A DNA stretch of 64,000 bases, taken from the NCBI GenBank assembly GCA_023247085.1, contig JAHFHC010000003.1, positions 3,407 through 67,406 on the forward strand, written 5' to 3'. Numbering within the stretch: position 1 is the stretch's first letter; each line of letters begins with the position of its first letter. Below, in pieces: positions 1 to 64,000 of this stretch. The translations under genes were made by a program, and so were the position numbers. The notes under the pieces are model-generated. The model had not been told where the DNA came from and made no database searches. It worked only from the letters and a program-made list of their open reading frames with translations. This DNA comes from Candidatus Micrarchaeota archaeon. GTDB taxonomy: Archaea; Micrarchaeota; Micrarchaeia; Norongarragalinales; UBA8480.

Positions 1-1233
1 TGGAACTTCTGAAACTACATTCAAATCTTGTCCAAACAAACGTGCCTTTAAGCTACCTTCCAATTCCTTCAAAGAAGAAAGTAAAGCCATTGGCTTATCG
101 CCTGATTCACGGTCATCTTGGCCGCTTTGGTTGCTATCAGCTTCAAGCGTTGGTTCTGACTTAAAAGTTGGTTTTGAAGCCATTAAAGCCCCTGGCCGCG
201 GAGCAGCTGGGCGTTCAAGTGCAACTGGCCGTTCAAAAGCAGGTGCTCGCTCTTGTCTTTCAAATGAACGTTCACTTGTTCGTTCGTTCGTTTGGCGGTC
301 ATTAGAGCGATCATGTTGTCGTTCATTGCGTTCAAAGCGCTCTGGCCTACTGCCATTATCTGGGCGCTCTTGTGGCCTGCGTTGGAAACCACCAGAACGT
401 TCTTCGCGTTTTCCGTTTGTTTGTTCTGCAGGCACTCCCTTGCGCAGACATTGAATTATCTCCTTGCGGGTTAACTCTTCAACTTCTTTTCCAGTTGGAG
501 CACGTGCAACAAAGTCAATATCCGCAACTGCCATTAATTCCTTTAGAATAATGTCCCCGCCTCGGTCTCCATCTAGGAATACAGTTACTTCTTTTTCATT
601 GCATAGTTTTGCAATTGTCTTGCCAACATTTGCGCCGCCAACAGCAACTACGTTTTTGATGCCGTTCTTTAGCAAGTTAATAACATCTGCCCTACCTTCT
701 ACAACGACAATTGCTTCACTCTGAGCCATCATTGGGCCACAAGATAATTTGTCTTCGCCGTAAGTTGAAACTTCAGCGATTTTCATTTCGTCGCGCACGA
801 GTTCAGTCAATTGTTTGCTTTCAGGCAATTCTTCAAGCACGAGGGTTTTCAACAAGTTCTTAGCTCGGTCAAGTAATTGCTTGCGTTTTATACTGCGCGA
901 ATCTTCAATTTTAGTCACATTTATCCTTGCTTCACACGGGCCAACGCGGTCAACTATTTCCAAGCTAGCTGCAAGTATACTTGTTTCAGCCATATCTAAA
1001 CTAGATGGAACAAAGATTTGCCCAAATGTTTTTCCGTTTTTTACTTGAGTTTCAACTTCAATTCGCCCTAGCCGGCCATTTTTCTGCAATTCACGGAAAT
1101 CAAGTTCGTCTCCAAGCAAACCTTCAGTTTGACCGAATAATGCACCAACTATATCTGGCTTTTCAATTATCCCGTCAACTTCAAAATTTGCGTTTATCAT
1201 GTACTTAACCGTGTCAATGTAAGTCTTTCCCAT
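1..1233 (-). CDS. dnaG: Archaeal DnaG-like primase (Toprim domain), 3' end runs off the window
   Basis: Minus-strand translation from the ATG at 1233 gives MGKTYIDTVKYMINANFEVDGIIEKPDIVGALFGQTEGLLGD..., which matches the conserved archaeal DnaG N-terminus. A Toprim segment VVVEGRADVINLL...VAVGG follows. The C-terminal low-complexity R/S/E-rich tail continues past position 1. Because there is no stop in the window, the six-frame track lists only antisense shadow ORFs here. Confidence 0.6.
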   Translation of the reverse strand, partial: MGKTYIDTVKYMINANFEVDGIIEKPDIVGALFGQTEGLLGDELDFRELQKNGRLGRIEVETQVKNGKTFGQIFVPSSLDMAETSILAASLEIVDRVGPCEARINVTKIEDSRSIKRKQLLDRAKNLLKTLVLEELPESKQLTELVRDEMKIAEVSTYGEDKLSCGPMMAQSEAIVVVEGRADVINLLKNGIKNVVAVGGANVGKTIAKLCNEKEVTVFLDGDRGGDIILKELMAVADIDFVARAPTGKEVEELTRKEIIQCLRKGVPAEQTNGKREERSGGFQRRPQERPDNGSRPERFERNERQHDRSNDRQTNERTSERSFERQERAPAFERPVALERPAAPRPGALMASKPTFKSEPTLEADSNQSGQDDRESGDKPMALLSSLKELEGSLKARLFGQDLNVVSEVP

Positions 1234-1347
1234 ATATTTTCACCTTTAAATTATTTTCATTTCGTTTTTTATTTTTGTTTAATTTTTTTGTTTTTTTTAT
1301 ATTTTGTGTTTTATTTTTAATTTTTTATTTTTATTATATTTTTTATC

Positions 1348-1791
1348 TCATCTTTTTTCCGCGATTTCGCTCAACATCCTATCAAGCTTTGAATCCACTT
1401 CTTCAAAGCAACGCATGCCGAGAAATAACCGGAATTTCTTCCGCGTTTCCACATCAGCAACGCAATCAAACCGCAACAGCAACTCGGCAAGTTGTGCGGC
1501 TCTTTCGTTTCCAGTTCTGTCAAAATCGAACAAAATAACTGGCTTTTGTTGCGAGGCAATTATGCGTTTTGCAAGTTGCTCTTTGCCGCCATTTGCTTCT
1601 ATTATCGAGGCAGTTAAACCTACATTCCTAAGGGCAGCCTTGTCGCGTTTGCCTTCAACAAGCAACACAACCTCGCTTGCATTAAGCTTGGCAACTAGCT
1701 TATCTAAGCCTGCCAACTTTTTTTGAAGCAATTCACCGTTCATGTGTTTCGTCATATCCGAGATATTTTTTATGCAAAAACTCCCGGGCAA
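1348..1791 (-). CDS. Small stand-alone Toprim-domain protein
   Basis: VLLVEGKRDKAALRNVGL...VILFDFDRTGNERA is a Toprim signature (E...DxD). The true start is probably the internal Met of MTKHMNGELL. Confidence 0.45.
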   Translation of the reverse strand: MPGSFCIKNISDMTKHMNGELLQKKLAGLDKLVAKLNASEVVLLVEGKRDKAALRNVGLTASIIEANGGKEQLAKRIIASQQKPVILFDFDRTGNERAAQLAELLLRFDCVADVETRKKFRLFLGMRCFEEVDSKLDRMLSEIAEKR

Positions 1792-1965
1792 CTTTTTGCC
1801 TTTTCAGGCCAAGGGAAAAAGCGAACAGTTGTTGGCAACATCTTCATATATCGGGAGTTGAATCCCTACCTCGAGTTGTCATCCGCTGCGCTTTTTACCT
1901 TGACAGGCTGAAGGCCATAGATACACAATAGGCACGAAAAATTAGTCGTTGATTATTCAACTATT

Positions 1966-2406
1966 CTAATACACTTTTAGCTTTTGTGCTAATGGCATTT
2001 GTGGCGATTCGCTTATTAAATCATAAAGCGAGGGCGCTATGGAAATAAGGTCTTTTTGCGAAACTACGCCAACTATTTTACCTTGTCGAATTACGGCAAG
2101 TCGCTTGATATTTTTTATCCCCATTAGCTTTGCAGCTATGGAAATATCTTCGGTTATCTGAATCGTTATCAAGTTTTTTGTACATATATCTCGAACCAAA
2201 TAATTGGTTTTTCCAGTTGCAAGGACTTTAGACACAAGATCTCGCTCGGTGATTATGCCGCATATTCCCTTGGCGCTTGAAAACACCAAAAGGCTACCTA
2301 CCCCAGTTTCAGCCATTTTCTTAGCGGCGTCAACAACGGAAGTTGATTCAGGCACAGTTACAAGCGAAGTCTTCATGCAGTCGCCAACTTTTATCCCTGT
2401 TTCCAT
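1966..2406 (-). CDS. CBS-domain pair protein
   Basis: Two CBS-like repeats (VGDCMKTSLVTVPESTSVVDAAKKMAETGVGSLLV... and LITIQITEDISIAAKLMGIKNIKRLAVI) in 146 aa. Confidence 0.55.
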   Translation of the reverse strand: METGIKVGDCMKTSLVTVPESTSVVDAAKKMAETGVGSLLVFSSAKGICGIITERDLVSKVLATGKTNYLVRDICTKNLITIQITEDISIAAKLMGIKNIKRLAVIRQGKIVGVVSQKDLISIAPSLYDLISESPQMPLAQKLKVY

Positions 2407-2600
2407 ATTTTTACTAAATTACCATTTTAACATTTTTTGGCTAAAAGCGTGTTAAAAATCAAAACTAATTCTAAGTCACGCTATTAAACATCTAACACAC
2501 ATTTGAAAGAAGGACATATTTATAGCTAAGGTACTGGGCGCAATCTATAGTACGCGACGCCACACAGGGCTAATTAATCTCTATCACCTTTAGATTCCTT

Positions 2601-3134
2601 ATGGGCAAAGGGGCTTATTTGAAGGGCGCACGGTTTGAACGCCAACTAAAAGAAATGCTCCGCAGTCGTGGCTTTTGGGTTATACGTTCCAGCAAAAGCG
2701 GAGTAGATGGTTTAGCCCCGGATTTAATTGCACTTAGCATGAATCGAAAATTTGCGTTAGAATGCAAAGCTTGGAAGGCAAATTTACATTTTGAAAAACC
2801 CAAGATGCAAATTATGAAGGAGTTTGAAAACACAACCGGAATCCCTTTTTACATTGCATGGAAACAACCAAGAGAAGACTGGCGGTTTTATCCATTATCT
2901 GCACTTAAAGAAACTACTCGCGGCTATACGCTTGTGCTTTCTGACTTAAAAATGGGAATGAGATTAGCCGATCTTACTGGAGAAGAGTCGAAAACCCTAC
3001 AAAACACGCTAACAGATTTAACTAATAGTGAGTTACAATCAATAACGTTAGAAGAAGCCGAAAAACCAGAGAAAACGTCGCCAGACGTAAATTCAGAAAC
3101 AACCCCCGCTAATTCTACGACAAACGACAGATAA
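2601..3134 (+). CDS. hjc: Holliday junction resolvase Hjc-like nuclease with acidic/Ser-Thr-rich C-terminal extension
   Basis: GARFERQLKEMLRSRGFWVIRSSKSGVDGLAPDLIALSMNRKFALECKAW matches the Hjc/restriction-endonuclease-fold core (E...GxD...ECK). The ~45 aa C-terminal tail is atypical. Confidence 0.5.
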   Translation: MGKGAYLKGARFERQLKEMLRSRGFWVIRSSKSGVDGLAPDLIALSMNRKFALECKAWKANLHFEKPKMQIMKEFENTTGIPFYIAWKQPREDWRFYPLSALKETTRGYTLVLSDLKMGMRLADLTGEESKTLQNTLTDLTNSELQSITLEEAEKPEKTSPDVNSETTPANSTTNDR

Positions 3135-3188
3135 ATACGACTAGTTTGTTACTACCGGTAAGTTTATAAATTACTTATTGCATAAGTA

Positions 3189-3578
3189 TTGCAGATCAAA
3201 ATGACAAGTTTATCACCATCTCAAATGGCAAAAATGAAAATTGGACTAGTGGAAAAGAAAGCCGCACCTAAACCGGAAGAGGACGTAGTTGTCATGCCTG
3301 CTTTCGTGCCAACTAAGATGAACAAAGGAGAAGGAATTCTCGAAGTTACAACTCGTCAAAAATACTTAAATGAAGGATACGCAGACTGGATTAACTGGCA
3401 CCTATACCGCATAATTGGAATAGGCTCAGCAGTTGCTGCTTTGTTTTTAATTGGAATAAACTTGTGGCTAGCTGCTGGCGCAGGAGCTATAGCCGGACAT
3501 TTTTATTCAGAACACGTTAGAATCGCAAAGAAAATCGCAGTAAACTACTCAAGGAGAAGGCTCCTATACACAAGGTAA
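3189..3578 (+). CDS. Small membrane protein (soluble N-domain plus one C-terminal TM helix), member 1 of tandem array
   Basis: ORF with one hydrophobic helix (IIGIGSAVAALFLIGINLWLAAGAGAIAG). It is co-directional and tightly spaced with the next five ORFs. Confidence 0.3.
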   Translation: MQIKMTSLSPSQMAKMKIGLVEKKAAPKPEEDVVVMPAFVPTKMNKGEGILEVTTRQKYLNEGYADWINWHLYRIIGIGSAVAALFLIGINLWLAAGAGAIAGHFYSEHVRIAKKIAVNYSRRRLLYTR

Positions 3579-3588
3579 ATGAAACACT

Positions 3589-3975
3589 ATGGCATTAAGC
3601 GGAATCAAAGGAACAGTCGTTGACGTTGTAAAGGATATTCGACAGAATACTCCTCTTAAAGTGGAAAAAAAAGAGGAAACGGTCAAGACAAGTGAATTTT
3701 ACACTGGCGCTTTGAGTAGAGGTAGTGATAACGTATTAGGACAATGCACTAGAAAAGAATTCATAAACGAGTTCATTGATTTTTGGAAGGACGATTACCG
3801 TGCAAAAGCGAAATGCATTTGTTTTCTAGCAATAGCTGCATTGACATTCAATATAATGGCACCATTTTCACTTTTTTGCATTGCACTTGCAGCAAAGTAC
3901 TGGGATTGGGCAATGTGGTGCAGAAACATAGCTAGATTCAATGGAAACTTCCGTACAATCATATACGGACAATAA
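3589..3975 (+). CDS. Small membrane protein, array member 2
   Basis: C-terminal hydrophobic segment CICFLAIAALTFNIMAPFSLFCIALAA. It starts 11 nt after the previous ORF. Confidence 0.3.
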   Translation: MALSGIKGTVVDVVKDIRQNTPLKVEKKEETVKTSEFYTGALSRGSDNVLGQCTRKEFINEFIDFWKDDYRAKAKCICFLAIAALTFNIMAPFSLFCIALAAKYWDWAMWCRNIARFNGNFRTIIYGQ

Positions 3976-4077
3976 GAAAAGAAACAACAAAAGTACAAAA
4001 CACAAACAAAAAATAAAAAAAATCGAAAAATAAAGAAAATCAAAGATAAACACAAACAAAATCAAGGTAAAAAAAAT

Positions 4078-4467
4078 ATGTCAAGTGATGCACTGCATGA
4101 TGCGAAAATGTCTTTCGACGCTCCGACCCTCGGCGTGAGCGAAAGGCTAGAGGCCGTTGGAAAGAGCATAGCTCCAGCTTTTGGATTAGAAGGATTTTCA
4201 ACCATTTTACAGAGACTAGCTAGGAACTTCGCAGCGTTGCTTGAATATTACAAATTAGCCACAGTTGTACGCCACAAAGACATTAGTTTTCCAGATGGAA
4301 TGAGCAAACACATATTTTTCTTCGACGATAAAATAGTCAATGCGACGATACTTTTAGGGTGCGGAATAGCAATCATTTCACAGCCTTCTCTCCTATTGCC
4401 ATTAGCGCTAGTAGCCGTTGCTTATTTTGGCAGCGATAAATTCTTAAAAACGGTTGAAAAGTTATGA
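4078..4467 (+). CDS. Small membrane protein, array member 3
   Basis: C-terminal TM segment ILLGCGIAIISQPSLLLPLALVAVAYFG. Its stop overlaps the next start (ATGA). Confidence 0.3.
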   Translation: MSSDALHDAKMSFDAPTLGVSERLEAVGKSIAPAFGLEGFSTILQRLARNFAALLEYYKLATVVRHKDISFPDGMSKHIFFFDDKIVNATILLGCGIAIISQPSLLLPLALVAVAYFGSDKFLKTVEKL

Positions 4468-4967
4468 CAATGAAAAATAACAAAGTACAAACAATCAAAG
4501 AAATAAAAGCGGCAATGACAAAAGCTGCGTTAGCAAAGACAAAGGCAGCGCCAGCTTCAGGTCCGGCAGATGTAAAGAAGACTTACATGACCATACCATA
4601 TTACACGCCATCTGACAATGTAGATATCAACAACTTAACCGAAGCACAGAAAAAGAAGTTAATTCAACAAGGAAAACTCATGGGTAGCGGAGACCCAATA
4701 ACCATTGCTAAAATAGATAACCGTAAAAATACCTTGAACGCTTGGTGGGATGCAAGTGACTTCACTTACGACGCCGGAACGTCATACAAAGCATGGACAT
4801 ACACTTGGGCGTATCTCGCATTAACAATAATTTCTTACGTATTCATACACCCACTCGCAGCAATCCCATTTGCCTGGAAAGTTGGGCACAATTGGAGCCA
4901 ATACGTCGGCGGATTAGTATTCGGAAAAGAAGACATGAAAGGAAAGACACTATACCACACAGTATAA
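4464..4967 (+). CDS. Small membrane protein, array member 4
   Basis: Lys/Ala-rich N-terminus and a Trp/Tyr-rich segment followed by the TM helix WAYLALTIISYVFIHPLAAIPFAW. Confidence 0.3.
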   Translation: MTMKNNKVQTIKEIKAAMTKAALAKTKAAPASGPADVKKTYMTIPYYTPSDNVDINNLTEAQKKKLIQQGKLMGSGDPITIAKIDNRKNTLNAWWDASDFTYDAGTSYKAWTYTWAYLALTIISYVFIHPLAAIPFAWKVGHNWSQYVGGLVFGKEDMKGKTLYHTV

Positions 4968-4985
4968 GAAAGAGGTTGATGAAAA

Positions 4986-5291
4986 ATGACTGAAAACATT
5001 CCAAAAGCATATGACAAGCTCATCAGAGCCACCACAGTAGGATCAGAACAGCCTATTGCGCTCCAAGCAACAAACCGTTGGGCCTACATGGAAAAGTACA
5101 TGAACGATTTTGAAGACATGTTAGCATTCGATGTAAACCAATGGATACTAGCAGGAATAGGCGCAGTGCTCTTACTAATGGGAAACGTACTCGGGGTAAT
5201 AGCACTAGCGGGCGCTACATATTACAGAATTCAATATAAGCACCGTTATGGCCAAGTAAACTCATCTCGTAGACTAATACTTGGAAACTAA
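4986..5291 (+). CDS. Small membrane protein, array member 5
   Basis: TM helix ILAGIGAVLLLMGNVLGVIALAGATYY near the C-terminus. Confidence 0.3.
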   Translation: MTENIPKAYDKLIRATTVGSEQPIALQATNRWAYMEKYMNDFEDMLAFDVNQWILAGIGAVLLLMGNVLGVIALAGATYYRIQYKHRYGQVNSSRRLILGN

Positions 5292-5310
5292 AACCAAAAT
5301 GAGGCGCACT

Positions 5311-5457
5311 TATGTCAACTGAATTTGAATTAATCACATATGCAATCCTGGCAATTGCGCTGTTTTTACTTTTTAATCACTTTTTACCACTTCGCCGAGC
5401 CCAGAATGCAAAAGAAAAACCAATGGCAAAAATGGATCTTAATAGTAGGATAATTTA
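5311..5457 (+). CDS. Very small membrane protein (48 aa), array member 6
   Basis: The ATG at 5311 gives MSTEFELITYAILAIALFLLFNHFLPLRRAQNAKEKPMAKMDLNSRII. It is below the 60-aa cutoff of the ORF track. It has the same orientation and architecture as members 1-5. Confidence 0.25.
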
Positions 5458-5532
5458 AAATACCAGGCGCCATAACCGCAAAGTTGGTTTAACCTGGCGG
5501 TGTTTTTAATCTCCTACACCTAAATTTTTAGC

Positions 5533-7125
5533 GTGAAGCGCAACTTTATTTTCGTTACTGGCGGCGTACTATCCTCCCTAGGTAAAGGCATACTTGCATC
5601 ATCTATTGGAAAAATCCTAAAGGACAAAGATGAACACAACGTTTCACTAATGAAAATAGACCCTTACCTCAATTGCGATGCAGGCACATTGAACCCATTT
5701 GAACATGGGGAAGTCTTTGTAACACGCGATGGACAAGAATGCGATTTAGACCTAGGCAATTACGAACGCTTTTTGAACACTTTTGCAATTAACGAACAAA
5801 ACTTAATGATGGGAGACGTTTACCGCGAACTTGTTGAAAAAGAACGACGCGGAGACTATCTTGGCAAAACCGTACAATTGATTCCACACGCTACAAATGA
5901 AATCAAAAAACGAATACGCGCATGCGGTGAAAAAACCAAGTGCGATACGCTGATAATAGAAATAGGCGGCACAGTAGGGGATATCGAAAGTGAAGTGGTA
6001 TTAGAAGCGAGTAGACAAATGAAATACGAAGAAGGCAACAACGTGCTATTCATTCACTTAGCGCTACTGCCCACTATTCTAACTGGCGAAGAAAAAACTA
6101 AGCCAATGCAACACTCAGTAAAGGCATTACAAGCAAGAGGCATTACCCCCGACCTATTAATAGGAAGAACAAGCGACAGCATGGCTGCAGAGTCAAGGTC
6201 AAAACTAGCATTGCAATGCAACGTAAACGCAAGCGATATTTACTATTCACCAAACGCACCAACCATTTACAAATTGCCACTCTTATTGGAAAAACAAGGA
6301 ATCGATAAAGCAATTGGCAATAAACTGGGATTTGAAATTCTAAATGGCGAAACATTTGAACAATGGAAAAAACTAGTTGACCAACTAGAATCAGCCTCTG
6401 ACGAAGTAAATATAGCTGTAATCGGCAAATATGCAACTAGTAAAGATGCTTACATGAGTTTATTCGAAGCGCTTACACACGCGGGAGTTGCAAATAAAGT
6501 TAAAATTAAAGCGGATTTAATTGACGCAACAAAAATAGAAAAGGAAAGCGTTAAACTCAATGATTATCACGGCGTAGTGATTCCAGGCGGATACGGCAGC
6601 CGCGCAGTTGAAGGCAAAATAAAAGCAATTCAACACAGCCGCGAAAATAACGTTCCTTTGCTCGGAATTTGTTACGGCTTTCAACTATCTATAGTTGAAA
6701 TTGCACGAAACATACTTGGCTGGACGGATGCCAATACAACTGAAATCATCCCAGATACAAAACACCCCGTTATTGACTTGTTACCTGAACAAAAACAAGT
6801 CAAGGATAAAGGCGCAACCAACAGGCTCGGCGCAAAGAAAACACTAATCGAAAAAGAAACAATGGCATTTGCAATGTACAAACAAGAAAACATACTAAAG
6901 CGATTCCGTCACAGGTGGGAAATGAACCCAGAATATGTTCAAGTGATGCAAGATGCAGGAGTGGTTTTTTCTGGAGTTGATGAAAGTAAAACTATTAAAA
7001 AAGTGCTTGAATTGAAAAATCACCCGTTCTTCTTTGGAGTACAATATCACCCAGAATTCGACTCTCGATTAGAAAAACCAGAAGAATCTTTTACAAAGCT
7101 AATTGAGGCGAGCAAAAAATGCTAA
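5533..7125 (+). CDS. pyrG: CTP synthase
   Basis: The N-terminus KRNFIFVTGGVLSSLGKGILASSIGKIL and the glutamine amidotransferase domain with LLGICYGFQL...H are present. Length is 530 aa. GTG start. Confidence 0.9.
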   Translation: MKRNFIFVTGGVLSSLGKGILASSIGKILKDKDEHNVSLMKIDPYLNCDAGTLNPFEHGEVFVTRDGQECDLDLGNYERFLNTFAINEQNLMMGDVYRELVEKERRGDYLGKTVQLIPHATNEIKKRIRACGEKTKCDTLIIEIGGTVGDIESEVVLEASRQMKYEEGNNVLFIHLALLPTILTGEEKTKPMQHSVKALQARGITPDLLIGRTSDSMAAESRSKLALQCNVNASDIYYSPNAPTIYKLPLLLEKQGIDKAIGNKLGFEILNGETFEQWKKLVDQLESASDEVNIAVIGKYATSKDAYMSLFEALTHAGVANKVKIKADLIDATKIEKESVKLNDYHGVVIPGGYGSRAVEGKIKAIQHSRENNVPLLGICYGFQLSIVEIARNILGWTDANTTEIIPDTKHPVIDLLPEQKQVKDKGATNRLGAKKTLIEKETMAFAMYKQENILKRFRHRWEMNPEYVQVMQDAGVVFSGVDESKTIKKVLELKNHPFFFGVQYHPEFDSRLEKPEESFTKLIEASKKC

Positions 7126-7559
7126 CTATTTACACGGACAAACACTGCGAAAAAGTTGCGCAAGCAATTGCAAGTGGCGCAAGTAACGTGGAACACAAAA
7201 TTACAAAAATTCCGGAATTCACTGAACAAAATGTATTGTGCATTGCAAAGAAGCCATTTGGAAATGAACTAAAACAAATAGCAGACAAACTGATTGGCGC
7301 AGTGTACGTGGTGGGGGTCGGATTCTCTTTCGACAAAATGAGAAAGATGATTGAAGAATTACAAAAAGACCAGCCAAGCATAAAGGTTGAAGTGACTCTC
7401 TGCCTTAAGCGTAAAGGCACACTACCATTAGGGGGAGAAGTTACAGAAATCGAACTTGCGCGCGTATCTGCCCTTGGCGAACGAATTGCTACAACAATAA
7501 CTGGAACACGCCAACGCCCACAAAACGAAAAAAACAGAATACAAAACTACAACAAATAG
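7119..7559 (+). CDS. Hypothetical protein overlapping pyrG stop
   Basis: 146-aa ORF that overlaps the pyrG 3' end by 7 nt (ATGCTAA). I recognise no motif. Confidence 0.3.
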   Translation: MLTIYTDKHCEKVAQAIASGASNVEHKITKIPEFTEQNVLCIAKKPFGNELKQIADKLIGAVYVVGVGFSFDKMRKMIEELQKDQPSIKVEVTLCLKRKGTLPLGGEVTEIELARVSALGERIATTITGTRQRPQNEKNRIQNYNK

Positions 7560-7918
7560 CAAAAAGTTGAGAAGATAGAGCGAGGTAAGGGAGTTGCACC
7601 CTTCTATTCCGCTTGCTGCACGCGGAGCGCCTATTCCGCTAAATTTTTCTTTTTAGAAAAAAACTACTGCAGGCGGATGCATAGCTGATCTGCCAACCTC
7701 GCAAATTTCAAAGGCAAAAAAGCATTAGGACTAGTCGGTAATTAATACCTTTTTTTGTTTTCTAAAAGAACACAGAGGCCAAGTCTCTCCAAGCAATTTT
7801 AATTAGAAACTTGGAAGCCAACATTGGCGCACCTGCGTTCAACCCACCTTTTTACAGAATCCGATGCTAAAAGTAAAGAAAAAAGTGCCAATATAAGCGT
7901 TCCGGATAAGAATAAAAG

Positions 7919-8143
7919 CGGGCTCGGTGGGATTTTCAAGCAAAAACCGTTCTTTTTACAAAAAACAAAAGAAAAAAAGACGCTGCGTGTTCTTTTTTAG
8001 AAATAAAATGTTTGTTGTCAAAGAAAGGTGTTGTCTTTGAACCCACGACCCTTCGGTTAAGAGCCGAATGCTCTAGCCATTCCAGGAATTTTGCCGCTAC
8101 TATTATTATAGTTATGGCATAATTCAACCTGAGCTACGAGCCC
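7919..8143 (-). tRNA. tRNA-Lys(CUU) with two introns, a 48-nt intron in the D-loop and a ~103-nt intron in the T-loop
   Basis: On the minus strand, exon1 (8143..8128) is GGGCTCG TA GCTC AGG. Exon2 (8079..8036) is TGGCTA GAGC A TTCGG CTCTTAA CCGAA GGGTC GTGGG TTCAAA. Exon3 (7932..7919) is T CCCAC CGAGCCC G. Joined, they give a 74-nt cloverleaf: 7-bp acceptor GGGCTCG/CGAGCCC, U8 A9, D-stem GCTC/GAGC, anticodon stem TTCGG/CCGAA, loop CUCUUAA (U33, anticodon CUU, A37), 5-nt variable loop, T-stem GTGGG/CCCAC. Exon-intron junctions are uncertain by a few nt. Confidence 0.6.
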
Positions 8144-8303
8144 ACAAAAAACAAAAAAAATGTATTTGCTAGTTTAGAGGAGCGAATAGTTATTTAAAAT
8201 ATCTCTGCGTATATAAAGTTAGTAAAACAGCACAATGCTTTAGGCATCGTAGCTAAATTACAACATTTCGAACGTTGTATTCAACCTTTTGAATGGTTTG
8301 AAA

Positions 8304-8900
8304 ATGGTAAAAAAAATTCCTGCAAAGGCTGAAGTGAACAACACCAGTAAAATGGTGAGTCCTACAAAGCAATTAGCTGGGGAATTAACTCTTTTTATAA
8401 AGGAACTTGCTGGCGAAGAAGGCGTTCAAATAATCTCGTGTATTGGCGACAGTGGAACAACTGACGATAAGATTGAAGAAGTTACAAAAATGAAAATCGC
8501 AGAGATACGCTCTGTGTTAAACCACTTGCATAGCTATGGACTAGTAGAATACACTAGGGAGAAAAATTTGCAGACGGGGTGGTTCACTTACACTTGGCGG
8601 CTAAATGCAAACCGTGCATTGCAAAACTTCTTAGTTTTAAAGAGACGCGAATACGAAAAATTACGCACAAAGCTGAGCAGTGGGGATGGCGTTCAGTTAT
8701 ACCGTTGTCAAAAAAGCTGTAATTGTTTAGAGTTTGAAAAAGCAATTGAACTCGGTTTCCGCTGTCCGGGTTGCCGCGGTAAATTAAATGTAGTGGATCA
8801 AGAAGAAGAATTATTAAAACTTGAACGAAAGATAACTTCATTAACAAGTGTAACTCAACTGTCAACCTCGGATTTTTCAAGCCGCGTATTACAAAGTTAA
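8304..8900 (+). CDS. tfe: Transcription factor E (TFE-alpha / TFIIE-alpha homologue)
   Basis: N-terminal winged helix (IAEIRSVLNHLHSYGLVEYTREKNLQTGWFTYTWRLN), then a zinc ribbon CQKSCNCLEFEKAIELGFRCPGCRGKL. The track ORF begins at the TTG at 8289; the ATG at 8304 (MVKKIP) is the likelier start. Confidence 0.55.
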   Translation: MVKKIPAKAEVNNTSKMVSPTKQLAGELTLFIKELAGEEGVQIISCIGDSGTTDDKIEEVTKMKIAEIRSVLNHLHSYGLVEYTREKNLQTGWFTYTWRLNANRALQNFLVLKRREYEKLRTKLSSGDGVQLYRCQKSCNCLEFEKAIELGFRCPGCRGKLNVVDQEEELLKLERKITSLTSVTQLSTSDFSSRVLQS

Positions 8901-8988
8901 AACAATTTAAGACGGGTTTTGTAAAGTTAAATAAACGCATAGCCTTTTTAAGTTTAAAAAAGACAAATTCTTTTACGCTCCTGACTCT

Positions 8989-9214
8989 AGCGGGGTAACA
9001 AACTCGTTTCTCTTTAATTAGATATTAGTTTGACCCAAGGGTAGCCAGGAGTGCCCGCTGGTCCGACCAACGGCTAATTCATACAAATAGCAGCTGGTTA
9101 GGGCGAAGCTCATAACCCGGAGACCGGTGGTTCAAAAACCGCTTTTCTTTTAGGAAAAGAAAAGTGTGTGGGAAAAGAAAAACTTCTTCTTTTTCGAAAA
9201 TCCACCCCCCGCTA
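8989..9214 (+). tRNA. Candidate interrupted tRNA (anticodon loop CUCAUAA = CAU, Met/iMet-like) with probable introns; fold not fully resolved
   Basis: AGCGGGG UA at 8989-8997 is perfectly complementary to CCCCGCU at 9207-9213. The latter directly follows a T-stem 3' strand TCCACC (9201-9206), which pairs with GGTGG (9126-9130) 5' of TTCAAAA. A canonical D-loop AGCTGGTTAG (9092-9101) and an anticodon loop CTCATAA (9109-9115) are in the right order. The anticodon-stem 5' strand does not pair as written. A T-loop intron of ~63 nt is implied, as in the tRNA-Lys at 7919-8143. Confidence 0.25.
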
Positions 9215-9261
9215 TTTTTCATAACCACTAATTTTTATTCTCCGAAAAATTAAGAAGTTCG

Positions 9262-10455
9262 ATGAAAACACTATTAGTTACATTGGACGGCGTTGCTGAC
9301 CGGCCTTGCGTGCAGTTAGGAAACAAAACTCCGCTTGAAGCTGCAAAAAAACCAAATTTAAATAGATTGGCACAAAATTCTGTTTTGTTTAATACCTGCA
9401 TTGCGGGCGAAATTGCTCCAGAGTCTGACGTGGGGGTACTTTCTCTGCTGGGGATTAACCCTTTTCAAAAGCATGTTGGACGTGCAATTTTTGAATGGCT
9501 TTCAACTGGAAGGCGTTTTGAAAACGGCTGGCTTGCACTTCGAGCTAATTTCGCAACAGTTGATAAACGTGGAAAAATCCTGGACCGCCGCGCTGGCAGG
9601 AGTTTATCGCGTTTTGAAGCAAAACAATTGGAACAAGAGATCAATGCAATAAAATTAGGCACTCCTTTTGAATTCGTTGCAACTTCTGGCCACCGGGGGG
9701 TGGTTGTGTTCAAAGGAGATTTTTCCAAGCACATTCAAAATACTGACCCGGCATACCAAAAAAACAAAAAGGGAATAAGCAACGCTAAGCACAAGTTCGC
9801 CTCAAGAGTTGCCCGGTGCACCCCCTTGTCCTCTGATTCGAAAAGTAAAAAAACCGCTGCACTTGTAAATGCCTTCACTCAGGTAGTCAATGCTGTGCTT
9901 GAAAAAAGTGAAGTGAACCAGCACAGGAAGAAGCGCGGCCAATTAGCGGCAACGGCGTTATTGCTAAGAGATGGCGAAACAAAATCGCCTAGAGAAAATT
10001 ATTCAGAGTGGACAATAGTTGCAGGCATGCCATTAGAGATTGGAATTGGAAAAGCATTTCAAATGAACATGGTGAAAATAGCAGAGGGAGATTACAAAAA
10101 AATTGCGGCAATTGTTGGCAGCGAAATTAAAAAACGGAATGTCTACGTTCACTTAAAGGGCCCGGATGAGTATGGGCACGACGGGGATGTTTTTGGAAAA
10201 AAAAGAAGCATTGAAGCAATCGACCACCTTTTTTTTGGCAATTTAAACGTGGATTTAAGCAAAACTAGAATTGTTGTAACTGGCGATCATGCTACGCCGT
10301 GTGAATTAAAAGCACATTCAAATGACGCCGTGCCTGCACTTATTGCAGGAGGAAAACTAAAAGGGCAAAAAAACGGTTTTGATGAACCAAGCGCAAATAA
10401 GCAAAAAACCATTGTAGCATGGAAATTGCTTAGAACCGCGGCTTTGCTAACTTAA
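9262..10455 (+). CDS. apgM: 2,3-bisphosphoglycerate-independent phosphoglycerate mutase, archaeal type
   Basis: LLVTLDGVADRP...GNKTPLEAAKKPNLNRLA...ESDVGVLSLLGINP and KGPDEYGHDGD motifs. Length is 397 aa. Confidence 0.8.
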   Translation: MKTLLVTLDGVADRPCVQLGNKTPLEAAKKPNLNRLAQNSVLFNTCIAGEIAPESDVGVLSLLGINPFQKHVGRAIFEWLSTGRRFENGWLALRANFATVDKRGKILDRRAGRSLSRFEAKQLEQEINAIKLGTPFEFVATSGHRGVVVFKGDFSKHIQNTDPAYQKNKKGISNAKHKFASRVARCTPLSSDSKSKKTAALVNAFTQVVNAVLEKSEVNQHRKKRGQLAATALLLRDGETKSPRENYSEWTIVAGMPLEIGIGKAFQMNMVKIAEGDYKKIAAIVGSEIKKRNVYVHLKGPDEYGHDGDVFGKKRSIEAIDHLFFGNLNVDLSKTRIVVTGDHATPCELKAHSNDAVPALIAGGKLKGQKNGFDEPSANKQKTIVAWKLLRTAALLT

Positions 10456-11734
10456 GCCCGTATAATTCCTCAATCATTAGCAAACGGTTATATTTTGCGG
10501 TTCGTTCGCCTCTTGCTGGTGCGCCGATTTTCGCAAATTGACAGTCGAGTCCAACTGCAAAATCTGCTAAAAAAGAATCTTCGCTGTCGCCGGATCGATG
10601 AGAGGCAACTAGATTCCAATTTGCAGCTTGCGCTATTTGGGCGGCTTCAATTGTCTCAGTAACTGTACCAATTTGATTTGGCTTTAGTATTACTGCATTG
10701 CATGCTTCGGAGATTACGCCCCGCATTATTCGACCGGAATTAGTAACCAGTAAATCATCACCCACTACTTGCGTGTGTTGTTTTTTGGCTACTGAAGTGA
10801 ATTCTGTAAAACTGTGCCAGTCGTTTTGATCAAACGGATCTTCAATTGAAAATATGTCGAAATCGTGCATTAGCGAAAGATAAACGTCGGTTAATTTACT
10901 TGAAGAAAGCGGTTTACCTTCAAAGTTGTACTTGCTGGTTTTTGAATTATAAAATTCGCTTGCGGCACAGTCAAGTGCCAACTTAACTTTTTTTGAATGT
11001 CCTGCTCGGTCAATTACGGATTGAATTAATTCGAGCGCTTGAATAGAAGATTTTACGTGCGGCGTAAAACCCCCTTCGTAACCAACGCTTGTTCCCCCTG
11101 CTCCGAATTTTTTTATAATTAATTCACGGAGTGCAAAATCAATTTCAGTTACTAGCTCAACGCATTCAAAAAACGATTTGGCACCAATTGGAACAACCAT
11201 AAACTCCTGTATTGCGGTGTTTGCTGCGCCGTGTTTGCCACCGTTTATTAAATTAGACATTGGAATCGGCAAGCGCATTGCGTTTGGCGCTGAATGCGCT
11301 AGTTGTGAAATATATTGAAATAATTCTAGGTTTTTTTGTGCTGCTGCCGCCTTTGCTGCAACTAAACTAATGGCAAGCAGCGTATTTGCGCCGAGTTTGG
11401 ATTTGTTTGGGGTTGAATCAATAGCAAGTAAAAAGGAATCTAGCTTTTCTTGGTTTAAGTAAAAAGTTGATAAATTTAGTTTTTCAGCGATTCTGCTGAT
11501 GTTGTGGCATGCTTTTGAAACCCCTTTGCCATTAAATGCTTTTCCCCCGTCTCTCAGTTCAACTGCTTCAAAAACTCCGCTGCTTGTGCCGGCAGGGACG
11601 GTTGCGGTAAACGTGTTGGTTTTTGTCTTCAAAACCGCCGTGATTGTGGGTATTCCGCGCGAGTCTAGTGTTTGAAATGCGAATAACTTCTGTTTTAAAG
11701 AGGGACTCCCCTTAGTTCCAGTAATCATAATCAA
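10430..11734 (-). CDS. eno: Enolase
   Basis: SHRSGDSEDSFLADFAVGL, ILKPNQIGTVTE and other enolase signatures. Length is 434 aa. The 3' end overlaps the apgM 3' end (convergent genes). Confidence 0.9.
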   Translation of the reverse strand: MIMITGTKGSPSLKQKLFAFQTLDSRGIPTITAVLKTKTNTFTATVPAGTSSGVFEAVELRDGGKAFNGKGVSKACHNISRIAEKLNLSTFYLNQEKLDSFLLAIDSTPNKSKLGANTLLAISLVAAKAAAAQKNLELFQYISQLAHSAPNAMRLPIPMSNLINGGKHGAANTAIQEFMVVPIGAKSFFECVELVTEIDFALRELIIKKFGAGGTSVGYEGGFTPHVKSSIQALELIQSVIDRAGHSKKVKLALDCAASEFYNSKTSKYNFEGKPLSSSKLTDVYLSLMHDFDIFSIEDPFDQNDWHSFTEFTSVAKKQHTQVVGDDLLVTNSGRIMRGVISEACNAVILKPNQIGTVTETIEAAQIAQAANWNLVASHRSGDSEDSFLADFAVGLDCQFAKIGAPARGERTAKYNRLLMIEELYGLKLAKPRF

Positions 11735-11813
11735 GCTAGGTTGCCTGTGTTTAAAAAACCGAGTTGGACATAAGTAAATTAAAGTGGCTTGAAGTTAAGG
11801 TTAGTGATTCGCA

Positions 11814-12344
11814 ATGATGCTTAGCCACAATGAAATATTAAAAGAAATAGAAAAAGGAAATATCAAAATAACTCCTTTTGAATTAGAAAACGTTGGTCCT
11901 TGTTCTGTTGACTTGAGATTAGGGTATGAATTTAGAAAATTTAATAAAAAAGCAATAAATGAAAAAATAACAACAGTAAAAGTAACAAACGAAACTGATT
12001 CAAGTGATTTTTCAACTTTAATTAAATTAAGAAAAAATGAAGTTTATATTTTAAAACCAAACGAATTAGTTTTAGGAGTTACTTTAGAAAAATTAAAATT
12101 ATCAAATAAAATTTGTGCTAAATTAGATGGAAGAAGCCGGTTTGCTAGGCTTGGTTTAACTGTTCATGTTAGTTCTAGTTTAATTCAACCCGGAGTAAAC
12201 AACGTTCAAGTGCTGGAAATTAGTAACTTATCTCCTTTCAATTTAGCTATTTCTCCTGGTTTAAAAATTTGTCAAATAACTTTTCATGAGCTTACAAGCA
12301 GTGCTCAATATACTGGGCAATTCAAAAATCAAACGTTGCCTTAA
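11814..12344 (+). CDS. dcd: dCTP deaminase / dUTPase family
   Basis: ILKEIEKGNIKITPFELENVGPCSVDLRLG is the typical Dcd N-terminus and the length matches. The local sequence is more AT-rich. Confidence 0.75.
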   Translation: MMLSHNEILKEIEKGNIKITPFELENVGPCSVDLRLGYEFRKFNKKAINEKITTVKVTNETDSSDFSTLIKLRKNEVYILKPNELVLGVTLEKLKLSNKICAKLDGRSRFARLGLTVHVSSSLIQPGVNNVQVLEISNLSPFNLAISPGLKICQITFHELTSSAQYTGQFKNQTLP

Positions 12345-12406
12345 ATTTTTAAAACGCGGCGCAGTAAGCTCAAAAATAACCAGAATAGTGGAACTGGGGG
12401 GTCCCC

Positions 12407-12892
12407 GTGTCAAATATTGAAAACGAAAAAGAATTAACTCAAAACAACGCCGTTTCAACCGATGTCGCGCCAGTAGAACCATCAATTTCTACAAAACCCA
12501 CAAAACGCACCGGCAAAACCCGAGAACACTATCAACAGCAAAAAAATCAGCAATTTGCGCATTTTCGCATTAACAAAGAAGATTTGCCGAAGCTAGAGTC
12601 AATGCAGTTCAATATTTATGATTTTATATCCGCTAGCTTTGCTTTTTCCCAACCAAAAAAAGAACTAGCAATTGGGGTGCTAAATGCCTTGAAACAAGAG
12701 TCAAAGCCATTTAGTCAGCTGGAAAAAGAGTTGAATGCAAAGAAAAGTTCGCTGTTTCTTGTTTGCCTTTCATTAGAGCGCGCGGGTTTAATTGAGCGCA
12801 AAGCAAAAGGAGAGCCGTATTCGCTTAGCACTTCCTTTTCAAACACAATAATTGCTTACGCTAATTGGTGGAAATCCTGGGCTAGTCACTAA
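12407..12892 (+). CDS. Putative winged-helix DNA-binding protein
   Basis: The C-terminal segment FSQLEKELNAKKSSLFLVCLSLERAGLIERKAKGEPYSLS looks like wHTH. GTG start as given in the track. Confidence 0.3.
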   Translation: MSNIENEKELTQNNAVSTDVAPVEPSISTKPTKRTGKTREHYQQQKNQQFAHFRINKEDLPKLESMQFNIYDFISASFAFSQPKKELAIGVLNALKQESKPFSQLEKELNAKKSSLFLVCLSLERAGLIERKAKGEPYSLSTSFSNTIIAYANWWKSWASH

Positions 12893-13056
12893 ACCGCGCG
12901 TCCAACAGCCTTTAACTCTTCAAACGGGTTAATTTCATGAATTGCCTTTACTAACTTATGCATCGGCTTCTTCTTCAAACCGAACTAAAGCGCTAGTTGT
13001 TTAAATCTTTATGTCCTTAATTATTTTGTCCTTTTTCAATTTTTTAAAAGGTAATT

Positions 13057-13467
13057 ATGCTTATGGCTTTATTTGAACTCTTTGGCAAAAAACCAGCGCC
13101 CAATTTAACTGTTCCTTTTGACTTAACTTTTACTTTTCACCCGCTTAGAATCGCAGCTTTTAAACCAGATTATGTTGAGTTGGTTTTAACCCTACGTAAT
13201 ACGTCCGGTGAAGAACAACTAACTTCATTTATTATAACCGTACCGCATGGGCTTGGGTTTGAACAAACGGGGTTAAGTCAAGAAAAGGAGCTCCGCATGG
13301 GTTTTCTAAAAGCCGGCGAAGAAAAGAAGTTCAAAATAAACGTTTATGGAAACACACGCACGCGACCAGGAGATTATACTGTAAAAATGTATGCTGCGGC
13401 ACATTACCGGAACTATGGTTACGTTCAAAATGAGTTAAGGAAGACTTTTTCACTACGCGTTGTGTAA
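13057..13467 (+). CDS. Hypothetical protein
   Basis: 136-aa ORF with predicted beta-rich composition. I recognise no motif. Confidence 0.3.
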   Translation: MLMALFELFGKKPAPNLTVPFDLTFTFHPLRIAAFKPDYVELVLTLRNTSGEEQLTSFIITVPHGLGFEQTGLSQEKELRMGFLKAGEEKKFKINVYGNTRTRPGDYTVKMYAAAHYRNYGYVQNELRKTFSLRVV

Positions 13468-13521
13468 AAGGGTTTAAAAATTAACGCGTATAATTAATTA
13501 CTAAAGTTTTTTTGAGGGATT

Positions 13522-13848
13522 TTGCATATGACTATCAGGTTATCTCAGTTAATTGGATTAGATGTTTACAGCGACGGCGCTACCTTTATTGGTAAAGTAT
13601 ACGACATTATTTTAGATTTAGAAAAAGGTGAAGTCGTACGTTTAACCCTTGAGCCAATTCGTGCTTCAAGCAGGGACGACGCCAAGCGCATATTTAAGGA
13701 CAAAACTGTGCTTTACAAGTCAGTAAAAGCAGTTGAAAAAATTATTATTGTTTCACCAAATACGGTTGTTGAACCAGAGCAAGAGCCAGAAAAGCCAGCT
13801 TTTGAATCAAAACACATGCCTTACTCTTACAGGTACAGGCGCCAGTAA
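13522..13848 (+). CDS. PRC-barrel domain protein
   Basis: LIGLDVYSDGATFIGKVYDIILDLEKGEVVRLTL matches the PRC-barrel (GxxV...G.V.D...D...G.V) pattern. Confidence 0.45.
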   Translation: MHMTIRLSQLIGLDVYSDGATFIGKVYDIILDLEKGEVVRLTLEPIRASSRDDAKRIFKDKTVLYKSVKAVEKIIIVSPNTVVEPEQEPEKPAFESKHMPYSYRYRRQ

Positions 13849-13870
13849 CTTTTTTTATTAATTCTTTTTT

Positions 13871-14203
13871 ATGGATTCCTATCAGTGTAAGAACTGCAAG
13901 CTAGAATTTGAAGCAAACGAAGCCGCCCAGTGCCCGCGTTGTTCAAGTGCACAAATTCACCGAAAACCAAAAGACGCGCCTCTTTCTAGTGCGGCGAGTT
14001 CAACTGTTGCCCCCGCCGCTCAACCGCGCAAATTTGTTTACGGGCCAGTTATAACTGACACTAAAGAAAGTTGGAAGAATTATCACAATGCTGACGTACA
14101 GGTTTGTTCTGCTTGTGGTGGAAAAGACTTTGAATTCATTTGGAAGAGAAAAGAAAAAGTATGCAAAAAGTGTGGCGAAATAATGCCACTACGCAGACGC
14201 TAA
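13871..14203 (+). CDS. Double zinc-ribbon protein
   Basis: Two CxxC...CxxC units are present: CKNCK...CPRCSS and CSACGG...CKKCGE. Confidence 0.45.
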   Translation: MDSYQCKNCKLEFEANEAAQCPRCSSAQIHRKPKDAPLSSAASSTVAPAAQPRKFVYGPVITDTKESWKNYHNADVQVCSACGGKDFEFIWKRKEKVCKKCGEIMPLRRR

Positions 14204-14262
14204 TTATTTAGTTCTTTTTTTCTCCTTATTTTTTTATTATTTTTCTATTTTTTTCGGCATAT
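14204..14262 (+). terminator. Oligo-T tract downstream of zinc-ribbon gene (archaeal intrinsic termination signal)
   Basis: TTCTTTTTTTCTCCTTATTTTTTTATTATTTTTCTATTTTTTTCGG lies immediately 3' of the stop at 14203. Confidence 0.3.
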
Positions 14263-14340
14263 AGCTGTAAATAATAGCGTTTTCTGCTGGCGGTCTTCTT
14301 TTTTTCTTGTTTTTTTCAACTATGCTGATTATTTTTGGTT

Positions 14341-14823
14341 TCAAGGTACCACTCTCGGTTTTCCTTGAATTTTCTTTTGTGGGATGAAGTTGGCAAAGTA
14401 TTTTGCTGCTTCGCTGTTTAGCGGCGAATACGGATTTGGGTTTTCTAGCATTTGCAGTAGCGCTTCGGCAATGCTTGACAGCGTTTGTGATTCAGTCCAG
14501 GAATTTAGCACTTGAATGCAAACTCGACCGTCTTTTGGCCGGATATTTGGGTGAAATATGTCACTGTCCCAAATTACTTCAATTCCGCCGGCGTACGGGT
14601 ATTCGCGGGTTAAGTAAATTGAAATGTTGTGGCTGTTGATTGGCACAACTGCGTCGCCGTTTTTAGTGTAGCCGCGCCCATTTAGCTTAAAGTGGTACTC
14701 GGTTTTATCCAGGTTAACTTCTAAGTCGGAAATGTGGTTGTTCTTTGAAAGCGAGGCAAATTCGTTGTCTAGCCTGCGCTTCCAAACCCCTTCAGGTAGC
14801 TTTGGCATAAGTGTTGGCTTCAA
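14341..14823 (-). CDS. Ubiquitin-conjugating enzyme E2 (UBC fold)
   Basis: The UBC core motif FHPNIRPKDGRVCIQVLNSWTESQTL (HPN...C...W) contains the catalytic Cys. Length is 160 aa. The start overlaps the stop of the upstream Ub-like gene by 4 nt. Confidence 0.7.
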   Translation of the reverse strand: MKPTLMPKLPEGVWKRRLDNEFASLSKNNHISDLEVNLDKTEYHFKLNGRGYTKNGDAVVPINSHNISIYLTREYPYAGGIEVIWDSDIFHPNIRPKDGRVCIQVLNSWTESQTLSSIAEALLQMLENPNPYSPLNSEAAKYFANFIPQKKIQGKPRVVP

Positions 14824-15065
14824 CCTCCTGTTGGGTCTGGCATTAGTAAGAGGGTTTCGCCTTCAGTTACGCCCGCATCTTTAAGCTGTACTTCTGGAGA
14901 CAAAATTTTATTGTCTGATGCCTTTGCTAGCACGAACCGGTCTTTTAATTGAAGCGAATCAACCAGCACATCTAGTACAGCTTGAACTGTGAATTCGGGT
15001 TCAACTGCTAGTGTGATTTCTTTTCCGCTTGTTGTGTGTGAAACCTTTATGTTAAATTCAGCCAT
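14820..15065 (-). CDS. Ubiquitin-like beta-grasp modifier ending in Gly-Gly
   Basis: 81 aa: MAEFNIKVSHTTSGKEITLAVEPEFTVQAVLDVLVDSLQLKD...GETLLLMPDPTGG, then stop. A C-terminal diglycine directly precedes the stop codon. It is co-transcribed with the E2. Confidence 0.7.
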   Translation of the reverse strand: MAEFNIKVSHTTSGKEITLAVEPEFTVQAVLDVLVDSLQLKDRFVLAKASDNKILSPEVQLKDAGVTEGETLLLMPDPTGG

Positions 15066-15129
15066 TTTCTTTCAATAAACGTTTACGGCGCAAAAGTTTA
15101 TTATGCTTAGCGACCAGTCTTTTTAACTT

Positions 15130-15420
15130 ATGTGCAGTTGTTACTTAATTATGTCAAAGCCACGCATTTTAGATGTAAAGAAACCCGAAAAAAAACCAAC
15201 TGTAGTTAATATTGAAGAAGACGACTATTCGCGCATTTTAACGCCAGTTGACCCCGTTACACAAAAGTTGCGTGAAGGACAACTAAAAGACGCTATTCCA
15301 CAACAACCCGCATTTTCTCCGCTTGGCCTTGATCCAGAAGTTAGAAAAAAAATTGAAGAAGACCGAAAAAAGAGGCGAGGGTTAGTGGGAGAAGTCAAAG
15401 ACGCGTTTGGGGTTAAGTGA
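15130..15420 (+). CDS. Hypothetical charged, probably disordered protein
   Basis: Lys/Glu/Pro-rich 96-aa ORF. The likely start is the MSKPRILDVKK Met at 15157. It is divergent from the Ub-E2 operon. Confidence 0.25.
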   Translation: MCSCYLIMSKPRILDVKKPEKKPTVVNIEEDDYSRILTPVDPVTQKLREGQLKDAIPQQPAFSPLGLDPEVRKKIEEDRKKRRGLVGEVKDAFGVK

Positions 15421-15423
15421 GAG

Positions 15424-16185
15424 ATGCCGCTTGAATGGAAAACAACCAAATTGCTTACGCTGAACGGGCGCGTAACTGTCACTCACTGGAAAAAGCACTC
15501 ACCACGTGCCTTGCTTGCTGCACTTGAAAGTGAACCATTAAAAAAATTTCCCAGATCCACTCCGCCTGTTTGGTTTCATAAGTTTGCTGGTCAAACCGTT
15601 GTCGTCCGAGCTACTGCGCCGCACGGATTATCTCACCCAATTCTCGGTGGTACAGAAATTGAATGTATGCCGCCAAAGCAAATTTTTGAAATTCTTAAGG
15701 AGTTAGCAGAAAAAAAAGCAGCGTTTGTTGAAGTGCCTGTTGCTTTGATTGAGGGAAAAACCTTTCACGCGGTAGTTACTCTTGCTAAGCCGCACCGCGC
15801 TTCGCTTCAAGAGGTATTATCCGCTGACGATGTTTCTGAATTTAAAAAACAGGCGTTGGCAGTAAAAGCGATTAAGTTGTTTGCCCGTTTAAACGCGCTT
15901 GGGTATAAACATAATCATCCCGACCCGGTAAATGTAGTTGTTATGAAGAATGACGGAGTTAGGTTAATTGATCCAACTTTACTTGAGCGCTTTCCAAAGG
16001 AGGGGCCGTGGCGTATAGAAAGTATAGATTCTCGCGCAAGATTGTTGCAACCATTTATGAACATTTGGCTTAGAAACCACCCTGGGCAGGATTATCCAAT
16101 AGAACATTTGCATGGCTTAATACGTGAGCTGGATTCAGCGTACCATACCGAATTTAAGCGGGTTAAGGCGAAACAACGTGTTTGA
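15424..16185 (+). CDS. Hypothetical protein with atypical kinase-like C-lobe (RIO/Bud32/Kdo-kinase-like catalytic loop)
   Basis: ALGYKHNHPDPVNVVVMKNDGVRLIDPT resembles the H-x-D-x4-N ... D-loop of atypical kinases. I see no glycine-rich loop. Confidence 0.3.
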   Translation: MPLEWKTTKLLTLNGRVTVTHWKKHSPRALLAALESEPLKKFPRSTPPVWFHKFAGQTVVVRATAPHGLSHPILGGTEIECMPPKQIFEILKELAEKKAAFVEVPVALIEGKTFHAVVTLAKPHRASLQEVLSADDVSEFKKQALAVKAIKLFARLNALGYKHNHPDPVNVVVMKNDGVRLIDPTLLERFPKEGPWRIESIDSRARLLQPFMNIWLRNHPGQDYPIEHLHGLIRELDSAYHTEFKRVKAKQRV

Positions 16186-16651
16186 CATTTACATTCATGC
16201 TAGTGCAGTGCAAAAAGCTGAAGAGTACTTTTCTGTGTTAGCGGCTTCAAAATTAGAGGGGTTAGGGCTCTTGGTCGGCAGCAATTTCGAATACGAGGAT
16301 GCTAATTATTTGCAAATAGTCGATTTTATAACTGGCGAGACAAACTCTTCGGCTGTTTCAGTGAGTTTTTCCAAACACGCATTTGAGAAACTAGCCGGCG
16401 ACTTAAAAGAACGTGATGAAATTGTGGTTGGCTGGTGTCATTCTCACCCAACTTATGGTTGCTTTTTATCCGCCACTGATGTAAATGCGCAGCGTAGTTT
16501 TTTTAATGAAGATTTTCATGTTGCCGGCGTGTTTGACCCAATGCGCAAAGAAGATTTCGGCAGCGTAAATGCAATGGCGAAGCGTTTTTACAGGTTGACT
16601 GATAAGGGGTATAGGGAAGTTTCGTTTGCGGTGGTAAAAGATGTCAAGTGA
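16124..16651 (+). CDS. JAMM/MPN+ metalloprotease (Rpn11-like deubiquitinase/isopeptidase)
   Basis: VGWCHSHPTYGCFLSATD is an exact JAMM motif HxHx7Sx2D, with an upstream Glu. The track start overlaps the previous ORF. The true start is probably the GTG near 16176 (V/MFDIYIHASAV). Confidence 0.7.
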   Translation: MSWIQRTIPNLSGLRRNNVFDIYIHASAVQKAEEYFSVLAASKLEGLGLLVGSNFEYEDANYLQIVDFITGETNSSAVSVSFSKHAFEKLAGDLKERDEIVVGWCHSHPTYGCFLSATDVNAQRSFFNEDFHVAGVFDPMRKEDFGSVNAMAKRFYRLTDKGYREVSFAVVKDVK

Positions 16652-17612
16652 GTTACAAACTATAAATTCCAATAAGCCCAATGCCGTAAAGTCGGTTGGA
16701 GAAAAGGAAAAACAAAGTACAGCCAAGCCAATTTCAACGACCCCGTCGGCGCAATCCACCGCTGAAGAAAAACCTATTTCAACAGAGAAAAAGAAGCGCG
16801 GCCGCAAACCAGTTTTTAAGCCAACTCAGTTTGACTTGGATTTAATTCATTTAATTCGCGAAGGGGCAACTTCAACTGATGAGTTATTGTATGGTTTAGG
16901 AGTAGCGCGTTCTGAATTAATTCAACGTTTAGATTTATTAAAAACGGAAAATTTAGTGGCAGAAGAAAAAGACGGTGCAAATTTGCAGTTTGGGTTAACT
17001 GTAAACGGGTATAATTTTTATGCTTCTAAAGGGGCGAAAAAAGTCGGCCTCAAAAAATCTTTTTCTGGCGAAGTAAAGTTATACAAGCATAAACAAATTG
17101 AAAAGCACGACGCGATGCCAGTGCAGGGGCAGAAGCACGTTAATGATTTTCTTTCGTCAACTGAGGTGGTTGACCTTGGGGGAAAATTAGGTAGGATGGA
17201 TTTAGAGGAAATAATAAAACGCTATGGCCCGTCAAGCGAACAAAAAGATAAGTTCTTGCGTCAAAAAGCAACCGAGATCAACCAGGAAAAAAAGCAGGTT
17301 CAACCACAAATCCAGCGCCCAGTTCAGCAACCGACGCTTGCAAGTCCAATTGCTGCCGCGCAACCAGTTGCAGGCAATGTAAATTCTTCCGACATTTGTG
17401 ATTTGTGCAAATCGGATTTCAAGATGTCGATGAATAATCCCGAGCTAGCAAAATACGGGCATTGTTTTTGCGGTGCAGCTTACCACAAGGAATGTTACGA
17501 TTCGCTTCTTTCAGATAACGCCAAGTGTATTCGTTGTGGCAAAAAATTATTTTTGATTGTAGATAAACAAAGTCGAGAGGCAATAAGTGGGTTAAGGGAC
17601 GCGTTTGAATAG
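16641..17612 (+). CDS. Zinc-finger protein with C-terminal C4HC3 (RING-variant/PHD-like) finger and N-terminal basic AT-hook-like plus winged-helix-like region; candidate E3
   Basis: The C-terminus CDLCKSDFKMSMNNPELAKYGHCFCGAAYHKECYDSLLSDNAKCIRCGKK fits C-x2-C-x18-C-x-C-x4-H-x2-C-x10-C-x2-C. The N-terminus has KKKRGRKPVFKP. Confidence 0.5.
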   Translation: MSSELQTINSNKPNAVKSVGEKEKQSTAKPISTTPSAQSTAEEKPISTEKKKRGRKPVFKPTQFDLDLIHLIREGATSTDELLYGLGVARSELIQRLDLLKTENLVAEEKDGANLQFGLTVNGYNFYASKGAKKVGLKKSFSGEVKLYKHKQIEKHDAMPVQGQKHVNDFLSSTEVVDLGGKLGRMDLEEIIKRYGPSSEQKDKFLRQKATEINQEKKQVQPQIQRPVQQPTLASPIAAAQPVAGNVNSSDICDLCKSDFKMSMNNPELAKYGHCFCGAAYHKECYDSLLSDNAKCIRCGKKLFLIVDKQSREAISGLRDAFE

Positions 17613-17681
17613 AAGTGCTTAATTCAGGTTTTCATTCTTATGCCCGAAAGCCTTTTTATTTAAAAAAGGTGTTGCACTTAC

Positions 17682-18155
17682 ATGGTTTCAAAAATTTCAA
17701 GGTTATCTGCAATTAGAAAAGCAATCCGCTGGACTAGAAATGGAGTTGACTGGCATTTTCACTTATTATCCCCTGGCTGTTTGTATAACTCAACTCGCGA
17801 GCATGAATTGTTCCTAGAGTCGAAGTTTGGGGCATTTGTTGCGCGCTCTTGGCGCTCGTTGGTAACAATTGCAAAACATTTGCTTCATTTATTAGAAAAA
17901 CGAAATGTGAAACGAGTTTCTGCTTCTTCTGCACTTGGAATAGGGAAAGTTTTACTTCAAGCAAAGCATTTGAATGACAAGAAAATCCGCTGGCACCACC
18001 ATTTGCTTTACCCACATTGTGTGCTGAACAAAAAGCGCGGCAAATGGGCTATTATTTTTGAAGACCCGCTGAACAACAAAGTTACTGAATTATTTTACTC
18101 CAGTTATCCCGGCAAAGATTTGAATAAATTAGAGTTACTTTTTTACAAGCAATAA
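17682..18155 (+). CDS. Hypothetical protein with internal duplication of a W-H-x-H-L-L-x-P-x-C motif
   Basis: IRWTRNGVDWHFHLLSPGCLYN and IRWHHHLLYPHCVLN are two copies of one module with conserved His/Cys positions. Confidence 0.3.
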   Translation: MVSKISRLSAIRKAIRWTRNGVDWHFHLLSPGCLYNSTREHELFLESKFGAFVARSWRSLVTIAKHLLHLLEKRNVKRVSASSALGIGKVLLQAKHLNDKKIRWHHHLLYPHCVLNKKRGKWAIIFEDPLNNKVTELFYSSYPGKDLNKLELLFYKQ

Positions 18156-18167
18156 TTTTAGTATTAG

Positions 18168-18923
18168 CTAATGCACGGGGCAACTGTTTCTCTTTTCAAT
18201 TGTGAATATGTTTGTTTGTCCAGTTAGCCCGTTGTAAAATGTGTATTTTCCAGCCAAAGTCGTTCCAGTTTTTAGTATTAGTTTAACGAATTCATTTACT
18301 TGCATGCCTGCAATGACGCTTGTTGTTGTTGGCAACGCTGGCATTTTTGGGTCTATAATATCGAGCATTTCTCCTACGCACGAGTATTTTTTCCATAGCA
18401 AACCATAGTCTTGTTTTGACAATCCACATTCGAGACAAGCGGCTGGTGCTTGCACTACTTGCAATTTACCGAGAAACCCGCTTGTGCCGCCGTCAATTAA
18501 GATGACTTTGCCATAACAATTTGCATTAACGTGCAGCCGCGCCCCTAAATTATCTAGACAGCCGAATACAGCATCAAAACCAGAGAAAAATTTATCGTCA
18601 AGTGCCTCAACGTTTTTTATAATTGGGGTTACAACCGCCGCTGGATTGAGTTTTTTAGCTGCGAGACTGAGCGCTTCGGCTTTTAGTGCCTTGTTTTCTG
18701 CATCGTTTTGTGTAAATAACAGGCAGCGGTTTAAATTTGCTTTGACAACTGTGTCGAAGTCAATAACAGTAAGCTGGCAAACGCCTAGTTGCAGCAAATT
18801 CTTAGTCACTTCATTGCCTAATGCGCCAGCGCCGACAATACAAACCTTGGCACTCGCGATTTTTTCTTGATTCCAACCCGCAACGCGCTTTTGCCGATCA
18901 AACTGGTCATCATCTACATTCAT
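18168..18923 (-). CDS. E1-like ubiquitin-activating enzyme (ThiF/MoeB/UBA family)
   Basis: KVCIVGAGALGNEVTKNLLQLGVCQLTVIDFDTVVKANLNRCLLF is the Rossmann ATP-binding E1 signature. A CxxC pair (CLECG) follows. Length is 251 aa. Confidence 0.7.
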   Translation of the reverse strand: MNVDDDQFDRQKRVAGWNQEKIASAKVCIVGAGALGNEVTKNLLQLGVCQLTVIDFDTVVKANLNRCLLFTQNDAENKALKAEALSLAAKKLNPAAVVTPIIKNVEALDDKFFSGFDAVFGCLDNLGARLHVNANCYGKVILIDGGTSGFLGKLQVVQAPAACLECGLSKQDYGLLWKKYSCVGEMLDIIDPKMPALPTTTSVIAGMQVNEFVKLILKTGTTLAGKYTFYNGLTGQTNIFTIEKRNSCPVH

Positions 18924-18947
18924 GTTAAACGATTTAATGCAGTAAAG

Positions 18948-20099
18948 TTAAAAATCCGTCAACTTGCGCTGTGAAAGTACTCTGCTTGTTGTGGTGTATT
19001 GTTCAATTGGTCGCTTTAATCGCTTTTTTAGTTCCTCTATTAATTCATCGCGCGTTTCAAACGTCCTTGGCTTATTCTTTAGCGCAGCGCGGCAATTTTC
19101 ACGAACCTGGAAAACGCCCAAGGGTACTTGGTATTCGTCGCTTATTTCACGTAGAACGATTGTTCGCGCTTGGCGTTGTATTTTGTACAGGTGTTCAACG
19201 CAGGCTATTCTTCCAGCGTAGTACCCGCCGCCTTCTCGCGTTGCATAGGTTGTTCTTCCTTCAAAGGGTTCGTACTCGTACTCCATTTGTTTTGCTTTAG
19301 CTGCCCAGAAGCTGTTTGGTTCCCATGATTCAAATTGTTCAAATTCCCAAGTGCCGGGAATAAATACGATTTCAAAGTGGTTGCCCATCCATGTGTTACT
19401 GTGAAGTTCGATGTCACTAATTGTCCGAAATTCGCGTACATCAGTTAATAGTTGTTTTGCAATTAAGTCGTCTGCGGCAGTTATTGACCAGCGCGTTGGT
19501 ACTAGTTTTTTTTCAATGCCGAGTGCGCCACTTGACAATGCTCTTTGTAAGTAATATGTGTCTCCAAAAAATTGAAACCCTTCGTGTACTGCGGTTGCCA
19601 CGGTTATTTTTTCTTGTACAAGTGAAATTACTTTTCGCGGGATTGACGGGTTATCTGCCAGGGTGAATTTTTCCATTTTGCCGCTCGCGCCCATTGGCGG
19701 CAAGTACGTGGAAAAATTAACTTGCTGGAATGGCTCCCTTTCAAAGAAAACCTCCATGTCAATTGGCTTTAGTGAAAGCGCAGTGTCTTGCAAATCAAGT
19801 GACATTCGGTTATTTGAATTTTTAACATTCAAAACAGACTCGCCACGCGCTAATGACAGTCGATGTTCAACTATTTTTTCCAAGCTAAGCCCATACCATT
19901 TTCCAGGCGAGTCGCTGTCGGTTATCTGCTCGCTTATGCCGACCATTGGGCCAGCGAATACGTTTGGGTAATTGTATTTGCCTATGAAAACGCTTGAAGG
20001 AGATTTGCCAAACACGTTCTTCGGAATACGCTTTGAAAACAACGGCTTCAAATTAGCTTCAATTTGTTTGTACAGTGGTGTTGAATTCAAGGTATTCAT
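18948..20099 (-). CDS. Conserved hypothetical protein (383 aa) downstream of E1
   Basis: Long ORF co-oriented with the E1, 24 nt downstream of it. I cannot assign a motif with confidence. Confidence 0.3.
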   Translation of the reverse strand: MNTLNSTPLYKQIEANLKPLFSKRIPKNVFGKSPSSVFIGKYNYPNVFAGPMVGISEQITDSDSPGKWYGLSLEKIVEHRLSLARGESVLNVKNSNNRMSLDLQDTALSLKPIDMEVFFEREPFQQVNFSTYLPPMGASGKMEKFTLADNPSIPRKVISLVQEKITVATAVHEGFQFFGDTYYLQRALSSGALGIEKKLVPTRWSITAADDLIAKQLLTDVREFRTISDIELHSNTWMGNHFEIVFIPGTWEFEQFESWEPNSFWAAKAKQMEYEYEPFEGRTTYATREGGGYYAGRIACVEHLYKIQRQARTIVLREISDEYQVPLGVFQVRENCRAALKNKPRTFETRDELIEELKKRLKRPIEQYTTTSRVLSQRKLTDF

Positions 20100-20329
20100 G
20101 CTATTGTGATTATTTTGTGCGCCTAGTTCTTTTTAATTTAAGTGAAACAACGCGGTTCACTCTGAAGCCCAAACCTTTTAGCCGCATTATGCGCGTCTTT
20201 TACGTGCCTCTTATATGGCTTTTACGAATCTTTTACATGTCACTTATAGTTAGTAGTGCCCAAAGTCGCAGTTGGCGCAAGCCTTTTAAAGGTCTTTTAT
20301 GTAATGTTTGACCCTTGAGTGTTTAAGAA

Positions 20330-21484
20330 ATGGAAGACGTTTTTATTGCAAAGGAAAAAATGCTTTCTACTTTAGGTTGGAACGAAAACCCCTTTGTAAA
20401 AGACTTGCGTTTAAGCGAAAAAGGCGAATTCCTTAAATATTACTGCCCGCTAGATGCGGCTAAGGTATTGGAGAAACTAGCGTTTGATGCTAAAGCTTGT
20501 CTTTTACTTGGGCCAAAGGGAGTTGGTAAAACTTCGGCACTTTACTACATTTGTTATTCGCTTCCAGAAACATTTGAAAAAGTAATGTTCAAGGAGCCGC
20601 CAGCTGACTTAAACGAATTAGCTGACCAGCTTGGGTTTAACCGCACAACCGGAATAGCATTTATCCCTTTTCTTTCACATAAGCGTGACGTGTCGCGCCA
20701 AGAGCTTTCTCGTTTTCTACGTGGAAAAACCAGCGAGAAGAAAATGGTTATGTTCATTGATGAAGCTCAACTTGGCCCAGAAATGTACATGGAATTCAAA
20801 TACTTGCTTGATGATGTTCCAAACTTGCGCATTGTATTCTCTGCACTTGACAAAAGCAAGTTTCCGGATTCGTTGCTTCATTTAATTGGTACAAGCAATG
20901 TGTTCAGTCGTGCTAAATTCACTTGTGATGAAATGACTGAGATAATTAGACACCGCATAGTGTCAGTTGGCGGAAAAAATTTACAGCCATTTGCAGATAA
21001 AGTTTTGAAAACCGTTTTATCTGAACAAAACTTGTTGTCTCCGCGGTACGTATTTGATGAGCTAAACACGCATCTCGCTAAACTGGCACTTGGCGAAGAA
21101 AAAACCGCACCATATGCAGATGACCTGCTTATTCAAAGTGCTATTCAACGTAGTCGCGAACAGCCGCAATTAACTGATTATAGTTTTACAACTAGTCATG
21201 CTCCGTGGTGGATGATGTTATCTCCCTCTCAAAAAGCAATTTTATCGCAATTGATAAGTGGAGAGGGTATGTCTTTATCTGATTTAATGACTCGAACCGG
21301 CTTAACGCAGAACACTGTGTTCAATGCATTGTACCAGTTGCGCGGCGACGATGATGCTGAAAAAGAACGTAAGCCAGAAGTCCCTTTTCCACTTGTAATG
21401 GCAAAACAGCAGTTTGTTGGAAAAAGAAAAAAAAACTTGTATTTTTTGAATAACAAAATTAAGAATTTATTAACGACGCATTGA
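20330..21484 (+). CDS. P-loop ATPase with C-terminal winged helix (Orc1/Cdc6-like or AAA_16-like)
   Basis: Walker A is LLGPKGVGKTSALYY and Walker B is VMFIDEAQL. C-terminal HTH is LSQLISGEGMSLSDLMTRTGLTQNTVFNALYQL. Confidence 0.4.
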   Translation: MEDVFIAKEKMLSTLGWNENPFVKDLRLSEKGEFLKYYCPLDAAKVLEKLAFDAKACLLLGPKGVGKTSALYYICYSLPETFEKVMFKEPPADLNELADQLGFNRTTGIAFIPFLSHKRDVSRQELSRFLRGKTSEKKMVMFIDEAQLGPEMYMEFKYLLDDVPNLRIVFSALDKSKFPDSLLHLIGTSNVFSRAKFTCDEMTEIIRHRIVSVGGKNLQPFADKVLKTVLSEQNLLSPRYVFDELNTHLAKLALGEEKTAPYADDLLIQSAIQRSREQPQLTDYSFTTSHAPWWMMLSPSQKAILSQLISGEGMSLSDLMTRTGLTQNTVFNALYQLRGDDDAEKERKPEVPFPLVMAKQQFVGKRKKNLYFLNNKIKNLLTTH

Positions 21485-21703
21485 GTGTGGAATTGTAGGG
21501 GGGATAATGAATGAAAAGTGGAAATTTAACATTTTTTGAATTGTTTGAAGTGTTTCGCAAAACACGTACAGCTATAAAGTTTGAAACAAGACAAGGTGAA
21601 ACTTTTGTCGGGGTGGACAAAAGCGGAACTTTGATGGTTTCAAGAAAATAATTTTTTAAGCAACGTATGCCGGAAATCAGGGGTGGTTTCTGCATTTGTG
21701 TGC

Positions 21704-21713
21704 ATATATATTT
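21704..21713 (+). promoter_or_regulatory. TATA-box-like element upstream of histone gene
   Basis: ATATATATTT lies ~20 nt before the ATG at 21727, consistent with a near-leaderless archaeal transcript. Confidence 0.3.
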
Positions 21714-21726
21714 AGGGGGGAAAAAT

Positions 21727-21954
21727 ATGGTGGGTATCGATAATGATAGGTTTTCGTTGTTCGACATGGATAATATCCTTCGAACAGCCGGTGCAGAGCG
21801 AATAGATGAGCGCGCTAGCAAGAAATTACGCGAATTACTAGAGGATTCAGCTTCAGATATAACTCTAAAAGCAAAGATACTTTCAAGGCATGCTGGACGC
21901 AACAACGTTACGCCTGAAGACATTCGGTTAGCCGCACAACAAATCAGGACATAG
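21727..21954 (+). CDS. Archaeal histone (HMf-type histone fold)
   Basis: LRTAGAERIDERASKKLRELLEDSASDITLKAKILSRHAGRNNVTPEDIRLAAQ is the archaeal histone fold. The 21667 start in the track is an upstream shadow; the real start is the ATG at 21727. Confidence 0.7.
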   Translation: MVGIDNDRFSLFDMDNILRTAGAERIDERASKKLRELLEDSASDITLKAKILSRHAGRNNVTPEDIRLAAQQIRT

Positions 21955-21959
21955 GCATT

Positions 21960-22223
21960 ATGAAAATAGAGAAAAAAGTTTGGCCTCAGTATTTCAATTT
22001 GATATTGAGCGGTGCAAAGAAGCTTGATATTAGGGTGGCTGATTTTGAAGCGAATATTGGCGATGTGCTGATATTACGCGAGTGGGATCCGGAGACAAAG
22101 CAGTATACTGGCCGAAGTTTAGAAAAGAAAATCACCTACGTAATACGCACAAAAAACCTAGATAAAATGTACAGGCAAGCGGATATTGAAAAGTATGGAT
22201 TTGTTGTAATGCAGTTTGAGTGA
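21960..22223 (+). CDS. ASCH/PUA-like small protein
   Basis: 87 aa: KKVWPQYFNLILSGAKKLDIRVADFEANIGDVLILREWD, which has the ASCH-like beta-barrel pattern. Confidence 0.3.
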   Translation: MKIEKKVWPQYFNLILSGAKKLDIRVADFEANIGDVLILREWDPETKQYTGRSLEKKITYVIRTKNLDKMYRQADIEKYGFVVMQFE

Positions 22224-22230
22224 TTAAGTA

Positions 22231-23670
22231 TTAGTCTAGCTTTACTTCTTCGCCTGAGAGTTGCTTGTGGATAATACCTGCGCATTTTAGTAGAAATTCA
22301 TTTAGCGATCTTTTTTCAACACTTGCGCCTGCTGCAACTTTGTGCCCGCCACCAGTGCTTTTGCCAAGGTCTTTGCATGCTATTCTAAGCATTTGGTTTA
22401 AATCTAATCCCTTTTCAATGAGTTCATTTGTTCCTCTAGCTGATATTTTTAACATTTCGTGATCATCTTCGTCAAGCGAAAGCGCGATTATGGGCTTAGT
22501 TGACTGAACTAAGTTCGCTAGTGTTGCGCCTGCAACTGTGCCAATTATACTGTCCTTCACTTGGCCGCGTAAATCTAGCAAGTAAAATTCGCCTGCGTCG
22601 CTTAGCTTATGTTTGGCAAGCGTCATTCCGCTGCGTAAGTTTTGTCTATGTGCTTGCATTATTTCCATTGCTTTTTTGCGGCTATCCGGATTTTTGAGGC
22701 AAGCCCCAACCCCGGTTTGTGCTTCGTTGTTTCTACCGCATGCATTCATAACCACTGAAAATTCATGGCTGTCAAAAAAGGGGGTGCCTGGTTGTTCGTT
22801 ATTGAATAAGTAAACGTCACCGATCATTTTGTCAACTGCTTTTTCCGCCATTCCGTTTGCCAAACAATGTTCGATTAATGCGCTTGAGAGCCGCTTGCGG
22901 TCGTCTTCTTGTAATTCATAATAAGAAACGTACTTGTCGTTTTGCTTGTATGGGATTTCATTTTCAGCTAAGAACTGCGCGCAGTTTTTGTCGTTGCCAG
23001 TTAAGCCCGGTAAAAATGGGTCACTTGCATAGCTTAGAAACCCAATTAAGCTTCGGCTACTTCTACCGAAAATGCGCAAGTCTTTTTTTACAGTTGTTAT
23101 TCCTGCGTCAACTGAGTCTTTCAAAATAAGTTTGTTTACTCCAATTAACCCCGCGCGGTCTTGCATGTCCCCCACTGTTGAAACAAGCGCAAGTTGTGAT
23201 AGCTCTGGAAATTCTCTGAAACAAAGATAGGATGTTCCACCGCCGCATGCTTCGTTGCCACCATCTATGCCAAAATCGTGCGGATTGACAATAGTTATGT
23301 TGCTGTCAGCTGGTCGTTGGTTAACTGGTGTTTCGGGCTCGTGGTGGTCGAGAATAATGATTTCTCTATCTGGCAACGCTTCTGCTAATTTGGAAGTGTA
23401 CCCTGCCCCAAGGTCACAAAAAACTATTTGCTTGAACGTAGTTTCTTTTAGTTTTTGCAAGTATTCTGGAGTAGTTTTCTTCCAGCATTGCATAGCTGGA
23501 GCAATTCCGTTACGGTACATTGCGCTGAAAACAATTGAACCAGCTGGTATCCCATCTGCGTCAAAATGGTGCACGATCACAGCATCGTCGAACTCACGTA
23601 TCCGCTTCCCTGCAACTATGCATGCTTTGAAAAAGCCAGTTTCGTCTCGTTGCTTTTCAATCTCAGTCAT
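22231..23670 (-). CDS. DHH-family phosphoesterase, RecJ/Cdc45/GAN-like
   Basis: DHH motifs VIVHHFDADGIPAGSIV and IILDHHEPE, plus a DHHA1-like C-terminal GGGH segment (GGGHKVAAGAS). Length is 479 aa. Confidence 0.6.
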   Translation of the reverse strand: MTEIEKQRDETGFFKACIVAGKRIREFDDAVIVHHFDADGIPAGSIVFSAMYRNGIAPAMQCWKKTTPEYLQKLKETTFKQIVFCDLGAGYTSKLAEALPDREIIILDHHEPETPVNQRPADSNITIVNPHDFGIDGGNEACGGGTSYLCFREFPELSQLALVSTVGDMQDRAGLIGVNKLILKDSVDAGITTVKKDLRIFGRSSRSLIGFLSYASDPFLPGLTGNDKNCAQFLAENEIPYKQNDKYVSYYELQEDDRKRLSSALIEHCLANGMAEKAVDKMIGDVYLFNNEQPGTPFFDSHEFSVVMNACGRNNEAQTGVGACLKNPDSRKKAMEIMQAHRQNLRSGMTLAKHKLSDAGEFYLLDLRGQVKDSIIGTVAGATLANLVQSTKPIIALSLDEDDHEMLKISARGTNELIEKGLDLNQMLRIACKDLGKSTGGGHKVAAGASVEKRSLNEFLLKCAGIIHKQLSGEEVKLD

Positions 23671-23728
23671 ATGAGTTGTTTTGAATCTATGTTAGTTTTA
23701 TATCTATTTCTATGCTTATCCCTTTATT

Positions 23729-24937
23729 ATGAAACAAAGCCCCCCAGAGAAACCGACGCGTAAGAAAGTAGTTGTGCTTCACACTGGCGGAACCATTTTC
23801 ATGTACCGAACTGAACGCGGTCTTGATACTCGTGAGCTAATTATTCCTGTAGATAAAAAAAATGACGTGTCTGACCATATAGATTTCACTGTTGAGGATC
23901 TATTTGGCAAAGGCGGAATTGACTCGTCAAAAATGACTTTAGCGCAGTCGCGCAAATTAGCAGAGCGTATTGTTGAGCTTCAAAACGATCCAACTGTGCA
24001 CGGGGTAGTTGTTACGCATGGCACAGATACAATGGCTGAAACAGCGCTTGAGCTTTCTTATGCATTGAAAAATTTACATAAGCCAGTTGTATTTACTGGC
24101 GCGCAAATTCCATCTTCTGAAAAAACTTCTGATGGCCCGCGTAATTTCTTTCGCTCTGTTTACTTAGCCGCACATGCTAACAAGGGATTCGCGCGAGTGG
24201 TTATTTGTTTTGGCTACAGGCGTGGAAGTAGCTCTCCCTCTGCTTCACCTAATTTAGTTTTAGACGCTAGAAACGCCGAAAAGTCACATATGACTGATCA
24301 AGCGGCCTTTCTGCATCCTGATTCAAAATCGCTTGGTAGCGTTTCTATTAACGGTGGTGTGAAAGTATTTGGAAACACGCCTGTGCCAACTGGCCCAACC
24401 ACGCTTCATTTTGGTTTTAGCAGTTTAGTAAAACGTGCAGTGATTCAACGACATTCAGCTAGCCTTCCTTGGATAGCTTCCGGGCTTGTTGTAGACACTT
24501 ATGGAAGCGGCAATGCACCGGACAGCGTGATAGCTGCAATGCGCAGGCGAGTTAAATTCTTTCCAATTGTTGCAGCGTCACAAGCTCGTGGAAACATCGA
24601 CATGACGGCATATGCTGCTGGCAGACCCGCGCTTGAAGCGGGGGTACTTCCATCTGGAGGATTAACTCCGGTTTCTGCATCTAAACGATTAGCCTATTTA
24701 GTTAGTCATAAGCGTGAAATAAGTAAATACGCTCGCAAGCGCAAAGTTCCTTATCGTGCGTTGTTAAACACTCTTTATTTATCTGGCGGCAAATTCAACT
24801 CAAAGAAGATAAAAGAAGAACACGCGCGTATTCTTAATGTGCCAATAATAGGCCAGGACTTGCTAGTCCAAATTCCTTTTCGCCAAGCGCTCAGGCACGC
24901 AGTTAGGGAACTTAAAGGATTTACTGAACCACATTAA
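23729..24937 (+). CDS. L-asparaginase (type I-like)
   Basis: VVVLHTGGTIFMY and VVTHGTDTMAETA are the asparaginase Thr active-site motifs. Confidence 0.65.
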   Translation: MKQSPPEKPTRKKVVVLHTGGTIFMYRTERGLDTRELIIPVDKKNDVSDHIDFTVEDLFGKGGIDSSKMTLAQSRKLAERIVELQNDPTVHGVVVTHGTDTMAETALELSYALKNLHKPVVFTGAQIPSSEKTSDGPRNFFRSVYLAAHANKGFARVVICFGYRRGSSSPSASPNLVLDARNAEKSHMTDQAAFLHPDSKSLGSVSINGGVKVFGNTPVPTGPTTLHFGFSSLVKRAVIQRHSASLPWIASGLVVDTYGSGNAPDSVIAAMRRRVKFFPIVAASQARGNIDMTAYAAGRPALEAGVLPSGGLTPVSASKRLAYLVSHKREISKYARKRKVPYRALLNTLYLSGGKFNSKKIKEEHARILNVPIIGQDLLVQIPFRQALRHAVRELKGFTEPH

Positions 24938-24961
24938 TTTGCGCGAACATTAGCATAGGTG

Positions 24962-26260
24962 CTACAATTGAACTTTTTCGCTTAAGTGCGGGACAATTGT
25001 CTTTACTCCCGTTGCGCGGTGAATTTGCTTTGCTAATCTAATCCCTTTTTCTCGCTCGCAGTGAACAACGAACACTTGCTTTAGCCCTTTAACGCTTTTA
25101 GCGAGTCGCACTAATTCAGGCGAGTCACTGTGTCCAGAAAACGGTGCAACTTCCACGCGGCAGCACACGTCTGCCATTTTTCCGCCAACTTCGAGCATAC
25201 GAACACCCTCTTTAAGTAAACGTCCCGGCGTGTCATTAGCTTGATAACCAACTAGAATAACCGTATTTTTTTCAACTGGTGCAAGTTTTTGGAAGTAGCC
25301 AACTGATGCGCCGCCTATAAGCATGCCGCTTGGTGCAACAATTATTGACTTACTAGTTTCATAAACTTCTTTTTTCGACCTAGTGGTTGGTTCCCTATAG
25401 AATTCGCTTTTGAACGGGTCGCTATCACTTGTAAGTATTTGTAGTTGCAATTCGCGTTTTAAGAAATTTGCATTGTGCCTGTGTATTTTTGTAATTTTTT
25501 TAACCATGCCATCAAGAAAAATAGGGCAAACTGGCAACGCTTTTGACTTCATGTAGCTTTCAAGCGTAAGCAATACTTCTTGCCCGCGGCCAATTGCAAA
25601 TGTGGGCACGAGTACTTTGCCATTTTTTTTCAGCGTTTGACTAACGTGATTGATAAACGTATTAATTGTCTTTTTAGTTGCTTGCCTTACCTCTCCGCCA
25701 TAAGTGCCTTCAATTATCAAAGTATCAGCTTCAAGGTCAGTTGTATCAGCACCATCTAGCAATCGAGTTGGCCGTAAGTTAACGTCTCCAGTGTACAACA
25801 CGCGGTGGTCGTTTGTGTCGAGAATAGGCATAGCGCTTCCAAGAATGTGGCCGGCGTCTCTTAATTCTATTCCTCCACTTGGCTTGCGATAATCAAGAAA
25901 CTTCATGTGGCCCAACGTTTTTTCAATACTGTGCTTGTTGAAAAAACGGTCTCCTTGTATCTTCAATGCATCTGCAAATAACACTTCTGCAATATCGCGC
26001 GAAGGTTTTGTAAGCAGCGTTTTTCCACTAAAACCGTTCTGATAAAGCGCTGGTAAGTAGCCAACGTGGTCTAAATGTGCGTGGCTGATGACAACTTGAT
26101 CAATTGAATTACTCTGGTGCTTTACGTCAAATAGCGGCGGGACAGGCGTTCGGCCTTCTAGCTTGATCCCGCAGTCTAGCATAGTAGTTTCATTTGATTC
26201 AATCACAAAGCAACTTCTGCCTACTTCACTTGCTGCACCGTAAAAAGTTATGCTGTCCAT
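24962..26260 (-). CDS. Metallo-beta-lactamase / beta-CASP family ribonuclease (aCPSF/RNase J-like)
   Basis: VVISHAHLDHVGYLP is the HxHxDH motif and there is a beta-CASP region. Length is 432 aa. Confidence 0.6.
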   Translation of the reverse strand: MDSITFYGAASEVGRSCFVIESNETTMLDCGIKLEGRTPVPPLFDVKHQSNSIDQVVISHAHLDHVGYLPALYQNGFSGKTLLTKPSRDIAEVLFADALKIQGDRFFNKHSIEKTLGHMKFLDYRKPSGGIELRDAGHILGSAMPILDTNDHRVLYTGDVNLRPTRLLDGADTTDLEADTLIIEGTYGGEVRQATKKTINTFINHVSQTLKKNGKVLVPTFAIGRGQEVLLTLESYMKSKALPVCPIFLDGMVKKITKIHRHNANFLKRELQLQILTSDSDPFKSEFYREPTTRSKKEVYETSKSIIVAPSGMLIGGASVGYFQKLAPVEKNTVILVGYQANDTPGRLLKEGVRMLEVGGKMADVCCRVEVAPFSGHSDSPELVRLAKSVKGLKQVFVVHCEREKGIRLAKQIHRATGVKTIVPHLSEKVQL

Positions 26261-26296
26261 TAACTTGATATACGCTTACTTGCCCTATTAATCTAT

Positions 26297-26914
26297 ATGG
26301 CAGAGGGCGAAGGACCTAAAATCGACCGCGACAAACACTTGATTCAACTTAAAGCCCTTCGCAAAATAATCGACAAGTACGCCGATGAAATAAATTCTTT
26401 TGAAGTTAAGACGATTCCCGAGCTAAAGGCATTTATCAATCCAAGCGATGCCGCTGTCAAAAAAGTAGTTGCTAAATTAAAAGAAGAGTTCGAACGCAAA
26501 AGTGGAAAACTTTATTCCATCGACTATAATACCACGCTTTGGCTTGCGGCTTTTCACTTTGTTTCCAGTTTAGACACAATTGAAATGGACTTGCCAGTTT
26601 CGTTTTGGTTTACCCCCTCTGATGTTATGGAACTCGGTGCAGCTGACGCTTTTGACCGCGCCATTTTTTTAGCTTCTCTAATGGCTGAACTCGGAGCACC
26701 TGCAAAAGTACACGTGCTTGAAACTGACGGAGGCATAAGGCACCCCGTAGTAATCGTAAATAGCGACAAGTGTTATTTGTTTGACGCTTACCCTTCCGCA
26801 AGCTTCTTAACAGGGCATACGCAAAACGAGGTACTAGCCAACTTTTCACTGGCAGGCAAGAGGTACACGCGCTCTTTGTTTGAATTTAGCCAAAACCACT
26901 ACGAAGAATTTTAA
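26297..26914 (+). CDS. Hypothetical protein (possible degenerate transglutaminase-like core)
   Basis: 205-aa ORF. GAADAFDRAIFLASLMAELG...HPVVIV...D resembles a transglutaminase-like core with Ala replacing the catalytic Cys. Confidence 0.25.
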   Translation: MAEGEGPKIDRDKHLIQLKALRKIIDKYADEINSFEVKTIPELKAFINPSDAAVKKVVAKLKEEFERKSGKLYSIDYNTTLWLAAFHFVSSLDTIEMDLPVSFWFTPSDVMELGAADAFDRAIFLASLMAELGAPAKVHVLETDGGIRHPVVIVNSDKCYLFDAYPSASFLTGHTQNEVLANFSLAGKRYTRSLFEFSQNHYEEF

Positions 26915-27012
26915 GTGCCCCCCAACCATAAGGGTTAAAAGCTGCTTTTGGCGCTATTAATACGCTAGTTTTCTAGTTTTATCAGAAAAAGGAGTTTGAT
27001 CGATAATTTAAA

Positions 27013-27228
27013 ATGCCTAAACCAGAAGTTTTCATCACTAAATACGAACAAGCACGCCTAGTTGGCTCACGAGCATTGCAACTCGCAATGGGTGCGCCAC
27101 CACTAGTTGACATTGACAAGTTGAAAAAACAATTCCCAGCAAAGTACTTCTCGCCAGTTGACCTTGCAAAGCTAGAATTTGAAGACGGCGTAATCCCAAT
27201 GCAAGTCATGCGCAAAACAGTTTTCTAG
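27013..27228 (+). CDS. rpoK: DNA-directed RNA polymerase subunit K (Rpo6/RPB6/omega)
   Basis: TKYEQARLVGSRALQLAMGAPPLVD is the RPB6/RpoK signature. Length is 71 aa. Confidence 0.7.
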   Translation: MPKPEVFITKYEQARLVGSRALQLAMGAPPLVDIDKLKKQFPAKYFSPVDLAKLEFEDGVIPMQVMRKTVF

Positions 27229-27382
27229 TTAAATTATTTGTTTTTTTATTTTTTAAATTATTTTTCCTTCTTTTTTTACTTTAATTTTTTTCGCTTTTCT
27301 GAACTTAATTTCCTTTATCTTTTTGTTCCTTTTTTTCGCCTTATTTCTTTAACAATGCGCCATCACACTTTCTTTTCTAATT

Positions 27383-29446
27383 ATGCTGCTTTTAGCAATT
27401 GCTTTTGTGCAATTATCTTCAATGCTATTTCAGTCAACAAACATGGCTTGCTGGGCAACTTCTAATTTCCAGGAGTCACAGCCGCTTTCTATTACTGTCA
27501 ACATTCCGCAAAATGCCTCTCAAGTGTTTTTATTAACCGATCGCGGCAGAGGAGATGCTAATTCAGTAAGTGTGCGGCAATGCACATACGCTCAATGTAG
27601 TACCTATCAAAATTACAATGCTATTTGCCCAAGGATTGCCACAACTAGCTATGGCTTGGCAGATGTTACTAGTGTCTTGCCAAAAGGGCAATACCAATTA
27701 ACTCTAGATTCGTTTTCCAGTTCTGCTTCAACTGAAATTTTAAGCGCGCAAGTGAACGTCTCTTTTCCAATTTTTATTTACAATGCAACCGACAAACATT
27801 GCAATTACACAAATGACAAAACCACTTGCATTTCAAATATATATGTCAGCGGCACTGGGTTATGTTTTTACAATTCAACCGGCAACGTTTCAATAAGGCT
27901 AAGTTCAAGCAACACTGATCCAATGAGTGTAAATTATTCGCGCCAAAATAATACAGTAACTTGGAATTGTTCCAATAACAATTATACTCTTAGCTCTGAA
28001 TTTCTTCCACTAGTGTATAGTGAGTCAAAATATTTTGTTGACTCTGATCTGTACGTTCAAACAATAGCACATTCGTTAACTGTATTTAATCCAAACAATG
28101 AAGCGGTGCCGGATGTTGATTTTGGTTTAAACTATACTTCAATCATTGCGGCAAACGAGTCAAAAACACGCGACCACATTTATTCAAGTCAAGCAATTCA
28201 ATTCAACACTACCTTTTCTCCTCTTTTTTATAATTTTTCATCGGCTTTTCTCACTGCCCACCTTTTTGTAACTAATAACGCGTCAATTCCATTTACTTTC
28301 AACACATCGCGCCTAAACTTCTCCTACTTAAGCTGCGAAGAAAAATTAATTGAAATAAATGAATCGGCTGAATTTGACGTTAATTGTCTTGCTAATATTT
28401 CGCACGACTTTTTCAATTGGACTGTTTTCAATGCCACGCTTGTAAGTGTCGACTTAGTGACGAGTCCAACTTCTTATGGGCTAGTTGTACAAAATACATC
28501 TGCGGTGTTTAGCAAATTATTCTCTAAAAAGATAAGCACAAATGACTCATTTGCGTATGTCAATGTGACGCGGCTTTTTCTCGTTGGACAATTTGTAGAA
28601 ATAAACGAGTCCATGATTGACGGAGATTCGGTTAAAATAAATGTTGAACTCACGGCAAATTATTCTATTAATGAATCTCTAATTTTTCCAATCAAACTCG
28701 ACTATTCGCGTTTTGAATCAATTCAACTCGCAAGCAACCACTCATGCCCGGGTGTTTGTATTGTCAATAAGACAGTTTCAGCTAATGTGTCAAATTATTT
28801 GTATTTCACTTTAACTGCTAAACCTTTTTTACAGCCAGTGCAACCGATGGTAGAATCAGTTTCAACTTCTCAATCGGGCTCGTCAGCACCAATTATTTTT
28901 TCGGCTTCTAAACTAAATACTTCGCTAGGTGATGAATCAAATCAAACAATGTTGAACGAATCTGATTTAAGGGAAACAAATGACGACATACTTGCTTCTA
29001 CGGTAGTTAATGCTTCGACCGATATTAATAACAATGAAACGGGGGAAATTGAGCCAGTTGTAAGCCACATATCTGGTAGATTTACTGATAGTGTATCTTC
29101 GTTTGTTTACGCTATTCCTATCTTACTTACTATATTTGGACTTTACTTTTTGAAGAAACAGCCAAAACGAATTACTTGCGTGCGAAAAAATAAAACGACG
29201 ACTATCACTGTGCACAATTTTGGAAAAACGCCATTTGTAAAATTAATATTGGTTGAGCTTTTGCCCAGTGGCGCCAAGTCGTCTAGAAAAGCAACGAAAA
29301 CCGTTCTTGGCCGGGCGTTACAATGGAAGAAAAACCAATTAAAGCCAGCTGAAAAGTGGATTATAACTTATAACTCGTCATCCGCTGCAAAAAAAGGCAA
29401 GTTAGCTTATGTTTGTAATAACAAAAAACAAGAAGAATTATTTTAA
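27383..29446 (+). CDS. Large secreted/surface protein with very many N-glycosylation sequons and a C-terminal TM anchor
   Basis: N-terminal hydrophobic leader, ~50 N-x-S/T sequons and the C-terminal TM FVYAIPILLTIFGLYFL followed by a basic tail. It is S-layer/surface-glycoprotein-like. Confidence 0.4.
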   Translation: MLLLAIAFVQLSSMLFQSTNMACWATSNFQESQPLSITVNIPQNASQVFLLTDRGRGDANSVSVRQCTYAQCSTYQNYNAICPRIATTSYGLADVTSVLPKGQYQLTLDSFSSSASTEILSAQVNVSFPIFIYNATDKHCNYTNDKTTCISNIYVSGTGLCFYNSTGNVSIRLSSSNTDPMSVNYSRQNNTVTWNCSNNNYTLSSEFLPLVYSESKYFVDSDLYVQTIAHSLTVFNPNNEAVPDVDFGLNYTSIIAANESKTRDHIYSSQAIQFNTTFSPLFYNFSSAFLTAHLFVTNNASIPFTFNTSRLNFSYLSCEEKLIEINESAEFDVNCLANISHDFFNWTVFNATLVSVDLVTSPTSYGLVVQNTSAVFSKLFSKKISTNDSFAYVNVTRLFLVGQFVEINESMIDGDSVKINVELTANYSINESLIFPIKLDYSRFESIQLASNHSCPGVCIVNKTVSANVSNYLYFTLTAKPFLQPVQPMVESVSTSQSGSSAPIIFSASKLNTSLGDESNQTMLNESDLRETNDDILASTVVNASTDINNNETGEIEPVVSHISGRFTDSVSSFVYAIPILLTIFGLYFLKKQPKRITCVRKNKTTTITVHNFGKTPFVKLILVELLPSGAKSSRKATKTVLGRALQWKKNQLKPAEKWIITYNSSSAAKKGKLAYVCNNKKQEELF

Positions 29447-29492
29447 GTGCTATTGAAGCAACTTGGTGCATTAGTCAAACGAAGTAAAGTTA

Positions 29493-30071
29493 TTAGTATT
29501 CGTTTTCATCGCGCTTTGGGGCTTTTGTAAACAAGTAGTATTTGCTGTCTCCCCGCATTTCTTCAATTACTCGTTGAGTGAAAACTTCGTCAATGCTAGT
29601 TACGTGTGCTACGCGTGAATGGAAATCTGCAAAACTTGCAAATGGTTTTTCAGTTCTACTGGCGATAATAGCATCCAAGTGCTTTTTGCCAATTCCAGGT
29701 AATAATTCCAGCATGTGGCTGCGTATGCTAATTGGGCCAGCGCGGTTGAGAAATGCGACGAATTCCGGTTCCCTTGCTAATACTATTGTGTGAACTGAGT
29801 CGTGTAAATAGTTTTGGCTTCCGGTTGTTAAATCCGCGTAAGTGATTCTTCCTTTAATGTGGTCAACTTCTTTGCGCTCTTCTTTACCAATATAAGTGCG
29901 TTGTCCGCGGCTAAGTGAAGTTCCTGGCCGAGTGACGATTTCGAGTAGAGTAAAGTTAAGCTCTCCAAGTACTTGTGCAACTGGTTCCTTCGTTGCTTCG
30001 CTTGATTTGCCGTGGGGCAAAAAGTCCAACACGATTACAAATTCTTCTTTCCTTGGAAACATATTCGACAC
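29493..30071 (-). CDS. DUF655-family putative nucleic-acid-binding protein (OB fold + HhH)
   Basis: The N-terminus EEFVIVLDFLPHGKS and HhH-like LLPGIGKKHLDAIIASR are present. The conserved neighbourhood is rpl21e-rpoF-DUF655. Confidence 0.5.
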   Translation of the reverse strand: MSNMFPRKEEFVIVLDFLPHGKSSEATKEPVAQVLGELNFTLLEIVTRPGTSLSRGQRTYIGKEERKEVDHIKGRITYADLTTGSQNYLHDSVHTIVLAREPEFVAFLNRAGPISIRSHMLELLPGIGKKHLDAIIASRTEKPFASFADFHSRVAHVTSIDEVFTQRVIEEMRGDSKYYLFTKAPKRDENEY

Positions 30072-30126
30072 TCTTCTTGTTGGTTTTATCTATTTTTTTA
30101 CGATCCGAATGCATATAACGGTTTTC

Positions 30127-30588
30127 TCACTCTGTTTTTTCGTCTGTTGTATCTTCAGCGGCATCTGCGGTTTTTTGTTTTTCGCTTTCGCCATCTGCAT
30201 CTTGTGGTTTTTCAACTTCTTTTGGAGCAGGTTCAACTTTCTTAGTTTTAGCTGGTTCCTTTGCGTCTTTCTTGTAACTCTTTACAATTTCAAATGCTTT
30301 TTTCAATACGCTGTCTTCAATAGCCCCGCTTCCTGCAAGTACGATTTTCAATTCTTCTTCCTTTTTCGGCAATAAATCAGTTGCTTTAACCGCCTGCCAT
30401 TCAGTAAACCCAATTCCTTTTAGTTCCTTCACCATTTTGTCGCTGTCTTTGTCATCTAGTTTAACTAAATCTTCCAAGTAATTCAATGTATTTTGTTGTT
30501 CGTATGAAAGATTGCCTTGTTTTTGACGGTCTTTCAAAAGTCCGTGTGCTTCATTTACTGTGATTATGCGTTCAGTAGTTACTTGCAT
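30127..30588 (-). CDS. rpoF: RNA polymerase subunit F (Rpo4/RPB4 homologue) with K/E-rich C-terminal tail
   Basis: ITVNEAHGLLKDRQ...LNYLEDLVKLDDKDSDKMVKELKGIGFTEWQAVKATDLLP is the Rpo4 HRDC-like pattern. Its position between rpl21e and DUF655 matches the conserved archaeal synteny. Confidence 0.5.
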   Translation of the reverse strand: MQVTTERIITVNEAHGLLKDRQKQGNLSYEQQNTLNYLEDLVKLDDKDSDKMVKELKGIGFTEWQAVKATDLLPKKEEELKIVLAGSGAIEDSVLKKAFEIVKSYKKDAKEPAKTKKVEPAPKEVEKPQDADGESEKQKTADAAEDTTDEKTE

Positions 30589-30612
30589 TTTTTGTCAACC
30601 CTCGCTAATATT

Positions 30613-30927
30613 TCAAATTGTTTCCAAATGAATTGGCGCAACAACCAGTCGTTTAACTGCATTTAAGTCGCGAAATTCAATTATGTAGCCTTTACCTTGT
30701 CTTGCAATTACTTTAGCGGTTCTGCCATTAAACCTAAGTGGCAAAGCTCCCTTGCTGCCGTCTACGCGAAGCCTAACTCCTGATCCGATCTCGAAAGTGC
30801 GGAGCATTGTAGTTATGCCTCTACGCTTCTTTGTAATTTTGCGGCTGCGCTTAGAATAAAATCCATGACTACGTTTCATTTTGTTCAATAACACCTTTTT
30901 TTCAAGAAGTAGTGAGGAAATAGACAC
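30613..30927 (-). CDS. rpl21e: 50S ribosomal protein L21e
   Basis: MKRSHGFYSKRSRKITKKRRG...VRLRVDGSK...GRTAKVIARQGKGYIIE. Confidence 0.75.
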   Translation of the reverse strand: MSISSLLLEKKVLLNKMKRSHGFYSKRSRKITKKRRGITTMLRTFEIGSGVRLRVDGSKGALPLRFNGRTAKVIARQGKGYIIEFRDLNAVKRLVVAPIHLETI

Positions 30928-31047
30928 GCGATCGTATAAAAACCATTCTAAACGCGCGATAAATGATCAAATCAACCATATTGCGACTTAAAACGCACAC
31001 CAAAACCAATAAAAACGAGTTTATCACTACTATTCAGTGGTATTATT

Positions 31048-31377
31048 ATGAGTGGAGCTTCTGCGGGTACTGATCCTGTAAATATTATGCTTGGCTTTTT
31101 AGTATTCATCGCAGTTTTAACCGAATTGCATGGCTATTCAGTTGGCTCTGCTATATTCGCATTACCCATTATAATTTTTAGTAGCTTGCTATTATTTTTA
31201 TCCCACTTGCTTGGGCTATTAACTGGATTTTTCATAAACGGGCTATCTGGTGGCATATTTGGCTTGCTATTGCTTGGAATTGCATTAGTGTGGACGCGAA
31301 AATCACTAGTTGGTTTCTCAGCAGCTAATTTTATGCTAATAGCCATATTCTTGGTAATGGTACTGTTAGTAGTTTAA
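31048..31377 (+). CDS. Small polytopic membrane protein
   Basis: 109 aa, almost entirely hydrophobic helices. Confidence 0.3.
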   Translation: MSGASAGTDPVNIMLGFLVFIAVLTELHGYSVGSAIFALPIIIFSSLLLFLSHLLGLLTGFFINGLSGGIFGLLLLGIALVWTRKSLVGFSAANFMLIAIFLVMVLLVV

Positions 31378-31456
31378 AGCCGGTCTCGGCGAAATGCTTT
31401 TATACCCCCTTTAAATACTCTTACTTACTTATTTTAGAAAAAGGTGTTAAAATTAT

Positions 31457-31765
31457 ATGGCAGCTAAAAAACCACTACCTAGGATAAATATGTCTTTTAA
31501 AGTGGAAAACATAGTCGCTTCGGCGAACCTCAATGTGGAACTTGATCTCTTCAATATTGCTATGGAAGTTGACAACGTTGAATATGAACCAGAACAATTC
31601 CCCGGCGCAATCATGAGATTAAAGGAACTTGGTACAACTTTGCTGTTGTTCAAGAATGGCAAAGTCATATGTTCTGGTGCAAAAAGCGAAAAACAAATCG
31701 CACAAAGCATTAAACGCGCAGTTGAACTACTAAGAAAATACATGATGGCCAGACCATCTGCATAA
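31457..31765 (+). CDS. tbp: TATA-binding protein consisting of a single TBP repeat (half-TBP, 102 aa)
   Basis: ENIVASANLNVELDLFNIAMEVDNVEYEPEQFPGAIMRLKELGTTLLLFKNGKVICSGAKSEKQIAQ is an unmistakable TBP repeat. The ORF stops after one repeat and no second repeat is encoded downstream in any frame. Confidence 0.7.
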   Translation: MAAKKPLPRINMSFKVENIVASANLNVELDLFNIAMEVDNVEYEPEQFPGAIMRLKELGTTLLLFKNGKVICSGAKSEKQIAQSIKRAVELLRKYMMARPSA

Positions 31766-31840
31766 AGTTCAAAAATCGGTTTTCGTACTTTTTTATTTTA
31801 CTTCTTTTTTAATTATATTTTTTTAACGAAGGTAGCGTAG

Positions 31841-31850
31841 CCTATAAAAG
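31841..31850 (+). promoter_or_regulatory. TATA-box-like element
   Basis: CCTATAAAAG lies 23-30 nt upstream of the ATG at 31873 of a small reading frame. Confidence 0.3.
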
Positions 31851-32303
31851 AGTTGTTGGATTAATTGTGGTTATGGCCGCGAATCAACGAAACGTAATTC
31901 AAGTTACATTTAAGCCACTTGAACCAAAGCGTTTAGTAATTAAGCACTAGGATTTGCATCCCGAAGTAAAACAAAAAGTCAAAGAACTACTAGCTGCAAG
32001 GAAAAAACGAATAAATAGCCTGACAAAAGCACAACAAACGTTTCTAAAACACGTTGTCCCCGGAAGATACCGCGCACATTTATAACTTCCGAAAAAAAGA
32101 GTTATTTTCTAGTTAATTTACTTCTTTCTTTTTCTTCCCATCTTTCTATTCTTTTTCTGCCTAATTCTTTCCACTGTTTATATTTGCAGTCATAGCTTTT
32201 TTGTTATTCTTACTATTTTAGGTAAGTACTTTCTAAGCAAATCGAAGTTCCTGAAACTTGTTAAAACTCCCTTGATTCCCATTTCAATTGAAGCGCGGTA
32301 ACG

Positions 32304-32313
32304 TTTTTATACT
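32304..32313 (+). promoter_or_regulatory. TATA-box-like element upstream of 5S rRNA
   Basis: TTTTTATACT lies ~25 nt upstream of the 5S 5' end. Confidence 0.35.
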
Positions 32314-32334
32314 CTTTTCCTTCTCGTTAATAGC

Positions 32335-32450
32335 GATAGCGGCCATAGGAGAGTGGAAATACCCAGTCCCATTTCGAACCTGGAAGTCAAGCACTCTAAC
32401 GGCACTCCCAGTACTGTTGTGATCAACGGGAACAGAAGCTGCTGCTATCA
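32335..32450 (+). rRNA. rrf: 5S ribosomal RNA
   Basis: GATAGCGGCCATAGGAGAGTGGAAATACCCAGTCCCATTTCGAACCTGGAAGTCAAGCACTCTAACGGCACTCCCAGTACTG...GCTGCTATC. Helix I closes by 5'/3' complementarity (GATAGCGGC with GCUGCUAUC), and conserved loop C/E motifs are present (CCCAUUUCGAAC, AGUACUG). Confidence 0.7.
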
Positions 32451-32475
32451 CTCTTTACTATAAAACTTCTAGTGG

Positions 32476-33312
32476 CTACTTTACCGCGAAATCAATAACA
32501 ACTTGTACGCTGAACGGAGAATAGGGGCGTACAACGCGTTTGAAAATTATCTTACATTTTCTCTTCTTTTTTCTACACTCGGTTTTAATTTTTTTCTCCA
32601 ATACCCTAAATGGGTTGGTTTTCTTTTTAGTTTTTTCATTGCGGTGTGACCCAAATCCATAAAGGTGAACTATTCCACCAACCGCCGTCGCGTCGATTAT
32701 TTGTGGTAAAAATTTGTATGCAGTATGAGGCAGCGGCGTAATAACTCTATCCGCCCACTTCTTTTTTTGTTTTAGCAATTTCTTTGCGTCGCCTTTATTT
32801 ACAACAACAATTTCGCTTACTTTATTTAATGCAATATTCTGTTGCATATATTTTACCGCAACTGGGTTCAACTCATTTGCAATAATGTCTGCAGTTTTTT
32901 GCTGAGTTTTTAGTTTTTTGGCAATTATAATTGGAAACGGCCCAACTCCCGCAAACAACGCAAGCACTTTTTCTCCAGTTTCCACTTGTGCAGCTATTCG
33001 GCTGCGTTCAAATGCAAGGCGTGGAGAAAAGTACACTCTTGCTACATCAAGTTCAAAAAAACAATCGCTTTCTCTGTAAGTTGTTTTAGTACTTTTCTTT
33101 CCAGCTAAATGACGCAACTTCCACACACGATATTCTCCATGCATTGCGCCCCTTTTTTCGTAAACGGACTGCAAGTGTTTATTAGCTGCTAAGATTTCTT
33201 GAGCGAGTTGCTTGGCGTTTTTTTTCTGTTCAACGGGAATTTCAGTAATTGCAATTGTGCCAATAGTGTCTAGCGGCAATGTAGTTGCGGGGTTTGCTTT
33301 CAGATCTTTCAT
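32476..33312 (-). CDS. Class I SAM-dependent tRNA methyltransferase of the Trm5/Taw2 (Met-10+) family
   Basis: VLALFAGVGPFPIIIAKK is the SAM-binding motif I. The N-terminal domain is typical of Trm5/Taw2. Confidence 0.55.
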   Translation of the reverse strand: MKDLKANPATTLPLDTIGTIAITEIPVEQKKNAKQLAQEILAANKHLQSVYEKRGAMHGEYRVWKLRHLAGKKSTKTTYRESDCFFELDVARVYFSPRLAFERSRIAAQVETGEKVLALFAGVGPFPIIIAKKLKTQQKTADIIANELNPVAVKYMQQNIALNKVSEIVVVNKGDAKKLLKQKKKWADRVITPLPHTAYKFLPQIIDATAVGGIVHLYGFGSHRNEKTKKKTNPFRVLEKKIKTECRKKKRKCKIIFKRVVRPYSPFSVQVVIDFAVK

Positions 33313-33380
33313 ATCGATTTCCTGTTGTGAATTACTTTGAAATCCAAGCGTTATTATGTTTCGCTTTAAATAAAATTTGT

Positions 33381-34205
33381 ATGAGTGATTTCATTTCCGG
33401 ATTCATTGACGAGTATTTTATGAATCCAATTAAGTATCAGGACAAATATGCCCCTTACAACTTAGTAAATACGATTACGTTTGCGGTCATAGCAATTATT
33501 GCAGTTTATTTGATTTACAAACTGTTAAACAAGTATGGGATAACGACGGATGAAAAGTTCTACTGGGCTATTATCCCGTACATATTTCTTGGCAGCATTG
33601 TGCGAGTTCTAAGTGACGCCAATATTTTGTCTAGGGGCGTTGACCTAATGGGCATAACGTTGTACCCCTTTATAACGCCTCAAGTGTACGTTCTAGTTTT
33701 TGCAGTAACCATGTGCTTGCTTTTCTTTTGTAAAAAATTCTTCACTGATTGGCAAAGCGTTTTTTACAAAGCAGGTTGGCTTCTTGCTATAATCTCACTT
33801 TTGCCACTTGTGCCTTTGTTCAAAAACTTCGCTTTGTTCAGTGCCATTTTTGCAATTGCTGCGGCGTTTTGGTTGATACTGCATTTTTCGCCGTGGAAAA
33901 TGACAAACATTGAAAAAGCAGTAATCCTAGCACAGGGGTTTGATGGAGCGGCCACTTTCGTTGGCGTACAATTCGGTGGATATAGTGAACAACACGTTAT
34001 TGGTAACGCTATTTTTTCAACATTTGGTGGGCCGTGGGCGTTTCTAGTTATCAAATTTGTATTCGCTTTGCTAGTTGTTTACATGTTGAGAAAAGAAGCA
34101 GGAAAAGCGAAACCAGAAGAAATTGCATTTGTCTCGCTTATCCTAACAATCTTTGGCTTAGCGCCTGGACTGCGCGATGCACTGCGGTTACTTGCGGGTG
34201 TGTAG
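33381..34205 (+). CDS. DUF63-like archaeal polytopic membrane protein
   Basis: The ATG at 33381 (MSDFISGFIDEYFMNPIKYQDKY) gives 6-7 predicted TM helices. The upstream extension in the track overlaps the Trm5 start. Confidence 0.4.
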   Translation: MSDFISGFIDEYFMNPIKYQDKYAPYNLVNTITFAVIAIIAVYLIYKLLNKYGITTDEKFYWAIIPYIFLGSIVRVLSDANILSRGVDLMGITLYPFITPQVYVLVFAVTMCLLFFCKKFFTDWQSVFYKAGWLLAIISLLPLVPLFKNFALFSAIFAIAAAFWLILHFSPWKMTNIEKAVILAQGFDGAATFVGVQFGGYSEQHVIGNAIFSTFGGPWAFLVIKFVFALLVVYMLRKEAGKAKPEEIAFVSLILTIFGLAPGLRDALRLLAGV

Positions 34206-34231
34206 CTGTTTAAGCGGTTTAATTAGGGAAA

Positions 34232-34495
34232 TTATTGTGGCTCTTCTGCTTGTCCTTGCGGTTGACCAACTGGAATTTCAACGAATCGCACTTGTTCATC
34301 TCCACTTGAATAAATTACCCGAACTACGCCTGAAACGAGGTTATTGTCGTTTAATTTATCCATGAACGCCAATGTAGTGTCCTCTTTTACTCCAACTGCC
34401 CCTTCGAAAACAGCGTCTACTGGAGTAAAACCGGCGCTTTTTAATGCGTCAATTACTTTTAATACTTCTTCTTTTACTTTCATTTTAATCACCAA
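34232..34495 (-). CDS. Hypothetical small protein (possibly aEF-1beta-like)
   Basis: 87 aa, acidic. It bears a weak resemblance to elongation factor 1-beta topology. Confidence 0.2.
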   Translation of the reverse strand: MVIKMKVKEEVLKVIDALKSAGFTPVDAVFEGAVGVKEDTTLAFMDKLNDNNLVSGVVRVIYSSGDEQVRFVEIPVGQPQGQAEEPQ

Positions 34496-34599
34496 TTCGG
34501 TTTCAATTACTCTCTTTGCTCGGCTTAAATTGTTCGCATAGCTCGTTACCGAAACGATATTTAAATAGCTATCCTAAATAACAACTCGGAAGAATTTTT

Positions 34600-35103
34600 A
34601 TGTCAAAGAAATCGAGTAAATTGGAGAAAGCTGGAAATAAAGGCACAAAGGCACAAGTGCATAAAGTCCAAGACTTAGGCGCTAAACTCACTAAAGTTGA
34701 TTCAATGGTTAAAGCAGAGGGAGAGGTAGATGTAGGCGCTCCCAAACTTGCTTTGTGCCCCCGTTGTGGTTCTAGTGATTTAGCAATTAGAAAAATTGAT
34801 ATCCCGGGTTTTGCACCGGAAGTGCAAGTTTGTAACCGCTGTGGGTTTAGAAGCGAAAGCGCAGTTCAAGTTGACCCGCTTGAATACGTTGAAGATGTTG
34901 AAGAAGAGGCACCGCGGGTAAAAATTGAAGATATTGAAAAACGGCTTCAAAGCACGATTTTAGCTGAGAAAAAAGGCGGAAAGCAAAATGCTTCAAAAGG
35001 TTCAAAACCAGTTAAATCCGCTAAACCTGCGAAGCCAATTAAGCCAGTTGCGAAACCTGCTAAAAAGCCGGTGCAAAAGCCAAGCAAGAAGAAAAAACGC
35101 TAG
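34600..35103 (+). CDS. Zinc-ribbon protein with Lys/Pro/Ala-rich histone-H1-like C-terminal tail
   Basis: CPRCGSS...CNRCGF ribbon, then SKPVKSAKPAKPIKPVAKPAKKPVQKPSKKKKR. Confidence 0.35.
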   Translation: MSKKSSKLEKAGNKGTKAQVHKVQDLGAKLTKVDSMVKAEGEVDVGAPKLALCPRCGSSDLAIRKIDIPGFAPEVQVCNRCGFRSESAVQVDPLEYVEDVEEEAPRVKIEDIEKRLQSTILAEKKGGKQNASKGSKPVKSAKPAKPIKPVAKPAKKPVQKPSKKKKR

Positions 35104-35174
35104 TAAGATATTGTTTTTAAACTTTGCAGTGCTTTGTTATAACATAATTAAGGTTATCGAGGTAGATTTTCAAT

Positions 35175-35438
35175 ATGGCTAAATACGCAATTGCAAAACA
35201 ACTAGCAGGAAAAAGAATAATCACGACTGACGGCGAAGAGCTTGGCCGAATCGTTGATTTATACGTAAATGAACTAAACGGCAAACTCGACAGTGTAATC
35301 GTTGAACCAAATCCAGACTCTTCAATGGCAATGAAAGCAGGGCCAGAGGGAGTTGTTACGATTCCTTACAGTGCTGTGCTTGATGTTAAAGACGTTATGG
35401 TAGTTGACCGAAGAGGGTTAGCTGCTCAAACCGCTTAA
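35175..35438 (+). CDS. PRC-barrel domain protein
   Basis: LAGKRIITTDGEELGRIVDLYVNELNGKLDSVIV. Confidence 0.45.
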   Translation: MAKYAIAKQLAGKRIITTDGEELGRIVDLYVNELNGKLDSVIVEPNPDSSMAMKAGPEGVVTIPYSAVLDVKDVMVVDRRGLAAQTA

Positions 35439-35440
35439 AT

Positions 35441-36574
35441 TTAAGCGGTAATTTCTATTTTTCCGTTTTTTACCTTTATTTCAACTTTTGTTTCAATTTC
35501 CGCTTTTTGCTTTTTTACTAAATCAATTAAGTGTTTTTCGATTTCAGTTTCACTTGCTTTTCGGCTAATGAGTTGTGACGTTATGTTTAGCACTTCGTTA
35601 AAAAATTCGTAATTAGTAGTTAAGTAGTTTGCAATTTTGCTAGTTTCACTGTCGCGCTGCGTGTATTCAGCCGCTGCTTTATGTTGTGCTTCTAGCCTAG
35701 TGGTGTTTTTGTCAACTTTTGTTGGCTTTGAATTTGTTTTTACAGTTACATCCTCTACTATGTTGTTGTAATAATATTCAAGACAAGTTGAAAATGAATT
35801 GAATTTTTGTGCTTCAATTTCACTGTATTTCTTTAATTCAGTAAATGCAAATGCAATTGGCTTGCTATCTTTCAAATAAACAACTGGAGAATACTCTTGC
35901 CTGATGCGTTTTAGTTCATTTATTATTTTGGTTTTGTCGCTTTCACTTAACTCCGAAACATTTGGCGAACAATTGGTTCTACTAACCGCTTCTTCAACGT
36001 ATAACGGCGGCACATTTACAACGCTAGCAATGGCAGAAACTGTGTTGCCAGCTAGTTTGAAGTCGACAGTGGCTAAGTTTTCAATATCTTTTTTTGACGG
36101 CGGGGCAATGTAAGGTTCTCTTTGTTTTAATTTTCTGTCGGCGTATTCTTCTCGCTTTAATACGTCGACGATTTTCTTTTCTTTGTTAAGTAGTATCGTG
36201 TTTCCTTTTGCGAATAATTCAAACACCAGATAGAACTTGCCTTCTTTTGCGTCGAATTCAAAACTAATAAGTCGGTCGCTGTTTATTTGTTCAACTTTAG
36301 TAAGTATTGCATTATTCAGCCACTTGCGCACCACCATTGCGAACTGAGGTGGCGTCTCCAAAGTTTCGGGCATTTGCTGCACAATATGCAAACGGCCAGC
36401 TTCTGCAATTATATTCACTGCGCCACTTTTCCTTAATTTTAACAAATTCGATTTATGGCTACTATTATTCTCATTGCTATTTGTACCGATGTAAAATTTG
36501 TCGAACCTAGCGCCGACCATGCTTTGTAATTCAGTTACAATTACTCCATAATCCCAGTTGCCCATTGATTGCAT
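35441..36574 (-). CDS. NFACT-domain protein (Rqc2/NEMF/FbpA homologue), short form
   Basis: RLISFEFDAKEGKFYLVFELFAKGNTILLNKEKKIVDVL matches the NFACT-N core (LvvEL.G..sNiiL.d..g.Ii). Length is 377 aa. Confidence 0.4.
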   Translation of the reverse strand: MQSMGNWDYGVIVTELQSMVGARFDKFYIGTNSNENNSSHKSNLLKLRKSGAVNIIAEAGRLHIVQQMPETLETPPQFAMVVRKWLNNAILTKVEQINSDRLISFEFDAKEGKFYLVFELFAKGNTILLNKEKKIVDVLKREEYADRKLKQREPYIAPPSKKDIENLATVDFKLAGNTVSAIASVVNVPPLYVEEAVSRTNCSPNVSELSESDKTKIINELKRIRQEYSPVVYLKDSKPIAFAFTELKKYSEIEAQKFNSFSTCLEYYYNNIVEDVTVKTNSKPTKVDKNTTRLEAQHKAAAEYTQRDSETSKIANYLTTNYEFFNEVLNITSQLISRKASETEIEKHLIDLVKKQKAEIETKVEIKVKNGKIEITA

Positions 36575-36617
36575 TTTTTGTTCGCCGTTTTTTTACTTGA
36601 CCGCATATGGGTCAATA

Positions 36618-37316
36618 TTAGGAACGCTTACTTGCGTGTTCGTCTTTTAGTTCTCTCAGTACTTCAAGCATTTTCGGATGTTTCACTTTAGTAAGCAGTC
36701 TTGTTATTGCTTCGCTTTCGCTTATTCCGGTTATTATGTGTAGTTGACTTAGGACGTAATGCGTGCTTCTTTTTGCCATTACTAATTTTAGTTCGTTAGT
36801 TAGCATCCATTCCATTTGTGCAAAGTGGTCAAAGTCATGTGTGATGAACTTCCCGCCACTAGCATTTGGAACAAAACCAATTGAATCATCACTAGGTGCA
36901 TAACCCGCGTTATATATTTTTGCAATGTGATTGAAGAACGCTTCAGCACGTTCCGTATTTATTTCATGTTCCCAAGGTATGATTTTTGATCCCCGGGTGG
37001 CGTTTCCAAATAACTCAGAAACCTGCACCCATTTTCCGTCGTGCCGTATGACTCTAGTTTTAGGTATATTTACGCCTGCATTGTGTAACTTTTCTATAGC
37101 AGTATTGTAGTGCGAAGCATCGGCTTCATTTTCTGGTTGCCGATGCTCATGAAATTCTTTCACAAGGACTCTTTTTGGTTTTTCTCCTTTGAATTTAATG
37201 CGCGCATAATAAACAATTCCGAACGACCCTGTGCCTATTGTCCTGCTACTTCTCTTTAGCCATTCTAAGTCTGCTTCTGTTTTCCACGGTTGCTTTTGGC
37301 GTTCAGTTTCGGTCAT
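36618..37316 (-). CDS. Atypical eukaryote-like protein kinase (Bud32/RIO-like)
   Basis: The glycine-rich loop IGTGSFGIVYYA and the VLVKEF Lys are present. The GVNIPK segment resembles the Bud32 GV.VP motif. The C-lobe is degenerate. Length is 232 aa. Confidence 0.45.
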   Translation of the reverse strand: MTETERQKQPWKTEADLEWLKRSSRTIGTGSFGIVYYARIKFKGEKPKRVLVKEFHEHRQPENEADASHYNTAIEKLHNAGVNIPKTRVIRHDGKWVQVSELFGNATRGSKIIPWEHEINTERAEAFFNHIAKIYNAGYAPSDDSIGFVPNASGGKFITHDFDHFAQMEWMLTNELKLVMAKRSTHYVLSQLHIITGISESEAITRLLTKVKHPKMLEVLRELKDEHASKRS

Positions 37317-37370
37317 CTTCTGCTCACGTGTTGAAGTTTCGTTTTTTCATTTTCTTTTTTCAAGCATTTT

Positions 37371-37583
37371 TTACTGCCTCGCTGCGAGTTTAATGTCTTG
37401 TGCGGTTACTGTTTTTCTTCCTGCGTGTCGTGCAAGTTGAGCTGCTTTTTGTGCTAAGTCAAGTGCGTAGTTTTCAAGAACGTCTCCAAGTGCTTCAGCT
37501 GCATCTGGTGAGACTCGCTCCGCTCCTGCTTTTCTAATCAACCGTTCAACTGGTGCAACGGGTAGATTTGCTTTTGTTTCCAT
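37371..37583 (-). CDS. Archaeal histone (HMf-type)
   Basis: [62 protein letters not shown]. Confidence 0.7.
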
Positions 37584-37716
37584 AGAAAACCACCTTTAAT
37601 GGTTTAAATGAATGAATTAAGGCTTATAATAGCTGCGTTTTGCGTTTCGTGACTTAATGTCGGTTTGTTAAGCGAAGTCGAACAAATGCGGGCTTTAACA
37701 ACTTATTTATATTTGA

Positions 37717-38169
37717 ATGGCCGACAATTGGTATATGGATGACAAAGATAGTCGAATTTTAGATGAATTAAGTCGTAATAGTAGACAATCCACCGCGCTT
37801 ATTTCAAGAAGCACGGGTATTCCAAGAGTAACTGTACACGATCGATTGGATAAACTGAAAAAGAACGGTGTGATTAAGCGCTTTACGGTGGAGCTTGACT
37901 ATGCTAAGTTGGGTTTACCCGTAACTGCATTAGCGCTTGTTACTTATGATCGTTCAGCTAACTTGGATCAACATGAAGTTGCAAGAAAAATAGTTGGATT
38001 ATCTGGGGTTTATGAAGTACAGATTATTTCTGGTCAATGGGATTTCTTAGTCAAAATTCGTGCTGCTTCTATAAACGATGTAGGCATGTTGATAATTGAT
38101 AATATTCGTAAACTTGAAGGGGTTAACCAAACCCTCACAATGGCCGTTTTTGAAACAATAAAAGAATAA
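37717..38169 (+). CDS. Lrp/AsnC-family transcriptional regulator
   Basis: DSRILDELSRNSRQSTALISRSTGIPRVTVHDRLDKLKKNGVIKRFTV is the HTH. A RAM domain follows. Confidence 0.7.
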   Translation: MADNWYMDDKDSRILDELSRNSRQSTALISRSTGIPRVTVHDRLDKLKKNGVIKRFTVELDYAKLGLPVTALALVTYDRSANLDQHEVARKIVGLSGVYEVQIISGQWDFLVKIRAASINDVGMLIIDNIRKLEGVNQTLTMAVFETIKE

Positions 38170-38233
38170 CTCGGCCACTGCTCAAAGCCTTTTGCTTGTT
38201 TATTTATTTGTACTATGCCTATGTATTACTGAA

Positions 38234-39769
38234 ATGCTCGATTTGCTTGATCTTAAATTAAATGGCTTTGAACCCAGAAAGTACCAACTTGATGCTGCGT
38301 GTTCTGTAATAGAAAAAGGCAACACGCTGGTTGTAATGCCAACTGCGCTTGGAAAAACTTATGTTGCGATGTTAGTATTGGCTGAAGTGTTGCGTCGCAA
38401 TCAAAATAACCGCGCTTTATTTTTAGCGCCGACAAAGCCATTGGCAGACCAACAGTTTAAAAAAATTCAAGAAACGCTTCAACTTGGGGACAATGCTTGT
38501 CTGTTAACTGGGGAATTATCTCCAGAAAAACGTTTGCCGTTACTATCTTCAGTGAAAGTTATTTGCGCTACTCCCCAAGCAATTGAAAACGATGTGCTTT
38601 CATCGCGAGTAGATCTAAAAGATTTTGCGCTAATTGTATTTGACGAAGTGCACCGCGCAGTTGGTGAATATTCTTATTCATTCATAGCACAACAGGCGAT
38701 GCGAGTAAAGCCTTCGCCTTTGTTACTTGGTTTAACCGCCTCTCCTTCTTCTGAAAAAGAAAAGATAAAAGAGATCTGTAAAAACCTAGGTGTAACTAAT
38801 TTATTTGTCAGAAGCGAGTCTGATTCCGATGTGAGCAAATATATTCAGCCAGTTGGGGTTGAATGGGAGTTTATCCCGCTTCCGCAAGAGATGAAACAAG
38901 CACGCGATTTGCTAACTGACATTTTGCGTGATTCACTTCAAGAGTTAAAGCGCAGTGGATTTTTAGGATCTGCAGATGCAAATCAAGTCAACAAACGCGA
39001 CTTGTTGGCTCTGCGTGCAACTATTTTGCGTGGTTTATCAAAAAACTCTGCAGGTTATCGCGCATTAACTGTACAAGCAAAAACGCTGTCGATTTTGCAC
39101 GCATTAGATGTACTTGATTCTCAGGGGGTTTCTTCACTTCTATCTTTCCTTAAATCACTTTACGGCCGCGACAAGCCAAGTAAAGCGGCTAAAGAATTAA
39201 CGAGTGATTTTCGATTACAAAAAGTAATTACCGTGGCTGAAAATTTAATTAAAGCCGGCGTTGACCACCCGAAATTTGGCGTGTTACAAGATCTAGCAAA
39301 GCATGCTGTTGAAAACAATCAAAGTGTTATCGTCTTTGCACATTTTCGCGATTCAGTTGAAAAAATTGTTTCTCTATTGAATGAAAAAAGCCTGGGTGCA
39401 AAATCGCTAGTTGGCAGGAGTATAAAAAACGGTTCTGGAATGACGCAGAAAAAACAATTGGCGGTTGTTGAACAATTCAAGAGTAGAGAATTTCCAATAC
39501 TCGTTTGTACCAGCGTGGGTGAAGAAGGTTTAGATTTGACAACTGTTGATCTCGTTGTATTTTTTGAGGCGGTTCCATCTGAAATTCGTTTAATTCAACG
39601 CCGTGGCCGTGCAGGAAGAACAAAAAGTGGCAAAGTGATTGTACTTGTTGCAAAAGGGACAAAGGACGAGGCCTTTCACTGGATTTCTCGACGCAAAGAA
39701 AAGAAAATGAATGATACTTTAAAAAACTTGCCGCAATTAACAATGCAAGATTTCAGTAACGGTGAATAA
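38234..39769 (+). CDS. hef: Hef/FANCM-type superfamily-2 helicase (helicase part only)
   Basis: Motif I VVMPTALGKT, motif II VFDEVHRA and motif VI QRRGRAGR. The likely start is MLDLLDLKLNGFEPRKYQ at 38234. It ends 5 nt before the XPF nuclease ORF. Confidence 0.55.
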   Translation: MLDLLDLKLNGFEPRKYQLDAACSVIEKGNTLVVMPTALGKTYVAMLVLAEVLRRNQNNRALFLAPTKPLADQQFKKIQETLQLGDNACLLTGELSPEKRLPLLSSVKVICATPQAIENDVLSSRVDLKDFALIVFDEVHRAVGEYSYSFIAQQAMRVKPSPLLLGLTASPSSEKEKIKEICKNLGVTNLFVRSESDSDVSKYIQPVGVEWEFIPLPQEMKQARDLLTDILRDSLQELKRSGFLGSADANQVNKRDLLALRATILRGLSKNSAGYRALTVQAKTLSILHALDVLDSQGVSSLLSFLKSLYGRDKPSKAAKELTSDFRLQKVITVAENLIKAGVDHPKFGVLQDLAKHAVENNQSVIVFAHFRDSVEKIVSLLNEKSLGAKSLVGRSIKNGSGMTQKKQLAVVEQFKSREFPILVCTSVGEEGLDLTTVDLVVFFEAVPSEIRLIQRRGRAGRTKSGKVIVLVAKGTKDEAFHWISRRKEKKMNDTLKNLPQLTMQDFSNGE

Positions 39770-39774
39770 ATATT

Positions 39775-40476
39775 TTGAACAACGTAGTTGAATTCGATTT
39801 AGAAGCGATTAGAAAGACCGGCAAGCCACTTATTTTCGTAGATGACCGTGAATTAAAAAGTGAAGCAGCAAAAACCTTGTTTCTCATGGGTGCTTCGCTT
39901 AAGCCACAGCGGCTTGAAGTTTCTGATTTTATTTTATCACCCAGAGTTGCAATTGAACGAAAAACTGCTAATGATTTTGAAGCCAGTGTTTTAGATGGAA
40001 GACTATTCGAACAAGTGAAAAATCTTCTTGAAAACGTAGAACGACCATTGCTGTGCGTCATTGGCCGAGAATTTTTTCGACTTGGTGAAAAGGCGATGCG
40101 AGGGGTATTGATTTCGCTTGTTGTGGACTTTGGCTTACCGGTTTTATTTTTTGACAACGAAAAACAACTCGGGGAATTTTTGTTTCATTTGGCTGAACGT
40201 GAACAAATTAAAGAACACAAGGAACAAAAACTCCGTTTCGGCAAAAAAGGATTTACTTTATCACAACGGCAACAATTCATTGTAGAAAGTTTACCTATGA
40301 TTGGTCCAAATGCGGCAAAGAAGTTGCTCGAACATTTTGGCAGCGTTGAAGCGATTTTCAAGGCAGATGAAAAAGCCCTTCAAGAAGTGAACTTGATTGG
40401 CAAAGAAAAAGCAAAGGAACTGAGAAACATAATCTGCACCAAGTATAAAAACGAATTAAGTGAATCAGAACAATAG
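39775..40476 (+). CDS. xpf: XPF/ERCC4 nuclease with C-terminal tandem HhH
   Basis: ERCC4 motif VDDRE...ERKTANDFEASVLDGRLFEQ and (HhH)2 LPMIGPNAAKKLLEHFGSVEAI. TTG start. It is in a different frame from the helicase ORF. Confidence 0.55.
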   Translation: MNNVVEFDLEAIRKTGKPLIFVDDRELKSEAAKTLFLMGASLKPQRLEVSDFILSPRVAIERKTANDFEASVLDGRLFEQVKNLLENVERPLLCVIGREFFRLGEKAMRGVLISLVVDFGLPVLFFDNEKQLGEFLFHLAEREQIKEHKEQKLRFGKKGFTLSQRQQFIVESLPMIGPNAAKKLLEHFGSVEAIFKADEKALQEVNLIGKEKAKELRNIICTKYKNELSESEQ

Positions 40477-40527
40477 CTACTGTTGATTCGCTCACCTGAA
40501 CCAATAAATACGATTTTGTCTTACTAA

Positions 40528-41820
40528 TTGTATATGAAAAAAAGACCGGATGATATAGAGTTAGGATATTTCGACGTATCAAATGAACAAGCAGTGCGTT
40601 TGCATAACCTTCAAGATGCTGTACATAACTACCTTGAGCAGTCAAAAGCGCGTTATCCAAATTTAATTAATCGTATTTTAAAAGGAAATAAAGCAATAGA
40701 AGAAGTGTTGCATAGGGACTTCGCGGAGTTGAAGCGAGAGTTACACCGGAGACAAATTCGCACAACTCGAGAAGAACTTACTCGCGCTTTTCGTAACCAA
40801 ATAGAAACTGAAACTACTTCATTTCGCAACAGACCAGATTTACGGTCTAAACTTTTCTATAATATGTTTGGAGTATTTCACAAAATAATCCACGGAGACC
40901 CTGGGCTCAAATATCTTTACCCGCGACGCGAAGTAACTGACAATCGCCATTTAGTGCGCCACGGTCCAGTTGAACCTGGGATACTCGCTCAAATAGCAAC
41001 AGAGGCAGCTACGCGAGAATTGAAGCGTCAAGAAGAAGAATTGAAGTTCGACACCGGGCCAGAAGATCCTGCAGCTGAATTGAGATTTGCTCTTCGCACT
41101 GGCGCTAGTGCTGTATTTGACGCTCTTGAAACCCACGAAGTGCTTCCATCGCGCGCAGAATTAATGCGACTTGTTGATGGGGTTAGAATGCTTGTTGACC
41201 GTGACTTGAAGCAAATCTCCCCCCATCATGCGCGTTTACTTCCTGCGCCGCGTACTACTCCAATGCACGCTCGCCAAATGCTAGCGGAGTTAGATGACCG
41301 TGTAGCAGATCATCGTGATGCGCTTACTGCCAAGGCGGTTAGGTTTTTACCTGCATCAACTGCTACTGATCGTGTTTTGGAAACGCTCAAATCACTAGGT
41401 GTGCCTGAAAAAGCCGCGCCTGAATTCGCAAAGCATTTGCACGCACTCGGTTCACCCGGCGATGCCGTTCATGCTCTTAAAAATAGTCAAAGAGTTGCTT
41501 TGTTTTTACATAAGACTGCAAATCATTGGATGGGTACTCTTGAACCACATGAATTTGGCAAAAGAGTACGTGCATTAACTAGTTTCGTAGTTAAGCAGCC
41601 TTATCATGCGGTTACTGAAAGTGTATTAACGGATTTACGTAAAGAGGCGGATGTAGCTGCAGAAAGAGAAGTAAGACGATTACATAAGCCTGGCATGAGC
41701 TACGAGGAGTTATATGCTTCACACCCTAAAGTCGGGGCACTAAAAGACTATGCTGCAGTGCTTCACCTTGCAACTGCTGAACTAGCAGAAGAACGAGCAA
41801 GACAACGGCCACACGGCTGA
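40528..41820 (+). CDS. Hypothetical protein, Arg/His/Ala-rich, GC-richer than flanks
   Basis: 430-aa ORF. Composition is visibly different: many R, H and A, and codons ending in G/C. No motif recognised. Confidence 0.3.
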   Translation: MYMKKRPDDIELGYFDVSNEQAVRLHNLQDAVHNYLEQSKARYPNLINRILKGNKAIEEVLHRDFAELKRELHRRQIRTTREELTRAFRNQIETETTSFRNRPDLRSKLFYNMFGVFHKIIHGDPGLKYLYPRREVTDNRHLVRHGPVEPGILAQIATEAATRELKRQEEELKFDTGPEDPAAELRFALRTGASAVFDALETHEVLPSRAELMRLVDGVRMLVDRDLKQISPHHARLLPAPRTTPMHARQMLAELDDRVADHRDALTAKAVRFLPASTATDRVLETLKSLGVPEKAAPEFAKHLHALGSPGDAVHALKNSQRVALFLHKTANHWMGTLEPHEFGKRVRALTSFVVKQPYHAVTESVLTDLRKEADVAAEREVRRLHKPGMSYEELYASHPKVGALKDYAAVLHLATAELAEERARQRPHG

Positions 41821-41824
41821 TCTT

Positions 41825-42412
41825 TCAACTATTTTTTTCTTCGCCACTTTCAGCAGTAGCGGCGGGTTCGTTTTCACTTTTCTCTTCAACTAGTTCCGGA
41901 ATATGTGTTTCTTCTGCAATTGTTATTTGAAACTCTTCGTGGAACTTCTTTGTTGGTTTTAATTTCCAAGAGTGGCCAACCTTGTGCCGTTCAATATACC
42001 CTTTTTCGCGTAGCTCGCCAACATACTCGTAAATATCGCCCTTGAAATATTTGCGCAAGTCACTTTGCAATAATTCTTTTTTCTTAGCAATTAAAGCAAG
42101 CATCTTCATTGACTTTTTATGTAATTCAATTTTACCCGCAAGTTGTGCAACACTCGCCAACCACTTTGCTTTAACTTGAATTGCAGCAGTTCGCATTTCT
42201 GTGTTAATTACAATTTCAATTGCGTGATCATTTTGCTCATATGCTGATTGCAATGCCTCTAATCCGGCCACGACTACTGCTTCGTCAGCGATGTTTGCTA
42301 ATCTAGCAAGTTCTTCAAACGAAACGCTTCTGTTTGCCATAAATAACGAAGCTTCTAATACGCGTTGTGCTTTGTAATTACTTTCCTGTTCTTCAAATCG
42401 TTGCTGTACCAT
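41825..42412 (-). CDS. scpB: Segregation and condensation protein B-like (two winged helices)
   Basis: LEASLFMANRSVSFEELARLANI... and a second wH KKKELLQSDLRKYFKGDIYEYVGELREKGYIER. Acidic C-terminus. Confidence 0.45.
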   Translation of the reverse strand: MVQQRFEEQESNYKAQRVLEASLFMANRSVSFEELARLANIADEAVVVAGLEALQSAYEQNDHAIEIVINTEMRTAAIQVKAKWLASVAQLAGKIELHKKSMKMLALIAKKKELLQSDLRKYFKGDIYEYVGELREKGYIERHKVGHSWKLKPTKKFHEEFQITIAEETHIPELVEEKSENEPAATAESGEEKNS

Positions 42413-42513
42413 ATAGTTCTCAACTGCGATACTATTATACGCCGCCAGTTTTTAACTCTTTTAGAATAAGCAATTTTAAACGAAAGGCTGAAAGTTCAGC
42501 GGCTACGTTGCCC

Positions 42514-43425
42514 TTAGGTGTTGTTAAATGGCACGTCAAAGGTTTCACTTTCGATAGTCACTTTAACTACTTTTTTTCGTGGATTTATATTGACCGCCGC
42601 AGTTAATTCATTTGAGAAGTAATCCTTCATTAGCGGTGGCCTTGGCATTGAAATTAAGTTTATGAAGTTAGTTTGAATCGCCGTAGGTACGTCTTGAATG
42701 TTAACTATACGTTGTAATAACACCGGCGCATGCGTTATTCCGAGTGAACGAAGCACATAGAGCCTATGAAATCCATTGTTAAGCACTAGCCGGTTACCCA
42801 TTGCTAATACGTTTGCAATCGGAAGCCCATAACCGACCAGGGTAATTAGGCACCTCACAGGAATGCCGGTCATGACTTCGTTTGGCAAAGTAACTGTTTC
42901 TATTGGTTGCGAGAAGCTTCCAATAACGCGTAGATCCGAACTGTCAGACGAGTAAATGACTTGGTTATCTGCATTTTTTAGCCTAGATATTGGCGCGTAG
43001 TCCTTTTTTAGAGAAATCGTAAAATCAACCAAAGCGTCTTCAGTTAATTTCTGCGGTAATTTATTCTTAAGTTTTTCAATAAAATCTAAATAAACGCCAT
43101 TTTGTAACGTTATCAATTTATCGATTTCCACGATTTTGAATTCCCAGTTTGTTTTACTATACGTATTTTGAAAAATTGAACTTTCTTGCACTGGTTTTAG
43201 TTTACGCGCGATACTCTCGCTTACTGGTAAAACTTGAATTGAATCCGCAACTCGACTTTCAGTTGACTGCATTGTTTCAAAAATTCGCGCTACTTTTTCC
43301 CAGTCTTGAACGAGTTTATCGGTGTGCTTTATGTCCTCTTCAGTGCACTTAGTTTGAATATACTCGATAAAGTACGCTTTTGTAAACCCGTGCAAAATAA
43401 GTTTTTGCTTTTGGAAGATTGTCAT
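42514..43425 (-). CDS. Hypothetical protein with ParB/sulfiredoxin-like segment
   Basis: NGFHRLYVLRSLGITHAPV resembles the ParB-N GxxR/HR motif. Length is 303 aa. Confidence 0.25.
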   Translation of the reverse strand: MTIFQKQKLILHGFTKAYFIEYIQTKCTEEDIKHTDKLVQDWEKVARIFETMQSTESRVADSIQVLPVSESIARKLKPVQESSIFQNTYSKTNWEFKIVEIDKLITLQNGVYLDFIEKLKNKLPQKLTEDALVDFTISLKKDYAPISRLKNADNQVIYSSDSSDLRVIGSFSQPIETVTLPNEVMTGIPVRCLITLVGYGLPIANVLAMGNRLVLNNGFHRLYVLRSLGITHAPVLLQRIVNIQDVPTAIQTNFINLISMPRPPLMKDYFSNELTAAVNINPRKKVVKVTIESETFDVPFNNT

Positions 43426-43633
43426 AATATAGTTTATTTATGGATCTATAAGTTTTAACACCTTTTGCGAGCAAGCCAAACCGTTTTATACCCCGCCTGC
43501 TCTTTTTATCTCCTGGCAGCTTCGCGCTATTTAAGTTGAAGTTGTACTGAACTGCTCAACGGCAGATTGAATTGAAATTTAAATCAATTCAAATCTCACA
43601 GCGGGCAAATAAATTAAGGTGTAATATTAGTCA

Positions 43634-44221
43634 ATGGATTTTTTAGTACCACAAGAAAAATACTTAGAAGCAGGTGCACACATCGGCACACGCACAAAGA
43701 ATGGTGCAATGCGTCGCTTTATTTACAAAGCACGTGAAGACGGCTTACATGTACTTGACTTGAAAAAAACTAATGAGCGAATTTACAACGCAGCTTGTTT
43801 TATTGCCAAGTACCCGATGGAAAAGTTTTACATTGTAGGCAACAAGGAAAATGCCAAAAAAGCAATTGAAAAATTCGGCGAATTAACTGGCAGCAAAGCA
43901 CTCTCGACTCGCTTTACGCCTGGGCGGTTTACAAACCCAGCGCGCACTGACTTCGTTGAACCAGAACTATTAATGGTAGTTGACCCTGCCGTTGACAAAC
44001 AATCAGTTAAAGAAGCATTTGAAATAAATGTCCCAATCGTCGCGATTTGTGACACCAACAACTCGCTTAAATGCGTTGACTTAGTAATTCCGGCTAATAA
44101 CAAAGGAAGAAAATCAATTGCACTATTATTCTGGATACTAGCGCGCGAAGTACTTAAACAACAAGGCAAAATAACCGGCGACGAACAGTACACTACTACA
44201 ATAGAAGAATTTGAAGCTTAA
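43634..44221 (+). CDS. rps2: 30S ribosomal protein S2 (uS2)
   Basis: YLEAGAHIGTRTKNGAMRRFIYKAREDGLHVLDLKKT...VVDP is the archaeal uS2 signature. Confidence 0.8.
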   Translation: MDFLVPQEKYLEAGAHIGTRTKNGAMRRFIYKAREDGLHVLDLKKTNERIYNAACFIAKYPMEKFYIVGNKENAKKAIEKFGELTGSKALSTRFTPGRFTNPARTDFVEPELLMVVDPAVDKQSVKEAFEINVPIVAICDTNNSLKCVDLVIPANNKGRKSIALLFWILAREVLKQQGKITGDEQYTTTIEEFEA

Positions 44222-44798
44222 GCTTCAAAGAATTTCTACGTTTTCAAGCCCGCGGAAATCGTTATCTGCGGTAATTAGCTTAACTTTGTTTAGCTTTGCG
44301 GTTGCGATTAAAAAGAATTAGCTTATTGGAGTCGTAGGGGGTGACGTGCTGGCTTTTTTGAGTGCTTGTTTTTTTGAAATCGCTTTTCTTTCATCGAAAG
44401 GACGCGAATCCGAATGATTTTATACCAAAGGCCGAAACACAATTGTTGAAGGCATAACCGCCTGTTAATGGGTTGGCTTGGATCACTCACAAACACATTA
44501 CTGTTTCCAGCACGCAACGCACTGTTTCTTTTCCTACGTTTCTTTTTCTATTAATGTGCTTTTCTAGCACCTCCTGTCAACTATTATTCAATTATAGTAT
44601 AAATAGTTGTCGTTTTCTAAACAAAGTAGTGACAAAAGTGAATGTTTTTGTTTAAAATAGGACAAATTTGTTTGCCTCTGCGTTTTTTGTTTATTTTCGA
44701 AAGGTTTTTTAAGGCAAGTTGCGTTTAATTGTACGCTCGTTTTTAGCTAACTGCGATAATTCGTAGCAAATTTCAATTATTTATATTAAAATCGTCGG

Positions 44799-45509
44799 GT
44801 GTTTTTGCTGGTTTATTCTATTTCAGATGCTGTTAAAGAAGTGCTCGGTGAATTAACGTTTCTTAAATCGGGCATTGATAATGATTTACTGAATTATTCT
44901 GCAGTTGCGCGATTTATTTCTCCAGTTGTTTCAACTAAGCTTGGTTACGAAGCTGGCTTAGAAGCAGTTGCTGTTGCTGTGCGCCGGTATGTTGAGTCTA
45001 ATACTTCAAAAAACAATCAATCGGCTAAATTGCTTGAATCAGTGAAGAATGCTAAGATAATTCTGCGTAGTGATTTGTGTCTATTGGTTGTCAAGCAATG
45101 GCTAGATGTGAATTTTTTGCAAGAGGTAAATTCAGTTTTAGCGAATGTTGATTTTAGAGCTGGTGAAAAACTCTATGTGATCGTGCGCTCAAATGACTTG
45201 GTGATTGTATGCAATTCTCGGTTTTTGCCTGTTTTTGAATCTAAGTTGCGTCTTCCAGCAAAGTTGTCAACGAGGTTGACTGACTTGTCCTTAATAACTG
45301 TTAATCTTCAAGCAACTGCTTTTGAAATTCCCGGTCTCTTGCAATTTTTCAGCCAACAATTTGATGCAGCTGGAATAAATGTTGAAGAAGTGTTTTCAAC
45401 TCGTGGCAAAATTACGTTTGTATTTGCCCAGCGAGATGCGGCTAGAGCTTACGAAAAGATAAGCGAATCAATCGAAGCAATTAAACTAATGCCTTTAAAG
45501 CAAAAGTGA
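44799..45509 (+). CDS. Hypothetical protein
   Basis: 236-aa ORF, possibly ACT-like. Preceded by a ~580-nt ORF-free gap. Confidence 0.25.
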   Translation: MFLLVYSISDAVKEVLGELTFLKSGIDNDLLNYSAVARFISPVVSTKLGYEAGLEAVAVAVRRYVESNTSKNNQSAKLLESVKNAKIILRSDLCLLVVKQWLDVNFLQEVNSVLANVDFRAGEKLYVIVRSNDLVIVCNSRFLPVFESKLRLPAKLSTRLTDLSLITVNLQATAFEIPGLLQFFSQQFDAAGINVEEVFSTRGKITFVFAQRDAARAYEKISESIEAIKLMPLKQK

Positions 45510-45600
45510 TAAACTCTGCTTGTTTTAAAACCGCTTTCGCCTTATCAATATTGGCATATCCTGTAGCTATGGTATGCTACAAAACGATTTGAAAAGGTGA

Positions 45601-45990
45601 GTGTTTATGAACCCGAAACTAGCTGAAGTTGTTGCGTATTTGAAAAGAGGCAAGTCAAAGCCTGCAATTGCGCTAATTGAAAAACACGGATTGCACGAAA
45701 ATGAAATTGCTGCGTATTTGAAAAGAGGCAAGTCAAAGCCTGCAATTGCGCTAATTGAAAAACACGGATTGCACGAAAAAGGGGCCGAACTTCTTGAGCG
45801 TGGAGGCTGGCCTGGCCCTGCTGGTGATCATTATCTACGCGCAGCAAACTTAGAGGCCAGTAAAGCAAAGATTGATCATGACAAATACCGGAGATTGTTA
45901 GCTAAAGCCGGAACTGCATATACTAATGCTGGACTGGGCGGTCAGGCTGAAGATGTCGTAAAAAGGCTTAGAATTTTGGCTTCAAGGTGA
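45601..45990 (+). CDS. Hypothetical protein containing a perfect 26-aa tandem repeat
   Basis: VAYLKRGKSKPAIALIEKHGLHE occurs twice, encoded by identical DNA. Confidence 0.3.
   Translation: MFMNPKLAEVVAYLKRGKSKPAIALIEKHGLHENEIAAYLKRGKSKPAIALIEKHGLHEKGAELLERGGWPGPAGDHYLRAANLEASKAKIDHDKYRRLLAKAGTAYTNAGLGGQAEDVVKRLRILASR
45634..45780 (+). repeat. Perfect 68-nt direct repeat, two copies spaced 78 nt apart (in-frame tandem duplication)
   Basis: GCGTATTTGAAAAGAGGCAAGTCAAAGCCTGCAATTGCGCTAATTGAAAAACACGGATTGCACGAAAA at 45634-45701 and again at 45712-45779. Confidence 0.8.
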
Positions 45991-47063
45991 ACTCAGTGGT
46001 TGTTGATATTAAGGGGTTTTTAGAAGGGCAAAGAGATGAAATCGACGCGAAAATAGAGAGTTTAATCCCAAAAAAGTTAACAAAAGCGAATATTGAAAAA
46101 ATATGCGGCAAGCCGCGTTATGCTTATGATGTTGAAACTGCTTCTAAAGCAGTGAATGAGCCGATTTGGGATTTACTTTCTCGCGGTGGAAAACGTTGGC
46201 GGCCAGCGCTTTTCTTATTATCCCACGAGGCGTTTGGTGGCGATAGCAAAAAAGTTTTTGATTTTGTTGTAATTCCAGAAGTAGTTCATAATGGCACATT
46301 GATGGTTGACGATATTGAAGACAATTCAGATCTTAGGCGTGGTAAACCCTGCGTTCACAAAATTTACGGCGTTGATGTGGCAATTAATGCTGGTAATGCC
46401 ATGTATTATCTTCCTCTGTTATCGCTGATGAGAGCCAAGGGAAAATTTCCTGACGCAATGTTGCTGCGTGCTTATGAAATCTATTCTCAGGAAATGATAC
46501 AGTTGTCTTATGGCCAAGGCATGGATATCTGGTGGCATAAAGGAGAAAAGTACAGCGTAAGTGAAGATGAATATTTGCAAATGTGCGCCTACAAGACTGG
46601 AACGCTTGCGCGAATGAGTGCAAAACTTGGTGCTTTGTTTGCAAATGCTTCTGAAAAAGAAATTGAGGCAATTGGGAAATTTGCCGAGAGCATCGGCGTT
46701 GCTTTTCAAATTCAAGATGATATTTTGAACCTTGTAGGTGAACAGTTTTCAAAAGGCAAGGGTGTTGGTGAAGATATTCGTGAAGGCAAGCGTTCATTAA
46801 TTATTATTCATTCGCTTAAACGTGCTGACAAAAAAGACGGTGATCGGCTACGTGCAATTTTACTATCGCGCCCAACTGACCAAAAAGTAGTTGATGAGGC
46901 AATTGCAATTGTCAAGAAATATGATTCAATTCAATATTCCGCCACTCGTGCGAAAGAAATAGTTTACGATGCTTGGAAAGAATTAGCGCCTTTGCTTAAG
47001 CCATCAAAAGCAAAAGATACTTTGAAAGCTTTTGCTGATTATTTGGTTGAACGGAGCATTTGA
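45987..47063 (+). CDS. idsA: Geranylgeranyl diphosphate synthase / trans-polyprenyl synthase
   Basis: First DDxxD (MVDDIEDNSDLRRGKP) and second DDILN motifs. Confidence 0.75.
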   Translation: MNSVVVDIKGFLEGQRDEIDAKIESLIPKKLTKANIEKICGKPRYAYDVETASKAVNEPIWDLLSRGGKRWRPALFLLSHEAFGGDSKKVFDFVVIPEVVHNGTLMVDDIEDNSDLRRGKPCVHKIYGVDVAINAGNAMYYLPLLSLMRAKGKFPDAMLLRAYEIYSQEMIQLSYGQGMDIWWHKGEKYSVSEDEYLQMCAYKTGTLARMSAKLGALFANASEKEIEAIGKFAESIGVAFQIQDDILNLVGEQFSKGKGVGEDIREGKRSLIIIHSLKRADKKDGDRLRAILLSRPTDQKVVDEAIAIVKKYDSIQYSATRAKEIVYDAWKELAPLLKPSKAKDTLKAFADYLVERSI

Positions 47064-47107
47064 ATAAATTTGGATAATTGCGCTGTTTTTGTTGAGTTGA
47101 TTTAATT

Positions 47108-48742
47108 ATGTCCGTTATTTTAGAAAAAGTTATTCGCAAACACGTTTTGAAAAACGCATTTGACTACGGGAAAGCACAAGCTGGCGGAGTTGTTGGAAAA
47201 GTAATTGCAGAAAACCCAGATGCAAAAAACGACATGAAAGTCACAATGCAACTTATTGGTAAAGTTGTAGCTGAAGTAAACAAGCTTTCAAAGTTAGAAA
47301 TTGAAAAGCAAATGGATTCATTTACGTATGTTGAGAAAAAAGAAGAAGAGAAGCGAATTGTTTTTCCAAATGCAGAAGTTGGTAAGGTGATTGTGCGTTT
47401 ACCTCCAGAGCCAAATGGCTATTCGCATATTGGGCATGCAAAGGCATTTTTCCTCTCGTGGACTGGCGCGCGCGAATATAGTGGAAAAGTTATTTTGCGT
47501 TGGGATGACACTAACCCTGAGGCAGAGAAGCAAGAGTTTGTTGACGCGATTAAAGAGGGTATAACTTGGCTTGGAATAGATTGGGATGAAGAAGTTTATT
47601 GTTCGGATTGGATGCCGCGCTTGTATGAATTAAACGAAATGCTAATTGCGCAAGGCGATGCATATGTTTGTCAGTGTAGTCAAGATGCAATCGGCCAAGG
47701 CAGGGAAAAGAAAATCCGCTGCAAGTGTGTTGACTATTCACAAAAAGAACAGCTCGACAAATGGAAGGGGATGTTGGAGAAAAAAATAAAAAAAGGCGAG
47801 GCAGTTGTGCGATTAAAAGGGGACATGTCGAGCCTCAATACGGTTATGCGTGATCCAACTTTGTGGAGGATAATTGATTCGCCCCATTATAGGCAAGGAA
47901 AAAAGTATTGTGTTTGGCCCACTTATGACTTTCAAGGTTCAGTAATGGATTCGCTTCTTGGAGTGACTCATGCGCTTCGCAGCAAGGAATACGAGCTGCG
48001 TGACGAGCTTTACTTTTACTTACTTGACAAGCTAAACCTGCGTAAACCAACACTAATCACTATTTCTAGGTTGTCCCTTGCTAATACGCCGATTTCAAAA
48101 CGTTTACTTCGTCCACTTGTTGAAAGCGGTAAATTATGGGGGTGGGATGACCCTCGTTTGCCAACGCTTGCAGGCTTACGTCGGCGGGGCGTTACGCCAA
48201 AGGCAATTAAAGATTTTGTACTGTCGTTTGGCATCAGCAAAGTTGAAAGTAACCCTTCGTGGGATAGACTGCTCTCGTCTAATAAAAAAGAATTGCTTGA
48301 TTCGCCACACTATTTTTTTGTTCCTGAACCAGTACAATTGAAAATTGGAAAAGAAACGATTTACATTCCAGCTTTTGATGCAGGTGAATTAAAAGTCGGG
48401 GAAGTTTTTCGGTTAAAGAATAGTTTCAATGTAAAAGTGAAAAAGAAAGATGCGAAAACTAGGGTGATTGACGGCGAAAACGTCGGCAATGCCTTACTAG
48501 GAGATACGAAAAAAGTACAGTGGGTAGGTGCAGATGGGATTAAGTGCACGCTTTATGTTCCTGGTTTGTTGTTCGATGACAAAGAATCGTTTAATGAAAA
48601 TAGTTTACAGGAAATAACTGGTTTATGTCAAAAAGAATGTGCGAGTTTGAAAGTAGGCGAAGTAGTGCAGTTCGAACGCGTTGGGTTTGCAAGGCTTGAC
48701 AAGAAAACGAAAACAAAACTAGAATTTATTCAATCGACATAG
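47108..48742 (+). CDS. gltX: Glutamyl-tRNA synthetase (archaeal/eukaryotic type)
   Basis: RLPPEPNGYSHIGHAKA (HIGH) ... ILRWDDTNPE...WLGIDWD. Confidence 0.75.
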   Translation: MSVILEKVIRKHVLKNAFDYGKAQAGGVVGKVIAENPDAKNDMKVTMQLIGKVVAEVNKLSKLEIEKQMDSFTYVEKKEEEKRIVFPNAEVGKVIVRLPPEPNGYSHIGHAKAFFLSWTGAREYSGKVILRWDDTNPEAEKQEFVDAIKEGITWLGIDWDEEVYCSDWMPRLYELNEMLIAQGDAYVCQCSQDAIGQGREKKIRCKCVDYSQKEQLDKWKGMLEKKIKKGEAVVRLKGDMSSLNTVMRDPTLWRIIDSPHYRQGKKYCVWPTYDFQGSVMDSLLGVTHALRSKEYELRDELYFYLLDKLNLRKPTLITISRLSLANTPISKRLLRPLVESGKLWGWDDPRLPTLAGLRRRGVTPKAIKDFVLSFGISKVESNPSWDRLLSSNKKELLDSPHYFFVPEPVQLKIGKETIYIPAFDAGELKVGEVFRLKNSFNVKVKKKDAKTRVIDGENVGNALLGDTKKVQWVGADGIKCTLYVPGLLFDDKESFNENSLQEITGLCQKECASLKVGEVVQFERVGFARLDKKTKTKLEFIQST

Positions 48743-48752
48743 GGAAATCTAA

Positions 48753-48968
48753 ATGACTGTAATAAAATCTAAAACCCCGGGGTATTGGCTTTTGATAGCT
48801 AGTCCTGCTATACTTTTGGTAGCTGTAGTAGTAGCTTATGCTTATGTGATTTGGTTTAATAGTTTGAGTGCAGTTTTTAGAGTGTTAGCGCCGATATTTG
48901 TGGTAATTCTTGGGTATGTTGGATACGTTGGAATAACCGTATTGTTGAAAAATGGTTTTCCAACTTAA
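48753..48968 (+). CDS. Small two-helix membrane protein
   Basis: 71 aa, hydrophobic. Confidence 0.25.
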   Translation: MTVIKSKTPGYWLLIASPAILLVAVVVAYAYVIWFNSLSAVFRVLAPIFVVILGYVGYVGITVLLKNGFPT

Positions 48969-49025
48969 AGCTAAGTTTTAGTCAAGCAATCGGCTAAAAA
49001 ACTTTTTCTTCTTATATGTTATAAA

Positions 49026-51308
49026 ATGGTTTTCGATTTTGATTTAATTAAGTCATTTTACGCTTCTTTGCCCTCTAGAATCCAAGCCTGCAGAAAAGCA
49101 GTTGGCCGCCCGCTTACGTTAACTGAAAAAATACTTTATACTCATTTAGTTCAAGGCAACTGTACAACTGAATACGCGCGTCAAGTTGACTATGTTGACT
49201 TTGCTCCTGACCGCGTTGCAATGCAAGATGCAACAGCACAAATGGCGCTCCTTCAATTCATGCAAGCCGGAAGAAAAAAAGTTGCGATTCCAACAACCGT
49301 TCACTGTGATCATTTAATAGTTGCAAGTGAAGGTGGACAAAAGGACCTCTCTGCTGCGCTTGTAAAAAACAAAGAAGTGTTCGACTTTTTGTCGTCTGTT
49401 TCGAACAAGTATGGGATTGGCTTTTGGAAGCCGGGTGCTGGAATCATTCACCAAGTTATTTTAGAGAACTACGCGTTTCCTGGCGGTTTAATGATTGGAA
49501 CTGATTCGCACACTGTAAACGCAGGCGGTTTAGGAATGGTAGCCATAGGGGTAGGCGGTGCAGATGCGTGTGACGTAATGGCGGGTTTGCCGTGGGAGTT
49601 AAAATTTCCGAAACTAATTGGCATAAAATTAACTGGTAAATTAAGCGGTTGGGCTTCTGCAAAAGACGTTATTCTAAAAATTGCGAGCATACTTACAGTT
49701 AAAGGGGGAACTGATGCAATTCTTGAATATTTCGGCGACGGAGCAAACAGCGTTTCATGTACTGGCAAAGGGACAATCTGCAACATGGGTGCAGAGATTG
49801 GTGCAACAACGTCTCTTTTTGGTTATGATGAAAAAATGGCCGAGTATTTGCGCGGTACTGGAAGAAAAGAAATCGCAGACGCTGCGGATAGCGTTGCAGA
49901 GCACTTGGTCGCCGATGAAGATGTTTACAATAATCCAGAAAAGTATTTTGACCAAGTGATTGAAATCAATTTAAGTGAACTTGAACCACACATTAATGGT
50001 CCATTTACTCCAGATCTAGCGTGGCCGGTTTCCAAATTTGCAGAAGCGGCAAAACAAAACAATTGGCCAGAGAAACTTGAAGTTGGGCTAATTGGCTCCT
50101 GTACTAATTCTTCTTACGAAGACATCACTAGATCAGCTTCAATTGCTAAAAGTGCAGCTGTAAATGGATTGCGATTCAAAAGCGAGTTTACAGTTACTCC
50201 GGGGTCAGAACAAATTCGTGCAACTGTACAGCGTGACGGGTACTTGCAGTGTTTTGAAGAAATTGGCGGGGTTGTACTTGCTAATGCTTGTGGCCCTTGC
50301 ATTGGTCAATGGGCGCGGCATTCAAATGACCCGCAACGCAAGAATTCAATTATGACTAGCTTCAACCGGAATTTTGCAAAACGAAACGATGGCAACCCCA
50401 ATACGCATGCATTTGTAGCTTCACCTGAAATCACAACTGCATTTGCAATAGCCGGAAAACTAACTTTCAATCCGCTTACTGACTATTTAGAAAACGAGCG
50501 CGGTGAAAAAGTTAAACTTGCTGAGCCACAAGGGATTGAGTTCCCACCAAATGGATTTGCCACTGGAGAAGCTGGTTATCAACCCCCTGCAAGTGATGGT
50601 TCAATGATACAACTAGTTGTTTCTCCAACTTCGGATCGCTTGCAATTACTTGCTCCGTTTCCAGCTTGGCAAGGCAGTGACTTAGTTGGCTTAAAACTAT
50701 TGATAAAAGTTAAAGGTAAATGCACGACTGACCACATTTCAATGGCAGGCTCATGGTTAAAGTACCGCGGGCATTTAGATAACATTTCCAACAACTTGTT
50801 AATTGGCGCGGTTAATTCATTTAATGACAAAACCGACAACGTCAAAAATCAACTAGAGTCAACTGAGAATAATCCTGTTTACGAAAGTGTGCCGAAGGTT
50901 CAACGTGCTTACAAAGCAGCTGGAATTGGTTCACTTGTTGTAGGTGAAGAGAATTACGGTGAAGGTTCGTCGCGCGAACACGCTGCAATGGAGCCCAGGT
51001 TTTTAGGAGTAAAGGCAATTCTAGTAAAAAGCTTCGCGAGGATTCACGAAACTAATTTAAAGAAACAAGGGATGTTAGCCTTGACATTTGTCGATAAGTC
51101 GGATTACAATAAAATACAAGAAGACGATGAAATTGACTTGATCGGTTTAACTGAATTCGCGCCCGGCAAGCCATTGCAAGCCGTTCTTCACCACTCCGAC
51201 GGCACAATTGAAACGTTTCCAGTTAATCACACTTATAACCCGCAGCAAATAGCGTGGTTCAAAGCAGGTGGGGCGTTGAACATAATCAGGCAAAATGCAT
51301 GCGATTAA
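49026..51308 (+). CDS. acn: Aconitate hydratase (aconitase family, ~760 aa mitochondrial-type)
   Basis: [29 protein letters not shown] and SFNRNF motifs. Confidence 0.8.
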
Positions 51309-51467
51309 TTGCCGAATATTTTATTCAGTTACCTTCCGCATGTTATTTATACCTTCTTCTCACTATTTTGTAAGCAAAGCACAGGATTCTGTTTTCAGTT
51401 TTTCATGACTGTGTGTTTGTATGTTAATAAAAAACCAATGAGAGTAATTTGAGGTGTAGATTGTATT

Positions 51468-51845
51468 ATGGCTAAATCTTTTGTTAAATTCCAAACCCCT
51501 GCAGATGCACAAGCCAAGGCATTACAGGTAATTGAAGCTGCCAAAGCAGTGAATGCTTGTCGAAAAGGCACTAATGAAGCAACCAAGGCAATTGAACGCG
51601 GAGAAGCGAAGCTAGTTATAATCGCTGAAGATGTTGACCCAGAAGAAATCGTAATGCACTTACCTTCTATTTGTACTGAGCGAGCAATTGCTTTCCTCTA
51701 TGTAGCTTCTAAAAAAGATTTAGGCAATGCCGCTGGATTAAAAGTAGGCACAGCTGCAGTTGCAGTTACTGCTGCTGGCAATGCTGAAAGCACTTTGAAA
51801 GAGTTAACAACTAAATTTGCTCCTGGAAAAGTTGAAAAGAGTTGA
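51468..51845 (+). CDS. rpl7ae: 50S ribosomal protein L7Ae (k-turn binding)
   Basis: CRKGTNEATKAIERGEAKLVIIAEDVDPEEIVMHLPSICTE. Confidence 0.8.
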   Translation: MAKSFVKFQTPADAQAKALQVIEAAKAVNACRKGTNEATKAIERGEAKLVIIAEDVDPEEIVMHLPSICTERAIAFLYVASKKDLGNAAGLKVGTAAVAVTAAGNAESTLKELTTKFAPGKVEKS

Positions 51846-51855
51846 AAATCATTAA

Positions 51856-52323
51856 ATGATAACTGAAAATTCAGTAGTTACAAACCAAGAACCTCAAGAT
51901 AGCCCTGCAGAGGCAAATTCAGTTGAAAAACCCCTTGAAAAGCCAACTGCACATAAAGTTGAAAAACCACAATCGCATAAAACGGATAAATCTGACAAGC
52001 CAGTTGCCAAAACCACTAGTGGCGACAAATCTGCTAATAAGTCTTCTGATTCACAAGCTCCACAGCCTCAAGCGCAGGCACCTGTTATTGAAATTGAAGG
52101 GGTTGTATCGCAAGTTATTGAAATCGTTGGCAAAACTGGGGTTTTTGGTGAAGTTAATCAAGTGCTATGCAAAGTGCTTTCTGGCAGGGATAAAGGTCGA
52201 ATTTTGCGCCGTAATGTCAAAGGGCCAGTTCGAGTAGATGATTATTTAGTGTTATCAGAAAGCGAACGTGAAGCGCGTCCGCTTAGACAAAAGAAAAAAC
52301 CGCTTACTGCGACTAGCAGATAA
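51856..52323 (+). CDS. rps28e: 30S ribosomal protein S28e with ~85-aa low-complexity N-terminal extension
   Basis: The C-terminal 70 aa, [59 protein letters not shown], is S28e. The N-terminus is K/P/Q/S-rich and there is no alternative in-frame start before the S28e domain. Confidence 0.65.
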
Positions 52324-52328
52324 GTGAT

Positions 52329-52514
52329 TTGAAGGCGAGATTGTTTAATATGGTAAAATGTTCATTTTGTTCAAACGAAACTGCAGTTGGGCGAGGTATT
52401 CGAATATTCAAGCGAGATGGCTCTTCTAACTTTTTTTGTTCAAAGAAATGTGAACGCAATTTCGATTTGAATCGCAAACCATCTAAACTAAAGTGGACAA
52501 ATAAGTCTAAGTAA
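52329..52514 (+). CDS. rpl24e: 50S ribosomal protein L24e
   Basis: CSFCSNETAVGRGIRIFKRDGSSNFFCSKKCERNF...RKPSKLKWT. This completes the conserved L7Ae-S28e-L24e cluster. Confidence 0.65.
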   Translation: MKARLFNMVKCSFCSNETAVGRGIRIFKRDGSSNFFCSKKCERNFDLNRKPSKLKWTNKSK

Positions 52515-52517
52515 TTT

Positions 52518-55007
52518 TTGGGGCGTCTATTAATTCAAATGGCTCTTTCTCAACGTCCTGATTCAATTGCCCTTCAAAAAAAGTGGACAAAGAAATGGGA
52601 CGAGGCTGAAATTTACAAGTACGATAGCCGCAGCAAAGCGCCTGTTTTTTCAATTGACTCTCCTCCGCCTTTTACTTCGGGCGCATTGCATATGGGGCAC
52701 GTGTTGTCTTACTCGTTTTTTGATTTTGCAGCGCGTTTTAAGCGAATGACTGGCTTCAATGTTTTTTACCCGCAGGGTTGGGATTGCCAAGGTTTTCCAA
52801 CTGAAGTGAAAGTTGAAAAATTGCAAAGCAAAGACAATAAAGACGGCAAGGAAAGCAAAGGTGCAAAAGACGGTAAGAGTGGAAAAGATGATAAAAGCGG
52901 AAAGCCGAAGTTAACGCGCCAAGAGTTCAAAAAGAAATGCATTGAATTTACGCTTGAAAATATTGATAAGATGAAGATGCAAATGATTCGCATGGGCTTT
53001 TCGCCTGACTGGAGTCAAGAATATCGCACGATTGACCCTTCTTATCACAAGAAAGTACAGCTTTCAGTTTTGCAAATGTACGAAAAAGGTTTAGTTTACC
53101 GCCAGAAGCACCCGGTGCTTTTCTGTATTCATTGTCAAAGTGCAATTGCAAAAGCAGAAACAGAGGATTTACAGCGTGAAACTAAATTAAATTACATAAA
53201 CTTTTCAGTTGAAGGGGCGCCGTTGTCAGTTGCAACGACTCGGCCAGAATTACTTCATGCTTGTGTTGCTGTTCTAGTAAATCCAAGTGATGAGCGATTC
53301 AAAAAATTAGTTGGCAAAAAGGCAATTACGCCATTGTACAACAAAGAAGTGCCTATAATTTCCGACAATGAGGTTGACCAGACTTTTGGAACTGGTGTTG
53401 TTATGGTGTGTACGTTTGGAGATAAGACTGACGTAGCGTGGATGTACCGGCACTCGCTGCCGTTTATTGAAGCTTTTGATAACCGCGGCAAATTGCTGAA
53501 TGCCGAAGAATTTACTGGCGTAAAAATTGTTGAAGCGCGAGAGAAGATAATTGAAAAACTTAAGGCACTTGAGCTAGTTACGCGCCAGGAGTCAACGCAA
53601 CAAGTGGTAAAGCTCCATGATCGTTGCAATAAGCCTGCTGAATTTATTTCAAGTGTGCAGTGGTTCATGAAATTACGCGATTGGCAGGATAAGATTAAGC
53701 GTGCAGCTACTGAAGATATGCAGTGGTTCCCGCAATTTTCTGTTCAGTATTTAATTGACTGGGCTAATTTTGTTGAATATGATTGGGTGATTTCACGACA
53801 GCGTATTTACGGTACTCCGCTTCCATTTTGGTACTGTGAAGGGTGCGGTGCAATTTATACTCCAAAAGAATCAGAGCTCCCAGTTGACCCTGCATTGCAT
53901 GAATATAATAAAAAGAAATGTGATTGCGGTGGGCAAATAATTGGCGAGTCATCGGTTTGCGATTGTTGGATTGACTCCAGCATAACTCCACTCGTTATTG
54001 CCGGTTGGCCTGACGGAGATTATGAAAAACTTTACCCCGCTACTCTGCGGCCACAAGGGCTAGAAATTATCCGAACTTGGGCATTTTATTCCATTTACCG
54101 TTGTCTAGCACTTACTGGCAAATCGCCATTTAAAGAAGTATTGATCAACGGAAGTGTACTTGGTACAGATGGCAAGAAGATGAGTAAAAGCCTCGGTAAT
54201 TTTGAAGACCCAGAAGCGCTTCTTGCTAAGTTTCCAGCTGATTCATTGCGTCAATGGGCGGCATTGTCAGGCGCATTAGCAAAAGACCGGCCATTTTCTT
54301 ATAAGGATATTGAATATGCCAATTCGTTTGTTACAAAATTATGGAATGCAGCTAATTTTGTTGACAAGGCACTTGAAGGCTACAAGCCTGAAAAAAGCAA
54401 CAAAGCACACAATTTTTCAATAACCGACAAGTGGATACTCGCGGAGCTTGACAAGACAATTGAAGTCGTTACTCGGTCAATGCACGAGTATGATTACTAT
54501 GCGGCTATTAGTGCAATTCATTCTTTCTTCCGCTTGTCTTTCTGCGACTACTATTTAGAGGATGTAAAATACCGCATTTATGAAGAAGCGGAAAATAAAG
54601 CCGAAGCGCAATACTGCCTGAAAACAGTTCTAGGAGCAACATTAAAACTCATCGCTCCATTCGCTCCATTTATATCAGAAGAGTTGTTCCACGAGTTAGG
54701 TTTTGCTAAAGAAGAAAAAGTTGAGTCAATACACGTTTCAAAGTGGCCAACGCCAACTGGTTTTGAAATCGACGAAGAAACCGGCAAACTCGCTTCGCTA
54801 TTACATGACTTAATCAGCCAGTCAAGAAAATTTCGAAGTTCCAAACAAATTGGGCTAAATGAACCCATCGAAAGCCTTGAAATTGGGCTTCCCGAAGAGC
54901 TTATAAGCAACTTTAGTGACATAAAATTAGACTTGTCTAAAATAGCTAGGATTAAAACCCTTGATGTTTCAAGTAAAAAAGAACTAACTACGCAGTTCAA
55001 AGTTTAA
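52518..55007 (+). CDS. valS: Valyl-tRNA synthetase (class I) with a Lys/Asp/Gly-rich low-complexity insertion
   Basis: PPPFTSGALHMGHVLSY (HIGH), RFKRMTGFNVFYPQGWDCQGFPTEVKVEK and KMSKSLGN. The insertion SKDNKDGKESKGAKDGKSGKDDKSGKPK follows the first catalytic segment. LeuRS or IleRS is less likely given the length and motifs. Confidence 0.55.
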   Translation: MGRLLIQMALSQRPDSIALQKKWTKKWDEAEIYKYDSRSKAPVFSIDSPPPFTSGALHMGHVLSYSFFDFAARFKRMTGFNVFYPQGWDCQGFPTEVKVEKLQSKDNKDGKESKGAKDGKSGKDDKSGKPKLTRQEFKKKCIEFTLENIDKMKMQMIRMGFSPDWSQEYRTIDPSYHKKVQLSVLQMYEKGLVYRQKHPVLFCIHCQSAIAKAETEDLQRETKLNYINFSVEGAPLSVATTRPELLHACVAVLVNPSDERFKKLVGKKAITPLYNKEVPIISDNEVDQTFGTGVVMVCTFGDKTDVAWMYRHSLPFIEAFDNRGKLLNAEEFTGVKIVEAREKIIEKLKALELVTRQESTQQVVKLHDRCNKPAEFISSVQWFMKLRDWQDKIKRAATEDMQWFPQFSVQYLIDWANFVEYDWVISRQRIYGTPLPFWYCEGCGAIYTPKESELPVDPALHEYNKKKCDCGGQIIGESSVCDCWIDSSITPLVIAGWPDGDYEKLYPATLRPQGLEIIRTWAFYSIYRCLALTGKSPFKEVLINGSVLGTDGKKMSKSLGNFEDPEALLAKFPADSLRQWAALSGALAKDRPFSYKDIEYANSFVTKLWNAANFVDKALEGYKPEKSNKAHNFSITDKWILAELDKTIEVVTRSMHEYDYYAAISAIHSFFRLSFCDYYLEDVKYRIYEEAENKAEAQYCLKTVLGATLKLIAPFAPFISEELFHELGFAKEEKVESIHVSKWPTPTGFEIDEETGKLASLLHDLISQSRKFRSSKQIGLNEPIESLEIGLPEELISNFSDIKLDLSKIARIKTLDVSSKKELTTQFKV

Positions 55008-55024
55008 AGAGAATTGATATTTAA

Positions 55025-55477
55025 ATGGCTAGACTACATACGCACAAACGGGGCAAATCCCGTTCACACAAACCAACAAACAGCAACGCAGCTAAATGGG
55101 TTGACTACTCTGAAGATGAGATAATTGGCTTTGTCGAACAATTTGCAAAACAAGGTAAAACAGAAGCAGAAATCGGTCTTCTTTTACGTGATCAATACGG
55201 ATTAGCTAGTGTAAAGCTATTAACCGGCAAGACGATTTCACAAATCCTAAAAGCAAAGAACTTAACCCCAAAGTACCCCTCTGACTTAATTGCGCTTCTC
55301 AAAAAAGCAGTTAATTTAATGGAACACTTAAAAACAAACCACGGTGACAAATCAAACCGCATTAAGCTAAGCCACGTTGAGTCAAAAATCAAACGCTTAG
55401 TCAAGTATTACCGCGGAAAACAACTACCGGCAAAGTGGAAGTACGATCCAGAAACCGCTGCGCTAATCGTTAAGTAG
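55025..55477 (+). CDS. rps15: 30S ribosomal protein S15 (uS15 / S13e)
   Basis: MARLHTHKRGKSRSHKP...KW...EE...GLLLRDQYGLASVK...KYYRG...LPAKWKY. Confidence 0.75.
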   Translation: MARLHTHKRGKSRSHKPTNSNAAKWVDYSEDEIIGFVEQFAKQGKTEAEIGLLLRDQYGLASVKLLTGKTISQILKAKNLTPKYPSDLIALLKKAVNLMEHLKTNHGDKSNRIKLSHVESKIKRLVKYYRGKQLPAKWKYDPETAALIVK

Positions 55478-55520
55478 CATAATGTATGTTTCATATTTAG
55501 TTATTTTTTTTTATTTTTAC
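55478..55520 (+). terminator. Oligo-T tract after rps15
   Basis: TTAGTTATTTTTTTTTATTTTTACG directly downstream of the stop. Confidence 0.3.
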
Positions 55521-55546
55521 GTTTATCATGAGTGTGATTATAGAAA

Positions 55547-56263
55547 ATGGCAGTTAAGAAAAAAGCAATTGACACGTGGAAAACAAAGCAATGGTTTTCA
55601 CTAGTAGCGCCAAAGCTATTCAACGAAGCAGAAGTAGCGCAAGTTCCAGCACAAGATCCACAACACTTACTAAACCGTATAATTGAACTTCCACTAAAAG
55701 AAATCACAAAAGAACTCGCACACATGTATATCAACGTTAAATTGCGTGTAGAAGACGTGCGTGGAAAAAACGCTTACACTAAATTCATTGGCCACGCGTT
55801 GGCAAGAGAACACGTGCAAGCATTAGGGCGGAGAAACCGTTCCATGCTGTATCTAGTTCTTTCCACTAAATCTGCAGATGGAGTTGAATTTTCAGTAAAA
55901 GCATTAGTTGTTACAAACGGCAAAGCAAGTGCAGCTCAACGCCAATCCCTGCGCCAAACCCTTCGCGAATACTTATCTCAAAAGATCGCCAAGCAAGACT
56001 TCGGCAAATTCATTCAAGAAGTACTGTACGGCAAAGTGAGCTCTGAACTAAACGGCGTCTTAAAGAAAATCTATCCAATTAAACGCGTTGAACTATACAA
56101 AACACAGTTAGTTGAGGTATTCGACGTTGAAAACGTTGAAGAATCAGAACAACACGCTGCACCAGCACAAACTGAAGCAACGCAAGCAGAAGAAACTCAA
56201 ACGCAAAACGAATCTACAACTATGCCAGAAGAAAGCGAAATACCAGCAGAAAATACAGCTTAA
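55547..56263 (+). CDS. rps3ae: 30S ribosomal protein S3Ae (eS1) with acidic C-terminal tail
   Basis: KKAIDTWKTKQWFSLVAPKLFNEAEVAQ...YINVKLRVEDV. Confidence 0.75.
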   Translation: MAVKKKAIDTWKTKQWFSLVAPKLFNEAEVAQVPAQDPQHLLNRIIELPLKEITKELAHMYINVKLRVEDVRGKNAYTKFIGHALAREHVQALGRRNRSMLYLVLSTKSADGVEFSVKALVVTNGKASAAQRQSLRQTLREYLSQKIAKQDFGKFIQEVLYGKVSSELNGVLKKIYPIKRVELYKTQLVEVFDVENVEESEQHAAPAQTEATQAEETQTQNESTTMPEESEIPAENTA

Positions 56264-56331
56264 TTTCTCTATTTTTTAATTTTTTGCTTCTAACTCTCTT
56301 ACTTTTTAAAATGAGTCTAAATTCTTTGAAA

Positions 56332-57141
56332 TTACTTATTCATTAACTGTTTCAAAGTTTGCGTGACGTGTGGATTCTTTAGCCATAACCCGACTTCGTC
56401 GTCTGGGTGGGTTTGTTCGTTTGTTAAAAAGAGTAACGCTTGGTCATCAGCTAATACGAATCGGGTTGGTAATGCTGTTGAGCTAGTTGTGTGTGCTAGG
56501 GTTGTTACTTCTGGAGCCATTTTAGGCGATACTATGTGTATTTTTGCGCCGCGTTGCTTTGCCTCTTGTAGTAATGCGCCGTGGGCTTTCATTTTTTGTT
56601 GTAGCCCAGTTTGACTTGAGCTGATTACGATATGTTGTTTTGCGTCGGCTAACATTGAAGCTAATTTAGAATTAATTGCATCTTTGCCTTTTAGTGTCCA
56701 GACATTATCTTCAATTGCATAGCCTTCAACAAGCGAACCTGCTTTGATTTTTGTTTGCATTGCTTTGCTTAAATCATCAAAGTGAAGGAATTGTTTGTCA
56801 AGTTCTGCACGCTTTTGTTTTTTAAGCGTGTCAATGGCTTCTCTAATTGGCAGCGCAGAGTACTTAACCGGTCTACCTGGCCGAAGCACTACGAATCCTT
56901 GATCCTGCAAGCTTGTTAAGACGTCATATACTCTTGGTCTAGGTAATGCTGCGCGGTTAGCTAGTTCTCCTGCGGTGCAAGTTGTAGATGCAGCTAGTGC
57001 ATAGTATGCCTTTGCTTCATATTCGTTTAAGCCCAGGCTACGTAAATGAGAAATTACGTCGGTGTTCTTAGAGATGATTGGCATTGCACTCCCACTAGTA
57101 TTAGTTTTGGAGGCTTTTAAACTATCTGCATCGGCGGTCAT
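56332..57141 (-). CDS. TrmB-family transcriptional regulator
   Basis: N-terminal wHTH LGLNEYEAKAYYALAASTTCTAGELANRAALPRPRVYDVLTSLQDQGFV. A C-terminal sensor-like domain follows. Confidence 0.55.
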   Translation of the reverse strand: MTADADSLKASKTNTSGSAMPIISKNTDVISHLRSLGLNEYEAKAYYALAASTTCTAGELANRAALPRPRVYDVLTSLQDQGFVVLRPGRPVKYSALPIREAIDTLKKQKRAELDKQFLHFDDLSKAMQTKIKAGSLVEGYAIEDNVWTLKGKDAINSKLASMLADAKQHIVISSSQTGLQQKMKAHGALLQEAKQRGAKIHIVSPKMAPEVTTLAHTTSSTALPTRFVLADDQALLFLTNEQTHPDDEVGLWLKNPHVTQTLKQLMNK

Positions 57142-57378
57142 CAGCTGATCACTTTTTGTTTTACATCGATTTTATATTTTTTTTGCATTTATTTTTGCAT
57201 CTTTCTTTTTTTGTTTTTCTTCTTTTATTTATTTTTTTAATTTTTTCAATTTTTGTTTTTCATTTGTGTTTGAGTATATTATCTTCTACCGACACAACTA
57301 TATAAATGTATTCACTATGGGGGAGTAACAAAACATAAGGTTTAAATACAAGTTATCACCAACTTGTAGTGACACATT

Positions 57379-58851
57379 ATGAAATTGTTTGGATTTTTGG
57401 CAGCGCTTGTCGTATTGACTAGCTTCGTGGCTGGCCAGACGTTGTTCTCAGCGTCTAACCATGTTGACGTAACTAGCAATAGGGATGGGCAACTCACACT
57501 CTGGTTCACACCAAGTGAATCGGGCAACTATGCTGTAAACACTGAAGGAAACATTGCAACACGCGTTACTCCTTCGTTTGGAACCATGGACGCAGGCGCT
57601 GTCAAATCTTTTACAGTTATCTTTTTACCACAATTATGTTCAAAAGGGCTATTTTACACAACTATTAATCTTGATACTGTCACCGCTGCAGGTATAAGCC
57701 AACGAACTTCAAAAACAATTGAAGTAAACGTGCTGCAGTCCACTGATTGCTCGCCAGTTGTTCAAAACAGTTTGCCACAAGATGTTTTAAGCCAAGCCAA
57801 TGCTTTTGGTAGCACTTTATCGCTTTCAAGTCAATTTGATGCAAGTGATGTCAATGTCTTAATTTATGCTCCGGAAGGTCAAACCGACATTGCAAATGGT
57901 GAAACCCGCCAAATAAACTTGGATATTGTAAACCGTGGCGCTACTGGAGAATTTCTTTTATCTGCAATTGGGGACGTCAAGCTAAACCCAATTCTTAATG
58001 ATTATGCATTTGTATTGCAAAGAGGGGAATCTAAGGGGGTTACGCTAACTGTTTCTCCGCGCGACTTGCAAGGAACTCAATGGGTTTCAATTCAAGTAAC
58101 TAGGAGTGGACAAGTAGCTGCTGTTAAAGATATTTTCTTTGAAGTTAGCAAGACACATTTTGTTGAACTTGTAATGCCTCAAGTTGTAAACACAAAGAAC
58201 TGCGGCATTGTCACAATTGCTGGAAGGATTAAAAATCCTGGAAGCGCAGTTGAAACCCTAACTGTTTCAATCCCATCTTTGTTTGTATCTTCAAACGCAT
58301 TGACACTTGCTCCTCGTTCAGAGCAAAACTTCGTGCTTAATTTGGACTTGTCAAGCTTATCAGCACAAAATAGGATAATCGATATTGTTGCGGCAAACCA
58401 ATATGTTTCTTCAAAGCAACCGGTGCAGTTCAATATTGGACAATGTGATTCAACTGGAGCAGTTTCGTATGTGGTTCAAGTTGATAACCCTTCAAACCAA
58501 ACCCTTGTTGGGGTTTATGCAACTGTTATAGATGTTCCAAACAACTGGAAGGTTTCAACGCCTATGCCAATTGACATTCCTACAAATTCTTCAAAGAATT
58601 TGACTGCTTCAATTCAACCAGTGGGGAGTGTAACGAGTGAAATTACGCCGACTCTTTTAGTTCGCGATGCAAATGGTAATGTGCTAAAAACACAAACGTT
58701 ATCGCCAGTTAAACCAAGTTCAACAACTGGGTTATTCTTAGCCGGCTTGCTGAACTTAAGTGGATTAGAATGGATTGGTGCAATTGTTTTCGTTGCATTG
58801 ATAATTGCGATATTCTCAGCAAAAGCAACGCTGCGAAGAAGCACTGCTTAA
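57379..58851 (+). CDS. Secreted cell-surface protein with signal peptide and C-terminal TM anchor
   Basis: Signal peptide MKLFGFLAALVVLTSFVAG. Ser/Thr/Val/Asn-rich beta-type repeats. C-terminal WIGAIVFVALIIAIFSAKATLRRSTA. Confidence 0.4.
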   Translation: MKLFGFLAALVVLTSFVAGQTLFSASNHVDVTSNRDGQLTLWFTPSESGNYAVNTEGNIATRVTPSFGTMDAGAVKSFTVIFLPQLCSKGLFYTTINLDTVTAAGISQRTSKTIEVNVLQSTDCSPVVQNSLPQDVLSQANAFGSTLSLSSQFDASDVNVLIYAPEGQTDIANGETRQINLDIVNRGATGEFLLSAIGDVKLNPILNDYAFVLQRGESKGVTLTVSPRDLQGTQWVSIQVTRSGQVAAVKDIFFEVSKTHFVELVMPQVVNTKNCGIVTIAGRIKNPGSAVETLTVSIPSLFVSSNALTLAPRSEQNFVLNLDLSSLSAQNRIIDIVAANQYVSSKQPVQFNIGQCDSTGAVSYVVQVDNPSNQTLVGVYATVIDVPNNWKVSTPMPIDIPTNSSKNLTASIQPVGSVTSEITPTLLVRDANGNVLKTQTLSPVKPSSTTGLFLAGLLNLSGLEWIGAIVFVALIIAIFSAKATLRRSTA

Positions 58852-58859
58852 TCCTATTT

Positions 58860-59438
58860 CTAGACTTTTTGATATTTTAACTTTAATTTTTTGCTTAATT
58901 CTGACGTTGTTTTCCAGTGTTCTAAATCATAGATTCCCAAGTACGCGCGGGTTATTGGCCTGCTTTGAAAGTCCACTGGCTCTATTCCATTTGCTCTCAA
59001 AATGCGGTAAATATAATCTACTTCTCCCGGCTTGCGGTTAAAGTATAGTTTGGCTCTTCGTTTTCCATAGGGGAATCTAATTTGCCGGTAAAAAACAACG
59101 TGGTCTCCGTCTTTGTGCAGGTGAGCGGCAACTGGCTCTTCAACAACAACGTTCGGCATTTTCAATCCTATTACAAAGCGAGCTAGCCGCGCTTCAGATA
59201 AAGGGGTTAATCTTGTTAATTGGCGGTTATCTCTAGCGCGTGTTTTTGCCATTAGTAACAATGGATAGCTCGCGATAGTGCGCGGTTGTTTTTTAACTTC
59301 AACTATTGTGACGCGTTCGCGAATGTTTTTTACAATTTTTAAATTGTCGGGGTGGAAGTGTTCTGGAGTAAACTCATTGCCGGGAAAGACAACTATTCTC
59401 GACCCGTTTGGTAAACGTTTAGCTGCTAGTTTTTTCAT
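58860..59438 (-). CDS. Hypothetical basic protein
   Basis: 192-aa ORF, Arg/Lys-rich, no motif recognised. Stop/start spacing to the next gene is tight. Confidence 0.25.
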   Translation of the reverse strand: MKKLAAKRLPNGSRIVVFPGNEFTPEHFHPDNLKIVKNIRERVTIVEVKKQPRTIASYPLLLMAKTRARDNRQLTRLTPLSEARLARFVIGLKMPNVVVEEPVAAHLHKDGDHVVFYRQIRFPYGKRRAKLYFNRKPGEVDYIYRILRANGIEPVDFQSRPITRAYLGIYDLEHWKTTSELSKKLKLKYQKV

Positions 59439-59446
59439 TTAAATTT

Positions 59447-59926
59447 TTACCAGTTAAAACTTTTTTCAATTGCTTTTTCTAACAATATTTTCAACACCAT
59501 TGCTTCATCTTCGCTTATTGGAATAGCTATTGACACAACTTGCCCTTTTTGATCTTGCGTTGACAGCTTAAAATAATACCCTGTTGCCATTTTTGAAAAG
59601 CTTACGGTTGAGTTCCGCGTATCTGCAGAAATAGCGTATCCCCCTTTTGACGGGTCGTGAAACAGTTCTGCGTTGGCAGCTTTGCCGCTTAATACAATTA
59701 GCAGTTTAGCCATGTCAACTATTGCCATTTTGAAAGTTAGTTTATCCGACCACCCGAATGCTTGTGGTCCAGTTTGCTTTGCTGCTTCAACAAAAACACT
59801 TTTCTTTTCTGCATTAAAGTCAAATTGAACTGCTGAACCTGTGCCGGTTTTGTTCGGCTTGTAAACTTTAAATTTGTTTTCGAATTTATTTTCAAATTTA
59901 CTTTCGCTTTTAGCTACATTGTCCAT
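59447..59926 (-). CDS. Hypothetical protein with possible Whirly/PC4-like ssDNA-binding fold
   Basis: KVYKPNKTGTGSAVQFDFNAEKKSVFVEAAKQTGPQAFGWSDKLTFKMAIVDMAKLL is reminiscent of the Whirly KGKAAL...F...W..K..F.L motif pattern. Confidence 0.25.
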   Translation of the reverse strand: MDNVAKSESKFENKFENKFKVYKPNKTGTGSAVQFDFNAEKKSVFVEAAKQTGPQAFGWSDKLTFKMAIVDMAKLLIVLSGKAANAELFHDPSKGGYAISADTRNSTVSFSKMATGYYFKLSTQDQKGQVVSIAIPISEDEAMVLKILLEKAIEKSFNW

Positions 59927-61268
59927 TTTGCATCACCAGGTTAATTGCGGTTGTAATTATTTGTTTTGCGTATTCTTTTGGAAAACGACTTGAAGACGCC
60001 ACGTCGTGGCCACCGCCTGTAAAACCGCTTTTGCCGTACGTTTCTTTCAAAGCTTTAATTACGAAATGAGCAGAGAAGCCAAGGTCAGCGGCACTGCGAT
60101 TTGCACGAAATGACAAGCTATCTCCAGTATAAACTAGGCTGGCTGTTGGGCCCTTTTCAGCGAAGTGGAATTGAAGTGCGTTGTGCAACTTGCTTATAGA
60201 CGGGTAGCTATTCTTTTTTGCAATGCCAGTTACATCGCAAGTTACTAGTGTATATTTGCCAGTGTATGTTTTTGCTTTGTGAATTGCCTTTTCTAATGCG
60301 CGTTGAGTTTTTAGCTTCTCTTCACGGTATAATTCACCAACTAAATGTTTGTCGCTAAGCGTCTTGTCGTAGAATTCCAGCGAATACGGGTCAATTGAAC
60401 TTACTGCTAAGTAATCTATGACAACTCCTTCTGGGAAAAATGTACTTTCACGAAATGAACTGGTGTCGGTTTGCATTGAATACCTGCAAAAGCGCAGAAA
60501 TTCTGGCTCTAATTCTGGGCAAATACGCCTAGCGATTTCAAATGCAAGTAAGCCAGTGTTGTAACTAGATGGTTCAATTGGGTTTTTCAATTGAAATGGG
60601 GAGACGAAATGGTCAATGCATGGCTCAATTGCTGGAGGGTGATGGTCAACTACCATTATCTCAAAGTTTTTTGCTGACCGACACAAGTTTTCCTTGCTTT
60701 CTTGGTTTGCTCCATGATCCAACAATACTAGGAGGCTGCCTTCTGCTAATCCCTTGTCTTCTTCACAATCTTTTTCACTGTAAACTGCACTATACGATTC
60801 TTGTGTGCGAAGCAAAAGCGGGACTTTCTTGTCTTTAGCAAATTTTTCAAGGCATTTTTTCAAAATAATGCCAGAGGAGATGCCATCGCCGTCTCCATCG
60901 TAGCGGATCTTAATTGTGCGCAGCTCCAACACTGCTTTTGTAAGCGTAACTGCCGCGTCGTTAAATAGTTCTTTCATCTCAATTAACAACGGTGCCTTGA
61001 CGACTTCCTTAACTGTAGCTGGTTGAAAAAATAGGAATTGTTTTACTGATGCTTCGAGTTTCTTGTCAGTTTTTTGTTCTGCGGCTTCAACTCTAAAAGT
61101 GTAGTTAGTATATTTGCCAATTAATTCGTATATTTTTTCTGGCTTTAACTCGCATTCGCTTTTTATAACTATAAATTCTTGGCCATTGCAGCCATAGTAC
61201 TTTTCAGGGTCAAAAACGTCTTTTTTAACTATATATAGGGTGGTTTTCATGGGGGCGTATAGCACCAA
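59910..61268 (-). CDS. DHH-family phosphoesterase (second RecJ-like paralogue) with N-terminal OB-like domain
   Basis: KIRYDGDGDGISSGIIL, LLVLLDHGAN and EIMVVDHHPP are the DHH motifs. DHHA1-like GGGH lies near the C-terminus. Confidence 0.5.
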   Translation of the reverse strand: MVLYAPMKTTLYIVKKDVFDPEKYYGCNGQEFIVIKSECELKPEKIYELIGKYTNYTFRVEAAEQKTDKKLEASVKQFLFFQPATVKEVVKAPLLIEMKELFNDAAVTLTKAVLELRTIKIRYDGDGDGISSGIILKKCLEKFAKDKKVPLLLRTQESYSAVYSEKDCEEDKGLAEGSLLVLLDHGANQESKENLCRSAKNFEIMVVDHHPPAIEPCIDHFVSPFQLKNPIEPSSYNTGLLAFEIARRICPELEPEFLRFCRYSMQTDTSSFRESTFFPEGVVIDYLAVSSIDPYSLEFYDKTLSDKHLVGELYREEKLKTQRALEKAIHKAKTYTGKYTLVTCDVTGIAKKNSYPSISKLHNALQFHFAEKGPTASLVYTGDSLSFRANRSAADLGFSAHFVIKALKETYGKSGFTGGGHDVASSSRFPKEYAKQIITTAINLVMQNGQCS

Positions 61269-61332
61269 CGCGGTTTATAAATTTTGAAGTAACTGTTAAT
61301 TATCAATTATTTTAGCGAGGTTTTACTATTAA

Positions 61333-61590
61333 ATGGATGCAATTATTGAAAACTACAGGCGAGGACGACACACTGAATACGGCGACCAGTTTATAGTTGT
61401 CGTTGACGCATGCGAATCAAGCGAAAAGGCAAAAGCTTTTGTAGGTAAATCAGTTTCTTGGAAAACTCCTTCTGGCAAGGAAATCAAAGGCAAAGTAGCT
61501 TCTACTCATGGCAACAGCGGTAAACTCCGTGTTGTAATGGAAAAAGGGTTACCTGGCCAAGCAGTTGGTACCAAAATTGAAATCGCTTAA
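61333..61590 (+). CDS. rpl35ae: 50S ribosomal protein L35Ae
   Basis: YRRGRHTEYGDQFIVVVD...FVGKSVSWKTPSGKEIKGKVASTHGNSGKLRVVMEKGLPGQAVG. Confidence 0.7.
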   Translation: MDAIIENYRRGRHTEYGDQFIVVVDACESSEKAKAFVGKSVSWKTPSGKEIKGKVASTHGNSGKLRVVMEKGLPGQAVGTKIEIA

Positions 61591-61602
61591 AAATATTCGA
61601 GC

Positions 61603-62757
61603 TTGCTTTTGAATATGGCTAAGCTACAGACAACGAAAATAACTGAAGGCGACTCCTGTTTTTCGGTTCCAAAACAAAGCTTTTCAGACCCACACCACTG
61701 TCCAGTTTTTTACAACCCAGAAATGCAGTTCAACCGCGATTTATCTACCATATTTCTAAAAACTTGTATTGAACACTGCAAAATAACAAAACCGCGATTA
61801 TTCGATGGCTATACTGGCACCGGAATACGCGGGATCCGCTACTTAAAAGAAAGCGACATTGACACTGCCGTATTATGCGATGCTGGCGATGCTTCTATAC
61901 CTTTTATTAAAAAAAATATTCTCCTTAACAAAGTTTCAAAACGCGCCGCTGTCATGCACATGGACGTAAACCAAGCGCTTTCTACTTCGCCATTATTTGA
62001 TGTAATTGAAATGGATCCATTTGGTTCACCAATTCAAAACATAGACTCAGCTTTTCGCCGTGGCAAAAAGAAATTCATCTTATCACTTACTTTTACTGAC
62101 CTAGCAAATTTATGCGGTGGCCACAAGGACGCGTGCAAGCGTTTTTATAATGCACAATCAATTAACTGTGCTTTTTGTCATGAGTTAGCAATGCGCATAA
62201 TCATTGGCCACGTTGCCAATATCGCAAGTTTACACGAATTTGGCGTCACTCCCTTAGTTTCATGGTATCAAGGGCACTATGTTAAAACGTTTTTATTATG
62301 CGAAAGCGGTGCACTAAAAGCAGATGCAAATTTTGACAAACTCGGCTACGCTTGGCTATGCAAAAAATGTGGCAACAGAGGAACAAGTGTCGAGATGCTA
62401 AGCAAATGCGATTGTGGAGAAAAATTGAATGTTGCAGGCCCACTTTGGCTGGACAAATTTTCAAGCAAAGAAGTGCTAAAAAAAGCTGCTGTTAATCTGG
62501 CCGAACAAAAGTTTTATGCAGAGGCACAGCAAGCTAAACTAGTCAAATTTATGGGTTTACTATTTGAAGAAAGTGAAGCCCCTTTGTTCTATTCCCTTTC
62601 TGAACTTTGCTCGCAAGCTAAACTTCACGTCCCTAAACTAGTTGACTTCATGAATAAACTACAGTCAAACGGTTTTGAAGTAACTGCAACTCACTTTGCG
62701 CCTGGTTGCTTCAAAACCAATGCGACAATTAAAAACATTCTCGCACTATTGAAATAG
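61603..62757 (+). CDS. trm1: tRNA (guanine26-N2)-dimethyltransferase Trm1
   Basis: FYNPEMQFNRDLSTIFL is the Trm1 signature. SAM-MTase core and a C-terminal Cys cluster CKKCGN...CDCG. Confidence 0.7.
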   Translation: MLLNMAKLQTTKITEGDSCFSVPKQSFSDPHHCPVFYNPEMQFNRDLSTIFLKTCIEHCKITKPRLFDGYTGTGIRGIRYLKESDIDTAVLCDAGDASIPFIKKNILLNKVSKRAAVMHMDVNQALSTSPLFDVIEMDPFGSPIQNIDSAFRRGKKKFILSLTFTDLANLCGGHKDACKRFYNAQSINCAFCHELAMRIIIGHVANIASLHEFGVTPLVSWYQGHYVKTFLLCESGALKADANFDKLGYAWLCKKCGNRGTSVEMLSKCDCGEKLNVAGPLWLDKFSSKEVLKKAAVNLAEQKFYAEAQQAKLVKFMGLLFEESEAPLFYSLSELCSQAKLHVPKLVDFMNKLQSNGFEVTATHFAPGCFKTNATIKNILALLK

Positions 62758-62764
62758 ATAGCCT

Positions 62765-63517
62765 ATGCTTCACGAACTAAGGAGAAAATTGCGACCAGTT
62801 TATGGACATTACGCTGATGCAGTCATTTCTCTTATTGGAAATGAGCCCGTACCTTCGGTGCTTAACTCAGCTAAACGTGGGGATTTAAGTGAGGCGCATG
62901 CTAACCAAATCGCAGCTCATCGTGTTGATGATCCTGAACGCGAGCCATTTACTGGCTGGTATGAACACCCTGCTGCAGTTCCTGTTCCTTCGTGGTTTTC
63001 AAAACCGCTAAAACCAATTCCACCTAAGTTACCTAAACTAGAAGTGCGCGTTGATTTGCGTCATTTGCCTGGAAGTGAACCGACTGAGAGCCTAGTTAGA
63101 TTTTTTGGTTTGTTAAAAGATAGTAAACTTCTCGCCGGAAGTGCTAGTTTTAGGCTTCATACAATTGGCGGACAACAAGTTATGCTTGTAGATTTTCTTG
63201 AACAACATACGAAGCAAGTGCGCACGAAATTATCTCGTCAGCTTGAAGGTTGGAAAAACGCAGCTATGTTGCATCTAGAAGAAATAGCTAGGAAGCAAGG
63301 ATGTTCGTCTGTGTTATTTAGTACTGGTAAGACGCATTCAGAGTCTAATAATACAGCGCACCCAATTCACGTTGAGTTACTTGAAACGTACGGCAGGCTG
63401 CCAATGCAACATGGTTATAAATTGCGAATAATGCAAGGAAGCCGCGCTTCAGCGGATTTACCTTTTGTGCCTAAGACAAGGGAATTATGGTGGGTAAAAG
63501 CAATAAAAAAAACTTAG
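62765..63517 (+). CDS. Hypothetical protein, possible GNAT-like C-terminal half
   Basis: LHLEEIARKQGCSSVLFST resembles GNAT motif A. GC-richer than flanks. Confidence 0.25.
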   Translation: MLHELRRKLRPVYGHYADAVISLIGNEPVPSVLNSAKRGDLSEAHANQIAAHRVDDPEREPFTGWYEHPAAVPVPSWFSKPLKPIPPKLPKLEVRVDLRHLPGSEPTESLVRFFGLLKDSKLLAGSASFRLHTIGGQQVMLVDFLEQHTKQVRTKLSRQLEGWKNAAMLHLEEIARKQGCSSVLFSTGKTHSESNNTAHPIHVELLETYGRLPMQHGYKLRIMQGSRASADLPFVPKTRELWWVKAIKKT

Positions 63518-63666
63518 TTCTTTGTTGCTTCTTTTTCTAAGATTTTGTTGCAATTTCTTTTACGTAGTAGAAAGCTTAACGCTAGGTGGAAATAAAAAAC
63601 GAAACAAAAAAGAAAAATAAAAAGAAAGTAAAAAAAGTTGAAAAGAAGCGAACTACGTTTTTGTAT

Positions 63667-64000
63667 CTAGATGCTTACTTTTAACCCAAGTGCTTTCTTT
63701 AGCTCGCGGTATCGATTGCGTATTGTAACTTCAGTTACGCCAGCTACATCTGCAACTTCTTTTTGTGTCCTGCGTTCACCAGTCATTACACTTGCAATGT
63801 AAACTGTTGCAGCTGCGACTCCCATTGGGCCACGTCCGCTGATTAAACCGCGTTTTAATGCCTCGTCTAGGATTTCAATTGCTTTTGTCTGCGTGTCTCC
63901 ACTTAATTTAAGTGCAGTGACGAAACGGTTGATGTAAAAACGCGGGTTCGTTAATGGTACCTTGAGTTCCAATTCTTGTGTAATCAAACGGTATGTGCGG
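63667..64000 (-). CDS. tfb: Transcription initiation factor TFB (TFIIB homologue), C-terminal cyclin repeat only; 5' end beyond window
   Basis: [81 protein letters not shown] is the last TFIIB cyclin-fold repeat. The ORF stays open to the window edge. Confidence 0.65.

Follow-up and report, generated by a model that had tools for sequence, protein, structure and literature searches.

A syntenic Micrarchaeota gene cluster upstream of pyrG encodes undescribed small proteins predicted to form helical hairpins, candidate subunits of a membrane complex

What do the six small co-directional ORFs that lie between the genes of the Hjc resolvase and CTP synthase (pyrG) of a Micrarchaeota chromosome encode? 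DPANN archaea such as the Micrarchaeota are ultrasmall, mostly uncultured and host-dependent, and their distinctness is mostly hidden in hypothetical proteins. The ORFs, called o1 to o6 here, occupy 3189/3201-5458 on the plus strand of the window, by which we mean the whole 64,000-nucleotide stretch of a Candidatus Micrarchaeota MAG that was analysed. A sequence-only reading had described them as a tandem array of tail-anchored membrane proteins devoid of recognisable motifs, and had offered a paralogous family, a small membrane complex, a secretion or pilus-like apparatus, a toxin/immunity set or a viral remnant as explanations. We report that the cluster is an undescribed, lineage-specific family.

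The gene layout given by that reading was accurate throughout. On the plus strand o1 (3201..3578, 125 aa from an ATG, which is also the length of the public gene call, or 129 aa from a TTG at 3189) is followed by o2 (3589..3975, 128 aa), o3 (4078..4467, 129 aa), o4 (4464..4967, 167 aa), o5 (4986..5291, 101 aa) and o6 (5312..5458, a 48-aa peptide), with Hjc upstream (Pfam 1.3e-15) and pyrG downstream. The successive spacers are 10, 102, -4 (the ATGA overlap of o3 and o4), 18 and 20 nt. The long plus-strand spacer between o2 and o3 (3976..4077) is of low complexity and made of degenerate A-rich repeats. Its counterparts elsewhere measure 2 nt (L003), 53 nt (L004 and L014) or 25 nt (L015), and as neither length nor sequence is conserved we rejected it as a functional element. 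An Rfam scan of 2400-5700, which includes this spacer, gave no match. As a public gene caller predicts all six ORFs, their order is conserved in relatives and their dN/dS ratios are low (0.10-0.31 for o1-o5, save one o3 pair at 0.41; by gene 0.23-0.31 for o1, 0.12-0.25 for o5 and 0.34-0.47 for o6), o1-o6 are genuine genes rather than chance ORFs, and purifying selection acts on all five of o1-o5.

The order o1-o2-o3-(o5')-o4-o5 was identical in 15 lineages having pyrG identities of 55-82%, and the operon order is kept across the phylum Micrarchaeota (DPANN) in every lineage sampled here. The divergence of the cluster tracks that of pyrG, and the cluster occupies a fixed chromosomal site among housekeeping genes. 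RadA, Hjc, CBS and pyrG are likewise syntenic in the region, and the conserved order could partly stem from generally slow rearrangement of this part of the chromosome. The composition of the cluster differs between lineages through an additional copy resembling o5, a shortened o3 and an optional o6. The last is confined to the clade of the window, and several lineages lack it. In L023 and L026 possible o6 analogues lie at the same position, and these two loci also carry a sixth hairpin paralog. As o3 shrinks, o6 is optional and a sixth paralog occurs in L023 and L026, subunit composition is not fixed. Within the window each member is present in one copy, and no scattered extra copies were found among the six-frame ORFs, which fits distinct subunits of fixed stoichiometry and not a redundant, expanding family. 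The emphasis formerly laid on Hjc proved misplaced, since that gene does not adjoin the cluster in L011, L020, L021/L025, L023 and L027 and in L026 is found upstream at a distance of about 4 kb. We therefore rejected a functional link to Hjc; the neighbours that recur are pyrG and a flavodoxin-like gene.

A candidate promoter precedes o1 on the plus strand at 3145..3173 and comprises an upstream element, a BRE-like sequence and a TATA box (TTTGTTACTACCGGTAAGTTTATAAATTA). The consensus TGTTACTACCG..AAGTTTATAAAT, also given as TGTTACTACCG..AAGTtTATAaAT, precedes o1 in all 15 lineages examined (15 of 15). Every locus has a single copy, and no other occurrence was found in the window and the other loci, which together amount to about 300 kb. 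Given its position and TATA-like sequence, we infer that the element is an operon-specific promoter. The TATA box spans 3163-3171 and ends 29 nt before the ATG at 3201. The usual archaeal spacing between TATA box and start site would place the start of transcription near 3193-3195, and for this reason translation of o1 most likely begins at ATG 3201 and not at TTG 3189. Shine-Dalgarno-like AGGT/GAGG(T) motifs precede o2, o3, o5 and o6, whereas the start of o4 lies within o3 and is preceded by no more than a weak GGTTGA.

The assignment of these proteins to the tail-anchored class, based on a single C-terminal hydrophobic helix, had to be abandoned. With tail-anchored proteins they share a hydrophobic region near the C terminus and would share the apparent lack of a signal peptide and an N-terminal soluble part that is predicted to be cytoplasmic. 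However, the hydrophobic stretch of o1-o5 is 28-37 aa long and is split by a conserved polar turn (G-I-N in o1, F-N in o2, S-Q/N-P in o3, H-P in o4 and G-N in o5) into two segments that would fold as a hairpin, and beyond it lies a conserved polar/basic tail of 9-26 aa. The layout of o6 is reversed, with the hydrophobic helix at the N terminus (where the motif LFNxFxPL is found) and a polar C terminus. The sole look-alike of a true single C-terminal helix was o3 of four distant lineages (L020, L023, L026 and L027), in which the protein is reduced to a single hydrophobic helix. AlphaFold2 models of o1 and o4, which were of moderate confidence outside the hairpin (mean pLDDT 66-73), gave helical hairpins formed by residues 52-83 and 88-118 of o1 and by residues 107-128 and 130-156 of o4, the latter having pLDDT values of 89-97 at 111-140 and 77 at 141-150. 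Both models contain an N-terminal helix and a disordered linker, and in that of o4 a C-terminal strand (163-166) runs alongside a strand of the N-terminal domain (81-84). By eye the hairpin flanks are basic and none of o1-o5 has a hydrophobic N terminus. As the C-terminal flanks of o1 and o5 are basic (up to +6) and no signal peptides are apparent, we predict that the hairpin proteins have both termini inside, with their soluble parts in the cytoplasm.

Each of the five larger proteins has its own conserved signature. In o1 an N-terminal helix and a disordered linker are followed by MPxFVP, TTR, the hairpin with its G-I-N turn, AGHFYSEH and the tail RRxLLYTR, whereas o2 has GQxTRxEYINEFIDFW, a hairpin with an F/W-N turn and KYWDxAxWxRNIxRFNGxFR. 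The largest of the proteins, o4, has 28 invariant columns among 25 sequences; its motifs are PYYTPSD, an invariant Arg, the hairpin with an H-P turn, AWKVGHNWxQY and a C-terminal GKEDMKGKxMYxT. The smallest hairpin protein, o5, is marked by VGxEQP, ATxRWxYMxKY, a hairpin with a G-N turn, YY and SxRRxILGN. The fifth, o3, is helical in its N-terminal part and forms a C-terminal hairpin that turns at S-Q/N-P; an invariant Asp precedes the hydrophobic region.

Profile-profile comparison indicates that o1, o2, o4 and o5 are demonstrable homologs, that is, paralogs. Five of their six pairs reached hhalign probabilities of 81-98% (o1 with o2 94.7%, with o4 97.6% and with o5 96.9%; o2 with o5 97.7%) and o2 with o4 gave 50%, whereas reversed-sequence controls gave at most 7.4%. 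The relationship was unclear in three-sequence alignments, partly supported in alignments of 10-12 sequences (o1 with o5 72%, o2 with o5 60%, o1 with o2 3.7%) and clear only once distant orthologs had been added. Distant homologs bridge o4 to o1, one Arg is invariant across 42 sequences, and HMM cross-hits among all six-frame ORFs were confined to the paralogs themselves. The motifs of the four proteins are collinear: hPhFVP is followed by G..PV..h.T-R with the invariant Arg, the polar-turn helical hairpin, a small-xxx-Gly, then an aromatic pair, and a tail of about 23 aa ending in K/R-x-h-h-x-T/G-x. We use this arrangement to define a "Micrarchaeota hairpin" superfamily, to which o1, o2, o4 and o5 belong by their sequence features and o6 does not. 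The other members gave o3 probabilities of at most 5.7%, within the range of the reversed-sequence controls, and hence at current sensitivity we rejected o3 as a sixth paralog and treat it as a separate family. The proposal of a paralogous family held for o1, o2, o4 and o5 but could not be extended to o3, which is not detectably related, or to the weakly conserved o6.

The absence of recognisable motifs was borne out insofar as no Pfam match was obtained for any of the six proteins. Scans of these against Pfam, NCBIfam, PHROGs and PADLOC gave nothing consistent or significant, and 27 family members had no Pfam match at E values up to 1. No significant match was found among PDB sequences and folds, and literature searches found no description of this hairpin family. 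The family therefore belongs to none of the curated families and solved folds searched, although this does not demonstrate a new mechanism. A viral remnant, a toxin/immunity set or a mobile accessory module of some other kind is contradicted by the results and is, in our view, exceedingly improbable, the sole support for such readings being that the proteins are small, hydrophobic and unannotated. The best PHROG hits had E values of 0.016 or worse and were to families of unknown function, scans of IMG/VR found no relatives, tblastn against the 50,697 phage records of INPHARED found no match, and Foldseek against BFVD gave nothing at E 0.001 or better. Moreover, the GC content of the cluster is that of its flanks with no compositional anomaly, and its divergence follows pyrG at a fixed site among housekeeping genes. 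Known anti-phage defence and toxin-immunity systems were rejected given the lack of a PADLOC match and the fixed syntenic position of a core, vertically inherited cluster across lineages.

An accessory or platform role of the proteins in a surface or secretion apparatus, whether type IV pilus-like or of another kind, is also very doubtful in our view. A weak lead came from the L021/L022/L025 lineage, where the cluster and the flavodoxin-like gene lie directly ahead of a prepilin peptidase gene (Peptidase_A24/Arc_PepC) and of five or six genes whose products bear class III signal peptides (MKGQ...). However, this neighbour link is confined to one lineage, and the genes called over about 10 kb included neither a prepilin peptidase nor a secretion ATPase. 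Inspected by eye, o1-o5 show no class III signal peptide and no [KR][GA] cleavage motif is present in o6 (MSTEFELITYAIL...), and a crude regex scan of the window ORFs of at least 70 aa (a length that o6 does not reach) found no pilin-like N terminus. The predicted cytoplasmic location of the soluble parts also argues against this reading. By the same inspection the proteins do not resemble archaeal type IV pilins or archaellins, as the N termini of o1-o5 are polar and o6 has no cleavage motif. True pilin-like N termini were seen only in genes adjoining the cluster in L021.

The proposal of a small membrane complex is supported in part, as the fixed order, the tight or overlapping spacing and the single conserved promoter fit co-expressed subunits. 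We put at about even the chance that o1-o5, and perhaps o6 as well, are transcribed together and assemble into a single hetero-oligomeric membrane complex that is specific to Micrarchaeota and built from helical hairpins. The single conserved promoter would drive the operon, the first gene having little or no leader. The proteins would insert without a signal peptide and with both termini in the cytoplasm, such that two hydrophobic segments of about 15 residues joined by the tight polar turn lie in the membrane. Both helices are roughly 30 residues long, and their other, amphipathic halves would protrude on the cytoplasmic side and make up a stalk of about 25-30 Å. Its far end would bring the conserved N-terminal motifs (hPhFVP, and G..PV..h.TR with its invariant Arg) close to the conserved C-terminal tail (K/R-x-h-h-Y/h-x-T-x), where motifs and tail could pack mutually or onto neighbouring subunits, and the conserved N-terminal helix, borne on a disordered linker of 20-60 aa, would be free to recruit a cytoplasmic partner. 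Such a complex could serve as a scaffold or an anchor at the membrane, or as a channel. Weighing against it, o3 is not detectably homologous to the other members and is a single helix in four lineages.

It is rather unlikely, in our view, that the hairpins are instead independent membrane-anchored adaptors, each of which, singly or as a homo-oligomer, would tie a cytoplasmic partner of its own to the membrane, the cluster being the outcome of tandem duplication and shared regulation. The N-terminal regions do vary among the paralogs and are kept within each orthologous group, a disordered linker and N-terminal helix are features of each protein, and the lineage-variable composition of the cluster would suit adaptors as well. 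However, deep divergence has left the strict gene order, the overlaps and the single promoter intact, and conservation is strongest not in the N-terminal regions but in the hairpin, the C-terminal tail and the stalk next to the membrane, where packing contacts would be expected.

Paralogous helical hairpins are known to form hetero-oligomers in the FliP/FliQ/FliR export gate and the c/c'/c'' ring of the V-ATPase. By analogy with these, the operon may encode related helical hairpins in adjacent genes that would pack side by side, but it has no Bac_export or ATP-synt_C profile match, no conserved membrane carboxylate and no associated ATPase or motor genes. Hairpins of the Mic10, reticulon or stomatin types, families that are eukaryotic or bacterial, shape membranes; the resemblance would lie in small proteins with a short hydrophobic hairpin entering from one side of the membrane and, for o1 and o5, in Gly/Ala-rich helices (GIGSAVAA and AAGAGAIAG). 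Homology to these types was not detected, however, and conservation of the glycine motifs does not extend to o2 and o4. A pore or channel made of a heteromeric hairpin ring with a polar ring at its outer tip, comparable to the two-helix C-terminal pore of CorA/Mrs2 or to a class II holin-like protein, seems to us quite improbable. The C-terminal stalk and two-helix pore module of CorA/Mrs2 (the MIT superfamily) is among the closest known systems, but we rejected membership in these channels as none of 27 members had a CorA Pfam match and the hairpin turns are not GMN. Class II holins (two helices, both termini inside) share the small size, two membrane helices and charged C-terminal tail, but o1-o5 have no PHROG holin match and no endolysin or phage context, and they are a core, syntenic, phylum-wide set of five distinct conserved orthologous groups.

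A five-gene operon that sits among housekeeping genes, has the same order in all lineages sampled and carries its own conserved promoter element makes a strong candidate for a membrane structure that defines the lineage, and with family, motifs, fold and cis-element now defined, anonymous small ORFs become a testable target. A bolder version of the complex, an unseen Micrarchaeota-specific membrane machine in which five hairpin subunits form a heteromeric ring or bundle, possibly around a single-pass peptide, appears unlikely. If true, the machine would be a channel, membrane-remodelling or docking device central to the ultrasmall host-dependent lifestyle, for example in lipid or metabolite exchange at host contact, and would be switched on via the conserved promoter element. 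A 5:2 stator-like arrangement of five hairpins with the single-pass o6 was not adopted, as o6 is missing in several lineages and known stators are homopentamers that bear a membrane carboxylate.

On the downstream side a plus-strand T-run (GTGTTTTTAATC, 5500..5511) lies about 22 nt before the GTG start codon of pyrG at 5533 and is kept as GTGTTTTTAAGC in L004, L009, L017 and L018. The T-run probably has two roles, as the terminator of the operon and as a TATA-like box in a separate promoter for pyrG. The recurrent neighbour pyrG (5533..7125, plus strand), which serves as context only, is overlapped at its stop codon by the gene of a divergent flavodoxin-like protein (7119..7559, plus strand, 146 aa). 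This protein matched flavodoxin 1fld at E 0.027, with matches to Flavodoxin_3/Flavodoxin_5 of about 1e-3 in one member, and in L021 and L025 its gene lies directly after o5.

The six small open reading frames o1-o6, with the Hjc resolvase gene (Pfam 1.3e-15) on their 5' side and pyrG on their 3' side, lie on the forward strand at 3189-3578 (o1, 129 aa), 3589-3975 (o2, 128 aa), 4078-4467 (o3, 129 aa), 4464-4967 (o4, 167 aa), 4986-5291 (o5, 101 aa) and 5312-5458 (o6, 48 aa). Their tight packing, proposed in the sequence-only reading, was verified in its coordinates, its spacers (10, 102, -4, 18 and 20 nt from o1 to o6) and its ATGA overlap, which is the -4 spacer; the 102-nt spacer between o2 and o3 is A-rich and of low complexity. 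All six are predicted by a public gene caller, which starts o1 at ATG 3201 to give a 125-aa protein, and the GC content of the cluster (0.37-0.43) agrees with that of its flanks. In comparisons with relatives, where synonymous sites were close to saturation, dN/dS was 0.10-0.31 for o1-o5 except for a single o3 pair (0.41), 0.34-0.47 for o6, the least constrained of the six, and 0.07-0.13 for pyrG. These ratios and the recurrence of the cluster in relatives show that o1-o6 are real genes under purifying selection.

The relatives of its pyrG and the names attached to homologous proteins assign the window to a metagenome-assembled genome of Candidatus Micrarchaeota (DPANN archaea). The whole cluster is found with its order unchanged in L003 and L004, relatives' loci with a pyrG ~75% identical to that of the window, and likewise in L008, L009, L011, L016, L017 and L018. 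The order o1-o2-o3-o4-o5 is kept in the distant loci L020 (a 1.3-Mb contig, its copy labelled Candidatus Micrarchaeia), L021, L022, L025, L023, L026 and L027, pyrG identity between the distant lineages and the window being 55-60%. No cluster lies beside pyrG within the 18.7 kb available for L005, an equally distant relative. One distant lineage has an additional o5-like hairpin paralog between o3 and o4 (L023 3382-3684; L026 6661-6951), and hence six hairpin-type genes. In most lineages the cluster is followed by pyrG. Hjc was ruled out as a partner because it is not beside the cluster in L011, L020, L021/L025, L023 and L027 (in L026 it lies ~4 kb upstream), and the link to the resolvase is thus incidental. 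The C-terminal tail of Hjc (gene 2601-3134; residues ~125-177), earlier called odd, is a low-complexity Thr/Ser/Pro/Gln-rich extension that varies in length and sequence among orthologs or is absent (129 aa in L009; 126 aa in L005 and L026).

A 24-26-nt element of consensus TGTTACTACCG..AAGTtTATAaAT precedes o1 in 15/15 lineages, in exactly one copy per locus and with no other copy in the window than that at 3147-3171 (also entered as 3145-3173). The element (TGTTACTACCG..AAGTTTATAAAT) is noncoding and conserved although the proteins of these lineages are only 30-60% identical. It is predicted to be a BRE/TATA promoter plus an extra conserved upstream site. In most lineages the core, TACCGGTA, is an 8-bp palindrome, which suggests a putative site for a dedicated regulator beside the TATA box. 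The TATA-like part ends 29 nt 5' of ATG 3201, and the usual archaeal TATA-to-start spacing would place the transcription start of o1 near 3193-3195. Because of this predicted transcription start, ATG 3201 would be the true start of o1. Shine-Dalgarno-like AGGT or GAGG(T) sequences precede o2, o3, o5 and o6; for o4, whose start codon lies within o3, there is just a weak GGTTGA. The T-run at 5503-5507, within a conserved GTGTTTTTAA(G/T)C ~22 nt 5' of the pyrG start codon, probably marks the predicted end of an operon and pyrG's own promoter, and we infer that the cluster is transcribed as an operon.

The single tail-anchor helix assigned to each protein from sequence alone proved wrong. In o1-o5 a hydrophobic stretch of 28-37 residues is broken by a conserved polar turn (G-I-N in o1, F/W-N in o2, S-Q/N-P in o3, H-P in o4, G-N in o5) to form a predicted two-helix hairpin, after which comes a tail of 9-26 aa that is polar and for the most part basic; the layout of o6 is reversed, with its helix at the N-terminus. 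The AlphaFold2 model of o4 (25 sequences) has a helical hairpin, H107-128/H130-156, with pLDDT of 89-97 at residues 111-140 and 77 at 141-150, as well as strands at 81-84 and, C-terminally, 163-166. That of o1 (42 sequences; mean pLDDT 73) begins with a helix at residues 6-17, continues with a linker of low confidence (18-51) and has a long hairpin, H52-83/H88-118. Hydrophobicity is confined to the distal ~16+15 residues of each hairpin, and its proximal halves are amphipathic. Because the hairpin proteins have no signal peptide and o1 and o5 have a basic C-flank, both termini would lie in the cytoplasm (N-in/C-in). In four distant lineages o3 is shortened to 70-85 aa and stops after one C-terminal hydrophobic helix (L020 7733-7963; L023 3157-3369; L026 6449-6664; L027 1859-2116); of all members, only this short o3 resembles a genuine tail-anchored protein. 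Small single-pass peptides 3' of o5 share N-x-x-x-P at the helix end even without detectable sequence similarity (FNHFLP in o6, 5312-5458; LNLLLP, L023 5059-5157; ANTIFP, L026 7917-8180), and no ORF of at least 40 aa 3' of o5 in L008, L011, L016 or L021 matched the o6 model.

Three orthologs per gene gave only weak evidence of paralogy and 10-12 per gene evidence that was still partial. Once 15-20 orthologs of each gene, identified by their position, were included, hhalign joined o1 with o4 (probability 97.6%, E 4e-12), o2 with o5 (97.7%, 2e-12), o1 with o5 (96.9%, 2e-10), o1 with o2 (94.7%, 6e-8), o4 with o5 (81%, 1.2e-5) and o2 with o4 (50%, 1.6e-4), versus reversed-sequence controls at ≤7.4% and E 0.0047 or worse. 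Alignments of o3 with each other member did not rise above these controls, and o3 has conserved motifs of its own. A single Arg (the 'TR' motif) does not vary across the 42 aligned sequences of the o1, o2, o4 and o5 groups, and an Ala and a Gly of the second helix are nearly invariant. Searched against every ORF in the six frames of the window and the loci, the o1, o2 and o5 HMMs match one another only; the L020 gene in the o4 position is matched by the o1 HMM (7e-13). When the o4 profile was run exhaustively with HMMER over 1.84 billion cluster representatives, no more than 21 proteins were recovered, among them distant homologs of 128-177 aa with motifs connecting o4 with o1: (Y/F)VPM, GKPVHxxDhTTR, hNxYhAAVFAYLTGHFWSE and a C-terminal W(F/W)KGKxLhxTx. 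Of the proposed paralogous family or membrane complex, the family holds for o1, o2, o4 and o5, with no relationship to o3 detected; a complex is probable and fits the evidence.

The cluster proteins had no significant match in Pfam, NCBIfam, PHROGs, PADLOC, PDB sequences, BFVD viral structures, IMG/VR viral contigs or phage genomes, nor by Foldseek against the PDB, and Rfam likewise gave none. The hairpin family, by these searches, is undescribed and outside every curated family searched: a well-defined, phylum-wide family in an enigmatic lineage. The blanks in PHROGs, PADLOC, BFVD, IMG/VR and phage genomes contradict the suggestion of a viral remnant or toxin/immunity set, and a mobile, viral or toxin module is very improbable. 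The closest analogies, which are structural only, are the CorA-type stalk and its two-helix module, hetero-oligomers built from paralogous hairpins, and short hairpins that shape membranes; those of their defining features that were tested are absent from the cluster proteins. The best-supported reading, to which we give even chances, is that co-expressed N-in/C-in hairpin subunits build a single Micrarchaeota-specific membrane complex that is hetero-oligomeric and faces the cytoplasm; it could serve as a scaffold or anchor, as a channel or for docking. That the hairpins instead act as independent membrane anchors is unlikely, and that they form a pore is less likely again.

A 146-aa gene (window 7119-7559) overlaps the pyrG stop codon and travels with the hairpin operon: in L021 and L025 it comes directly after o5, and in L020 it is found 2.3 kb beyond pyrG. 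The encoded protein is flavodoxin-like but divergent (E 0.027 to a PDB flavodoxin), and one member of the family gave Flavodoxin_3 and Flavodoxin_5 of Pfam at ~1e-3. Only in the lineage of L021, L022 and L025 are the operon and this gene directly followed by a prepilin peptidase (Peptidase_A24/Arc_PepC) and then five or six small pilin-like genes whose products carry class III signal peptides (MKGQ..., MKAQ...; L021 9239-12796, L025 8236-11807). This single weak lead is all that backs the earlier example of a pilus or secretion apparatus; a rough search through the window's ORFs of at least 70 aa found no pilin-like N-terminus, and a pilus or secretion accessory is improbable.

Other genes were noticed in passing. 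A few archaeal lineages are known to have ubiquitin-type operons, and the window (14341-18923) has a eukaryote-like set that may be worth separate attention in a Micrarchaeota genome: an E2 (UQ_con, 14341-14823, reverse strand, Pfam 5.9e-18), an 81-aa ubiquitin-like protein ending in ...PTGG (14820-15065, reverse), a JAB/MPN protease (16124-16651, forward, 2.6e-10) and a ThiF/E1-like enzyme (18168-18923, reverse, 3e-47). Between the DnaG primase and CBS-domain genes lies a small stand-alone Toprim-like ORF (1348-1791, reverse strand; 135-147 aa; Pfam Toprim ~1e-3, under the curated cut-off), which is conserved in L004. The RadA gene of L009 (1-1741; product 828 aa) has an intein that includes a homing endonuclease domain of the LAGLIDADG type, and RadA on the window's own contig is 319 aa without an intein.

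Follow-up and report, generated by a model that had tools for sequence, protein, structure and literature searches.

A tRNA-Lys(CUU) gene of a Micrarchaeota archaeon with two predicted BHB introns, one in the D-loop and one in the T-loop

The 64-kb stretch of DNA analysed here (the window, whose coordinates are used throughout unless a locus is named) contains on its minus strand a tRNA-Lys(CUU) gene in three pieces, which, with a probability of about 0.9, is a functional gene with two introns of the bulge-helix-bulge (BHB) type, predicted to be spliced by proteins. A functional gene of archaeal type with an intron in the D-loop and another in the T-loop is also what had been proposed when the window was read by itself (the sequence-only reading), and it is borne out by the BHB motifs, by orthologues with and without each intron, and by compensatory changes. 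The assembly of the exons, the BHB geometry at both junctions, the presence or lack of introns among orthologues and the covariation of the spliced cloverleaf are all seen directly. Heavily disrupted tRNA genes, including genes with 59/60 introns and with several introns, are already documented for Micrarchaeota (PMC3239211), and the present gene offers no mechanistic novelty.

The window has a G+C content of 40% and encodes archaeal marker genes; NCBI lists homologues of its TFE/TFIIE-alpha protein under the names Candidatus Micrarchaeota or Micrarchaeia, and the host is an archaeon of the Candidatus Micrarchaeota lineage. The TFE gene is the neighbor of the tRNA-Lys gene (Table 1); other genes of the window include CTP synthase, apgM, enolase, class I aminoacyl-tRNA synthetases, Trm1 and Trm5. 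The nearest species-representative genome is that of the Micrarchaeota isolate nzgw34 (L065 among the loci compared below); it is only 88-89% identical over 7 kb and thus represents a related species, not the same one. One public run, SRR14366766, contains the same contig.

As exons of the tRNA-Lys gene, three minus-strand segments had been named, GGGCTCGTAGCTCAGG (8143-8128), TGGCTAGAGC...GGGTTCAAA (8079-8036) and TCCCACCGAGCCCG (7932-7919), and all three are found at these positions. Joined into a 74-mer, they are recognized by ARAGORN as tRNA-Lys(ctt), with a 7-bp acceptor stem, a 4-bp D-stem, a 5-bp anticodon stem and a 5-bp T-stem, and all 21 stem pairs are Watson-Crick, in keeping with the flawless cloverleaf that had been described. 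When the D-loop junction is shifted by one base, for the reasons given below, the resulting 75-mer is likewise tRNA-Lys(ctt) with 21 of 21 stem pairs, and its universal tRNA bases are intact; the product of the earlier reading is thus retained, at a mature length of 75 instead of 74 nt. Exon 2 fits the pattern by which 86 archaeal tRNA-Lys loci were found. The gene does not encode CCA, and the discriminator is followed by T-rich sequence. About 50 nt upstream of exon 1 stands a block GATTTTAAATAAC(T/C)ATT, which occurs at the same distance in the relatives L002, L004 and L006; the TTTTAAATA block of the window is a putative archaeal promoter and would make a plausible TATA box.

Table 1. Coordinates of the tRNA genes and other features discussed in the text; positions refer to the window unless a related locus is named.
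Feature	Position	Strand	Description
tRNA-Lys(CUU) exon 1, 17 nt	8127-8143	-	acceptor 5' strand, U8 A9, D-stem 5' strand, A14 G15 G16 U17
tRNA-Lys(CUU) intron 1, 47 nt	8080-8126	-	D-loop, between U17 and U17a (5' of G18); strict BHB
tRNA-Lys(CUU) exon 2, 44 nt	8036-8079	-	rest of D-loop, D-stem 3' strand, anticodon arm (CUU), variable loop, T-stem 5' strand, U54-A59
tRNA-Lys(CUU) intron 2, 103 nt	7933-8035	-	T-loop, 59/60; strict BHB
tRNA-Lys(CUU) exon 3, 14 nt	7919-7932	-	U60, T-stem 3' strand, acceptor 3' strand, discriminator G73
TATA-box-like TTTTAAATA	8191-8199	-	48-56 nt upstream of tRNA-Lys 5' end
TFE/TFIIE-alpha homologue	8304-8900		adjoins tRNA-Lys on its 5' side, divergent orientation
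tRNA-Cys(GCA)	7579-7702	-	exon 1 7702-7667; 37/38 intron 7666-7614 (53 nt); exon 2 7613-7579; U73
Initiator tRNA-Met(CAU), three introns	8989-9214	+	exons 8989-8997, 9039-9061, 9108-9136, 9201-9214
Initiator tRNA-Met intron 1, 41 nt	8998-9038	+	9/10
Initiator tRNA-Met intron 2, 46 nt	9062-9107	+	30/31, anticodon stem
Initiator tRNA-Met intron 3, 64 nt	9137-9200	+	59/60
5S rRNA gene	32335-32450	+	stand-alone; Rfam 78.8 bits
Trm5-like methyltransferase gene	32476-33312	-	adjoins 5S rRNA gene
tRNA-Lys(CUU) gene of L004	L004 4623-4892	-	three introns
Cross-matching intron, tRNA-Lys	L004 4638-4729		59/60
Cross-matching intron, tRNA-Cys	L005 4301-4425		37/38
Cross-matching intron, tRNA-Lys	L006 4661-4784		59/60
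Cross-matching intron, initiator tRNA-Met	L065 3435-3497		59/60
341-aa ORF	L002 4094-5119	-	between TFE/tRNA-iMet and apgM
341-aa ORF	L003 5769-6794	-	between TFE/tRNA-iMet and apgM

The junctions were placed by comparing all those that regenerate the tRNA with a strict rule: a central 4-bp helix (H) with two bulges of 3 nt, each cut after its second base. A strict 3-4-3 motif is found at the T-loop junction as proposed, and at the D-loop junction after a shift of one base. The D-loop intron is thus present as the sequence-only reading had it, but not with the 48 nt and the cut after base 16 given there, where no BHB is formed. Because a BHB is obtained only for the cut after base 17, exon 1 runs from 8143 to 8127, the intron has 47 nt and the tRNA 75 nt. 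In this motif, H is UCAG (8132-8129) paired with CUGG (8085-8082), the bulges are GU|U and AA|U, and the inner helix is formed by the five base pairs of GAAUU/AAUUC (8125-8121 / 8090-8086); the mature D-loop after splicing reads AGGUUGGCUA. The 5' cut after gene base 17 is set by the BHB, and exon 1 is identical or near-identical in the orthologues. A single register is common to the window, L002, L004 and L006, with H = UCAG(12-15)/CUGR and bulges (G/C)U|N and AA|U, the three relatives having the UCAG/CUGA form. The corrected cut yields AG(G/C)U^UGG, which is the sequence of L005, where the D-loop intron is lacking (AGCUUGG; GCTCAGCTTGGTAGAGC). In the unconstrained ensemble computed with ViennaRNA, the core pairs of the D-loop BHB have a probability of about 0.81 and those of the inner helix of 0.86-0.96. 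The minimum free energy structure places the helix of the D-loop intron in the register CAGG/CCUG and not UCAG/CUGG, preferring G16:C58 and leaving U12:G62 at P = 0.15; the choice of register therefore rests on the comparison with L004, L006 and L005. The CAGG/CCUG register was rejected, being impossible in L004 and L006 and leaving a D-loop of 12 nt.

For the T-loop intron, the size of about 103 nt that had been stated agrees with the 103 nt obtained here, at position 59/60. Its strict BHB has H = UUCA (8041-8038) / UGAA (7938-7935), bulges AA|G and AA|U, and the 5-bp T-stem as outer helix; as UUCA represents bases 54-57, H stacks directly on the T-stem. Since AAA is repeated at both ends of the intron, the junction can be read as either 59/60 or 56/57, and the alternative register (GGGU/GCUU) gives an identical mature product. 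In L005, the corresponding junction lies unambiguously at 56/57, with GGGU/GCCC and an inner helix GAACC/GGUUC, and in L002 and L003, which have no T-loop intron, TTCAAATCCCAC is uninterrupted. A 59/60 BHB of the form UUCR/YGAA is also found in Methanomassiliicoccales, in Woesearchaeota and in other Micrarchaeota.

The gene order CTP synthase ... TFE - apgM - enolase is kept in relatives, and in every syntenic relative examined the gene-free gap upstream of TFE holds a tRNA-Lys(CUU) gene on the opposite strand. At least six other genomes have the same exons in this syntenic place, with different intron content. When species-representative genomes were scanned with a sequence pattern, 86 tRNA-Lys(CUU) loci were obtained and then sorted by architecture; the closure search for orthologues required a G at the start and a GC-rich acceptor. 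Among Micrarchaeota, the gene has no intron in L024, L040, L081 and L039, a D-loop intron alone in L002, L003 and L060, and a T-loop intron alone in L005 (88 nt), L034, L061, L074 and L085; both introns are found in the window, in L065 (47 and 101 nt) and in L006 (66 and 125 nt), and L004 has three, in the D-loop, the anticodon loop and the T-loop. All five states, from no intron to three, are represented among the syntenic orthologues beside TFE. The intron-less genes of L040, L024 and L081 agree with the predicted junctions. In L004, the intron in the anticodon loop fits a strict BHB only at 38/39 (UCUU/AAGA) and not at 37/38, and no strict BHB yielding a 7-nt T-loop was found for the T-loop intron of this gene. 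The pattern for archaeal tRNA-Lys also matched tRNA genes of 72-74 nt at eight loci (L008, L063, L069, L072, L076, L077, L091 and L092) on contigs labelled Patescibacteria, Saccharibacteria or Acidithiobacillus; these probably represent bacterial tRNA-Lys(CUU) genes whose anticodon and T arm are similar. The 341-aa ORF of L002 and L003, which represent one relative, has a faint match to LAGLIDADG_3 and is absent from the window and from the other relatives.

The gene of the window is presumably expressed as a single precursor of about 225 nt with an additional leader and trailer, in which each pair of exon-intron boundaries would fold into a BHB. At the D-loop intron, the exon bases U12-G15 would pair with CUGG near the 3' end of the intron, replacing half of the D-stem for a time; since this BHB borrows U12 and C13 from the D-stem, the D-arm is expected to form only after intron 1 has been excised. 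At the T-loop intron, U54-A57 would pair with UGAA near the 3' end of the intron, stacked on the T-stem. The splicing endonuclease EndA would cleave in both 3-nt bulges, an RtcB-type ligase would unite the three exons, and RNase P, a 3' nuclease and CCA addition would finish the 75-nt tRNA, the CCA being added later because none is encoded. Judging from the literature, the EndA of this organism is expected to be of the broad-specificity, three-unit epsilon2 type; alpha2beta2 and loop-bearing alpha4 enzymes are further architectures of broad specificity. In ARMAN-2, the founding Micrarchaeota genome, 56% of the tRNA genes are disrupted, including 59/60 and multi-intron cases, and the three-unit epsilon2 EndA cleaves strict as well as relaxed BHBs in vitro (PMC3239211); the structure of this enzyme has been described (PMC3488258), and an epsilon2-type EndA is also present in the related Mancarchaeum (PMC5829648). 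Neither EndA nor RtcB is among the 30 ORFs of the window that were scanned against Pfam.

A very unlikely alternative to splicing in cis is that the three pieces belong to a split tRNA, being transcribed separately from promoters inside the introns, annealing through complementary flanks and being joined at the BHBs by the same endonuclease chemistry. Sense-strand runs of T7, T6 and T5 in the T-loop intron resemble archaeal termination signals, and the T7 and T6 runs could end a first transcript; an A/T-rich stretch of this intron, TTTTATTT, could serve as a TATA box. Runs of five or more T occur at 14 per kb in introns 7933-8035 (-) and 7614-7666 (-), compared with 2.5 per kb in the sense strands of ORFs; they are thus not avoided in the ORFs of the window, and their frequency there weakens them as evidence of termination, so that they amount to a mild puzzle. 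Against separate transcription, the pieces are collinear on one strand, just 47 and 103 nt apart and all within 225 nt; some orthologues have T-loop introns of just 21-38 nt, too short for a promoter; and the conserved TATA-like block stands only upstream of exon 1, with none conserved inside the introns. In addition, the helices that are needed form in cis within the complete precursor: the unconstrained ViennaRNA fold of the 225 nt (-67.2 kcal/mol) yields the acceptor stem, the helices of the D-loop intron, and the T-stem followed by UUCA/UGAA, where a 3-nt bulge, AAU, marks the 3' splice site. The split and tri-split tRNAs of Nanoarchaeum equitans and Caldivirga maquilingensis likewise have BHBs at their exon junctions and the same endonuclease and ligase chemistry, but their pieces are separate, scattered genes; the collinear pieces of the present gene fall outside this class, which is made up of separate transcription units at different loci.

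In an alignment of twelve spliced Micrarchaeota tRNA-Lys orthologues, scored on the cloverleaf, 99.6% of the stem cells pair, compared with 22-53% when the partners are slid by 1-3 columns; this pairing is partly there by construction, as the finder demanded perfect closure of the acceptor and the T-stem, but the double changes are not. The L004 and L006 rows of this alignment were spliced at their BHB junctions, template-guided splicing having forced spurious micro-exons there, and the L004 row additionally assumes junctions at 37/38 and 59/60, both without a strict BHB. Compensatory double changes are seen in five pairs. Pairs 5:70 (U:A, C:G, G:C) and 7:68 connect exon 1 with exon 3 and so bridge both introns, pair 52:66 (A:U vs U:A) bridges the T-loop intron, and the remaining two belong to the anticodon stem (alignment columns 29:45 and 31:43). 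As far as aligned sequences can tell, these changes indicate selection on the spliced form of the tRNA.

The same observations bear on the possibility that the locus is a decayed pseudogene, a former tRNA-Lys with two junk insertions and a working copy elsewhere. Such a reading would draw on the fact that the inspected part of the genome is 64 kb, that default tools detect no tRNA at the locus, and that the insertions are AT-rich and of low complexity, with oligo-T runs. However, none of the 21 stem pairs is broken and the universal bases are preserved; the exons are identical in L065, where the introns have diverged and overall identity is only 88-89%; the compensatory changes extend across the insertions; and both insertions lie exactly within BHB motifs. 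Moreover, in each of the Micrarchaeota assemblies examined the scan of species-representative genomes found one tRNA-Lys(CUU) locus, and in the nearest relative, nzgw34, it is the interrupted one. Exon identity, compensatory changes and BHBs thus strongly disfavor both a decayed copy, which is very unlikely, and an assembly by chance, for which the odds are vanishingly small. The latter would have cloverleaf-like pairings arise in random AT-rich DNA when two gaps may be placed freely; by a rough count, 128 kb of strand offers about 1e13 arrangements if the positions and lengths of the introns are free, 21 pairs allowing G:U have a rough likelihood of 1e-9 per arrangement and are not rare alone, and a permissive BHB scan (a 4-bp helix with weak flanking helices) gave hundreds of motifs in the 225 nt. 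Yet the joint chance of all-Watson-Crick pairs, invariant bases and two BHBs is roughly estimated at below 1e-9, and a chance origin is refuted by at least six other genomes that have the same exons at the syntenic position. Self-splicing introns of group I or II, which have a few hundred nucleotides or more and a conserved ribozyme core, were discarded, the introns here having only 47 and 103 nt and no match to Rfam intron families (none at gathering score in the window, none at E<=10 in 7600-8500). No RUGAUGA/CUGA box pair of a C/D-box sRNA was seen by eye in the introns.

The tRNA-Lys gene had been said to escape ordinary finders, and default ARAGORN indeed reports no tRNA in the 64-kb window. 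With Rfam at gathering score, the only hit in the whole window is a 5S rRNA (32335-32450), and at E<=10 over 7600-8500 there is only noise and no tRNA match, so that this gene goes unseen by covariance models of intact tRNAs. Hidden introns had been suggested as the reason why the window seemed to lack tRNAs, and this has held up, for two more interrupted tRNA genes adjoin tRNA-Lys. A scan of the window for closure of the acceptor and the T-arm gave eight matches, of which three are real tRNAs (Lys, Cys and initiator Met); together they have six introns, five of them non-canonical, and all lie within 1.7 kb around TFE. The trio is conserved in relatives, with variable intron content.

The tRNA-Cys(GCA) gene has a single, canonical intron, whose BHB, read by eye, has H = CUGC/GCAG and bulges AG|U and CA|A; orthologues are found in all syntenic loci. 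ARAGORN in intron mode calls this gene tRNA-Gly(GCC) (7578-7702), with a splice site that is two bases off, and splicing at the BHB gives tRNA-Cys(GCA) instead. The mature tRNA-Cys has an unusual T-loop, UGCAACU with G at 55, a 3-bp D-stem and a D-loop without GG; the same T-loop is found in L004, L005 and L065, and L002 has UGCGACU. The third gene, found only by the custom closure scan, is identified as initiator tRNA-Met by A1:U72 and by G29-31:C39-41, the spliced 75-mer being tRNA-Met(cat). Its intron 2 has a strict BHB (CGCU/GGCG, bulges GG|U and AA|G), and introns 1 and 3 form three of four central pairs. Orthologues have one or three introns, the one at 9/10 being present in all relatives and the other two in some genomes.

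The tRNA introns of the window are AT-rich (29-48% G+C), and a hairpin with a U-tract in the 5' arm and an A-tract in the 3' arm, for example CUUUUCUUUU-AGG-AAAAGAAAAG, recurs in tRNA introns of several genomes; such hairpins occur at 7644-7661 and 9142-9163 of the window and in the tRNA-Lys introns of L004, L005, L006, L085 and L022. Perfect hairpins whose 5' arm is U-rich and whose 3' arm is A-rich are rare in the window, with six loci, two of them inside tRNA introns. Across 17 intron-bearing tRNA-Lys genes, the density of hairpins is 4.15 per kb of intron vs 0.16 in the flanking sequence, an enrichment of about 25-fold (Poisson P about 2e-7); within tRNA introns, they occur in Micrarchaeota and in one Pacearchaeota genome. 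Introns of different tRNAs also match each other in nhmmer searches. The tRNA-Lys T-loop intron of L006 matches the tRNA-Cys intron of L005 (E 2e-10), which in turn matches the tRNA-Lys T-loop intron of L004 (E 1e-10) and the initiator tRNA-Met T-loop intron of L065 (E 6e-7), sometimes in opposite orientation; reversed-sequence controls reach only about 1e-4. To judge by sequence, these matches suggest an intron family that spreads between tRNA genes. The two introns of the gene described here have no significant similarity to introns of other tRNAs and match only their own orthologues.

A broader and doubtful extension of this would be that the long AT-rich introns of the clade form one related, possibly mobile BHB family, marked by the U-tract/A-tract hairpin (CUUUUUCUUU-loop-AAAGAAAAAG) and often by a small GC hairpin following it, copies of which have moved among Lys, Cys and initiator Met genes and between positions 37/38 and 59/60 in both orientations. 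If so, intron transposition would be active in DPANN archaea, analogous to that in Thermoproteales; the hairpin might serve in protein binding, in stabilization of the precursor or in tolerance of oligo-U during transcription; and the two introns of the tRNA-Lys gene would count among the family's older or more diverged members.

The closest known counterparts are in ARMAN-2 (Candidatus Micrarchaeum acidiphilum), whose pre-tRNA-Cys(GCA) has a 59/60 intron and whose pre-tRNA-Pro(GGG) has two T-loop introns, both processed by the epsilon2 enzyme (PMC3239211, PMC3488258). The present gene comes from the same phylum and shares with the ARMAN-2 genes BHB introns at positions other than 37/38, among them 59/60, the occurrence of several introns in one gene, and the property of being overlooked by default tRNA finders. 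It differs in being tRNA-Lys(CUU) with a combination of D-loop and T-loop introns, in the length of these introns (47 and 103 nt, compared with 13-25 nt in the assayed ARMAN-2 substrates), and in having strict motifs of the hBHB type where ARMAN-2 tRNA-Cys has a relaxed hBH. The same insertion point at 59/60, with the helix UUCR/YGAA and bulges AA|N, is found in tRNA-Lys(CUU) of Methanomassiliicoccales and Woesearchaeota, where the intron is the only one of the gene and has 21-23 nt in the former and 26 and, in one genome, 91 nt in the latter.

For Thermoproteales (Pyrobaculum, Thermofilum and Caldivirga), up to three introns per tRNA, an alpha2beta2 EndA and intron transposition are on record in the studies that PMC4090602 cites (Sugahara 2007/2008, Fujishima 2010). 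As in these organisms, several BHB introns per gene are found here in the D-arm, the anticodon arm and the T-arm, and their presence varies between related genomes; the sharing of sequence between introns of different tRNAs in relatives of the window resembles intron transposition as it is presented in PMC4090602. Unlike Thermoproteales, which are TACK archaea, the host is a member of the DPANN with a low-GC genome, a different EndA architecture is expected, and the introns of the tRNA-Lys gene itself do not resemble those of other tRNAs.

The window illustrates how routine annotation overlooks tRNA genes in DPANN MAGs: the three found in 64 kb are all interrupted and go unreported by ARAGORN at default settings and by Rfam. 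Further undetected disrupted tRNAs are probably present in DPANN genomes in the view of the authors of PMC5829648, and hidden tRNAs distort inferences about completeness and codon usage for such MAGs. The syntenic orthologues with zero to three introns, for their part, represent a natural series for the gain and precise loss of BHB introns.

Rfam reports neither a 16S nor a 23S rRNA within the window, and the 5S rRNA gene stands alone, next to the gene for the Trm5-like methyltransferase.

Follow-up and report, generated by a model that had tools for sequence, protein, structure and literature searches.

Positions 8989-9214 of the forward strand hold, as we conclude with high confidence, a functional tRNA-iMet(CAU) gene of Micrarchaeota (DPANN) that is interrupted by three introns of the BHB type, predicted to be protein-spliced. 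The gene is housed in the 361-nt gap between the TFE (TFIIE-alpha) gene (8289-8900) and apgM (9262-10455) of the window, that is, of the whole 64-kb stretch of DNA that was analysed. Its exon-intron structure, the junctions, the conservation, the covariation and the initiator-type features were established by the analysis.

Structure of the gene and its spliced product

Exon 1 (AGCGGGGTA, 8989-8997) contains the 5' strand of the acceptor stem (positions 1-7), U8 and A9, and is invariant in the Micrarchaeota orthologs. It is followed by intron 1 (8998-9038, 41 nt), located between tRNA positions 9 and 10, and by exon 2 (GGGTAGCCAGGAGTGCCCGCTGG, 9039-9061), which comprises the D-arm (10-25), G26 and positions 27-30 of the anticodon stem. 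Intron 2 (9062-9107, 46 nt) sits at positions 30/31. Exon 3 (GCTCATAACCCGGAGACCGGTGGTTCAAA, 9108-9136) then provides G31, the anticodon loop CUCAUAA, positions 39-43, the variable loop, the 5' strand of the T-stem and positions 54-59 of the T-loop. Intron 3 (9137-9200, 64 nt) interrupts the T-loop at positions 59/60, and exon 4 (TCCACCCCCCGCTA, 9201-9214) completes the gene with U60, the 3' strands of the T-stem and the acceptor stem, and the discriminator A73. CCA is absent from the encoded 3' end. As the four exons are collinear on one strand within 226 nt, the gene is neither split nor permuted.

On the 5' side, the A/T-rich TTTTTAAGTTTAAAAAA (8945-8961, forward strand) reads as a candidate TATA-like promoter, and the 5' leader CGCTCCTGACTCT (8976-8988, forward strand) carries CTCCTG at 8978-8983. 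In the orthologous loci L005, L007 and L008, the TATA-like boxes TTATAAAC, TATAAAAG and TTAATAAT are found 30-33 nt 5' of the conserved CTCCTG. Directly 3' of the discriminator, TTTTT (9215-9219, forward strand) is a putative oligo-T terminator, and T-runs also stand 3' of the gene in L002, L005, L007 and L008.

The first-pass annotation had correctly taken the locus for a tRNA gene with interruptions and the anticodon CAU. All the strings on which it relied were located, namely AGCGGGG (8989-8995), CCCCGCT (9207-9213) preceded by TCCACC, CTCATAA (9109-9115), GGTGG-TTCAAA (9126-9136) and AGCTGGTTAG (9092-9101), and the acceptor and T-stem pairings that it described recur in the spliced cloverleaf. 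The T-loop intron that it estimated at about 63 nt is present and is one nucleotide longer. The architecture was said to be that of the nearby tRNA-Lys; this holds for the T-loop intron at 59/60, which both genes carry, but tRNA-iMet has three introns and not one. The D-loop was placed wrongly. AGCTGGTTAG, which had been taken for it, belongs to intron 2, where it serves as the 3' strand of the inner helix, and the string is absent from orthologs without this intron. The true D-arm is GGGTAGCCAGGAGTGCCC (9039-9056), which intron 1 parts from AGCGGGGTA. Because the D-arm had been assigned to intron sequence, the anticodon stem appeared unclosed. CGAAG indeed cannot pair with CCCGG, as had been remarked, and it falls inside intron 2. 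The 3' strand of the anticodon stem, CCCGG, requires YYGGG on the 5' side, and this is furnished by CTGG (9058-9061) together with G9108: the D-arm GGGTAGCCAGGAGTGCCC is followed by a G and then by CTGG. Thus, the suggestion of further introns was the right one of the two explanations offered for the open stem, as two more introns exist, at 9/10 and 30/31, with junctions backed by orthologs.

Joining of the four exons yields the 75-mer AGCGGGGTAGGGTAGCCAGGAGTGCCCGCTGGGCTCATAACCCGGAGACCGGTGGTTCAAATCCACCCCCCGCTA, which ARAGORN calls tRNA-Met(cat). Its unconstrained minimum-free-energy fold is a cloverleaf of -34.5 kcal/mol, with 7 bp in the acceptor stem, 4 in the D-stem, 5 in the anticodon stem and 5 in the T-stem, 7-nt loops, U8 and U33. 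The uninterrupted genes at L033, L037 and L124 are identical to the spliced product at 73 of 75 positions; all three are called tRNA-Met by ARAGORN, and L033 and L037 each score 56.9 bits with Rfam RF00005. Judged from sequence, the tRNA signal of the joined exons is far beyond chance. On the raw 64-kb window, ARAGORN found no tRNA anywhere, and Rfam gave no tRNA match in the raw 7000-11000 region at the gathering threshold or at E<=10; the 5S rRNA was the sole match at the gathering threshold. These blank results are uninformative, since the models are unable to span three introns.

ARAGORN passes many alternative hand-splicings, as seen in a brute-force trial on tRNA-Lys, so that its call is weak evidence alone and cannot fix junctions. 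A blind BHB scan of 8985-9215 returned dozens of motifs scoring equally or higher, mostly in the poly-purine/poly-pyrimidine sequence of intron 3, and it was rejected as a means of placing the introns. A BHB motif by itself proves nothing here, as chance motifs abound in an A/T-rich region. With one tool permissive and the other noisy, the gene model needed independent evidence, and it is the comparative data that carry the argument.

Comparison with orthologous genes

Comparison with orthologous loci, which had been proposed as a check, showed the tRNA to be kept in synteny in every relative examined. By the homologs of its ApgM, the organism belongs to Candidatus Micrarchaeota, a DPANN lineage. 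The order TFE - tRNA - ApgM - enolase is retained in six relatives, and the same tRNA is found in every gap. The ApgM proteins of the syntenic contigs are 92, 75, 66, 60 and 57% identical to that of the window. Exon identity is 100% in relatives with an ApgM identity of only 57-75%, T-stem changes (e.g., in L004) excepted. Three introns at the same three sites occur in L002/L003, L004 and L008. L005 and L007 carry intron 1 only and run continuously as GCCCGCTGGGCTCATAACCCGGAGA.C.ATGGTTCAAATCCAT.CCCCGCTA, with GCCCGCTGGGCTCATAA unbroken at the site of intron 2 and GGTTCAAATCCAT unbroken at the site of intron 3. As these continuous reads match the predicted joins, the junctions of introns 2 and 3 are settled. 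Intron-less alleles with identical junctions were in fact found for all three sites, the one of intron 1 being uninterrupted in L012, L025, L028, L033 and others.

A contig scan of one genome per species with exon 2 as the query recovered at least 120 loci, which were then parsed. Among the matches listed, the Micrarchaeota genes of the AGCGGGGTA type have no intron, any single one, pairs or all three, and nearly every combination of the three introns is found across the phylum; in five of the listed loci, an intron is found at another place on the T side. An additional intron site near the variable/T region is seen in L015, L029, L031, L038 and L042. The AGCGGGG...GGGCUCAUAACCC type accounts for nearly all recognisable Micrarchaeota tRNA matches listed and for most of the Bathyarchaeota ones. 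A smaller Bathyarchaeota subset of the scan matches has the 5' end GGCGGGG.

In an alignment of 29 distinct sequences, either spliced or uninterrupted, all 609 cells of the 21 cloverleaf pairs are standard, versus 44-57% with slid partners. Double (compensatory) changes occur at four T-stem pairs, and none of 500 shuffles reached the observed covariation score. Most columns outside the T-stem are fixed by the search patterns, and therefore the independent covariation signal is that of the T-stem.

The alternative named beside further introns was a tRNA-Met pseudogene in decay, its anticodon stem lost to insertions. It would account for the failure of ARAGORN and Rfam on the raw window, for the unclosed anticodon stem of the earlier drawing and for the fast divergence of intron 3 (69% identity to L002). 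However, the exons of the window and L002 are identical at 75 of 75 positions, while the four-fold degenerate (synonymous) sites of apgM are 69% identical, and in the tRNA of L004, for which synonymous sites are at 48%, the sole differences are compensated changes that affect two pairs of the T-stem. These comparisons indicate that the gene is under strong purifying selection. Moreover, the insertions lie exactly at BHB-competent sites with covarying helices, precise intron-less alleles are found, the T-stem has changed solely by compensatory pairs, and the syntenic position has been kept in all relatives examined. With every pair standard and none broken, and with the covariation of the T-stem, we reject decay of the gene, which we consider extremely unlikely. 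A single T-loop intron, with AGCUGGUUAG (9092-9101) as the D-loop and an anticodon arm that is aberrant or bulged, fares worse still and has a practically negligible chance of being correct. AGCTGGTTAG does resemble the D-loop of an elongator and its order among the loops is correct, but it has no D-stem on its flanks, and some 95 nt between the acceptor strand and this supposed D-loop are left unexplained. L005 and L007 are without the string, yet their tRNA is perfect. In L004 the string reads AACAGGTTAG and in L008 it is unrelated, and in both of them the sequence still pairs with the 5' portion of intron 2.

The identity of the tRNA could also be other than that of an initiator, with a real three-intron gene encoding elongator tRNA-Met or tRNA-Ile2 (with a C34-modified CAU), as the CAU anticodon is common to all three kinds of tRNA. 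The pair A1:U72 and the stack G29G30G31:C39C40C41 are a hallmark of archaeal and eukaryal initiators, whereas archaeal elongator Met and Ile2 tRNAs usually begin with G1:C72. The spliced tRNA has A1:U72, G29-G31:C39-C41 and the CAU anticodon, all invariant across the 29-sequence alignment, and these established initiator features speak against an elongator or Ile2 identity. The same sequence type is seen in nearly all recognisable Micrarchaeota tRNA matches listed, and passages of PMC3239211 report tRNA-Ile(CAU) to be missing from ARMAN lineages. We give such an identity a very small probability and conclude that, by its sequence features, the tRNA(CAU) at 8989-9214 is an initiator. No other initiator tRNA candidate was seen in the 64 kb of this genome that were examined.

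Splice motifs of the three introns and the 5' leader

The core of a BHB motif, a 4-bp helix H with two bulges of about 3 nt, is exact in intron 2, while introns 1 and 3 have mismatches in the window. Flanking helices are found in all three, as an inner helix h' that covaries in introns 1 and 2 and as the T-stem, which serves as outer helix h, in intron 3. In intron 2, H is CGCU:GGCG (C25-U28 with GGCG, 4 bp) and the bulges of the window are GG|U and AA|G. Among the matches listed, intron 2 occurs in 12 distinct orthologs, with H and the 3' bulge AA|G invariant and a 5' bulge of GG|N. Its h' in the window is CCGACCA:UGGUUAG, with AGCTGGTTAG included in the 3' strand, and in orthologs helices of 6-7 bp are formed by unrelated sequences (CTTTCGCG/CGCGAGGG, TTGAACT/AGTTCAA and TGCCTT/AAGGCA). 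Lacking an outer helix, intron 2 is of the HBh' type.

Intron 3 has H = UUC:GAA plus an A.C mismatch in the window and a 3' bulge AA|U. Across orthologs H is UUCA:(U/C)GAA, with all four pairs formed in L002, L027, L048 and L092. The A.C in H and the near absence of an inner helix leave the 5' cleavage site poorly defined, and the junction can be shifted by up to 3 nt with the same product; intron 3 is thus a relaxed motif of the hBH type. It holds a 10-bp hairpin, CUUUUCUUUU/AAAAGAAAAG, which is kept in L002 through compensatory change in an intron that is about 60-69% identical and has indels. Ten other orthologs among the matches listed have an intron of 17-93 nt at the 59/60 site. The T-loop introns of tRNA-iMet and tRNA-Lys both start in a CAAC..CCTTTCTTT-like manner and end in GAAAA|T. 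We claim no paralogy of the two, as the sequence is of low complexity and the BHB motif leaves its ends little freedom. By eye, no C/D-box guide RNA motifs (RUGAUGA / CUGA) were found in the introns of the window, and a CUGA 3' end was seen only for intron 3 of L002.

For intron 1, H is formed by G4-G7 with ACCC, giving 3 bp and a G.A in the clade of the window, the bulges are UA|A and AA|G, and h' is CAAACU:AGUUUG. Among the matches listed, the intron is present in 20 distinct orthologs at lengths of 24-64 nt, and many other Micrarchaeota are without it, with contiguous exons. Across these orthologs G4-G7 pairs with (A/C)C(C/T)C, all four pairs being formed in 14 of 20, and h' covaries (CAAACT/AGTTTG, CTTTTCA/TGAAAAG, TTTTTCG/CGAAAAA and others). 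Just three exon nucleotides lie 5' of this H, so the tRNA body cannot supply an outer helix. CTCCTG of the leader, which is conserved in 6/6 syntenic orthologs, is complementary to CAGGAG of the D-loop (9046-9051). In the centroid fold of the pre-tRNA, CGCUCCUG pairs with CAGGAGUG, with the hairpin of intron 1 in between. The minimum-free-energy fold of the precursor has the acceptor stem formed and the BHB of intron 2 missing, and the leader:D-loop helix and the intron-1 hairpin appear in the centroid only. Folding of the precursor is weak evidence either way, since energy models disfavour 3-nt bulges.

In the comparative data on the leader, its final 18 nt were matched with the D-region for each of the Micrarchaeota genes among the matches listed, and the longest stretch of Watson-Crick pairs was recorded. 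This stretch averaged 5.7 nt in distinct genes with intron 1 (n = 19) and 3.5 nt in those without it (n = 24), with about 3.3 nt for shuffled leaders. A complementarity of at least 5 bp was seen in 13 of the 19 genes with intron 1 versus 4 of the 24 without. The association was significant by a statistic that ignores phylogeny (Mann-Whitney p = 3e-5). Three distinct leaders, ACTCCTG, TCCTGGCT and a GGCT abutting A1, pair with shifted segments of the same D-loop. This moderate evidence suggests, as a hypothesis, that pairing of the leader with the D-loop supplies the outer helix (h) of intron 1.

How the gene is transcribed, which enzymes act on its RNA, in what order they do so and what the leader contributes are inferred, with cleavage, ligation, RNase P processing and CCA addition deduced by homology of the system. 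A single precursor of about 245 nt would be transcribed from the A/T-rich promoter to the oligo-T terminator, and the introns of 41, 46 and 64 nt would be excised from it. Each intron with its flanking exon sequence is predicted to fold into a relaxed BHB, of the HBh' form for introns 1 and 2 and of the hBH form for intron 3. Both bulges would be cut by a broad-specificity EndA, likely of the epsilon2 type as described for ARMAN-2, and the exons would be joined by an RtcB-type RNA ligase. RNase P and CCA addition would then complete a tRNA of 75 nt plus CCA. As the outer helix of intron 1 is probably that of leader and D-loop, splicing of this intron would precede the removal of the leader by RNase P. 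Among the 60 ORFs of the 64-kb window there was no Pfam match to EndA (tRNA_int_endo), RtcB or other tRNA-splicing proteins, so both enzymes would be encoded elsewhere in the genome.

Intron evolution and relation to known disrupted tRNAs

Introns 1 and 2 together are identical at 86 of 87 positions between the window and L002, and the 40-nt flanks on each side at 79 of 80, while the identity of apgM is 88% over the whole gene and 69% at its four-fold degenerate sites. Versus L004, the two introns are identical at 79 of 87 positions (91%), with four-fold sites at 48% and intergenic flanks at 39-64%. Being more conserved than synonymous sites, and versus L004 also more than the flanks, introns 1 and 2 are constrained past their BHB helices, and this conservation suggests that the excised introns or the intron-bearing precursor may have a function of their own. 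L004 has a T-stem (GGAAG/CTTCC) and an intron 3 like those of L008, whose ApgM is only 60% identical, while its introns 1 and 2 are like those of the window. L005 and L007, which are intermediate by ApgM, are without introns 2 and 3. This pattern requires several precise losses or an exchange of gene segments, and the mosaic of L004 is a hint that segments of tRNA genes may have recombined or been exchanged horizontally. Tentatively, and at somewhat less than even chances, the micrarchaeal iMet genes may form a natural series in which introns have been gained, lost and exchanged at three or four fixed sites, with a leader-dependent intron 1 and with introns 1 and 2 under selection. If true, dependence of intron 1 on the leader would make splicing before RNase P obligatory and would explain why leaders that differ between lineages are each able to pair with the D-loop.

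The reverse strand nearby carries two further disrupted tRNA genes, both missed by ARAGORN. tRNA-Cys(GCA) (7702-7579) has a 53-nt intron at the canonical position 37/38, and tRNA-Lys(CUU) (8143-7919) has two introns, one of about 48 nt in the D-loop and one of 103 nt at 59/60. Together with tRNA-iMet, three disrupted tRNA genes lie within one 1.7-kb region. In the Micrarchaeote L028, the iMet, Lys(CTT) and Cys(GCA) genes are uninterrupted and clustered within 3 kb, which supports the three identifications.

Multi-intron tRNA genes of Thermoproteales were reportedly found with SPLITS by Sugahara in 2007 and 2008. Like the gene described here, they have up to three short BHB-type introns per gene with relaxed HBh' and hBH motifs (PMC4033280, PMC4090602), the introns sit at non-canonical sites, among them the D-region, the anticodon stem and 59/60, and default finders miss such genes, while tRNAscan-SE 2.0 and SPLITS find them. 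In contrast, Thermoproteales are hyperthermophilic crenarchaea, whereas the host here is a mesophilic-looking DPANN archaeon of 40% GC for which another EndA architecture is expected, and here one orthologous gene shows nearly all intron combinations across one phylum. Split tRNAs are said to have been described from Nanoarchaeum equitans (Randau 2005) and Caldivirga (Fujishima 2009). There, base pairing of leader or trailer sequence outside the mature tRNA forms the helix in which EndA meets a relaxed BHB (PMC4033280), and we propose the same principle for the 5' leader and intron 1. Unlike those, the pieces of tRNA-iMet are collinear in 226 nt and presumably on one transcript (cis-splicing), and nothing at the locus suggests separate promoters or trans-splicing.

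The closest parallel by phylum is ARMAN-2 (Candidatus Micrarchaeum acidiphilum), in which, according to passages of PMC3239211, 56% of tRNA genes are disrupted and an intron of the hBH type at 59/60 is cut in vitro by the epsilon2 EndA. Passages on ARMAN-2 (PMC3239211, PMC3488258, PMC12397907) describe disrupted tRNAs with hBH introns at 59/60, as seen here, and also tRNAs with two T-loop introns. The difference is that the main-text passages of PMC3239211 describe no three-intron initiator tRNA, and its passages do not describe a pairing of leader and D-loop. Three introns are the reported maximum per tRNA (PMC4033280). Archaeal tRNA genes with several introns and relaxed BHB motifs are already well established as a type, and the present gene adds no new category of mechanism.

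The analysis recovers an essential initiator tRNA gene that both ARAGORN and Rfam had missed, and DPANN annotations that report "missing" tRNAs likely share the same detection problem. The Micrarchaeota iMet orthologs provide a snapshot of intron gain and loss of the kind that reviews have requested (PMC4033280). If true, a leader-assisted splice motif would tie the processing of the 5' end to the order of splicing in archaeal tRNA maturation.

Conservation and insertion sites of the tRNA-iMet introns

The first two introns of the initiator tRNA-Met(CAU) gene (window 8989-9214, plus strand) were compared with their counterparts at orthologous Micrarchaeota loci, using the four-fold degenerate sites of the downstream gene apgM as a neutral yardstick. 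Across introns 1 and 2 (window 8998-9107), identity to the window is 99% in L002 and 91% in L004, whereas in the neighboring apgM, identity at four-fold degenerate sites is only 69% and 48%, respectively. Judged from these alignments, introns 1 and 2 have diverged less than neutral sites. For intron 3 (9137-9200), identity between the window and L002 is only about 60-69%.

In L004, a 341-aa ORF (L004 2847-3872, minus strand) follows the 3' end of tRNA-iMet and precedes apgM, widening the gap to 1340 nt. This ORF gives a faint match to LAGLIDADG_3, and its called 3' end overlaps the T-arm region of tRNA-iMet. It may represent a homing-endonuclease-like insertion beside the tRNA gene. Five iMet loci of other Micrarchaeota (L015, L029, L031, L038, and L042) carry an intron of 43-71 nt on the 3' side that is not at 59/60 but lies either 3' of the anticodon stem or within the variable/T-stem region; by its placement, it would add a fourth insertion site to the three already present in the iMet gene.

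Neighboring interrupted tRNA genes and a shared upstream motif

A tRNA-Lys(CUU) gene with two introns is located at window 7919-8143 (minus strand), where it goes undetected by ARAGORN. One intron, of approximately 48 nt, interrupts the D-loop with a junction that is ambiguous by a few nucleotides; comparison with the L025 locus indicates that the mature D-loop is probably AGGUUGGCUA. The second intron, of 103 nt, is found at 59/60 (8035-7933). The motif CGCTCCT is common to tRNA-Lys (8160-8185, minus strand, upstream of the gene) and to the 5' leader of tRNA-iMet (8976-8983), and in both genes it follows a TATA-like box (TTTTAAATAA / TTTTTAAG) by approximately 20-30 nt on the 3' side. CGCTCCT could be a transcription-start or promoter-proximal element, instead of or besides a pairing partner of the D-loop.

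We also located an unannotated tRNA-Cys(GCA) gene at window 7579-7702 (minus strand; exon 1 7702-7667, exon 2 7613-7579), in which a 53-nt intron occupies the canonical position 37/38, with an H helix CUGC:GCAG and the bulges AG|U and CA|A. ARAGORN assigned the Cys identity to the spliced form; Rfam returned only a weak 'Tymo_tRNA-like' match at this locus. The predicted tRNA has a D stem of 3 bp, U73 as discriminator, and an unusual T-loop, UGCAACU. In another micrarchaeote, L028, the Cys, Lys, and iMet genes are likewise clustered, and all are uninterrupted.

Other genes of the window

A 5S rRNA gene (32335-32450, plus strand, 78.8 bits) adjoins a TRM5/TYW2-type tRNA methyltransferase gene (32476-33312, minus strand); neither 16S nor 23S rRNA was found within the 64-kb window. 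The ORF at 59447-59926 (minus strand) matches the Pfam family Whirly (E = 1e-11), a plant-type single-stranded-DNA-binding transcription factor; this domain is unusual for an archaeon. A ubiquitin-conjugating enzyme domain (UQ_con, E2; E = 6e-18) is encoded by the ORF at 14341-14823 (minus strand), near which lie a ThiF/E1-like ORF (18168-18923, minus strand, E = 3e-47) and a zinc-ribbon ORF (13871-14203, plus strand). Together, the three ORFs may give this DPANN archaeon a ubiquitylation cassette resembling those of eukaryotes.

Follow-up and report, generated by a model that had tools for sequence, protein, structure and literature searches.

The window analysed here, a 64-kb stretch of DNA from a Candidatus Micrarchaeota archaeon, contains at positions 31457-31765 (+) an ORF running from ATG to TAA that encodes a 102-aa protein with only one repeat of the TATA-binding protein (TBP). 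The protein consists of a Lys/Arg-rich N-tail (aa 1-12), one complete TBP repeat (aa 13-95, with the order S1-H1-S2-S3-S4-S5-H2) and a 7-aa C-tail. Several plausible expression signals can be read directly from the sequence, although their function is inferred. A putative promoter at 31390-31417 (+), 40-67 nt upstream of the ATG, comprises a BRE-like CGAAA (31390-31394), a TATA-like TTTTATA (31398-31404), separated from the former by TGC, and a second TATA-like TTTAAATA (31410-31417). A Shine-Dalgarno-like AAAGGTG (31440-31446, +), whose GGTG (31443-31446) lies 10 nt before the ATG, supports 31457 as the start codon, so that the basic tail is translated. The stop is followed by a T-rich stretch with runs of 4-7 T (31780-31825, +), which is the typical look of an archaeal intrinsic terminator.

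The gene lies divergent from an operon formed by the ribosomal protein L21e (30613-30927, -; Pfam PF01157), whose real start codon is probably downstream of the listed GTG, the RNA polymerase subunit Rpo4/RpoF (Rpb4-like; 30127-30588, -; PF03874, E 3.3e-5, just below the gathering score) and a DUF655 protein (29493-30071, -; PF04919, E 4.7e-54). Between L21e and the half-size TBP there is a 109-aa hydrophobic ORF (31048-31377, +) with no Pfam match, which is poorly conserved, being found in only 5 related loci. At the right edge of the window, running off its end, lies the C-terminal part of a TFB (TFIIB) gene (63682-63999, -), the expected partner of TBP in initiation, as identified by tblastn with a TFB from one of the other loci (L043; 53% identity, E 1e-32) and by the Pfam TFIIB repeat (E 3.1e-25). 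TATA-like heptamers occur in the window at 0.57 per 70 nt upstream of genes, against 0.05 in coding DNA, i.e. they are about 11x denser upstream of genes.

An earlier note on this sequence had described a single, very well conserved TBP repeat followed by a stop, with no second repeat downstream in any frame, and this observation is confirmed. The Pfam TBP model (PF00352) matches once, at aa 13-95, covering the whole model (1-85 of 85 positions) with E 9.2e-29 and 99.6 bits against a cut-off of 22.9. In contrast, the NCBIfam whole-TBP equivalog and subfamily models match at only 59-89 bits against curated cut-offs of 181-347, and the match falls on either their N or their C half; hence, this is half a TBP. 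Both repeats of solved archaeal TBPs align to the single repeat with similar scores (73/61 bits for 1mp9, 64/65 for 2z8u and 52/68 for 1pcz). A tblastn search of the repeat against all six frames of the 64-kb window gives only the self hit, the next best having E = 1.5, and a profile search with filters off on the six-frame translation of 1.5 kb on either side, in the window and in 43 related loci, found nothing better than E = 2.7. The protein therefore belongs to the TBP family by sequence, but lacks the two tandem repeats in one polypeptide that form the pseudo-symmetric saddle of canonical archaeal and eukaryal TBPs.

A scan of one genome per species revealed the same single-repeat gene (91-119 aa, 79-93% identical) in 40 loci of 39 species-level Micrarchaeota assemblies, one of them on a 1.30-Mb contig (JBAZVF010000001.1); other half-bearing assemblies include JACRGC01, JAHJQN01 and JACQQD01. 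In every one of these loci the ORF starts with a Lys/Arg-rich tail of variable length and stops just after helix 2, with TAA, TAG or TGA depending on the species. In the protein collection we found at least 80 clusters (at 90% identity) of 92-116-aa single-repeat proteins that are 80-95% identical to the query, labeled Micrarchaeota, Micrarchaeia or Norongarragalinales and located on contigs up to 452 kb, as well as two-repeat TBPs of 170-179 aa at 53-64% identity. One member, LFW-156_1 (CABMDW01), is classified in GTDB as Micrarchaeota, order UBA8480 (Ca. Norongarragalinales), with a genome of 0.93 Mb that is about 90% complete (PMC8561730). An identical 1,100-bp contig is also present in the assembly of SRA run SRR14366766, but since it may come from the same sample as the window it is not counted as independent support. 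No hits were obtained in viral contigs, and a viral or mobile origin is rejected.

Over 80 core codons in 41 species, amino-acid identity averages 90.8%, whereas nucleotide identity is 87% at first, 93% at second and only 47.8% at third codon positions; of 56 invariant residues 55 are encoded by more than one codon, and the loci span 34-61% GC. This is the signature of a translated gene under very strong purifying selection. The earlier note had named a frameshift restoring a second repeat as one outcome that would overturn its view. The short length, and the fact that NCBI's pipeline labels family members 'hypothetical protein', are all that speaks for an artefact or a pseudogene, and this possibility is refuted by the occurrence of the same architecture in 40 independent loci with different stop codons, by the absence of any repeat remnant within 1.5 kb in any frame, by the codon pattern and by the conserved synteny.

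Concerning genomic context, L21e lies next to the half-TBP in 35 of the 43 related loci, while RpoF is syntenic in 36 and DUF655 in 34, and the divergent arrangement holds in 36 of the 40 half-TBP loci. Two-repeat TBPs of five related DPANN lineages occupy exactly this slot, divergent from L21e-Rpb4-DUF655(-KsgA). In our numbering of the TBP proteins these are P0012, from an Iainarchaeum MAG, P0040, P0030, P0057 and P0144, the last from a MAG labeled Anstonellaceae, another Micrarchaeota family. Two further two-repeat lineages (P0017 and P0020) show a different context. The half-TBP is therefore the positional orthologue of the canonical TBP and, because two-repeat TBP is universal in Archaea and Eukarya and is present at this locus in sister groups, it is a secondary truncation and not a surviving ancestor. 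Half-bearing genomes are closer to one another (neighbour proteins 39-87% identical) than to any two-repeat lineage (34-39%), which fits a single origin.

The half-TBP is also unusually constrained. Identity to the window's proteins has a median of 85% for the half-TBP, against 42% for L21e, 41% for RpoF and 52% for DUF655 in the same genomes. Pairwise, half-TBPs are 82-84% identical where the neighbouring genes are 40-50% identical, whereas two-repeat TBP pairs are 52-67% identical at neighbour identity 38-40%, and 76% at 50%; this suggests an evolution about twice as slow as that of the two-repeat relatives, although the comparison rests on just six two-repeat pairs. In a bootstrapped NJ tree on 76 columns the halves form a tight, short-branched clade with a 92% split.

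Residues N18 and V20, the stirrup E42-Y-E-P-E-Q-F48-P-G50, F65 and S73 are invariant in 31 family members. They correspond to the S1 Asn/Val, the two DNA-kinking phenylalanines (F48 and F65) and the TFB-binding stirrup of TBP-DNA and TBP-TFB complexes. The AF2 model of the monomer (pLDDT 87, pTM 0.77) shows the S1-H1-S2-S3-S4-S5-H2 order of the TBP repeat, and this predicted structure superposes on repeats of 1mp9 and 2z8u at an rmsd of 0.9-1.1 Å over 75-82 residues (Foldseek probability 1.00).

In order to establish which repeat survived, the half was compared with the N and C repeats of two-repeat TBPs. The closest two-repeat TBPs have unusually similar internal repeats, 50-69% identical against 45-52% in reference archaeal TBPs, and the half is equidistant from both, at 63%/63% for the two-repeat TBP P0001. 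The NJ tree does not nest the halves within either the N or the C repeats. At positions that distinguish the two repeats the half is N-like at 7 and C-like at 8, with no 5'/3' partition, so that there is no support for a chimeric repeat made by recombination between repeats, and the comparison with the N repeat and with the linker plus C repeat of the Micrarchaeota TBP P0144 is a tie (34/55 against 34-36/59). The basic N-tail resembles the basic inter-repeat linker, but this is low-complexity similarity. The mosaic character fits a chain that must play both roles, and does not correspond to the N- or C-specific fragment expected from gene fission.

Such a fission, in which the half pairs with a second, more divergent single-repeat protein encoded elsewhere to give a heterodimer with an asymmetric saddle, would resemble the split genes of other DPANN archaea and is considered unlikely. 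In its favour, the closed genome of Mia14 (CP019964), a Micrarchaeon of another order, is tabulated with two arCOG01764 (TBP) proteins, whereas 13 of the 15 DPANN genomes compared have one (PMC5498576), which means that second TBP-family genes do occur in the phylum; moreover, several distinct single-repeat TBP lineages exist in metagenomes. The supplements of other Micrarchaeota and DPANN genome papers (PMC8407392, PMC8975820 and PMC8561730) yielded no per-genome TBP data. Against it stand the lack of specialization towards either lobe and the slow evolution, since a subunit relieved of half its duties would be expected to do the opposite. None of the other half-size types was found in the same assemblies by the species-level scan, which used peptide patterns specific to this protein, and no other TBP-domain cluster shares a longest contig with a half-bearing contig, including contigs of 452, 362, 270 and 173 kb.

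An accessory role, proposed in the earlier note as a decoy or regulatory paralogue with a full TBP elsewhere, is likewise unlikely, though not excluded. In this view the half might cap TBP or TFB, or act as an alternative promoter factor like Halobacterium TbpA. It is supported by the fact that the single-domain TBP proteins described so far all coexist with full TBPs, and that some MAGs labeled Micrarchaeota do encode two-repeat TBPs (P0038, P0277 and P0144). However, the half occupies the very locus where relatives keep their canonical TBP, so that a full TBP, if it existed, would have to be the relocated copy; it is one of the most conserved proteins in its neighbourhood; the assemblies carrying two-repeat TBPs (JAGVWE, DUGH, CAYJVY, CAZHHL and JAWAAM) are different from the 39 half-bearing ones; and DPANN genomes usually have a single TBP. 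No second TBP-type gene was seen within ±10 kb of any locus, no two TBP clusters share a longest contig, and NCBI accessions and locus-tag adjacency gave no links. It should be noted that these negatives are weak with respect to whole genomes, since the species-level scan used peptide patterns specific to this protein and would have missed a divergent TBP-domain gene, and since the comparison took in only 120 of the 7,836 hits of the two-repeat profile search. Hence, a split partner or a full-length copy elsewhere remains possible.

Taken together, the reading we favour, with moderate confidence, is that in a clade of Micrarchaeota (Norongarragalinales/UBA8480-type genomes) the canonical two-repeat TBP gene lost one repeat, and that the surviving ~100-aa protein is still the cell's general TATA-binding factor, acting as a symmetric homodimer. 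What the data demonstrate is the single-repeat architecture, its conservation under purifying selection, the positional orthology with two-repeat TBPs, the retention of the contact residues and the TBP fold of the model, whereas homodimerisation, the binding and bending of TATA DNA, the recruitment of TFB and RNAP, and the status of sole TBP in the cell are inferred. The TFB gene in the window and the TATA-like elements enriched upstream of genes give only indirect support for a role in initiation. In the proposed mechanism two identical chains would pair through their S1 strands to rebuild the ten-stranded saddle, each contributing one pair of DNA-kinking phenylalanines and one stirrup. Such a dimer would be perfectly symmetric and could not read promoter polarity, so that TFB binding to one stirrup and to the BRE would set the direction of transcription, as is already the rule in archaea (reportedly Bell et al. 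1999). The Lys/Arg-rich tail probably adds non-specific DNA affinity or stabilises the dimer, and the extra constraint would arise because one sequence must serve both lobes. The interpretation given in the earlier note is thus partly supported: its homodimer saddle is plausible, given the invariant contact residues, the mosaic N/C character, the slower evolution and the occupation of the canonical locus, and the protein does mimic the hypothetical pre-duplication state, but it is not a relic of it.

TBP is the textbook case of a pseudo-symmetric protein thought to descend from a homodimer by gene duplication and fusion, and no organism is known to run transcription with a one-repeat TBP. It is slightly more likely than not that in this whole clade the only TBP is a single-repeat chain working as a perfectly symmetric homodimer, with polarity read entirely by TFB/BRE, which would be a natural reversion to the architecture postulated for the pre-duplication ancestor. 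If so, the homodimeric state would be shown to be viable in a living cell, and the family would provide a natural system for asking what the asymmetry of normal TBP is for (orientation on TATA boxes, use of one or two TFB-binding stirrups, bidirectional promoters), as well as sequences for direct biochemical and structural tests. On the practical side, since these proteins score below the curated TBP thresholds and are annotated 'hypothetical protein', automated surveys may wrongly report TBP as missing from these genomes.

Previously described single-TBP-domain proteins fall into two groups (Brindefalk et al. 2013, PMC3597702), and full-text searches, which do not cover subscription-only papers, found no other prior description and none of the present family. 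Halobacterium TbpA and other halobacterial proteins are, like the present one, a single repeat that still clusters with bona fide TBP repeats, but TbpA is very similar to full-length TBPs of the same species, coexists with them and is not essential, whereas the present family sits at the canonical locus and is conserved across at least 39 species whose neighbouring genes are only about 40-50% identical, no co-resident full TBP having been seen within the scope of the searches above. The Thermococcales monopartite proteins (e.g. P. furiosus NP_578195, 96 aa) are similar in size (about 95 aa) and have a single TBP-like domain, but they are highly diverged from TBP, form a separate sequence cluster and always coexist with a full TBP, while the protein studied here is a close TBP homologue, about 61-63% identical to the repeats of DPANN TBPs.

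Half-size TBPs are rare: an exhaustive search of 1.84 billion representatives found 5,294 TBP-family clusters, of which only three of the best 150 are genuine single-repeat proteins, the whole present family collapsing into one representative. Other half-size lineages seen in DPANN metagenomes are the L042/L044 type (named after the loci) and proteins P0378 and P0383, the latter two with long basic N-tails. They are single-repeat proteins of 90-153 aa, close to DPANN TBP repeats and 60-66% identical to the window's protein, and several have Lys-rich tails. The L042 type lies at a different locus, between HerA and Rad50-like genes and near TFB, and none shows the conserved L21e synteny as far as could be seen, given that the two P0383-type contigs (P0383 and cluster member P0448) end just upstream of the gene. 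Repeat loss may therefore have happened more than once, and possibly independently, in DPANN archaea.

Compared with canonical archaeal TBPs (PF00352 x2, arCOG01764, KEGG K03120), such as those of Pyrococcus woesei (1PCZ/1AIS), Sulfolobus acidocaldarius (1MP9) and Methanocaldococcus jannaschii (2Z8U), the repeat is 38-45% identical to these solved proteins and retains the DNA-kinking Phe residues and the stirrup motif, with the same fold in the model, but differs in having one repeat per chain, a basic N-terminal tail and a characteristic turn. The S3-S4 turn of the present protein carries (I/L)GTT, and reads (I/L/M)GTT in 179 of 188 single-repeat proteins, whereas 298 of 302 repeats of two-repeat TBPs read xPKxx there, and P0378 and P0383 keep the DPK turn.

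A second half-size TBP type of 90-91 aa, 61-64% identical to the window's protein, occurs in MAGs labelled Iainarchaeum or 'archaeon', where it is found at positions 3215-3490 of locus L042, 6217-6492 of locus L043 and 6637-6909 of locus L044. In L043 it lies between a HerA-like and a Rad50/SbcC-like gene, with a TFB gene about 3 kb away, and it is not at the L21e locus. Its family includes the database protein P0138, on a 112-kb contig. Further single-repeat TBP lineages are represented by the proteins P0378 (109 aa) and P0383/P0448 (152-153 aa; locus L070 204-662 and locus L071 188-649), which have long basic N-extensions and keep the DPK turn. Both contigs carrying the P0383 type (56 kb and 202 kb, from different assemblies) end about 190 nt upstream of the gene, which suggests a repeat or rRNA-like element there.

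Concerning positions that characterize the half-size state, the S3-S4 turn (aa 57-61 of the window's ORF, nt 31625-31639) reads (I/L/M)GTT in 179 of 188 single-repeat TBPs, while it reads xPKxx in 298 of 302 repeats of two-repeat TBPs, a hallmark of the half-size state which the L042 type shares. The terminal tails also differ. Of 151 DPANN two-repeat TBPs (P0277, P0193, P0201 and others), 62 carry C-terminal tails longer than 20 aa that are 41% Lys+Arg, as for example in P0277 (249 aa), whereas the type-A halves, i.e. those of the window's family, instead carry a Lys/Arg-rich N-tail (median 14 aa, 34% K+R). Many archaeal TBPs have acidic tails, so basic tails look like a DPANN trait.

As for the number of TBP genes or repeats, one MAG (assembly JAZDKC01) carries two type-A half-TBP loci, L021 (645-938) and L030 (4101-4394). 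However, the L021 protein is identical to that of locus L022 (assembly JBDRLB01, same study), hence a mis-binned contig is more likely than a true paralogue. In the closed Micrarchaeota genome Mia14 two arCOG01764 (TBP) proteins are tabulated, whereas 13 of 15 DPANN genomes have one (PMC5498576, Supplementary Data 4). The database proteins P0299 (376 aa), P0305 (702 aa) and P0325 (329 aa) have four TBP repeats; P0299 is a eukaryote-like TBP core duplicated in tandem, which could be an assembly artefact or a real tandem fusion.

Within the window, a palindromic TATA-like TTTATAAATTTT at 61274-61285 sits in the 65-nt spacer between the divergent ORFs 59910-61268 (-) and 61333-61590 (+), and several other divergent gene pairs have spacers of only 59-105 nt. 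Such an element could, as a hypothesis from sequence alone, be a shared, symmetric TBP site for bidirectional initiation. A stand-alone 5S rRNA gene at 32335-32450 (+) (Rfam 78.8 bits) has TTTTTATA as putative promoter (32304-32311), ending 23 nt upstream of its 5' end, and no tRNA genes were found anywhere in the 64-kb window. The listed GTG start of the L21e ORF, 30613-30927 (-), lies only about 10 nt downstream of a TATA-like TTTTTATA, and the real start is probably the internal ATG (M17 of the listed translation). An archaeal histone gene (CBFD_NFYB_HMF, E 3.4e-18) is present at 37371-37583 (-), being 70-80% identical in the four related loci that have it. Finally, a 43-aa Lys-rich ORF at 31954-32085 (+) lies between the TBP gene and the 5S rRNA, preceded by a TATA-like CCTATAAAAG at 31842-31851.
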